This document shows, piece after piece, positions 1-64,000 of a stretch of 64,000 bases of DNA. The first letter of the stretch is position 1. Each line of letters starts with the position of its first letter. Location of the stretch: positions 2,419 through 66,418 of the forward strand of contig JAZQOX010000016.1 in assembly GCA_045628105.1 (NCBI GenBank). The letters run 5' to 3'. Origin of the DNA: Clostridia bacterium. GTDB lineage: Bacteria > Bacillota > Clostridia > TANB77 > CAG-508. Under the pieces are notes generated by a model. It made no database searches and was not told where the DNA came from. It saw nothing but the letters and a program-made list of their open reading frames with translations. A program made the translations under genes and the position numbers.

Positions 1-3000
1 GAAAAAGAAAAACACATAGGATATTATTTAATTGGTGATGGAGAAAAAGAGTTAAATAAAAAATTAGGAATAAGAAGAGTAAAAAGTGTAAAAAAAGCAA
101 CAAGTTATATATCTATAATATGGATTTGCACGATAGTATTAAGCACAATTGTTGGATTTTATATTTATAGTAAAATTAATTTGGCAATGTCAATAATAGT
201 AACATGTTTTACGTTTATACCAGTGTCAGAGATTGTTATACAAGTAATAAACTACATTTTAGGAAAGGTAATTAAACCAAGCTTAATACCAAAACTAAGC
301 TTAAATGATGGAATTCCAGAAGAATATTGTACAATGGTTGTAATACCGACTATTATAAACAGTAAAGAAAAGGTTAAAGAATTATTTCATAAAATAGAAG
401 TATATTATTTGGCAAATAAAGAGGAAAATTTATATTTCAGTTTACTTGGAGATTGTACAGCTTCAAAAAATGAAATGGAACAATTTGATGAAGAAGTAAT
501 AAATGCAGGTATAGAGGAAGCTGAAAAATTAAACAAAAAATATGTTAAAAATAATGAGAAAGATAAGTTTTATTTTTTATACAGAAATCGAGTATGGAGT
601 AGAGGCGAAAAATGTTATTTGGGTTGGGAAAGAAAAAGGGGAATGCTTTGTCAATTTAATGATTTTTTGCTAACAGGTAATAATGAGTTTCGAACAAATA
701 CAATAAAAAACAGACTAAAAATAAAGTATGTAATAACACTAGATTCAGATACAAATCTAGTCCTTGGAACAGCAAAAGAATTAATTGGTGCGATGGCACA
801 TGTTTTAAATAGGCCTGTATTTGATCAAGAAAAAAATGTAATAACATCCGGACATGCATTAATTCAACCAAGAGTAGGTGTAGATTTAAATTCAAGTAGA
901 AAGAGTTTGTTTTCAAAAATATATGCAGGACTAGGAGGAACTGATTCATATACAAATGCAGTATCAGATATATATCAAGATAACTTTGATGAAGGAAGTT
1001 TTACAGGAAAAGGAATATACGATTTAGAATTATTTCACAAAATATTATGTAATGAAATTCCGGAAAACACAGTATTAAGCCACGACTTGTTGGAGGGAAG
1101 TTACTTAAGATGTGGCTTAGCAACAGATATTTTGGTAATGGATGGATTCCCTTTTAAATATTCAAGTTATATGACAAGAGCAAAACGTTGGACAAGAGGA
1201 GACTGGCAAATTTTAGACTGGACAAAAAATGTAATAACAGTTAAAGATAAATCAAAAAAGATAAATCCTTTAAATAAACTATCAAAATTCAAAATACTGG
1301 ACAATTTGAGAAGAAGTTTAATTGCACCAACTGTTACAATACTATTGATAATTTGTGTTATATTAGAAAATTTAAATAAACCTAATAATTTGATATTTTT
1401 ACTAGCTATTATTACATTAACAATACCAACAATTTTAGATATTATAAATCATATCGTTTTCAAGAAGAGTGTTAATACAGAATATATTATGGCTCATAAA
1501 AACATAATTCCATATATTGGGGGAATGAAACTTAGTATTATTAGGGGATTTATAGAACTAATTACTTTACCACATAAAGCATTTTCTATGATAGAATGTA
1601 TTATTAAAACTCTATACAGAATGAAAGTATCTAAACAGAATTTACTTGAATGGATGACTTCAGAAGAAGCAGAACAGCAAAATAAAAATGATTTAAAATC
1701 ATACTTTAAAAATATGCCAGCAAATTGGATTAGTGGATTAATTTTAATAATTTTAGGCATTACAAATTTTAAAATACAATTCTTAATATTTGGCTTTCTT
1801 TTTTTTACAGCTCCAATAATAATATGGTATATAAGTCAAGAAGAGAAAGAAAATAATCCAGTAAAAGAGTTATCTACTGAAAATGTAGATTATTTAAAAG
1901 AAATAGCAAAAAAAACATGGGAGTTTTTCTATGAAAATATAAACGAAAAGAATAATTTTTTACCACCAGATAATTTTCAAGAAGATAGAAAGGAAAAAAT
2001 TGCTCATAGGACATCACCAACAAATATAGGGTTAGGCCTTTTAACAATATGTGCTGGATGCGATATGAAATTCATATCTAAGGACGAAGCAATGGAATTA
2101 ATAGAAAAAATGTTGTCAACAATAGAGAAAATGCAAAAATGGAATGGACATTTATACAACTGGTATAATACATTAAACTTGGAACCACTAATTCCAAAAT
2201 ATGTTTCAACTGTAGATAGTGGAAATTTTATAGGATATCTTTTAACATTAAAGCAATTTATTATTGAAATAGGTGATAAAAGAAAAGACAACATTTTAAA
2301 CATTTTGGATAAATTAATAGATAACACAAAATTTTCAGTATTATACGATTCCCAAAAGAGACTTTTCTCAATAGGCTTTAATGTTGAAGAAAATAAACTT
2401 ACAGATTCATATTACGATTTATTAGCATCAGAAGCAAGACAAGCAAGTTTAATTGCAATTGCAAAAAGAGAAGTGCCAAGTAAACATTGGGGATATTTAA
2501 GCAGAACGCTTACAAATTTACACAGATATAAAGGATTAATTTCGTGGTCTGGTACAGCTTTTGAATATTTAATGCCAAATATAAATGTTAGAACATACAA
2601 AGGAAGCGTGCTAGATGAATCATGTAGATTTATGCTGATGAGTCAAAAAGAATATGCAAAAAAAGTAGGAATACCATGGGGTATATCAGAAGCCGCATTT
2701 AATTTAAGAGATTTAAATAATAATTATCAGTATAAGGCATTTGGAATACCATGGCTTGGATTAAAAAGAGGACTAGAAGAAGACATGGTTGTGTCATCAT
2801 ATGCAATTTTTCTAAGCTTAATGTATGATCCAAAAGGTGCAATAGCAAATTTGAAAATTTTAGAAAATCAAGGCATGTTTGGAAAATATGGCTTTTATGA
2901 ATCAATAGATTATACCACAGATAGATTGAGCTATGGAAAATTATATGAACCAGTTAGAACATATATGGCACATCATCAAGGCCTAATTCTTTTATCAATT

Positions 3001-6000
3001 AATAATTTAATTAACAATAATATTTTTGTAAAACGATTTGAAAAAAATCCAGAAATAGAAGCTGTAGATATTTTGCTACAAGAAAGAATGCCAGAGAAAG
3101 CAATTATAACAAAGGAAACAAAAGAAAAAGTTGAAAAATTAAAAGTTAAAGATTACGAAAAATATCTAGAAAAGACATATACAAAAATTAATACTCCATT
3201 AAATGAAATTAATGTTATATCAAATGGAAAGTATACAATAGTATCAGATTTAAAAGGAAATGGATATAGTAAATTAAACAATATTATGATTAATAGATAT
3301 AAAGAAACAGCAGATTATAAACAAGGAATTATATTTTATATTAAAAATTTAACAACAAAACAAGTATATTCAAATTTACCTGAAAAAGGAAGTAAGGTGA
3401 TATTTGCACCAGATAAAATAATATATGATAAAACAGAAGGAAATATAAATGTAAAAACAAAAATAACAGTTTCACCAGAGGAAAACGTAGAAATTCGAAG
3501 GCTAGAATTAACCAATAACGGAATAGGAACGGAAACAATAGAAGTTACAAGTTATTTTGAACCAGTACTTTCAACAGCAGAACAGGATTATGCACATCCT
3601 GCATTCAATAATTTGTTTTTAAATTATAAAGCAACAAATGGAAATATAATTGTTAAAAGAAAAAAAAGAGGACATAAACAAAAAGATATTTATATGGGTG
3701 TCAATTTGTATCCTGAAAACGAGACGGTTGGAGATGTAGAATATGAAATAGATAAAGAAAAAATTCTTGGAAAAGGAAATATAAAAATTCCGGATGCAAT
3801 AAAAAATTCTAGACCATTTTCTAAAAATTTAGGATTAGTTACAGATTCAGGACTAGCGATAAAAAGAACAGTCAAGATTGAACCAGGGAAAGGTGCAACT
3901 TTAGATTTAATTATTACAGTTGGTTATACAGAAGAAATAATAGAGAAAAATTTAAATGATTATTTAAATAAAAATACTGTAAGTAAAACATTTGAACTAG
4001 CTAGAGCAAAAACAGAAGCGGAAACTATGTATTTAGGCTTAACCGGAAATGATATAATAAAATATAAAAAAATATTGGCATATTTATTATTTGAAAATCC
4101 AATGAAGTCAGAAACTATGGGAAAAATATCAAATAGAGTGTATGCACAGAGTGAATTATGGAAGTTTGGAATATCTGGGGATTTACCGATTTTACTTGTA
4201 AAAATAAAAGACGTAAATGATATTCATGTAATAAGAGATGTACTAAAAGCACAGGAATTTTACAGAAGTAAAAACATAAAAATAGATTTAGTAATTTTAA
4301 ATCAAGAGAAAAATAGCTATGAACACTATATAAAATATGATATAGAAAACGAAATTCAAAATAAACAATTGGGCTTTTTAAAAAATACATTTGGAGGAAT
4401 TTATGTAATTAATACGAGCGAAATTACAAAAGAAGATCTTGAATTATTAGAATTTAGAAGTAATTTAAGTTTAGATGCTTCACTTGGAAACATCGAGGCA
4501 CAGCTAAAAGATATGGAAGAAGAATATGAAGAACAAAAAAGTATAATAGGAGAGGAAAACAAAATAGCAATAGTAAATACAAGTGAAGTGGAAACAATAA
4601 ATGAAGATTATTCAGAACTAAAATATTATAATGATTTTGGCGGATTTGATAAAGATGGATTAGAATATAAAATAAAAGTAAACAATGAAAATAAATTACC
4701 AACAGTATGGGTAAACATACTTGCAAATAAAAATTTCGGAACAGTTATAACGCAGAATTTAGGAGGATTTACATGGAGTAAAAATAGTAGACTAAATAGA
4801 ATATCAGCATGGAACAATAATGCGGTTATGGATATTCCATCAGAAATAATATATATAAAAAATAAAGAAACTGGGGAAAACTGGAGTTTAAATCAAAATA
4901 TTTCAGCAAGAAATATGGAATATTATTTAACATATGGATTTGGATATGTTAATTTAAAAACAAAGAAAGATGATATAATTCACGATTTGGATATATTTGT
5001 TGCAAAAGAAAATAGTGTAAAAATAAATCTTTTAAAGCTAAAAAACACATCTAACAAAAAGAAAAAACTAAAAATTTTATACTATATAAAACCAGTATTA
5101 GGAGAAGATGAATTAAAGACAAGTGGATATATAAATGTTGAATTACAAAATAATGTAGTGTTGGCAAAAAATATGTATACAGATAATTTTAAAAATGAAG
5201 TTGTTTATTGTGGAAGTAGTGAAAAAATACTATCATTTACTGGAAGCAAAGAAGATTTTATTGGAGAAAATACAATATGTGAGCCTAAAGCATTAAATAC
5301 AATAGGACTAGGAAATAAAAAAGGGCTAGGTAATAAAACATGCATTGCAGAAGAAATAGAAGTCGCTTTAGAACCATTTGAAAATAAAGAAATTACGCTA
5401 TTTTTAGGAGCAGAAGAAGCCCTAATAAATGCAAAAGACATGGCATACAAATACTCTAAAGTAGCAAATGCAAAAGAAGAATTAAATTTAGTAAAAAGTT
5501 TTTGGTATGAACTATTAACTAGAATTCAAGTAAAAACACCATTAGAATCAATGAATATTATGCTTAACGGGTGGGCAATATATCAAACTATAAATTCAAG
5601 ATTATGGGCAAGAACTGGATATTACCAATCAGGGGGAGCAATAGGCTTTAGAGACCAACTTCAAGATACACTTGGAATTAAATATTTAGAACCAGAGCTA
5701 ATGAAAAATCAAATTATAAAACAAGCAAGTCATCAATTTATTGAAGGAGATGTAGAACATTGGTGGCATGAAGAAACAAAAAGGGGTATAAGAACTAGAT
5801 TTTCAGACGATTTATTATGGCTAGTTTATGTTGTATGCGAATATGTTGAATTTACAGGAGATACAAGTATATTAGATATAGAAACACCATATTTAAAAGG
5901 AGAAGTACTAGAAGATGATGTAGATGAAAGGTATGACCTATACCCAGACTCAGAAATTAAGGAAAGTATTTTAAAACACTGTATAAGAGCAATAGAAAAA

Positions 6001-7005
6001 TCACTAAAATTTGGAGAAAATGGGCTTCCAAAAATAGGCTCAGGGGATTGGAATGACGGAATGAATACAGTAGGCAATAAAAAAAGGGGAGAAAGTGTTT
6101 GGCTAGGATTTTTCCTATATGAGGCATTAAGCCGATTTATCAACATTTGTGGAGAAAAAGTGGATGAAAATAACATAAAACGTTACAAAAACATTCAGGA
6201 AAGCTTAAAAAAAGCACTAAATACAGCAGGCTGGGATGGAAGATGGTTTAAAAGAGCATTTACGGATGACGGAGAACCAATTGGAAGTATAGAAAATGAA
6301 GAATGTAGAATAGATAGCATATCACAAAGTTGGGGAGTAATATCAGGAGCGGCAGAAAATGATAAAAAATATATATCAATGGAAAGCTTAGAAAATCATT
6401 TAATAGATAAAGAAAACGGAATAATCAAACTATTAGATCCGCCATTCAACAAAACAAAAATAGAACCAGGATATATAAAAGCATATCTACCAGGAGTAAG
6501 AGAAAATGGAGGACAATACACACATGCTGCCATGTGGGCAATAATTGCAATGTGCAAATTAGGATTCGGAGATAAAGCAGTAGAATATTATAGAATGATA
6601 AACCCAATAGAACACTCAAGAACAAAAGAAACAGCACTAAAATACAAAGTAGAACCATATGTAATACCAGCAGATATATACGGAGCAGAAAGCTTAATAG
6701 GAAGAGGAGGATGGACCTGGTATACAGGCTCAAGTAGCTGGTTTTATAAAGCAGGAATAGAAAACATACTAGGGCTAAATATCAAAAACAATATATTAAA
6801 AATAGAACCATGTATACCGAAAGACTGGAAAGAATACACTATAAAATACAGATACAAAAACAGCATATACAACATAAAAGTAAAAAACGAAAATGGGAAA
6901 AATACTGGAATAGAAAAATTCTATTTAAACGGAAAAGAAATAGAAGAAAAGCAAATAGAATTAGATGGAAGCGGTGGAATTTATGAAATAGAAGCAATAA
7001 TGTAA
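1..7005 (+). CDS. Giant multidomain glucan synthase-like protein (NdvB/Cgs-like: GT84 glycosyltransferase region, transmembrane block, C-terminal GH94 glycoside-phosphorylase-like domain); 5' end lies upstream of window
   Basis: Frame 1 is open from base 1 with no stop before the annotated Met at 181, so the ORF is 5'-truncated by the window edge and exceeds 2334 aa. The product shows hydrophobic TM clusters in the middle and cellobiose-phosphorylase-like motifs in the C-terminal third. Stop TAA at 7003-7005 is followed by a palindromic repeat and a hairpin terminator. Confidence 0.6.
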   Translation, partial: EKEKHIGYYLIGDGEKELNKKLGIRRVKSVKKATSYISIIWICTIVLSTIVGFYIYSKINLAMSIIVTCFTFIPVSEIVIQVINYILGKVIKPSLIPKLSLNDGIPEEYCTMVVIPTIINSKEKVKELFHKIEVYYLANKEENLYFSLLGDCTASKNEMEQFDEEVINAGIEEAEKLNKKYVKNNEKDKFYFLYRNRVWSRGEKCYLGWERKRGMLCQFNDFLLTGNNEFRTNTIKNRLKIKYVITLDSDTNLVLGTAKELIGAMAHVLNRPVFDQEKNVITSGHALIQPRVGVDLNSSRKSLFSKIYAGLGGTDSYTNAVSDIYQDNFDEGSFTGKGIYDLELFHKILCNEIPENTVLSHDLLEGSYLRCGLATDILVMDGFPFKYSSYMTRAKRWTRGDWQILDWTKNVITVKDKSKKINPLNKLSKFKILDNLRRSLIAPTVTILLIICVILENLNKPNNLIFLLAIITLTIPTILDIINHIVFKKSVNTEYIMAHKNIIPYIGGMKLSIIRGFIELITLPHKAFSMIECIIKTLYRMKVSKQNLLEWMTSEEAEQQNKNDLKSYFKNMPANWISGLILIILGITNFKIQFLIFGFLFFTAPIIIWYISQEEKENNPVKELSTENVDYLKEIAKKTWEFFYENINEKNNFLPPDNFQEDRKEKIAHRTSPTNIGLGLLTICAGCDMKFISKDEAMELIEKMLSTIEKMQKWNGHLYNWYNTLNLEPLIPKYVSTVDSGNFIGYLLTLKQFIIEIGDKRKDNILNILDKLIDNTKFSVLYDSQKRLFSIGFNVEENKLTDSYYDLLASEARQASLIAIAKREVPSKHWGYLSRTLTNLHRYKGLISWSGTAFEYLMPNINVRTYKGSVLDESCRFMLMSQKEYAKKVGIPWGISEAAFNLRDLNNNYQYKAFGIPWLGLKRGLEEDMVVSSYAIFLSLMYDPKGAIANLKILENQGMFGKYGFYESIDYTTDRLSYGKLYEPVRTYMAHHQGLILLSINNLINNNIFVKRFEKNPEIEAVDILLQERMPEKAIITKETKEKVEKLKVKDYEKYLEKTYTKINTPLNEINVISNGKYTIVSDLKGNGYSKLNNIMINRYKETADYKQGIIFYIKNLTTKQVYSNLPEKGSKVIFAPDKIIYDKTEGNINVKTKITVSPEENVEIRRLELTNNGIGTETIEVTSYFEPVLSTAEQDYAHPAFNNLFLNYKATNGNIIVKRKKRGHKQKDIYMGVNLYPENETVGDVEYEIDKEKILGKGNIKIPDAIKNSRPFSKNLGLVTDSGLAIKRTVKIEPGKGATLDLIITVGYTEEIIEKNLNDYLNKNTVSKTFELARAKTEAETMYLGLTGNDIIKYKKILAYLLFENPMKSETMGKISNRVYAQSELWKFGISGDLPILLVKIKDVNDIHVIRDVLKAQEFYRSKNIKIDLVILNQEKNSYEHYIKYDIENEIQNKQLGFLKNTFGGIYVINTSEITKEDLELLEFRSNLSLDASLGNIEAQLKDMEEEYEEQKSIIGEENKIAIVNTSEVETINEDYSELKYYNDFGGFDKDGLEYKIKVNNENKLPTVWVNILANKNFGTVITQNLGGFTWSKNSRLNRISAWNNNAVMDIPSEIIYIKNKETGENWSLNQNISARNMEYYLTYGFGYVNLKTKKDDIIHDLDIFVAKENSVKINLLKLKNTSNKKKKLKILYYIKPVLGEDELKTSGYINVELQNNVVLAKNMYTDNFKNEVVYCGSSEKILSFTGSKEDFIGENTICEPKALNTIGLGNKKGLGNKTCIAEEIEVALEPFENKEITLFLGAEEALINAKDMAYKYSKVANAKEELNLVKSFWYELLTRIQVKTPLESMNIMLNGWAIYQTINSRLWARTGYYQSGGAIGFRDQLQDTLGIKYLEPELMKNQIIKQASHQFIEGDVEHWWHEETKRGIRTRFSDDLLWLVYVVCEYVEFTGDTSILDIETPYLKGEVLEDDVDERYDLYPDSEIKESILKHCIRAIEKSLKFGENGLPKIGSGDWNDGMNTVGNKKRGESVWLGFFLYEALSRFINICGEKVDENNIKRYKNIQESLKKALNTAGWDGRWFKRAFTDDGEPIGSIENEECRIDSISQSWGVISGAAENDKKYISMESLENHLIDKENGIIKLLDPPFNKTKIEPGYIKAYLPGVRENGGQYTHAAMWAIIAMCKLGFGDKAVEYYRMINPIEHSRTKETALKYKVEPYVIPADIYGAESLIGRGGWTWYTGSSSWFYKAGIENILGLNIKNNILKIEPCIPKDWKEYTIKYRYKNSIYNIKVKNENGKNTGIEKFYLNGKEIEEKQIELDGSGGIYEIEAIM

Positions 7006-7012
7006 AAAAATA

Positions 7013-7041
7013 TCCCAATTTAAATACGTCCCCAATTGGGA
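7013..7041. repeat. Palindromic intergenic repeat unit (TCCCAATT-TAAATACGTCCCC-AATTGGGA), member of a window-wide REP-like family
   Basis: Perfect 8-bp stem CCCAATT/AATTGGG flanking a GTCCCC core. A near-identical unit is at 17931-17957 and an inverted copy at 17896-17924. Confidence 0.7.
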
Positions 7042-7076
7042 AAAAACTCTCTCCTAAAAAAGAGAGAGTTTTTTAT
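7036..7076. terminator. Bidirectional rho-independent terminator between the glucan-synthase-like gene and the convergent gene
   Basis: Hairpin AACTCTCTC-CTAAAAAA-GAGAGAGTT flanked by A-run and T-run. Confidence 0.6.
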
Positions 7077-7083
7077 ACAAGAT

Positions 7084-7512
7084 TTAAAGATATTTTTTTA
7101 AATCTTGTATATTCTTTTCTTGTAATCGTACAAAATCGGATAGAACATTTTTAACTTCATTGTCTAAAAATTCGTGATTATTTAAAAGTTTTATTCCTTT
7201 TACAATACCCATGTCATTTCCTTGTATTAGAAGTTCTGATAATTGTGAGTTACTTGTGTCATTTGCTGTGTTAAATTGAATTCCCATCCATGACATTGCT
7301 TTTTGAAATGCAGGCGTGTCTTCCATTTTAACATTTCTTTGTCCAAGCAGTTCTTGAGTTCTATCATAAATATTTTGATATTCATCTTGCTGAGTAGTAA
7401 GTAAATTCTTAAATTCTTCATCTTCGGCTTTTTTCATTACAGTTGTAATGGCATCCATGCCCATTCTTGAATTTTTGTTAACTTCTTGCAAAATTTCTGT
7501 TTCTTGATCCAT
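7084..7512 (-). CDS. Hypothetical protein (142 aa), possibly spore coat F-like helical protein
   Basis: Complete ORF convergent with upstream gene; no recognisable catalytic motifs. Confidence 0.4.
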   Translation of the reverse strand: MDQETEILQEVNKNSRMGMDAITTVMKKAEDEEFKNLLTTQQDEYQNIYDRTQELLGQRNVKMEDTPAFQKAMSWMGIQFNTANDTSNSQLSELLIQGNDMGIVKGIKLLNNHEFLDNEVKNVLSDFVRLQEKNIQDLKKYL

Positions 7513-7650
7513 ACAAACATCTCCTTTAAAAATAATACTAATAGTTTGCCCAATTATGTAAAAAATATAAGTAAAATCATTGCAAACTAAGGAAGATTAT
7601 TATATAATAAACGAAGCGTATAAATTTAAATAGAGAGGGGATTTTTTTGT

Positions 7651-8787
7651 ATGATTAAAAAAGTTGCAATTATTACAAATGGTGGAGATTGTCCGGGACT
7701 AAATGCGGTTATAAGAGCAATTGTAAAAACTGCAGAAAACAATGGGGTTGAATGTTACGGATATATTGAAGGATATAGAGGACTTTATGAAAACAATTAT
7801 ATTAAATTAGATTCAAACGGAAGTGCTTCTGGATTATTACATAGAGGTGGAACTATAATAGGAGCATCAAATAGTACAAATCTTTTTAATTTAAAAGTTG
7901 AAGAAAATGGTCAAACAATTTATAAAGATGTATCTGATATATGTGTTGAAAATGTAAAAAAAGCTGGATTTGACTGTATATTTACATTAGGAGGAGATGG
8001 AACACAAAAATCAGCAAGAGACTTTTCACTAAAAGGATTAAACATAATTGGAGTTCCAAAAACAATAGATAACGATGTTGCACATTGCGAAATGACATTT
8101 GGATATAATACGGCAGTTTCAGTTGCAACTGAAGCATTAGATAGATTACATTCAACAGCAGAATCTCATCATAGAGTAATGGTACTAGAAGTAATGGGAA
8201 GATACGCTGGATGGATAGCATTAGAATCAGCAATAGCTGGTGGTGCAGATGTAGCTTTAATACCAGAAATTCCTTATGATATAAATAAAGTTGTAGAAAA
8301 AATAAATGCAAGAAAAAAATCTGGCAAAAAATTTAGTATAGTTGTTGTTTCAGAGGGTGCTAAACCAAAGGATGGAGAATTAACAATAAAGAAAACTTTA
8401 AATGATGGAAGCGGATTAGATAATGTTAGACTTGGAGGAATTGGAGATAAGCTTGCAAATGATATAGAAGAACTTACTGGAATGACATCAAGAAATACAA
8501 CACTTGGATATGTACAAAGAGGCGGAACACCAACATCTTATGATAGAATACTTTCAACAAAATATGGATATAAAGCAATGGAACTTGCATTGGAAGAAAA
8601 ATTTAATGTGTTAGTAACATTAAAAGACGGAAAATTAGGATATGTTGCATTAGAAGATGTAGTAGGAAATAACAAAGAAATAGGAGCAAGATCTGGCGGA
8701 ACTGAAAGCACAAATATTAAAAACATAAAAATGAATGATGATTTAATTAAAGTAGCAAGAAATTTAGGAATATGCTTAGGGGACTAG
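7651..8787 (+). CDS. pfkA: 6-phosphofructokinase (PfkA/Pfp family, 378 aa)
   Basis: N-terminal GGDCPGLNAVIRA and internal TLGGDGT motifs typical of PFK; RBS AGAGAGGGG upstream of ATG. Confidence 0.8.
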   Translation: MIKKVAIITNGGDCPGLNAVIRAIVKTAENNGVECYGYIEGYRGLYENNYIKLDSNGSASGLLHRGGTIIGASNSTNLFNLKVEENGQTIYKDVSDICVENVKKAGFDCIFTLGGDGTQKSARDFSLKGLNIIGVPKTIDNDVAHCEMTFGYNTAVSVATEALDRLHSTAESHHRVMVLEVMGRYAGWIALESAIAGGADVALIPEIPYDINKVVEKINARKKSGKKFSIVVVSEGAKPKDGELTIKKTLNDGSGLDNVRLGGIGDKLANDIEELTGMTSRNTTLGYVQRGGTPTSYDRILSTKYGYKAMELALEEKFNVLVTLKDGKLGYVALEDVVGNNKEIGARSGGTESTNIKNIKMNDDLIKVARNLGICLGD

Positions 8788-8811
8788 AAAAGACAAAAGG
8801 AGAGAAAATAA

Positions 8812-10521
8812 ATGATTAATTTTAAAACTGAAATTGCAAATGCAATTGCAAAAGTGACAGAAATAGATGCAAAAGAATTGGAAACATATATAGAAATACC
8901 ACCAAATTCAGATTTAGGTGATTATGCATTTCCATGCTTTAAATTAGCAAAAGCATTAAGAAAAGCACCACCAGTAATTGCACAAGAAATAAAAGAAAAA
9001 ATAGATATTAGCAATGAACTTGTTGAAAAAATAGAAATAGTAGGTGGATATTTAAATATATATGTAAATAAAGAAAAATTAGCAGAAAACGTTTTAAAAG
9101 AAGCCTTTGAACAACAAGAAAAATATGGATCATCAAATATTGGACAAGGAAAGAATGTTGTTATAGATTATTCAGCACCAAACATTGCAAAACCATTCCA
9201 TATAGGACACTTACGTTCAACAGTAATTGGGGGAGCATTATATAAGATTTATAATTTTTTGGGATACAACAGTGTAGGAATTAATTATTTAGGAGACTGG
9301 GGACTTCAATTTGGAAAAGTAATGGCAGGACTTGATATGTGGAAAGAAGAATACGACTTTTCACATGATGAAATACAAAGTATACTAAAAATATATATAA
9401 GATTTAATCAAGAAGAAAAAGAAAATCCGGAACTAACGGAAAAAGCAAGAGAATACTTCAAAAGATTAGAAGATGGAGAAGAAAAAGAAGTAGAAACTTG
9501 GAAATGGGTTAGAAAACTAAGCCTAGAAAATTATCAAAAAACATATAATCTTTTAAACTCAAGATTTGATTCATACAATGGGGAATCATACTATAACGAT
9601 AAAATGGATGCAGTAGTTGACGAATTAAAAGAAAAAGGATTATTACAACCATCAGAAGGTGCCCAAGTAGTTGATTTATCAGAATATGATATGCCACCAT
9701 GCATAATAATAACATCAGCAGGAACAACAATATATGCAACAAGAGATTTAGCTTCTCTAAAAGATAGAATAAATACATACAATTTTGATAAAGCAATTTA
9801 TGTTGTTGGAAATGAGCAAAGATTACATTTTAAACAAGTATTTAAAACATTAGAATTAATGGGATATGAAGAATATGCAAAAAAATGTGAACACGTTCCA
9901 TTTGGACTAGTAGTAGATAAAACTGGAGAAAAAATAGGATCAAGAAAGGGCAATTCAGTATTTCTTGAAGATATTTTAAAAGAAGCAATACAAAAAGTTG
10001 AAAAAATTATTGAAGAAAAAAATCCTAACCTAGAAAACAAAGAAGAAGTTGCAAGAAAAGTTGGAGTTGGGGCAATTATATTTAATGACTTATCAAATAG
10101 CAGAATAAAAGACGAAATATTTGATTGGGATATGCTTTTAAATTTCCAAGGAGAAACGGGACCATATATTCAATACATTTATGTAAGAACAAGAAGTTTA
10201 CTAGAAAAAGCAGGATATGTACCAAATGTAAATAATGTTGATTTTAGCAAATTACAAGAAAAAGAAGCAATTGAAACATTAAAATTAATATATTCATTCA
10301 ATGAATATATTGAAAATGCTGCATCAAAAAATGAACCTTCAATTGTAGCAAGATATTTAATAGATGTAGCTCAAAACTTTAGTAGCTTTTATAATGAACA
10401 TAAAATTATAACAGAAGACAAAGCAGTACAAGACGCAAGACTTGCATTAACATATGTAGTTGGACTTGTATTGAAAACAGGTGTTACATTACTTGGCATG
10501 GAAATGCCAGATAAAATGTAA
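8812..10521 (+). CDS. argS: Arginine--tRNA ligase
   Basis: 569 aa; class I HIGH motif (PFHIGHLRS) and overall ArgRS-like layout. Confidence 0.85.
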   Translation: MINFKTEIANAIAKVTEIDAKELETYIEIPPNSDLGDYAFPCFKLAKALRKAPPVIAQEIKEKIDISNELVEKIEIVGGYLNIYVNKEKLAENVLKEAFEQQEKYGSSNIGQGKNVVIDYSAPNIAKPFHIGHLRSTVIGGALYKIYNFLGYNSVGINYLGDWGLQFGKVMAGLDMWKEEYDFSHDEIQSILKIYIRFNQEEKENPELTEKAREYFKRLEDGEEKEVETWKWVRKLSLENYQKTYNLLNSRFDSYNGESYYNDKMDAVVDELKEKGLLQPSEGAQVVDLSEYDMPPCIIITSAGTTIYATRDLASLKDRINTYNFDKAIYVVGNEQRLHFKQVFKTLELMGYEEYAKKCEHVPFGLVVDKTGEKIGSRKGNSVFLEDILKEAIQKVEKIIEEKNPNLENKEEVARKVGVGAIIFNDLSNSRIKDEIFDWDMLLNFQGETGPYIQYIYVRTRSLLEKAGYVPNVNNVDFSKLQEKEAIETLKLIYSFNEYIENAASKNEPSIVARYLIDVAQNFSSFYNEHKIITEDKAVQDARLALTYVVGLVLKTGVTLLGMEMPDKM

Positions 10522-10544
10522 AAAAATTTAAGGGGGTATTTTAA

Positions 10545-11171
10545 ATGAAAGCAATCGAATTAAAACATCCATTAATTGAACACAAACTAGCAATTTTAAG
10601 GGACAAAAAAACAGGAACAAAGGAATTTAGAGAAATAATTTCAGAGTTGGGAGAAATGCTTTGCTATGAGGCTATGAGAAATGCAAAAACTTATGAAACT
10701 GAAATTGAAACACCTATGGAAAAAATGAAAACAAGAAAAATAGATGAGCAAAACTACGCATTTGTTCCAATTTTAAGAGCAGGAACAGGTATGCTTGACG
10801 GAATAATAAACATGATGCCAAATGCAAAAATAGGACATATTGGAATGTACAGAGATGAGAAAACTTTCAAACCAAATGTTTACTTTTTTAAAGTTCCAAA
10901 AGATATAGAAAAAAGGGAAGTCCTAATTTTGGATCCAATGCTTGCAACAGGTGGTTCAGGATTAGATGCGATTGAACTTCTAAAAGAAAAAGGTGTTAAA
11001 AATATAAAATTCTTGTGTATTATTGCTGCACCAGAAGGAATAAAAGCAATTGAAGAGAAACATCCAGATGTTCAAATTTATACAACATCAATAGATAGAC
11101 AATTAAATGAAAATGCTTACATATTACCAGGACTTGGAGATGCTGGTGATAGAATTTTCGGAACAAAATAG
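10545..11171 (+). CDS. upp: Uracil phosphoribosyltransferase
   Basis: 208 aa; conserved Upp PRPP-binding region (ILDPMLATGGS); RBS AGGGGG upstream. Confidence 0.85.
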   Translation: MKAIELKHPLIEHKLAILRDKKTGTKEFREIISELGEMLCYEAMRNAKTYETEIETPMEKMKTRKIDEQNYAFVPILRAGTGMLDGIINMMPNAKIGHIGMYRDEKTFKPNVYFFKVPKDIEKREVLILDPMLATGGSGLDAIELLKEKGVKNIKFLCIIAAPEGIKAIEEKHPDVQIYTTSIDRQLNENAYILPGLGDAGDRIFGTK

Positions 11172-11196
11172 TTATTTTATAAATAACAAAAATATT

Positions 11197-21224: not shown

Positions 21225-21392
21225 TTATTTTATGTGTTCATAGCTTCCACACATTGATTCATCTTCTGGATTTCCATTATTACAATTCTTGCAAGGTTCA
21301 ACAATAATACCATCTAACTCGCAAAGATGACGATTAGTATTATTAAAAGCACAACTATTAACATTACAATTTATTTTTTGATTTTTGTCCAT
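21225..21392 (-). CDS. Small Cys-rich protein, DUF1540-like (55 aa; not in ORF track because <60 aa)
   Basis: MDKNQKINCNVNSCAFNNTNRHLCELDGIIVEPCKNCNNGNPEDESMCGSYEHIK; RBS AAAGGAGG 7 nt before ATG; conserved Cys spacing typical of clostridial DUF1540 proteins. Confidence 0.55.
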   Translation of the reverse strand: MDKNQKINCNVNSCAFNNTNRHLCELDGIIVEPCKNCNNGNPEDESMCGSYEHIK

Positions 21393-21446
21393 AAATATCC
21401 TCCTTTTTTAAAAATCTCTTTTTATTATGGCTATTTTTTATAAAAA

Positions 21447-22163
21447 TTATTTTCCAATTTTTTCATTCAAAGTTTTATTTTTATCAATTTGTTTATTACA
21501 TTTCTCTTCAGATTTTTTAAAACTCAAATACCAACCAACACCATTATGCTTTTCTTGAATTTCGGAAACCCTTTCTTGTAAGCCCTTAAACGTAGTAGGA
21601 GAAGGATTAATAATAGGTTCTCCAGGAACCCAATTTGCCGGAATAGAAGCATTATTACAATCAGCAGTTTGAAGAGCCTCAACAACCCTAATTATTTCAG
21701 GAATCCACCTACCAACATTTAATGGATAAATAAATATTGTTCTAACAATGCCCTTGTCATCTATAATAAAAACATTGCGAACAGTTTCTGTTGTACTAAC
21801 AGTGCTAGAAATCATTCCATATTTTCTAGCAATTTCTCCACTTCTATCTGCAATAACAGGAAAAGGAACTTCAACATTAGTTTTTAGTAAAATATCATAA
21901 AGCCAAGCAAGATGAGAAGGATTACTATCAATGCTTAAACCAATTAATTGAGTATTTAAATTTTGAAAATATGTATTAGCTTTAGAAAAGGCTATAAATT
22001 CAGTAGTACATACGGGAGTGAAATCTCCAGGGTGAGAAAAGAGAACAACCCATTTTCCTTTATAATCATTTAAAGTTATTTTTCCTTGAGTTGAAATTGC
22101 TTCAAAATCGGGTGCATATTGACCAATTTTAACAATTCCATTCATCATAATTTCGTAATCCAT
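21447..22163 (-). CDS. Peroxiredoxin (1-Cys/Prx6-type, AhpC/TSA family)
   Basis: 238 aa; FSHPGDFTPVCTTE peroxidatic-Cys motif; RBS AGGAGG 7 nt upstream. Confidence 0.85.
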   Translation of the reverse strand: MDYEIMMNGIVKIGQYAPDFEAISTQGKITLNDYKGKWVVLFSHPGDFTPVCTTEFIAFSKANTYFQNLNTQLIGLSIDSNPSHLAWLYDILLKTNVEVPFPVIADRSGEIARKYGMISSTVSTTETVRNVFIIDDKGIVRTIFIYPLNVGRWIPEIIRVVEALQTADCNNASIPANWVPGEPIINPSPTTFKGLQERVSEIQEKHNGVGWYLSFKKSEEKCNKQIDKNKTLNEKIGK

Positions 22164-22282
22164 AAAAACCTCCTACACAATTTTTGTATATGTTATGCTT
22201 AAAGAATTTAAAGTGTGAAAAAAATTATAAAAAATGCAACTTTTTTGTAACTTATATGGTATTATAGGTGTAGGTGATAAAG

Positions 22283-22768
22283 ATGGTGTATTTTAACAAT
22301 AATCAGGGTATTGAAGAAACAATTAGAAACTACTCAAATATGGTGTATAGATTAGCTTTAGCAAGAACACGAAATATAGATATTGCAGAAGATGTATACC
22401 AGGATGTATTTTTAAGGCTAGCTAGAAAAAATCCAAAATTTGAAAATGAAGAACATGCAAAAGCATGGTTAATTAAAGTTACAATTAATTGTAGTAAAAA
22501 TATAATGAATTCAGGATTTGAAAAACATAGGGCAGAGCTTGAAGAAAATTTAAAATTTGAAACACCAGAAAGACATTCAATATATTATGCAATTTTAGAA
22601 TTACCAACAAAATATAGAACAGTAATACATCTTTACTACTACGAAGGGTACAGTATAAAAGAAATTAGCAAAATCTTAAAAAAGACAGAAAATACTGTTA
22701 AATCTCAATTATCTAGAGCAAGAATGAAACTAGAAAAAATAATAAAAGGAGGTTTGGGAGATGAGTAA
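22283..22768 (+). CDS. ECF-type RNA polymerase sigma factor (sigma-70 regions 2 and 4)
   Basis: VYRLALARTRNIDIAEDVYQDVFLRL (region 2) and YSIKEISKILKKTENTVKSQLSRAR (region 4 helix-turn-helix); stop overlaps start of downstream gene. Confidence 0.8.
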   Translation: MVYFNNNQGIEETIRNYSNMVYRLALARTRNIDIAEDVYQDVFLRLARKNPKFENEEHAKAWLIKVTINCSKNIMNSGFEKHRAELEENLKFETPERHSIYYAILELPTKYRTVIHLYYYEGYSIKEISKILKKTENTVKSQLSRARMKLEKIIKGGLGDE

Positions 22769-24692
22769 AAAAGATTATATTGATGCAGTAAATGAAATAG
22801 AAGTTAGAAAAGGTTTAGAAAATGAGGTTATAAAAAAAGCAAAAGAAGGAAAAGGTAAAAGAAAATATAATATAATTTATCCAATATCAAGCTTAATAGT
22901 GATGTGTGCAGTTGTTTTGTCTGTACTAATAATTCCTAAAAAAACAATAGAAAAAAAACCGGAAGATATCAATCAAAATGCACAAAAACTGGAAACAGTT
23001 GGAGAATTTGAAAATTTATATGCTTTATTAAAAGAAAAAAGTGTATATACTAATAACGGATATATTTTAGATGACTTTGTAAAGAGCACAGAGACCAATG
23101 AAGAAAAAGGAAAAACAGATTATTCAAAAACAAATATTCAAGTAGAAGGTGTAGATGAGGCAGATATAGTAAAAACAGATGGCAAATATATATATTACCT
23201 AGCAAATAACGAAATATCAATAATTGAAGCAAAAACGATGGAACTTGCAGGCAAAATAGAATTAGAAAAAATGTATAAAGGAATCGAAGTATTTTTAAAA
23301 GGGGATAAAATTGTAGTTATTGCGACAATTTATAAATATAACAATGAAAAAACTGAAGATTACTTATATTACTATAGCAATCAATATACAACAGCATTTG
23401 TTTATAACGTAGAAAATAAAAAAGACATAAAATTAGAAAGAACTGTTGAAATAGAAGGAAATTACTTGAATTCAAGAATGATAGGAGGGCAAGTATATTT
23501 ACTATCAAATAAATATATTAACTCGTATCTATGCTCACAATATAACATAGAAGAACTAAAAGAGGAAGAATTTAAACCTAAATATATAGATAGTGCAATA
23601 AGTAATGAGATACAAAACATAAACTTTGATTGTATATATTATATGCCAGATTTTGAAGAAACAACATATTTAAATATTGCAGCATTTAATATAGAAAATA
23701 ATGAAAAAGCACAAATTGATAGCTACCTTGGTGCAGGAGATGATATTTATGCATCAAATACAAATTTATATGTTGCAAATTCAAAACACAAATATAGTGA
23801 GTTATTGGGAAGTTACACAGAAACAACAGAAATATTTAAGTTTTCATTAAAAGATGGTAAATGTGAATTTATAAAATCAGGTGAAGTTCCAGGTACTGTT
23901 TTAAACCAATTTTCAATGGATGAAAATAACGGATATTTCAGAATAGCAACAACAGATAATTCATATTGGATTAGTGATAATAAAACAAACAATATATATG
24001 TTTTAAATAACGACCTAGAAATCGTAGGAAAAGTAGAAGATTTAGCAAAAGGAGAAAGAATATATTCAGTTAGATTTATAGGAAACAGAGCATATATGGT
24101 AACATTTGTGCAAACAGATCCACTATTTGTAATAGATTTATCAGAACCAACAAATCCAAAAGTATTAGGAGAACTTAAGATACCAGGGTTTAGCACATAT
24201 TTACATCCATACGATGAAACACATCTAATTGGTTTTGGGCAAAATACAGAAGTGGTAAATTATGGATATGGAGATGTAGTAACAACAGCAGGAATGAAAA
24301 TGGCATTATTTGATGTAACAGATCCAGAAAATCCTAAAGAAATGTATAAAATAGATATAGGAGAAAAAGGAACATACTCATCACTTTTAAATAACCATAA
24401 AGCATTACTTTTCTCTAAAGAAAAAAATATTATAGCTTTTCCAATAAGCATTACAGAAAATAATTACAAAGTAACATTTCAAGGAGCAATAGTATATGGA
24501 CTTGATTTAGAAAAAGGATTTGAAGAAAAAGGCAGAATAACACACTACAAACAAGATATAGACAAATACTATTATAACAACGGAGTCGAAAGAATAATAT
24601 ATATAAACGACAATTTATATACATTATCAAGAAACCAAGTAAAATCAACAAATATGCAAACGATGGAAGAAACAGGAAAACTAGGATTATAA
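22761..24692 (+). CDS. Putative anti-sigma factor with single TM and large extracytoplasmic beta-propeller-like domain (643 aa)
   Basis: ATG overlaps sigma stop (GATGAGTAA); short cytoplasmic N-term, one TM helix (IIYPISSLIVMCAVVLSVLIIP), ~570-aa extracellular domain rich in Tyr/Asn/Gly turns. Confidence 0.55.
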   Translation: MSKKDYIDAVNEIEVRKGLENEVIKKAKEGKGKRKYNIIYPISSLIVMCAVVLSVLIIPKKTIEKKPEDINQNAQKLETVGEFENLYALLKEKSVYTNNGYILDDFVKSTETNEEKGKTDYSKTNIQVEGVDEADIVKTDGKYIYYLANNEISIIEAKTMELAGKIELEKMYKGIEVFLKGDKIVVIATIYKYNNEKTEDYLYYYSNQYTTAFVYNVENKKDIKLERTVEIEGNYLNSRMIGGQVYLLSNKYINSYLCSQYNIEELKEEEFKPKYIDSAISNEIQNINFDCIYYMPDFEETTYLNIAAFNIENNEKAQIDSYLGAGDDIYASNTNLYVANSKHKYSELLGSYTETTEIFKFSLKDGKCEFIKSGEVPGTVLNQFSMDENNGYFRIATTDNSYWISDNKTNNIYVLNNDLEIVGKVEDLAKGERIYSVRFIGNRAYMVTFVQTDPLFVIDLSEPTNPKVLGELKIPGFSTYLHPYDETHLIGFGQNTEVVNYGYGDVVTTAGMKMALFDVTDPENPKEMYKIDIGEKGTYSSLLNNHKALLFSKEKNIIAFPISITENNYKVTFQGAIVYGLDLEKGFEEKGRITHYKQDIDKYYYNNGVERIIYINDNLYTLSRNQVKSTNMQTMEETGKLGL

Positions 24693-24696
24693 AAAA

Positions 24697-24729
24697 TGTG
24701 CCAATTAGGGACAGTCCCCAATTGGCACA
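24697..24729. repeat. Palindromic intergenic repeat (TGTGCCAATT-AGGGACAGTCCCC-AATTGGCACA)
   Basis: 10-bp outer stem plus inner GGGAC-A-GTCCC palindrome immediately after the anti-sigma stop. Confidence 0.7.
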
Positions 24730-24814
24730 TTTTTAATTTTTGGGCTATTGACTTTTAAACTGTTTCGATATATACTGTGAAGCAATGAAAGAATATAAGG
24801 AGGTTTTAATTAAA

Positions 24815-25393
24815 ATGAACGATTTAATTGAAATTAGATGGCATGGACGTGGTGGACAGGGAGCAAAAACAGCTTCATTATTACTTGCAGATGCTGCATT
24901 TAATACTGGAAAATATATTCAAGGTTTCCCTGAATACGGACCAGAAAGAATGGGAGCACCAATAACAGCTTATAACAGAATTAGTACAAAACCAATAACA
25001 ATTCATAGTAATATATATGAGCCAGATTATGTAGTAGTTGTTGATGATAGTTTATTAGAATGTGTAGATGTTACAGCAGGATTAAAGGAAACTGGAGCAA
25101 TTGTAATAAATACTACAAAAGATGGTGAATATTTAAGAGAACATTTAAAAGGATATAAAGGAGAAATATATAAAATAGATGCAAGAAAAATATCTGTTGA
25201 AGCACTAGGAAAATATTTCCCAAATACACCAATGCTTGCAGCGATTGTTAAAGTAAGCCAAGTTATGACTGATGAAGCTTTTTTAAAAGATATGGAAGGA
25301 TCATTTAAACATAAATTTGCTAAAAAACCAGAAGTTATAGAAGGAAATATGAAAGCTATTGAAATGGCATTAAAGGAGGTAGAAAAAATATGA
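24815..25393 (+). CDS. porG: 2-oxoacid:ferredoxin oxidoreductase gamma subunit
   Basis: IEIRWHGRGGQGAKTASLLLA motif; RBS AAGGAGG; promoter TTGACT-17-TATACT at 24743-24771. Confidence 0.8.
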   Translation: MNDLIEIRWHGRGGQGAKTASLLLADAAFNTGKYIQGFPEYGPERMGAPITAYNRISTKPITIHSNIYEPDYVVVVDDSLLECVDVTAGLKETGAIVINTTKDGEYLREHLKGYKGEIYKIDARKISVEALGKYFPNTPMLAAIVKVSQVMTDEAFLKDMEGSFKHKFAKKPEVIEGNMKAIEMALKEVEKI

Positions 25394-25674
25394 CAGATAT
25401 AAATGCTAAAACACCTATGGATCAATTAACAGAAGGTGGAACAATTTATACAGCAGGAAATGCAAGAGAATTTAAAACAGGAGATTGGAGAAGCACAAAA
25501 CCTATATTTTTAAGCGATAAATGTAAACAATGCGGATTATGTTTCCCAGTATGTCCAGATGATGCTATACCAGTAAATAAAGAACAAAAAAGAGAAGATT
25601 TTGATTATAACTACTGCAAAGGATGCGGCGTATGTGCTAAAGTTTGTCCTTTCGGTGCAATAACAATGGAATAA
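25390..25674 (+). CDS. porD: 2-oxoacid:ferredoxin oxidoreductase delta subunit (2x[4Fe-4S] ferredoxin)
   Basis: Two CxxCxxCxxxCP motifs (CKQCGLCFPVCP, CKGCGVCAKVCP); start overlaps porG stop. Confidence 0.8.
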   Translation: MTDINAKTPMDQLTEGGTIYTAGNAREFKTGDWRSTKPIFLSDKCKQCGLCFPVCPDDAIPVNKEQKREDFDYNYCKGCGVCAKVCPFGAITME

Positions 25675-25711
25675 AAATGAATATAAAAAATTTAAAAAGG
25701 AGAGATAAAAA

Positions 25712-26899
25712 ATGTCAATTAGAGAACGTTTAAGTGGTAACGAAGCGGTAGCAACAGCCATGAAACAAATAAACCCAGATGTTGTTGCAGCATTTCCCAT
25801 AACACCATCAACAGAAATACCACAATATTTTTCAACATTTGTTAGTAACGGAACTGTAGATACAGAATTTGTTGCAGTAGAAAGTGAACACAGTGCAATG
25901 AGTGCATGCATTGGTGCAGAAGCAGCAGGATCCAGAGCTATGACAGCTACATCTGCAAATGGATTATCTTTAATGTGGGAGATGATTTATATTGCATCAA
26001 GCTTGAGATTACCAATAGTAATGTCACTTGTAAATAGAGCAGTATCAGGACCTTTAAATATCCACAATGATCATTCAGATGCAATGGGAGTAAGGGATAG
26101 CGGATGGGTAATGCTATTTTCAGAAAATAATCAAGAAGCATATGATAACATGCTTATGGCACATAAAATAGCTGAAAATTCAAAAGTCAGATTACCTTTA
26201 ATGGTATGCCAAGATGGATTCATAACATCTCATTCAATTGAAAACATTGAATTAGAAGAAGATGAATTAGTTAAAAATTTTGTAGGAACATATAAGCCAG
26301 AACATTATTTATTAAATGATAAAGAACCAATAGCTGTTGGACCTTTAGATTTACAAGCATACTTATTTGAACATAAAACTCAACAAGCAGAAGCCATGAA
26401 AAATGCAAAAAAAGTAATTCTAGAAGTTGCGGAAGAATTTGAAAAATTAACAGGTAGAAAATATAGCTTCTTCGAAGAATATAGAATGGAAGATGCAGAA
26501 TATGTAATCGTTTGTATGAATTCAACAGCAGGAACAGCTAAATATACTGCAGATAAATTAAGAGAAGAAGGAATTAAAGCAGGTGTACTTAAAATAAGAG
26601 TATTTAGACCATTCCCAGCAGAAGAAATTGCAAAAGCTTTATCAAAAGCAAAAGCAGTTGCTGTATTAGATAAAGCAGATGGATTAAATGCAGTTGGTGG
26701 GCCATTATTTACAGATATTACATCAGCAATGTATGTAAACAATGTAACAGTTCCAACAGTAAACTATATATATGGTATAGGTGGAAGAGATACAAAATCA
26801 GATGATATTGAAGAAGTATATAATGATTTAGCAGAAGTTGCAAAATCAGGAAAAGCTGAAAATCCATATAGATATTTAGGATTAAGGAGGGATAAATAA
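25712..26899 (+). CDS. porA: 2-oxoacid:ferredoxin oxidoreductase alpha subunit
   Basis: 395 aa; PFOR domain I/II-like sequence; RBS AAAGGAGAG. Confidence 0.8.
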   Translation: MSIRERLSGNEAVATAMKQINPDVVAAFPITPSTEIPQYFSTFVSNGTVDTEFVAVESEHSAMSACIGAEAAGSRAMTATSANGLSLMWEMIYIASSLRLPIVMSLVNRAVSGPLNIHNDHSDAMGVRDSGWVMLFSENNQEAYDNMLMAHKIAENSKVRLPLMVCQDGFITSHSIENIELEEDELVKNFVGTYKPEHYLLNDKEPIAVGPLDLQAYLFEHKTQQAEAMKNAKKVILEVAEEFEKLTGRKYSFFEEYRMEDAEYVIVCMNSTAGTAKYTADKLREEGIKAGVLKIRVFRPFPAEEIAKALSKAKAVAVLDKADGLNAVGGPLFTDITSAMYVNNVTVPTVNYIYGIGGRDTKSDDIEEVYNDLAEVAKSGKAENPYRYLGLRRDK

Positions 26900-27852
26900 T
26901 GGCATACAATTTAAAAGAAGTAATAGCAAATAAACCAGCAAGATTCACAGCAGGACATAGAATGTGTGCAGGATGCGGAGCACCAGTAGTAGGTAGAATG
27001 GTTTTAAGAGCATTAAAAAATGAAGACCATGCAGTAATTTGTAATGCAACAGGTTGTATGGAAGTTTCAACATTTATATATCCATACTCAGCTTGGACAG
27101 ACTCATTTATTCATACAGCATTTGAATGTGCAGGAGCAACACTATCAGGAGTTGAAGCAGCATATAATTCTTTAAAAAAACAAGGTAAATTACCAGAAGG
27201 AAAAGATACAAAATTCATAGCATTTGGTGGAGATGGAGGAACATACGATATAGGACTTCAAAGCTTATCAGGTGCAATGGAAAGAGGACATGATATGGTA
27301 TATGTATGCTATGATAATGGAGCATACATGAATACAGGTATTCAACGTTCATCTGCAACACCAAAATTTGCAGATACAACAACATCACCAGCTGGAAAAG
27401 TAATACCAGGGAAAATGCAATCTAGAAAAGATTTAGCACAAGTTATGGCAGCACATCACTTACCATATGTTGCACAAACTGCAGCAGTTGGAAACTTTAA
27501 AGATTTATATGAAAAATCTGAAAAAGCAATATACACAGAAGGAGCATGCTTCTTAAATGTACTTGCACCATGTCCAAGAGGATGGGGATATGCAACGGAA
27601 GATTTAATGCAAATGAACAAATTAGCTGTTGAAACATGTTATTGGCCATTATACGAAGTAATAAATGGAAAATATATTATAAACTATAAACCAGCTAATA
27701 AACTTCCAATAGAAGAATTTTTAAGACCACAAAAAAGATTTAAACATATGTTTAAACCAGGAAACGAATGGATGATAGAAGAATTCCAAAAAGAAGTGGA
27801 TAAGAGATGGGAAGAACTTTTAAGATTAGAAGAAGCAACAAATAAAGAATAA
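26899..27852 (+). CDS. porB: 2-oxoacid:ferredoxin oxidoreductase beta subunit (TPP-binding)
   Basis: 317 aa; GDG-x-n-N TPP-binding motif (FGGDGGTYDIG...CYDNGAYMNTG), Cys cluster; translational coupling (TAATGG). Confidence 0.8.
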   Translation: MAYNLKEVIANKPARFTAGHRMCAGCGAPVVGRMVLRALKNEDHAVICNATGCMEVSTFIYPYSAWTDSFIHTAFECAGATLSGVEAAYNSLKKQGKLPEGKDTKFIAFGGDGGTYDIGLQSLSGAMERGHDMVYVCYDNGAYMNTGIQRSSATPKFADTTTSPAGKVIPGKMQSRKDLAQVMAAHHLPYVAQTAAVGNFKDLYEKSEKAIYTEGACFLNVLAPCPRGWGYATEDLMQMNKLAVETCYWPLYEVINGKYIINYKPANKLPIEEFLRPQKRFKHMFKPGNEWMIEEFQKEVDKRWEELLRLEEATNKE

Positions 27853-27882
27853 TAAAAAAAGAAAGATAAACCTTTAATAGGT

Positions 27883-28107
27883 TTATCTTTCAAATGCTTC
27901 TTGAATAGCAAATTGAATTGCTTCATAATTTCTTGTCTTTTCACGGATAGCAGGTTTAGTTATGTCTACAGCATAAGACTTTCTAAAAGCTTCACGTGTT
28001 AAGCCCCAAGTTTCAGCAATAGCTTCCTCAGCAATAGCTGTAGTATCAGCAACATTTTTTTTGTTATCTATAGTTTTTCCCATAAAATCAACTCCTAAAA
28101 AAATCAT
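27883..28107 (-). CDS. Small hypothetical protein (74 aa)
   Basis: Complete ORF convergent with por operon, shares bidirectional terminator at 27862-27892. Confidence 0.4.
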   Translation of the reverse strand: MIFLGVDFMGKTIDNKKNVADTTAIAEEAIAETWGLTREAFRKSYAVDITKPAIREKTRNYEAIQFAIQEAFER

Positions 28108-28285
28108 CTTTTTTATTATAACATAGAATTAACATAATGTCAAAAATTGGAGATAGAGGGAAATAAAAGAAAAAAATGAAATGTTAAATGGCATAAAAAA
28201 TAACAAAAAAGTATTGACTTTTTGTATTAAATATAGTATAAATATAAATATATAATCAAATAATAAATAGTAAGGAGTAATGGAT

Positions 28286-28588
28286 ATGAATCTAAAGAAA
28301 ATTGAATTAATAGTAGTTGCTTTATTAGTTGTTATATTTTTAGCAGTTGGAACAAGTTTTGTATTTGCTGCAGATGTACCTTTTTCATTTGATGCAACTG
28401 GAAATAGTGCTAATGCCGCAAACAATTCAGCAAATGAATTAATACCAACAAATTCAAACAAAACAAATACTTCTAAAGATGTAGTTCCAAATACAGGTTT
28501 AGAAGATTTACCTTGGGTTGTTATTGGAATAGTTGCTTTATCAGCAGTATTTGCATACAAAAAAATCAAGGAATATAACATTGATTAA
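28286..28588 (+). CDS. Small secreted cell-wall-anchored protein (signal peptide, low-complexity Asn/Ser/Ala region, C-terminal VPNTG sortase-like motif + TM + KKIK tail)
   Basis: N-terminal hydrophobic signal with AXA-like site (VFAADV). C-terminal PNTG followed by LEDLPWVVIGIVALSAVFAY and basic tail: classic sorting-signal architecture. Promoter TTGACT-17-TATAAA upstream. Confidence 0.6.
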   Translation: MNLKKIELIVVALLVVIFLAVGTSFVFAADVPFSFDATGNSANAANNSANELIPTNSNKTNTSKDVVPNTGLEDLPWVVIGIVALSAVFAYKKIKEYNID

Positions 28589-28634
28589 TTTTAAATTAGA
28601 TAGGTTGAAAAACCTATCTTTTTTTATGCGAATT

Positions 28635-29635
28635 TTATAAAATTAAGTATGTGTAAAAAGCTGCAAAAAATGCCTGTAATAATTTTCCAACGAAGTATGG
28701 CTTAATTGATATTTTAGATTTAGATGTTATACTAAGAACTTGTAAAAGTACAGAAATACCACCAAAACCCAAAATAAATGAGCATAAAATAATTTGAAGT
28801 CGAATACTTAAATTTTGTAAATTGCAAATATATGAAAGACCATTTGTAACTTCAATAAAACCAGTTATTATAGTTGCAGATAAAAAATTAGGAATACCAA
28901 AAATACTAAAAATATTTGCTGTAATTTGGATAATTTTACTAGTTTGCAATATAGAAATTATGATTGAAGATAGTACTACAAATCCGCCAATAACTAAAAT
29001 TGTGTTAATTGAAGTAGTAATACTTTTGGAAATGATTTCTCCAAGATTTGAAATTGATAAATTTGTATCTAAAGAATATTCAGTACTTCTTAGATTTTTT
29101 TCTTTATTTTTTCCCCACCATCTAAAAAGAAAGCCAACAGTAAGTGAGCTTAAAATGTGTGTAATAAAAAGAATAAATCCAACAGAAGGACTAAAAAATA
29201 ATCCGAACGCCAACTGTACCAATAATAAATAGTGGTCCAGAGTTGTTTGTAAAAGCTATAAGTCTTTCTGCTTCTAAACTAGTACATAAATGATTTTCTT
29301 TTAAGGTTGAAACAATTTTTGCACCGACAGGATAACCACTAACAATGCCCATTAAAAGTGCAAAAGCACCTTCACCAGGTACATTAAAAATAGGACGCAT
29401 AAATTTATTTAGGAGTTTTCCAAACATTGCAACAATGTTAGTATAACTTAAAAGTTCAGTTGCAATAAAAAATGGAAGAAGAGAAGGAAGTACAGAATTA
29501 GACCATAATAAAAGACCGAGATTTTGCGGCAGATAAATTACTTTTAGAAAATATAAGTAATGAAAATATAAAAAGACAAATGCATATAGGCAAAAACAAA
29601 GATTTTAGTTTTAGAATAAAAATTTTAAAATTCAT
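28635..29635 (-). pseudogene. ylbJ-like sporulation integral membrane protein (nucleoside-recognition/Gate domains) interrupted by two frameshifts
   Basis: Three consecutive minus-strand reading frames (29635-29502 region MNFKIFILKL.., 29427-29191 MFGKLLNKFMRPIFNVPGEG.., 29222-28635) together reconstruct one YlbJ-like membrane protein. The frame breaks lie near 29515-29525 and at the A6 run 29195-29200. Confidence 0.6.
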
Positions 29636-29705
29636 ACAAGCTCCTTTTTGTAGATGTATATTACAAAAAGGGAATAAATATGCAAAAACAAATCTTAGAA
29701 ATTAA

Positions 29706-30425
29706 TTAAATTTCCAAAATTTGTTTAGCTCTTTGTATATCTTCCGAAGTTGCCACATGAACGTCCTTTAGAGGGTAATCAAAACCCAAGTTTTCCCATT
29801 TGTAGACTCCAATATTATGGTATGGGTTAAGTTCAACTTTTTCAACAGTTTTTAAAGACTGAATAAAGTTTTTAAGTTCAACTAAATCTTGCTCATCATC
29901 GGTAATTCCAGGAATAAGAACTTGTCTTATCCAAATTGGAATATTGTTATCACTTAAGTATTTAGCAAATTCTAATTCTAATTTGTTAGAAAAACCAACT
30001 AAATTCTTACATTTTTCATCATTAATATGTTTTATATCTAATAGAACTAAATCTGTATATTTTAAAACTTCTTTAATTTCATCAGTAAGAGGGAACATAC
30101 CAGATGTATCTAATGCTGTATGTATTCCTAATTCGTGAAGTTCTTTAAAAAGGCTAATTAAAAATTTAGGTTGAAGCAGAGGCTCACCACCTGTAACAGT
30201 AATACCACCTTTTGAGAATTTAATATATTCTTCATATTTAGAAATTTTTTCCAATAGTTCAGAAACAGAAGTAGGTGTTCCAGAAGATGTATCCCATGTA
30301 TCTCTATTATGGCAGTACTTACATTTAAGAGCACAACCTTGCATAAAAACTACAAATCTTATACCAGGTCCATCAAGAGTTCCAAAAGTTTCTATTGAAT
30401 GAATTCTTCCTTTTAAATCTTCCAT
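29706..30425 (-). CDS. pflA: Pyruvate formate-lyase activating enzyme (radical SAM)
   Basis: MEDLKGRIHSIETFGTLDGPGIRFVVFMQGCALKCKYCHNRDTW: canonical PflA N-terminus with CxxxCxxC. Confidence 0.9.
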   Translation of the reverse strand: MEDLKGRIHSIETFGTLDGPGIRFVVFMQGCALKCKYCHNRDTWDTSSGTPTSVSELLEKISKYEEYIKFSKGGITVTGGEPLLQPKFLISLFKELHELGIHTALDTSGMFPLTDEIKEVLKYTDLVLLDIKHINDEKCKNLVGFSNKLELEFAKYLSDNNIPIWIRQVLIPGITDDEQDLVELKNFIQSLKTVEKVELNPYHNIGVYKWENLGFDYPLKDVHVATSEDIQRAKQILEI

Positions 30426-30494
30426 AAGTTTCTCCTTAATAAAAAAGTATAAGTTAGAGCAGGGAAGACCCAAACTCTAACTGGATTTTAAAAA

Positions 30495-32729
30495 TTACAT
30501 AGTTTCATGAATTGTTCTATTAATAACATCTAATTGCTGTTCTCTTGTTAATTTTACGAAGTTAACAGCATATCCAGAAACTCTAATTGTAAGTTGAGGA
30601 TATTTTTCAGGATGATCCATAGCATCTAATAATAATGTTCTATCAAATACGTTAACATTAATATGGTGACTACGTTTTACAAAATATCCATCTAACAATG
30701 AAATTAAATTGTTAACTCTAGAATCTTCATCTTTACCAAGTGTTTTTGGTGTGATAGAGAATGTATAAGAAATACCATCTTCAGCGTAAGTATATGGAAT
30801 TTTAGCAACAGTGTTTAGAACAGCTAGAGCACCGTGTGTATCTCTACCATGAAGTGGATTTGCACCAGGACCGAAAGGTGAACCAGAACGTCTACCATCA
30901 GGTGTATTACCAGTTTTCTTACCATAAACAACATTTGATGTAATAGTTAAAATTGAAAGTGTAGGTTTTGAATTTCTGTATGTTTTTTGTTTTCTTAATT
31001 TGTAGATAAATCTCTTAACTATATCAATTGCGATATCATCAACTCTATCATCATCATTACCGTATTTAGGAAAGTCACCTTCAACTTGATAATCAACAGC
31101 TAGCCCAGTTTCATCTCTAATAACTTTAACTTTAGCATATTTAATAGCAGATAAGGAGTCGGCAACAACTGAAAGACCAGCAATACCACAAGCCATAGTT
31201 CTTACTATATTTTGATCATGTAAAGCCATTTCAAGTTTTTCATAAGCATATTTATCATGCATATAGTGAATTATATTTAAAGCATTAATGTAGACTCTTG
31301 CAACCCAATCCATCATATTATCAAATTTTTCCATAACTTCATCATAATCTAGGTATTCAGAAGAAATAGGTTGGAATTTATAGGCAACTTGTTTACCTGT
31401 TAATTCATCTCTACCACCATTTATAGCATATAATAATGTTTTAGCTAAGTTACATCTAGCACCAAAGAATTGCATTTGTTTACCTGTTCTCATTGCAGAA
31501 ACACAGCAAGCAATTGAATAATCATCCCCCCAGAATTCTCTCATTAAATCATCATTTTCATATTGAATTGAAGATGTTTTAACAGATAAATCTGCACAGA
31601 ATTTTTTAAATCCTTCAGGTAATCGTGTAGACCATAAAACAGTCATGTTTGGTTCTGGAGCAGGACCAAGGTTTACTAATGTATGAAGCATTCTGAATGA
31701 GTTCTTTGTTACTAATGTTCTACCATCAACACCCATACCACCAATTCCTTCAGTAACCCAAACTGGATCTCCACTAAATAATTCATTATATTCTGGTGTT
31801 CTTAAGAATCTTATCATTCTTAATTTCATAACAAAATGATCCATTAATTCTTGAGCTTCACTTTCAGTTAATGTACCGTTTTTTAAATCTCTTTCAATGT
31901 AAATATCAATGAAAGTAGAAGTTCTTCCTAAACTCATAGCAGCACCATTTTGTTCTTTCGTAGAACCAAGGTATCCGAAATATAACCATTGAATAGCTTC
32001 TTTAGCATTTGCAGCAGGACGAGAAATATCAAATCCATATTTAGATGCCATTACTTTTAATTCATTTAAAGCATCTATTTGGTCATAAACTTCTTCTCTG
32101 TCTCTAACAGTTTCTGTATAAATAGAAGGAACTTCTAAAGATTGTAGAACTTCTTTTTTATCTTCAATTAACATATCAATACCGTATAAAGCAATTCTTC
32201 TGTAATCTCCTATAATTCTTCCTCTACCATAACCATCAGGAAGACCTGTAATAATGTGAGAACTTCTTGCAGCTCTGATTTCAGGTGTGTATGCTGCAAA
32301 AACACCATCATTGTGAGTTCTTCTAAAGTTTTTGAAAATGTGTTGAACACTTTCAGATAATTTTACATTGTTTGCTTCACAAGATTTTTCAACAATTCTA
32401 ATACCACCATTAGGCATAATTGCTCTTTTTAAAGGTGCATCAGTTTGCAAACCAACAATTTGTTCAAGGTCTTTATTAATATATCCAGCTTCGTGACTAG
32501 ATATAGTTGAAACAGTGTCAGCATCTATGGCTAAAACACCATTATTTTCTTTTTCTTTTTTATATAATTCAAGAACATTATTCCATAATTCTTTAGTTCT
32601 TTCAGTAGGGTTAGCAAGAAAAGAACTATCTCCTTCATATGGCGTATAATTTTTTTGTATAAAATTTCTAACGTTAATTTCATGTCTCCATTCACCGCCA
32701 TTAAAATTTTTCCATTCTTCAAAATTCAT
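30495..32729 (-). CDS. pflB: Formate C-acetyltransferase (pyruvate formate-lyase)
   Basis: ~744 aa; glycyl-radical C-terminus (RVSGYAVNF), catalytic CC (ACCVSA) motif. Confidence 0.9.
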
Positions 32730-32914
32730 AAAATAAATCACTCCTTTTCACAACATATTATCATACCACAAAAACAAAAAAATACAACAGAAGAGGCTAA
32801 AAGAATATGAAAATATGGGGAAATATTGTCATTTTTGTAAAAATTGCTTGTAAAATACTAAATAAAAGAGTATAATAAAATTGTAATTTATTTTTCATAA
32901 AAAGGGGTTATAGT

Positions 32915-33442
32915 ATGGAAGAAAAAGACAAAATAAAAGTTTTAATAAGTGAAGAAGATGTAGAAAAAAGAATTGATGAATTAGCAAAACAAATTTATGA
33001 AGACTACAATGGAAAAGAAATAACATTTATTTGCATTTTAAAAGGATCTATTTATTTTACAGTTGAACTTTCAAAAAGAATACCAAGTGATATTAATTTT
33101 GAATTTATTAGAGTTTCTAGTTACCATGGACAAAACAGTACAGGGGTAATAGAACTTAAAGTTGATCTACAAGGGGATATTGCAGGAAAAGATGTAATAG
33201 TAATTGAAGATATTATTGATACAGGTAGAACTTTATCTTACCTAAAAGAATATTTAAAAAGCAAAAATCCAAATAGCATAAAAATAGCATCTTTATTAGA
33301 TAAAAAAGAAAGAAGAGTATGCAAAATGGATGCAGATTATGTAGGATTTGATATTCCAGACAAATTTGTCGTAGGTTATGGATTAGATGTAGATGAAAAA
33401 TACAGAAATCTTCCATATATAGGATATTTTGAGAATGTTTAA
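32915..33442 (+). CDS. hpt: Hypoxanthine phosphoribosyltransferase
   Basis: 175 aa; PRPP-binding motif VIVIEDIIDTGRTL. Confidence 0.85.
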   Translation: MEEKDKIKVLISEEDVEKRIDELAKQIYEDYNGKEITFICILKGSIYFTVELSKRIPSDINFEFIRVSSYHGQNSTGVIELKVDLQGDIAGKDVIVIEDIIDTGRTLSYLKEYLKSKNPNSIKIASLLDKKERRVCKMDADYVGFDIPDKFVVGYGLDVDEKYRNLPYIGYFENV

Positions 33443-35225
33443 TATAAATGAAGAATTAAAAAAACTCCCATCAAAACCGGGAGTTTATATTATGAGAGAC
33501 AAAAATGATACAATTATATATGTTGGAAAAGCAATTTCTCTAAAAAATAGAGTAACGCAGTATTTTAGAAAAACAAACAAAACAGTTAGAATCCAAAGAA
33601 TGGTATCATTAATTGATCATTTTGAGTATATAGTAACAGACAACGAAGCAGAAGCTTTAATACTAGAATGTAACCTTATAAAGAAGAATATGCCAAAGTT
33701 TAATGTACTATTAAAAGATGATAAAACATACCCATATATAAAAATTGATGTAAAATCGGATTATCCCAATATCTTTTACACAAGAAGCATAAAAAATGAT
33801 GGTGCAAAGTATTTTGGACCATATGCGAATCCATATGCTGCAAAAGAAATGATAAATTTTATAAAAGAAAGATTTCAGATAAGACAATGTAAGACATTTA
33901 AATCAAATAAAAGAGCATGTTTAAATTATCATATAAAAAGATGCCTAGGACCATGTGTTAATTATGTTTCAAAAGAAGAATATAAAAAACAAATAGACCA
34001 AATAATTATGCTTTTAGATGGAAAAACGGAAAGTATTCTAAAAGAATTAGATAAGGAAATGCAGGAAAAAGCAGAAAAACAAGAATACGAAAAAGCAGCA
34101 CAAATTAGAGATAAGAGACAGGCTATTGAAAGATTTTCTGAACAACAAAAGGTATCAAATATAAATGAAAAATCAATTGATGTTGTAGGAGTATATAAAA
34201 ATGCTATTTCAGTTTGTATTGAAATTTTCTTTGTTAGAAATAGCAAAATGATAGGAAGAGAGCATTACTTTTTCAATGAAATGACTGATGAGGAAATAAG
34301 CACAATTTTGGGGGAATTTATTAAAGCATATTATATGCAAAGGGAAGACATTCCTTTAAAAATAATGCTACAACAAGAAATTGAAGATAAAGAACTAATA
34401 GAAAAACTTTTATCAGAAAACTCAGGAAAAAAGGTTGAAATAAAAACACCACAAAAGGGTGAAAAATTAAGATTTATAGAAATGGCAATAAATAATGCAA
34501 AAATAACACTAGAAAATAAAACAAAAGAAAGACAAAACATTGTATTAGAATTAAAAGAAACTTTACAACTTAAAATATTACCCAAAAAAATAGAGTGTTA
34601 TGATATATCAAACATTTCTGGAGATTACATGGTCGGAGGAATGTGCGTAGCTGAAAATGGAGTTATTAAGAAAAATCTATCAAGAAGATTCAAAATAAAA
34701 ACAGTATTCACACAGGATGACCCAAGATGTATTGAGGAAGTGGTAACACGAAGAATAAAACATTCTATAGATAACCCAAATGGAGGATTTGGCAAATTAC
34801 CTGATGTAATATTTGCAGATGGTGGAATAACTCAAATTAGAGCAATAAAAAGAGCAATTGAAAAATACGAAAAAGTAAACATTCCAGTTTTCGGAATGGT
34901 AAAAGACGATAAACACTCAACAAAGAATTTGATAGATGAAAATAGAAAAGTAATAAAATTAACGCAAGAACAATTTAACTTTATAACTAATCTTCAAGAT
35001 GAAGTACACAATGTGGCAATAGAGTACAATAGAAAACTAAGATTGAAAGAAACAACAAAATCTGAATTGGATGAAATATCTGGAATAGGAGAAAAGAAAA
35101 AGCAAGAATTATTAAAATATTTTGGAAGCGTAGAAAAAATAAAAAAGGCCAGTATAGAAGAATTAACAAAAATAAAGGGAATAAACCAAGATTTAGCAAG
35201 AAAAATTAAAGAAAATTTAGCATAA
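33429..35225 (+). CDS. uvrC: Excinuclease ABC subunit C
   Basis: 598 aa; N-terminal GIY-YIG (PGVYIMRDKNDTIIYVGKA), UvrBC-interaction region, C-terminal RNaseH-like and HhH. Confidence 0.9.
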   Translation: MRMFNINEELKKLPSKPGVYIMRDKNDTIIYVGKAISLKNRVTQYFRKTNKTVRIQRMVSLIDHFEYIVTDNEAEALILECNLIKKNMPKFNVLLKDDKTYPYIKIDVKSDYPNIFYTRSIKNDGAKYFGPYANPYAAKEMINFIKERFQIRQCKTFKSNKRACLNYHIKRCLGPCVNYVSKEEYKKQIDQIIMLLDGKTESILKELDKEMQEKAEKQEYEKAAQIRDKRQAIERFSEQQKVSNINEKSIDVVGVYKNAISVCIEIFFVRNSKMIGREHYFFNEMTDEEISTILGEFIKAYYMQREDIPLKIMLQQEIEDKELIEKLLSENSGKKVEIKTPQKGEKLRFIEMAINNAKITLENKTKERQNIVLELKETLQLKILPKKIECYDISNISGDYMVGGMCVAENGVIKKNLSRRFKIKTVFTQDDPRCIEEVVTRRIKHSIDNPNGGFGKLPDVIFADGGITQIRAIKRAIEKYEKVNIPVFGMVKDDKHSTKNLIDENRKVIKLTQEQFNFITNLQDEVHNVAIEYNRKLRLKETTKSELDEISGIGEKKKQELLKYFGSVEKIKKASIEELTKIKGINQDLARKIKENLA

Positions 35226-35300
35226 AAATTATCATATTTATATCAAAAATTACATATATTAAACTGAAGGATAAAAATATATGTAAAGGGAGATAAAAAT

Positions 35301-35471
35301 ATGGTAAATATAACAAGTGAACAAATTTGGGGAAATTTCGAGGACAAGCCAAAAAACAAAATGTCTTTTGAAAATAAAATTATTACAGTTGGACTAATAT
35401 TATTTGGAATATGCATAATATTAAACAGTATGCTTATTTATACATTTTTTAAAGTATTAGGAGAACTATAA
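35301..35471 (+). CDS. Small putative membrane protein (56 aa; below ORF-track size cutoff)
   Basis: RBS AAAGGGAG 8 nt before ATG; one predicted TM helix (IITVGLILFGICIILNSMLIYTFF); immediately upstream of methyltransferase gene. Confidence 0.35.
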   Translation: MVNITSEQIWGNFEDKPKNKMSFENKIITVGLILFGICIILNSMLIYTFFKVLGEL

Positions 35472-35489
35472 TATCAAGGAGTGAAAAAA

Positions 35490-36350
35490 ATGAATATAGC
35501 AACAAATTGGAAAGATTATGAAATATTAGATATGGCAAATGGTGAAAAATTAGAAAGATGGGGAAAATATAAATTAGTTAGACCAGATCCACAAATAATA
35601 TGGAAAAAACAAAGTTTTCCAGGCAAATGGAAAACAGCTGATGCAACGTATAAAAGAAGCAAAAGCGGTGGAGGAGCGTGGGAAAATAAAACAAAGTTAC
35701 CTGCATCTTGGCAAATTAAATATAAAAATCTAACATTCAATTTAAAACCAATGGGATTTAAACATACAGGGTTATTTCCGGAACAAGCGGTAAACTGGGA
35801 CTGGATGATAGATAAAATAAAAGGAGCAAAAAGACCAATTAAAGTATTAAATTTATTTGCGTATACAGGAGGAGCAACAGTAGCGTGTCTTTCAGCAGGC
35901 GCATCAGTTTGCCATGTAGATAGTTCTAAAGGAATGGTAGCATGGGCAAAAGAAAATGTTTCATCATCAGGATTACAAGAAAGACCAGTAAGATACATAG
36001 TAGATGATGTTATAAAATTTGTTCAAAGAGAAATAAGAAGAGAAAATTATTATGATGCAATAATAATGGATCCACCATCTTATGGAAGAGGAACATCAGG
36101 AGAAGTTTGGCAGTTTGAAGAAAATATTGAAGAACTAGTTGAGTTATGTACAAAAGTATTAAGCAAAAAACCATTATTCTTTTTGATAAATTCATATACA
36201 ACAGGGATATCATCAGAAGTATTAAAAAATATATTAAAAATGAATATGGAAAAATATACAGGAAAAGTTTCATCAGGAGAAATTGGACTTCCAATGGCAA
36301 ATTCTAGCTTAGTTTTACCATGCGGAATTTTTGGAAGATGGGAAGAATAA
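35490..36350 (+). CDS. Class I SAM-dependent methyltransferase (RlmI/RlmK-like rRNA methyltransferase family)
   Basis: 286 aa; SAM-binding pattern VLNLFAYTGGATVACL, acidic D-x-hydrophobic motif (IIMDPPSY). Confidence 0.6.
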   Translation: MNIATNWKDYEILDMANGEKLERWGKYKLVRPDPQIIWKKQSFPGKWKTADATYKRSKSGGGAWENKTKLPASWQIKYKNLTFNLKPMGFKHTGLFPEQAVNWDWMIDKIKGAKRPIKVLNLFAYTGGATVACLSAGASVCHVDSSKGMVAWAKENVSSSGLQERPVRYIVDDVIKFVQREIRRENYYDAIIMDPPSYGRGTSGEVWQFEENIEELVELCTKVLSKKPLFFLINSYTTGISSEVLKNILKMNMEKYTGKVSSGEIGLPMANSSLVLPCGIFGRWEE

Positions 36351-36472
36351 AAAAGCGTAAAACTTTTAAATTTGTTTAAAATAAGTTTGTAGCAAATATT
36401 TTAAAAAAGTATTGCAAATAATAACACTATATGATATAAAGGATTATATATAATATGAAAGGAGAATTTTTG

Positions 36473-36781
36473 ATGGATTTAGAAAAGAATAGCCAAGAAA
36501 TGGACGAAGAACTAGATAACATAATAACATTAAATGACGAGGATGGAAAAGAAGTAAAATTTGAATTTTTAGATTTAATAGAATACAGCGGAGAGGAATA
36601 TGTAGTACTTCTTCCAGCAGAAGAAGGAGAAGACGCTGATGAAGTTGTTATATTAAAAGTAGAGGATACAGATTCAGAAGATGAAGAATCTTATGTTGGA
36701 GTTGAAGACCAAGAAATTTTAAATGCTGTATTTGCAATATTCAAAGATAAATTCAAAGATGAATTTAATTTTGTAGACTAA
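36473..36781 (+). CDS. DUF1292 family protein
   Basis: ITLNDEDGKEVKFEFLDLIEYSGEEYVVLLP matches the conserved DUF1292 core; acidic C-terminus. Confidence 0.7.
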   Translation: MDLEKNSQEMDEELDNIITLNDEDGKEVKFEFLDLIEYSGEEYVVLLPAEEGEDADEVVILKVEDTDSEDEESYVGVEDQEILNAVFAIFKDKFKDEFNFVD

Positions 36782-36842
36782 AAAAGAGACTCATAGAGGC
36801 AACTCTATGAGTTTAAGTTTTATATAAGTAGGAGGTGAAAAA

Positions 36843-37508
36843 ATGGAGTTTTTAAATCCAGATGAAGTAATCACCGAAAACAATGATAATGGAATAATAA
36901 ATAAAACATTTTTTAGAATGTTTTTAGGATTACTTGCAACAGCCATAACTGCTTTTTATACGTATAATTCAGGAGCATATTTAGAAATATCATATGGATT
37001 ACTAGCAGTAATTGAAATTGCTGTGGTTTTAATATTTTCATTTGCTTTTAAAAAATTATCACCAACAGTAGTTACTATTTTATTTTTTGCATATGCTTTC
37101 ATAAATGGAATGACATTAGCATGTATATTTGCCGTTTACGAATTAGGAACAATAGGATACGCATTTTTAACAACAGCATTACTATTTGGAGCATTATCAA
37201 TTTATGGATATGTAACCAAAAAAGACATGTCAAAGATAGGTTCAATATTATCAGTAGCACTAATTGTTGGATTAGTAATGTCAGTTATTAATTTATTTAT
37301 GCTAAATACTTTTTTTGATATAGTACTTGACTGGGCAATACTTGGAATATTTTGCGGATTAACTATTTTTGATATGAATAAAATAAAAGCATTACAAAAT
37401 TATATGGATGAAGAGAAATTATATGTATATGGAGCTATGGAATTATATTTAGACTTTATAAATATATTCTTAAGAATACTATCAATAATGGGAAGAAGAA
37501 GAAATTAA
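36843..37508 (+). CDS. Bax-inhibitor-1/YccA-family membrane protein (7 TM)
   Basis: 221 aa, seven hydrophobic segments, charged C-terminal tail (MGRRRN); RBS AGGAGGTGA; terminator hairpin 37517-37552. Confidence 0.5.
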   Translation: MEFLNPDEVITENNDNGIINKTFFRMFLGLLATAITAFYTYNSGAYLEISYGLLAVIEIAVVLIFSFAFKKLSPTVVTILFFAYAFINGMTLACIFAVYELGTIGYAFLTTALLFGALSIYGYVTKKDMSKIGSILSVALIVGLVMSVINLFMLNTFFDIVLDWAILGIFCGLTIFDMNKIKALQNYMDEEKLYVYGAMELYLDFINIFLRILSIMGRRRN

Positions 37509-37647
37509 ATAATAAAAAAAGAGGTGTTAAACAAAATGTTTAGCACCTTTTGAATCATATAATATCTTACAAATTTAAAAGAATAAAAAATAGAAGATAG
37601 TATAAAAACTCGGAATTTATTTCCGAGTTTTTTGTATAAGATAAATT

Positions 37648-38046
37648 TTATCTCTTTGAGAATTGTGGAGCTTTTCTTGCTTTTTTCATACCATATTTCT
37701 TTCTTTCTTTCATTCTTGCATCTCTTGTTAAGAAACCATTTGATTTAAGAATTGGTCTGAATTCAGTATTGTTAACCTTTAATAAAGCTCTTGAAATACC
37801 ATGACGGATAGCACCAGCTTGACCACTAATACCACCACCAGTTACATTACAAACAACATCAAATTTATCTAATGTATTTGTAGCAACTAAAGGTTGTTTA
37901 ACTATAACTTTTAATGTCTCAACACCAAAATATTCATCTAATGCTTTACCATTAACAGTAATAGAACCATTACCATTTACTAATCTAATTCTAGCGATAG
38001 AATTTTTTCTTCTACCTGTTCCAATAAATGAATTTTTTTCTGCCAT
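37648..38046 (-). CDS. rpsI: 30S ribosomal protein S9
   Basis: 132 aa; C-terminal [17 protein letters not shown] conserved. Confidence 0.9.
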
Positions 38047-38047
38047 A

Positions 38048-38485
38048 TTATTTTACCTCCCAAACTATAGGTTTTTGTGCTTGATTTTCATGTTCATTTC
38101 CACTATAAATTCTAACTTTGTTAATCATTCGTCTTCCTAATCTATTTTTTGGAAGCATACCTTTTATAGCAAGCATCATAGCTTTTTCAGGATTGTTAGC
38201 AAGCATATTTCTTGCAGTTGTTTCTGTCATATTTCCAATATATCCTGTATGATGTCTGTAAACTTTTTGATCTAATTTTTTACCTGTTAAAATAACATCT
38301 TTAACATTTAATATAATAACATGATCACCTGTATCTACATTAGGTGTAAATGTAGGTTTATGTTTTCCTCTTAATAATTTTGCAGCTTCTGCAGCAATTC
38401 TTCCTAGTGGTTTTCCACTTGCATCAATAATATACCATTGTCTTTTAATATCGCTACTCTTAGCAGAGTATGTAGTATTATTCAT
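38048..38485 (-). CDS. rplM: 50S ribosomal protein L13
   Basis: Start assigned to MNNTTYSAK...KRQWYIIDA (L13 N-terminus); tightly coupled to rpsI. Confidence 0.85.
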
Positions 38486-38685
38486 CGAACAACTTCCTCC
38501 AATCATAATTTTAAATTAATTTATAAAAATATACTTTAATAATAAACTACCGGGCTTTGGGTTTACTATAAAATATTTTTTGACACCTAACTAGTATAAT
38601 ATAAAAACACTGAAAAGTCAAGCAAAATGATACAAAAATGTAAAAAAATAGCATAAAAAAATAAAAAAATTTAAAAAAAGTATTG

Positions 38686-38714
38686 ACAATGAATACAACA
38701 TAGTAGTATAATCT
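38686..38714 (+). promoter_or_regulatory. Stable-RNA promoter with A-rich UP element for tRNA-Leu
   Basis: AAAAAAAGTATTGACAA-17-TATAAT; nearly identical architecture precedes the tRNA at 40624 (AAAAAAGTATTGACAAG...TATAAT at 40563-40598). Confidence 0.6.
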
Positions 38715-38744
38715 TAAATGTCGTAAGACAAAGGCCAGTTAAAT

Positions 38745-38832
38745 GCAGATGTGGCGGAACTGGCAGACGCACAGGACTTAAAATCCTGCGGACTAATACT
38801 CCGTGCCGGTTCGATTCCGGCCATCTGCACCA
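38745..38832 (+). tRNA. tRNA-Leu (anticodon TAA), long variable arm
   Basis: GCAGATG...CATCTGCACCA acceptor, anticodon loop CTTAAAA. Confidence 0.85.
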
Positions 38833-38890
38833 GAAAAAGAAGTTAACTTTAGTTAACTTCTTTTTTGCTATATGAATAAAAATGAAAAAA

Positions 38891-38917
38891 TGTGCGTGTC
38901 CCCAAATTCCACTTGCA
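38891..38917. repeat. Degenerate copy of palindromic repeat family (GTGCGTGTCCCCAAATTCCA)
   Basis: Matches reverse complement of 57635-57652 (TGGAATTTGGGGACACGCAC). Confidence 0.55.
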
Positions 38918-39040
38918 ATTTTATGTAAAACGTGATATAATGGCAAACATAAAATTCGTAGGCACAGCGAAATATAATAAATGTGCTATTTTTTATTTCT
39001 AAATCAATAATTTGGTCTAGAATAAAAATTGAGGAGAAAG

Positions 39041-39409
39041 ATGTATAAAGAAATTTTACATTACATCGAGTTTGCGTTCCATGGAAGATATCCATGGAAC
39101 GCACATGAGGTTCAGCCTTTTCAGCCAGGAGACGAGTTGAAAATACCCGTTGATTGCATCGGGTACAGATTCTTTGACAAGATTCTGTACGACGAAGGCG
39201 ATGAGGAAGTTATCGGGGCAAGACGGAATATTACCGGTTATACATACCTGGGTGAAGAATACACCGTCGAGGAAATTGAAAGTAATTTCCCTGATAAATC
39301 CCCATTTATCAAATGGTTGAAAGATAACGGCTACAAGCGTGCCGTTAAGACCTACGCAAACAAGTGGGTTCCGCTGGAAGAAACGGACCAAGTGAGGCAA
39401 CCTCAGTAA
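39041..39409 (+). CDS. GC-rich hypothetical protein (122 aa) of probable foreign origin
   Basis: ATG with RBS GAGGAGAAAG; codon usage/GC (~45-50%) sharply different from host genes (~28%); followed by hairpin terminator 39414-39446. Confidence 0.55.
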   Translation: MYKEILHYIEFAFHGRYPWNAHEVQPFQPGDELKIPVDCIGYRFFDKILYDEGDEEVIGARRNITGYTYLGEEYTVEEIESNFPDKSPFIKWLKDNGYKRAVKTYANKWVPLEETDQVRQPQ

Positions 39410-39448
39410 AAAAGAAAAAGGATCTCTCATTATGAGGGATTCTTTTTT

Positions 39449-39619
39449 TGGCTGGGGTGGGAGGACTGCGACGAGCCGCGTCGGAAAAATAGTCCACCGG
39501 ACTATTTTTACCTGCGTTTCGGCAAGCTTTAACTTGCTCGAAACTTGGCGACCTCCTTTTCGAGCCCTCCCGTTTAAATTAAAAATATAAATCCTCCGGT
39601 TACACCGAAGGATTTTTTT
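39449..39619 (-). repeat. GC-rich structured element copy 2 (homolog of 20225-20377), beginning with a 19-nt direct repeat of the tRNA-Gln 3' end (39449-39467)
   Basis: TGGCTGGGGTGGGAGGACT (39449-39467) duplicates the tRNA-Gln 3' terminus at 39620-39638. The internal ~110 nt align to the ssrA-adjacent copy with compensatory changes in two hairpins. Confidence 0.75.
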
Positions 39620-39695
39620 TGGCTGGGGTGGGAGGACTCGAACCGCCGAAATGCTAGAGTCAAAGTCTAGTGCCTTACCACTTGGCTACACCCCA
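39620..39695 (-). tRNA. tRNA-Gln (anticodon TTG)
   Basis: TGGGGTG...CACCCCAGCCA acceptor, anticodon loop CTTTGAC. Confidence 0.85.
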
Positions 39696-39725
39696 ATATA
39701 AAATATACATAAATTATTCATACGA

Positions 39726-39803
39726 TGGGGTGGAAGATGGGACTCGAACCCACGGCCTCTGGTGCCACAAACCAGCGCTCTAACCAACTGAGCTACATCC
39801 ACC
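39726..39803 (-). tRNA. tRNA-His (anticodon GTG) with G-1
   Basis: GGTGGATGTAGCTCAGTTGG...anticodon loop TTGTGGC...discriminator C + CCA. Confidence 0.8.
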
Positions 39804-39944
39804 AATTTATGCAATGTTTTTCAACACATAGTCTATTGTAAATAATTTTTTTGCATTTGTCAACACTTTTTGAAAAAAAAGTAAAAATAGTTGACATTTA
39901 TAGTCTATAATGATATTATCAAAAAAAGCAAAGGAGAAAATAAA

Positions 39945-40391
39945 ATGAAAAAATTAAAAAGTCAAAAAGGCATAACATTAGTAACACTTGCAATATATAT
40001 GGTTCTTGCGGCAATGGTAATTAGCATGCTCGCATTACTAACAAGAAATTTTAGAGAAAACCTAGATAATGTAAATTCTCAAACAATAACAGATAACGAA
40101 TTTGATAAAATAAATTTACAATTATTAAATGAAACGAAGAAAACAAATAACCAAATAATAACAGTTACTGCTACTATGGTAGAATTTAAAAGTGGGAACA
40201 TATATGAATATAATCAAGAAGAAAAAATAATATATCAAAAAAATTTAACAGAAGATATAGAAGTAAAAGTAGCTGAAAAAATAAGTAATGTGGAATTTTC
40301 AAGAATGAGTGAAAATAACAGAGATATTCTAATCGTCACAGTTACAATAGATGGAAAACAAAGAACAACTGAATATGTTATGGCAAAATAA
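39945..40391 (+). CDS. Small secreted protein with non-canonical prepilin-type N-terminus (MKKLKSQKG|ITLVTLAIYMV...)
   Basis: KG-ITL-V motif resembles type IV prepilin cleavage site G|FTLxE but has Thr instead of Glu at +5. Paralogous N-termini at 48315 and 55535. RBS AAGGAGAAAA. Confidence 0.5.
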   Translation: MKKLKSQKGITLVTLAIYMVLAAMVISMLALLTRNFRENLDNVNSQTITDNEFDKINLQLLNETKKTNNQIITVTATMVEFKSGNIYEYNQEEKIIYQKNLTEDIEVKVAEKISNVEFSRMSENNRDILIVTVTIDGKQRTTEYVMAK

Positions 40392-40473
40392 TGGGAAGAT
40401 TTTTAAATGAAAATAATGAAATACCTCTTGCATAATAAAAAAAAATGTGGTAATATAAAGAGGTATTTTTCAT

Positions 40474-40548
40474 AGGGGTATAGTGTCAATGGTAGCACAT
40501 CGGTCTCCAAAACCGCTTGTGAGGGTTCGAATCCTTCTACCCCTGCCA
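40474..40548 (+). tRNA. tRNA-Trp (anticodon CCA)
   Basis: AGGGGTA...TACCCCTGCCA acceptor, anticodon loop CTCCAAA. Confidence 0.85.
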
Positions 40549-40623
40549 AAAATATTAAAAAATTTTAAAAAAGTATTGACAAGCATTAAAAAATATCTTA
40601 TAATAATTCTTGCGTTTAGGAAT

Positions 40624-40700
40624 GCTCCCTTAGCTCAGTTGGTCAGAGCAACCGGCTCATAACCGGTGGGTCCAAGGTTCGAATCCTTGAGGGAGCACCA
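40624..40700 (+). tRNA. tRNA with CAT anticodon, most similar to tRNA-Ile2 (lysidine) / initiator-like class
   Basis: GCTCCCTTAGCTCAGTTGGTCAGAGC..CGGCTCATAACCG..GGTTCGAATCC..AGGGAGCACCA. Confidence 0.75.
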
Positions 40701-40761
40701 TAAAAAGTGAAAGTTATAAGATTTAATCTTCGCTGTTCACTTTTTATTTTTAATTTAATAT

Positions 40762-64000: not shown

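Follow-up and report, generated by a model that had tools for sequence, protein, structure and literature searches.

A family of protein-less cassettes of ~160 bp downstream of tRNA and tmRNA genes in Clostridia, with probable entry at the T-loop

Two copies of one small module without a protein-coding gene lie directly behind tRNA-Gln(UUG) and the tmRNA gene (ssrA) of a Clostridia bacterium, and we consider it somewhat better than an even bet that they belong to a family of non-autonomous integrative cassettes (~160 bp, protein-less) that would enter tRNA and tmRNA genes at the T-loop and be mobilised in trans. Read in the direction of the tRNA, each locus begins with the tRNA or tmRNA gene, which is followed by a terminator, a 13-nt segment (referred to as the A-block), a core of ~95 nt and a copy of the 3′ end of the gene, running from the T-loop to the CCA. 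Movement was deduced from comparative anatomy only, and entry in the T-loop, in vivo folding of a single strand, mobilisation by a trans-acting enzyme and the nature of that enzyme are likewise inferences.

If this reading is right, these would be the smallest tRNA-targeting integrative elements described, gene-less and with a folded core that is re-addressed to at least nine stable-RNA genes via the 13-nt antisense segment and the carried 3′ end, and they would point to an enzyme that reads a structured single strand and has its target set by base pairing. Such an enzyme, if real, could be found by phylogenetic profiling of carrier genomes and would be of interest for programmable DNA insertion. 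A search of the literature yielded no description of comparable elements, and the family appears to be undescribed so far.

Two copies of one module behind tRNA-Gln and tmRNA

In the window (i.e., the whole stretch of 64 kb of DNA that was analysed), a covariance model recovered exactly two full copies of the module, located at 39449–39619 on the minus strand (116 bits) and at 20203–20377 on the plus strand (110 bits), in agreement with the earlier note, which had proposed two such copies. A 39-nt degenerate pattern of the core likewise matched the window only at both modules, with 0 matches expected (100 shuffles). Rfam 15 recognised only tRNA and tmRNA in the window and left the module unmatched even at E-values up to 10, where the best score, 21 bits, stayed below the threshold of 60.

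On the minus strand, tRNA-His (39802–39726) precedes tRNA-Gln(UUG) (39695–39620) in gene order (both via ARAGORN, with an Rfam tRNA score of 58.4 bits for the latter), and it is tRNA-Gln that appears to have been invaded. Its 3′ end is followed by an intrinsic-terminator-like hairpin (referred to as Te; 39579–39619, with a 12-bp stem at 39615–39589, an A-run and a T-run), by a spacer that, read off the sequence, ends in TTTAAAC (39572–39578), and by the 13-nt A-block GGGAGGGCTCGAA (39571–39559). This A-block is the reverse complement of tRNA-Gln positions 54–66, i.e., of the T-loop and the 3′ strand of the T-stem (TTCGAGTCCTCCC; 39630–39642, minus strand), with which it pairs at 13 of 13 positions including one G-T. 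The conserved core (39558–39468; 116.4 bits via the covariance model) then runs from the junction AAAAGGAGGTCGCCAA through hairpin P2 (39544–39516), GCAGGT and hairpin P3 (39509–39485) into the linker CCGACGCGGCTCGTCGC. By eye, the linker resembles the 5′ half of the tRNA-Gln T-stem, and GCCAAGT the D-arm, which we judged to be compatible with chance. The unit ends in the 19-nt 3′ copy AGTCCTCCCACCCCAGCCA (39467–39449), identical to tRNA-Gln positions 58–76 (39638–39620) with the CCA included, so that both the order of parts and the CCA-containing duplicate claimed for this locus were confirmed on the sequence.

Downstream of the 3′ copy, a second terminator hairpin preceded by an A-run (referred to as Th; 39408–39448, minus strand) is unrelated to Te and doubles as terminator of a convergent host gene (39041–39409, plus strand). 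Th is presumably the original terminator of tRNA-Gln, while the 3′ part of the present tRNA-Gln (from the T-loop onwards) and Te would have been supplied by the element after insertion, and we read AGTCCTCCCACCCCAGCCA as the displaced original 3′ end of tRNA-Gln, resembling an attR. Neighbours in the window are FtsK, a MiaB-like enzyme, a peroxiredoxin, a sigma factor, PFOR, UvrC, L13/S9 and ABC transporters.

The target of the sister copy is the tmRNA gene (19847–20202, plus strand; ARAGORN and Rfam), with target segment TTCGACTCCCTCC at 20180–20192. Behind it, the sister unit (20203–20377, plus strand; 110.5 bits) comprises Te (20203–20245), the A-block GGAGGGAGTCGAA (20255–20267; perfectly complementary to TTCGACTCCCTCC at 13 of 13 positions), the core (20268–20361) and a 16-nt 3′ copy, CCCTCCATCTCCACCA (20362–20377), which exactly repeats the end of tmRNA. 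Further along the same strand, the remnant of a second ssrA-type unit (20494–20543) still shows the 3′ half of Te, followed by the spacer and by an A-block GGAGGGAGTCGAA (20526–20538) that is intact, and ends abruptly after GAAAAAGG. Direct repeats of 19 nt (tRNA-Gln) and 16 nt (tmRNA) flank inserts that leave the gene itself intact, and the same holds in the 56 loci described below.

The core at tRNA-Gln aligned with 20268–20349 at tmRNA without gaps except for one column, and the whole-module alignment of both copies showed a mean column identity of 80%. The stem pairs differ between the copies, i.e., AATAGTCC/GGACTATT versus AGATGTCC/GGACATCT for one stem, and GCAAG/CTTGC versus GCAGG/CCTGC for the other.

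Distribution, target matching and core structure of the family

Outside the strain in which it was noticed, the scaffold was found in 56 further genome and metagenome loci, which together hold more than 70 copies (covariance model R1). Fourteen of these loci came from a pattern scan of one genome per species, 41 from a scan of metagenome contigs with a different pattern, and one (L001) from a viral contig; L002, L003, L016, L035, L038, L044, L046 and L054 were discarded as chance matches in coding DNA. The family belongs to low-GC gut Clostridia: the carriers are contigs labelled uncultured Clostridia or Clostridium, bar a few differently labelled bins, and the distribution is patchy among tRNAs and genomes. 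Since nearly all relatives stem from metagenome-assembled genomes or metagenome contigs, array lengths might be assembly artefacts, as might L021, a contig of 3x coverage that joins a Leu A-block to a 3′ copy and flank of the L001 type; we did not accept it as a case of recombination inside the core, given that it may be an assembly chimera.

Every copy has the sense orientation and follows closely upon the 3′ end of a tRNA or tmRNA. Nine targets were identified (Gln-UUG, Gln-CUG, Phe-GAA, Leu-UAA, Leu-CAA, Arg-ACG, Gly-UCC, Tyr-GUA and tmRNA), whereas two others were not. At all loci both the A-block and the 3′ copy match the neighbour, and when the variable 3′ segments were tabulated against stable RNAs, as the earlier note had suggested, the match was always to the adjoining tRNA or tmRNA.

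The A-block had been regarded as a constant block, but its 5′ part varies by neighbour, being antisense to the T-loop and the 3′ strand of the T-stem of the adjoining gene. Cognate pairing between A-block and T-arm reaches 12–13 of 13 positions in 10 target types (versus a mean of 10.4 for non-cognate T-arms), and the own tRNA type is the top-scoring target for each A-block, even though the A-block separates tRNAs only weakly when G:U is counted. The segment also covaries with the T-loop, as targets with TTCAA are accompanied by TTGAA in the A-block (L001 and L057), and in most family members it is directly preceded by a TAAA(A/C/T) motif. Because the G-T positions in the pairing between A-block and target would be A-C on the opposite strand, a single strand of sense polarity is suggested. 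Single-sequence folds (z = –5.8 and –4.9) predicted a helix P1, formed by the A-block and the start of the 3′ copy, that closes a multi-branched fold. P1 changes with the target and shows both-sided changes at 3 of its 8 predicted pairs (e.g., columns 5:119, with UA6/GC5/AU5/CG1). The A-block usually fits the live gene better than its own 3′ copy, however (13 versus 6–9 nt in the window).

The core itself consists of the hairpins P2 and P3 and invariant junction strands. Its covariation was assessed on 31 distinct cores, against 500 shuffles and against alignments in which the partner strand was slid by 1–3 columns. Across the set, 98.9% of the P2 and P3 cells are paired, with both-sided changes at 8 of 11 pairs in P2 and 5 of 11 in P3 (13–14 base pairs in total). 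None of the 500 shuffles matched the observed values, and sliding the partner strand halved the pairing; the covarying stems claimed from the two window copies alone are thus real in the alignment and were reproduced on these 31 members. At least five versions of the P2 stem, differing at several paired positions, were found (GTTTCGAGCAGG, GTTTCAACTGG, GTTTTGAGCAGG, GCTCAAGTGCGG and GTGCAAAG), and the junction strands flanking P2 are unchanged across them. Despite this plentiful covariation, G:U occupies only 4 of ~800 stem cells. Moreover, columns 21:94 (i.e., the R of GGARG and the Y of TTTTCYGAC) combine 16 A:U with 15 G:C pairs and no mismatch, indicating a further helix GGARG/CYGAC, possibly with tandem G-A, which competes with GCAGG/CYGAC at the base of P3.

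P3 resembles a bidirectional terminator (A-run, hairpin, T-run), whereas P2 has no T-run. A shorter subfamily lacks P2 altogether and reads GGAGGATCAGAAAA-P3-TTTTCCCGACGCGG (at Tyr in L025, at Leu in L024/L061), which reduces the minimal conserved core to the A-block, GAAAAGGAGG, P3 and CCGACGCGGCT. A small protein on either strand was rejected, since differences of 1 nt in hairpin length shift every frame and the stem changes are compensatory. Self-cleaving ribozymes (hammerhead, twister, pistol, hatchet and others) were rejected as well (no Rfam match at E ≤10), the hammerhead also for want of its core next to a CUGA-like motif that is present. As for a promoter of the module's own, only weak and inconsistent –10-like motifs (TAAAAT, TTTAAAC) were seen, abutting the A-block.

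Traces of insertion, accretion and decay

Te travels with the element, as identical versions occur in different host flanks. For example, a Tyr unit with identical Te is set in differing flanks in L025 versus L034/L062, and a Phe unit (L015, L027, L033 and L031) is followed by a different sequence in each of four cases and lies at variable distances from a common proS gene. Units also occur in head-to-tail arrays with a period of 157–165 nt, comprising two units in L007, L013, L039, L042 and L050, three in L015/L052 and at least five in L055. In L018/L036, a 4-kb restriction-modification system without recombinase is situated between the copy of the tRNA end and the terminator, spacer and A-block, and such cargo genes can be antisense and lie behind internal terminators. 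A gene with an ORF6N domain recurs in the same position in L043 and L031 and is regarded as cargo rather than as an enzyme candidate.

Distal units bear marks of age. In L025 an intact and seemingly young proximal unit is followed by a distal one of the older type without P2, in which two substitutions are present in the 3′ copy. Elsewhere, L004, L017 and L024 end in a truncated copy and L020 in a diverged one, and the last unit of the L045 group breaks off within P2. Of the 16–19-nt host-matching segment that the earlier note had put forward as a possible guide, the exact match to the host RNA stood (19 nt at tRNA-Gln, 16 nt at ssrA), whereas its maintenance as a guide did not: it decays or is truncated in the distal unit of L025 and in L020, L004/L017 and L024, and behaves as a displaced end. 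The part that resembles a guide is the antisense A-block and not the 3′ copy.

Two features ask for more than simple entry of a foreign unit. At many loci the terminator after the last copy is itself Te, usually up to the end of its T-run and sometimes 10–12 nt beyond (L063 and L023/L026), pointing to either capture, at some point, of the host terminator downstream of the core or duplicative insertion. Simple T-loop entry does not predict such a distal terminator, so that an extra step is needed. In addition, several lineages carry 1-nt indels at the junction of linker and 3′ copy, placed precisely at the G57/A58 boundary (CG-c-AGTCC in the window, and CG-t-ATTCC, CG-t-AATCC, CG-a-AATCC and CGAA-CC), which conservative site-specific recombination does not predict and which may reflect imprecise joining or selection against re-use of the junction.

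A search for an empty site via synteny returned none among S9 relatives at 86–95% identity, in which the neighbourhood differs, with islands at tRNA-Leu and no tRNA-Gln locus. Nor was an excised circle observed. One close relative (S9 95% identical) has a tyrosine-integrase island at tRNA-Leu(UAA).

Enzymes and carriers were sought as well. Within the flanks of the 56 loci (~4–10 kb), no integrase, transposase, Cas/Tns, TnpB or reverse transcriptase adjoins any copy, and clustering of the 418 flank ORFs from all loci returned host synteny groups only, without a recurrent neighbour protein. The intact element with integrase, Tns or recombinase that the earlier note had envisaged did not turn up either, as no protein-coding mobile element bearing the core was encountered in the genome, metagenome and viral scans. 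Blastn against 50,697 phage records and 72,556 plasmid records found no match, and the only true match in the viral-contig scans, L001, proved to be a tRNA locus of the host that borders a prophage and has endolysin and HTH genes upstream; a phage or plasmid origin was therefore rejected.

Mechanism and competing readings

Taken together, the shared units in different flanks, the host-derived Th, the arrays, the cargo and the distal decay are consistent with a unit that enters at the live T-loop. Such a unit may be pictured as a circle of tRNA positions ~56–76, Te, optional cargo, spacer, A-block, core and linker, which would enter a tRNA or tmRNA gene in the T-loop, at about G57/A58. The working 3′ end and terminator would then come from the element, and the original 3′ end would be displaced downstream of the core to become the 3′ copy, a remnant that is not under selection. 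Repeated entry at the live T-loop would give rise to tandem arrays with the oldest units distal. Since no protein is encoded and the A-block with its ~95-nt core is the sole conserved part, this part is likely the cis-acting mobility determinant, presumably acting as a single strand that is folded and has sense polarity. T-arm positions 54/56–66 would be paired with the A-block, which would thereby either rebuild a duplex target half-site or recognise the target directly, while the enzyme supplied in trans would be bound by the core with its P2, P3, GGARG/CYGAC helix and invariant junction strands.

The active form is somewhat more likely to be single-stranded DNA than RNA, because the module sits between two terminators without a consistent promoter, because G:U is almost absent from stems that otherwise covary freely, and because cargo can be antisense behind internal terminators. 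It is possible, rather than probable, that A-block, core and 3′ segment together form a protein-less ‘address label’, which would direct an enzyme encoded elsewhere to the T-loop of any tRNA or tmRNA gene and set the integration site by pairing (13 nt of antisense and ~20 nt of sense sequence). If true, this would amount to a new nucleic-acid-guided DNA integration, with RNA or folded single-stranded DNA as guide and with a specificity that is rewritten by swapping two flanks. There is a substantial chance that the family reflects a new nucleic-acid-guided integration mechanism.

Of the other explanations, the one that fares best, albeit an unlikely one, holds that the scaffold and its flanks are transcribed into a guide RNA for an enzyme encoded elsewhere (a bridge-RNA-like recombinase, a TnpB/IscB-like nuclease or similar), with the A-block pairing to the sense strand and the 3′ copy to the template strand of the T-arm, leading to integration or homing cleavage of unoccupied tRNA genes. 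A single scaffold with variable ends over at least nine targets agrees with this, as do the complex conserved junction and the competing helices, which are typical of functional RNAs, and the G-T positions between A-block and target, which fit pairing with the sense strand only. The better fit of the A-block to the live tRNA than to its own copy would moreover be expected if self-pairing or self-targeting is avoided, and the geometry of a scaffold followed by a flank-derived 3′ segment recalls TnpB omega-RNAs. Yet the flanks searched at the 56 loci hold no gene for such an enzyme, Rfam gave no match, its transposon-associated RNA families included, and in the pattern scans the core occurred only at tRNA ends and never at the end of a protein-coding transposon. 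The terminators on both sides, the lack of a consistent promoter, the decay of the 3′ copy in old units and the near absence of G:U from the stems weigh against it too.

Known programmable guides (IS110 bridge RNA, TnpB omega-RNA and the homing crRNA of CRISPR-associated transposons) share with the cassettes a conserved scaffold with short target-matching segments and the addressing of both target strands (A-block antisense, 3′ copy sense). They differ in that the cassettes have no recombinase, nuclease, Cas or Tns gene nearby, no internal guide loops and no CRISPR repeat, and in that their 3′ ‘guide’ decays. An IS110 bridge or seek RNA was rejected, given that no recombinase is adjacent, that the near-perfect hairpins P2 and P3 contain no guide loops, and that 16–21 nt are duplicated versus the 2-nt core of IS110. 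A TnpB/IscB omega-RNA has the scaffold-then-flank geometry in common, but no nuclease gene is present at any locus. The guide-like homing module of a Tn7-like CAST, suggested earlier, was abandoned as well, as neither a CRISPR repeat nor cas, tnsB/tnsC/tniQ or a Tn7 end occurs near any copy. These four candidates (CAST, CRISPR guide, IS110 bridge RNA and TnpB omega-RNA) were all rejected because matching genes are absent nearby and Rfam returned no match.

Rather improbable, in our estimate, is that the units are ordinary attL-attR leftovers (CIME-like or ‘attP-only’) of tyrosine-integrase islands that target tRNA T-loops, in which the hairpins would be insulating terminators and the conserved strands arm sites for integrase, excisionase or bending proteins. 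The hallmarks of tyrosine-integrase elements and CIMEs are a direct repeat of the 3′ part of the tRNA, restoration of the gene and tandem accretion, and all three are present here, next to putative T-loop insertion, a replacement 3′ end and recombinase-less cargo. In addition, a complete attP is as large as one unit (~160 bp), P3 has the appearance of a bidirectional terminator, and the relative with the 95% identical S9 does have a tyrosine-integrase island. Nevertheless, a near-identical core is found at no fewer than nine tRNA or tmRNA targets, whereas an integrase family normally keeps to a single site, and neither the flanks of any locus nor the scans contained an integrase-bearing, full-length parent with this core. 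Furthermore, P2 has no T-run although 8 of its 11 pairs covary, and a double-stranded arm would give no role to the lone covarying columns 21:94 or to the antisense A-block. Islands and CIMEs thus differ from the cassettes in size (only ~160 bp in the latter), in the number of targets per core and in the covarying fold. Even as integrase-less remnants, the units would constitute a natural data set on tRNA-target switching, capture of terminators and cargo, and the growth and decay of arrays in uncultured gut Clostridia.

Very improbable, finally, is that the module is a non-coding RNA which benefits the host and is linked to its tRNA, be it for read-through or quality control, as a decoy, or as a splint with spare part that repairs tRNAs cut in the T-loop. 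Nucleases acting on the T-loop and 3′ tail of tRNAs exist, the A-block is complementary to the live tRNA on both sides of 57/58, a matching 58–76 fragment is part of the module and its structure is strongly conserved, but arrays, cargo units and the shared unit in different flanks are left unexplained (as they are by the pure 3′-trailer processing structure considered earlier), as are truncated copies, the upstream terminator limits expression, the occurrence among tRNAs and genomes is patchy, and the decay of copies argues that host-level selection is weak. Among the three readings that the earlier note had offered, i.e., a homing guide, a processing structure and a terminal module common to a family of integrative elements that target stable RNAs, the last one fits best and is supported.

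For such a cassette, integron attC sites, the attP of CTX phage and the ends of IS200/IS605 elements are parallels, none of which matched on all of its defining features. With attC and with IMEX of the CTX-phage type (using the host XerCD), the cassettes share the lack of a protein, a site folded from inverted segments ~60–100 nt apart, an enzyme acting in trans (putative for the cassettes) and tandem arrays. Their target is the tRNA T-loop, however, and not attI or dif, no IntI gene is adjoining, the inferred crossover lies at the inner rather than the outer stem end, and the intervening region, variable in attC, is highly conserved; an attC cassette or Xer-exploiting IMEX was rejected on the T-loop target and the lack of an adjacent intI, despite the foldable inverted segments.

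The ends of IS200/IS605 elements resemble the cassettes in their strand-specific hairpins, in the pairing between an internal segment 5′ of the hairpins and a cleavage or target site on their 3′ side, in the absence of a classical target duplication and in a similar spacing (about 19 nt left and 9–10 nt right). Hairpins and internal pairing are indeed present, but the pairing covers 13 nt instead of 4, the left and right hairpins are unlike, no TnpA/TnpB was found near the copies and the cassettes carry the 3′ part of their target. Nor is there a lagging-strand bias in the window: since the GC skew is positive over its whole length, the two copies lie on opposite strands relative to the replication fork, which speaks against a strict lagging-strand mechanism, though with n = 2.

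Variant and chimeric cores of the module family

A markedly divergent core was found in L032, a locus at tRNA-Leu(UAA) (11163-11271, + strand; 80 bits), in which hairpin P2 was longer and different (i.e., GCTCATTAGATTGC…GCAATCAATGAGC) and the core motifs GCAGGYAAAA/TTTTCYGAC were replaced by GAAGGCTAAAA/TTTTACCGAC. Because this divergent member exists, the module family is wider than the reach of exact-pattern scans. A second variant, a subfamily of short modules, lacked P2 altogether and had the form GGAGGATCAGAAAA-P3-TTTTCCCGACGCGG. These short units (L025:854-965, - strand; L024:4772-4839, + strand; and L061:4076-4143, + strand) were located at two targets, tRNA-Tyr and tRNA-Leu-UAA, and a full-length unit lay beside every one of them. 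With respect to this full-length neighbour, the P2-less unit was distal in L025 and proximal in L024 and L061.

Finally, the unit in L021 (2749-3100) was chimeric, with tRNA-Leu(UAA), its own terminator hairpin Te and its own A-block (the 13 nt antisense to the target T-arm) being fused within the core to an L001-type part, so that the other side of the junction carried P3, the 3′ copy and the host flank of an L001-type locus. Either two modules recombined to produce this arrangement, or it is an artefact of assembly (the contig having a coverage of 3x). Among 35 distinct cores, the covariation of column pair 21:94, which couples the R of GGARG to the Y of TTTTCYGAC, was broken only in L021 (GGAAG with CCGAC), and alignment A3 excludes this locus.

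Terminators, truncated units and cargo

When the segment from the CCA to the A-block was compared across all loci, a hairpin apex of the form AGC-N3-4-GCT proved common to 27 of the 37 Te variants, across units with different tRNA targets, and Te therefore appears to be a homologous part of the element. The same apex also occurred in some host terminators, which is consistent with an earlier capture of host terminators by the units.

Downstream of ssrA, the remnant of a second ssrA-type unit was identified in the window (20494-20543, + strand), in which the 3′ half of the Te hairpin and the spacer are followed by an A-block that is still complete (GGAGGGAGTCGAA; 20526-20538, + strand); the remnant ends immediately 3′ of GAAAAAGG. 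A unit in L043 (1700-1765) was cut at this very point (i.e., directly after …CGAAAAG). In the L043 region 200-1770, a large-serine-recombinase gene fragment (…WRYSTIQKILENRVYMGDYE) was followed by a gene for an ORF6N-domain protein and then by this truncated unit. The latter protein, of ca. 320 aa with an HxDR/PLD-like motif at its C terminus, was also encoded in L031 (reverse strand, first 1300 nt past the module), and its gene recurs downstream of the module at both tRNA-Leu and tRNA-Phe. Moreover, a single unit in L018/L036 contained a 4-kb restriction-modification cargo (1460-5480, antisense to the tRNA) that encoded two methyltransferases, a putative endonuclease and an HTH protein, and that was placed between a tRNA-Arg 3′-end copy on one side and the terminator, spacer and A-block on the other.

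Other mobile elements at tRNA genes

In a number of loci (L048, L060, L064, L026, L025 and L001/L051/L058), the tRNA 5′ of the module consisted of its 3′ half only, starting from the anticodon loop or the variable region, and other elements have therefore integrated further upstream in those tRNA genes. In L001, this upstream integrant was a prophage with an endolysin. The module thus remains with the displaced tRNA 3′ half after upstream integration by another element.

Mobile islands were present at tRNA-Leu(UAA) in organisms closely related to that of the window, with 95% identity in S9 (L065:1-4300, and L067/L068 upstream of rplM), one island encoding a tyrosine integrase, an HTH_17 protein and a D5_N primase, and another a rolling-circle Rep (REP_ORF2-G2P). 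The window contained only a small gene at the corresponding position, and no module copy lies at this site.

The Gln module and other features of the window

The window starts with a very long ORF of 2274 aa (181-7005, + strand). Between tRNA-Leu and the Gln module, a 122-aa ORF (39041-39409, + strand) had a G+C content visibly above that of its surroundings and no Pfam match; the bidirectional terminator Th is common to this ORF and the module. The T-stem of tRNA-Gln(UUG) itself (GGCGG/CCTCC; 39646-39650 and 39631-39635, - strand) displayed a C-U mismatch at 51:63, also seen in L005 and L063, and the corresponding A-block (GGAGG) tracks the 3′ strand of this stem rather than its 5′ strand.
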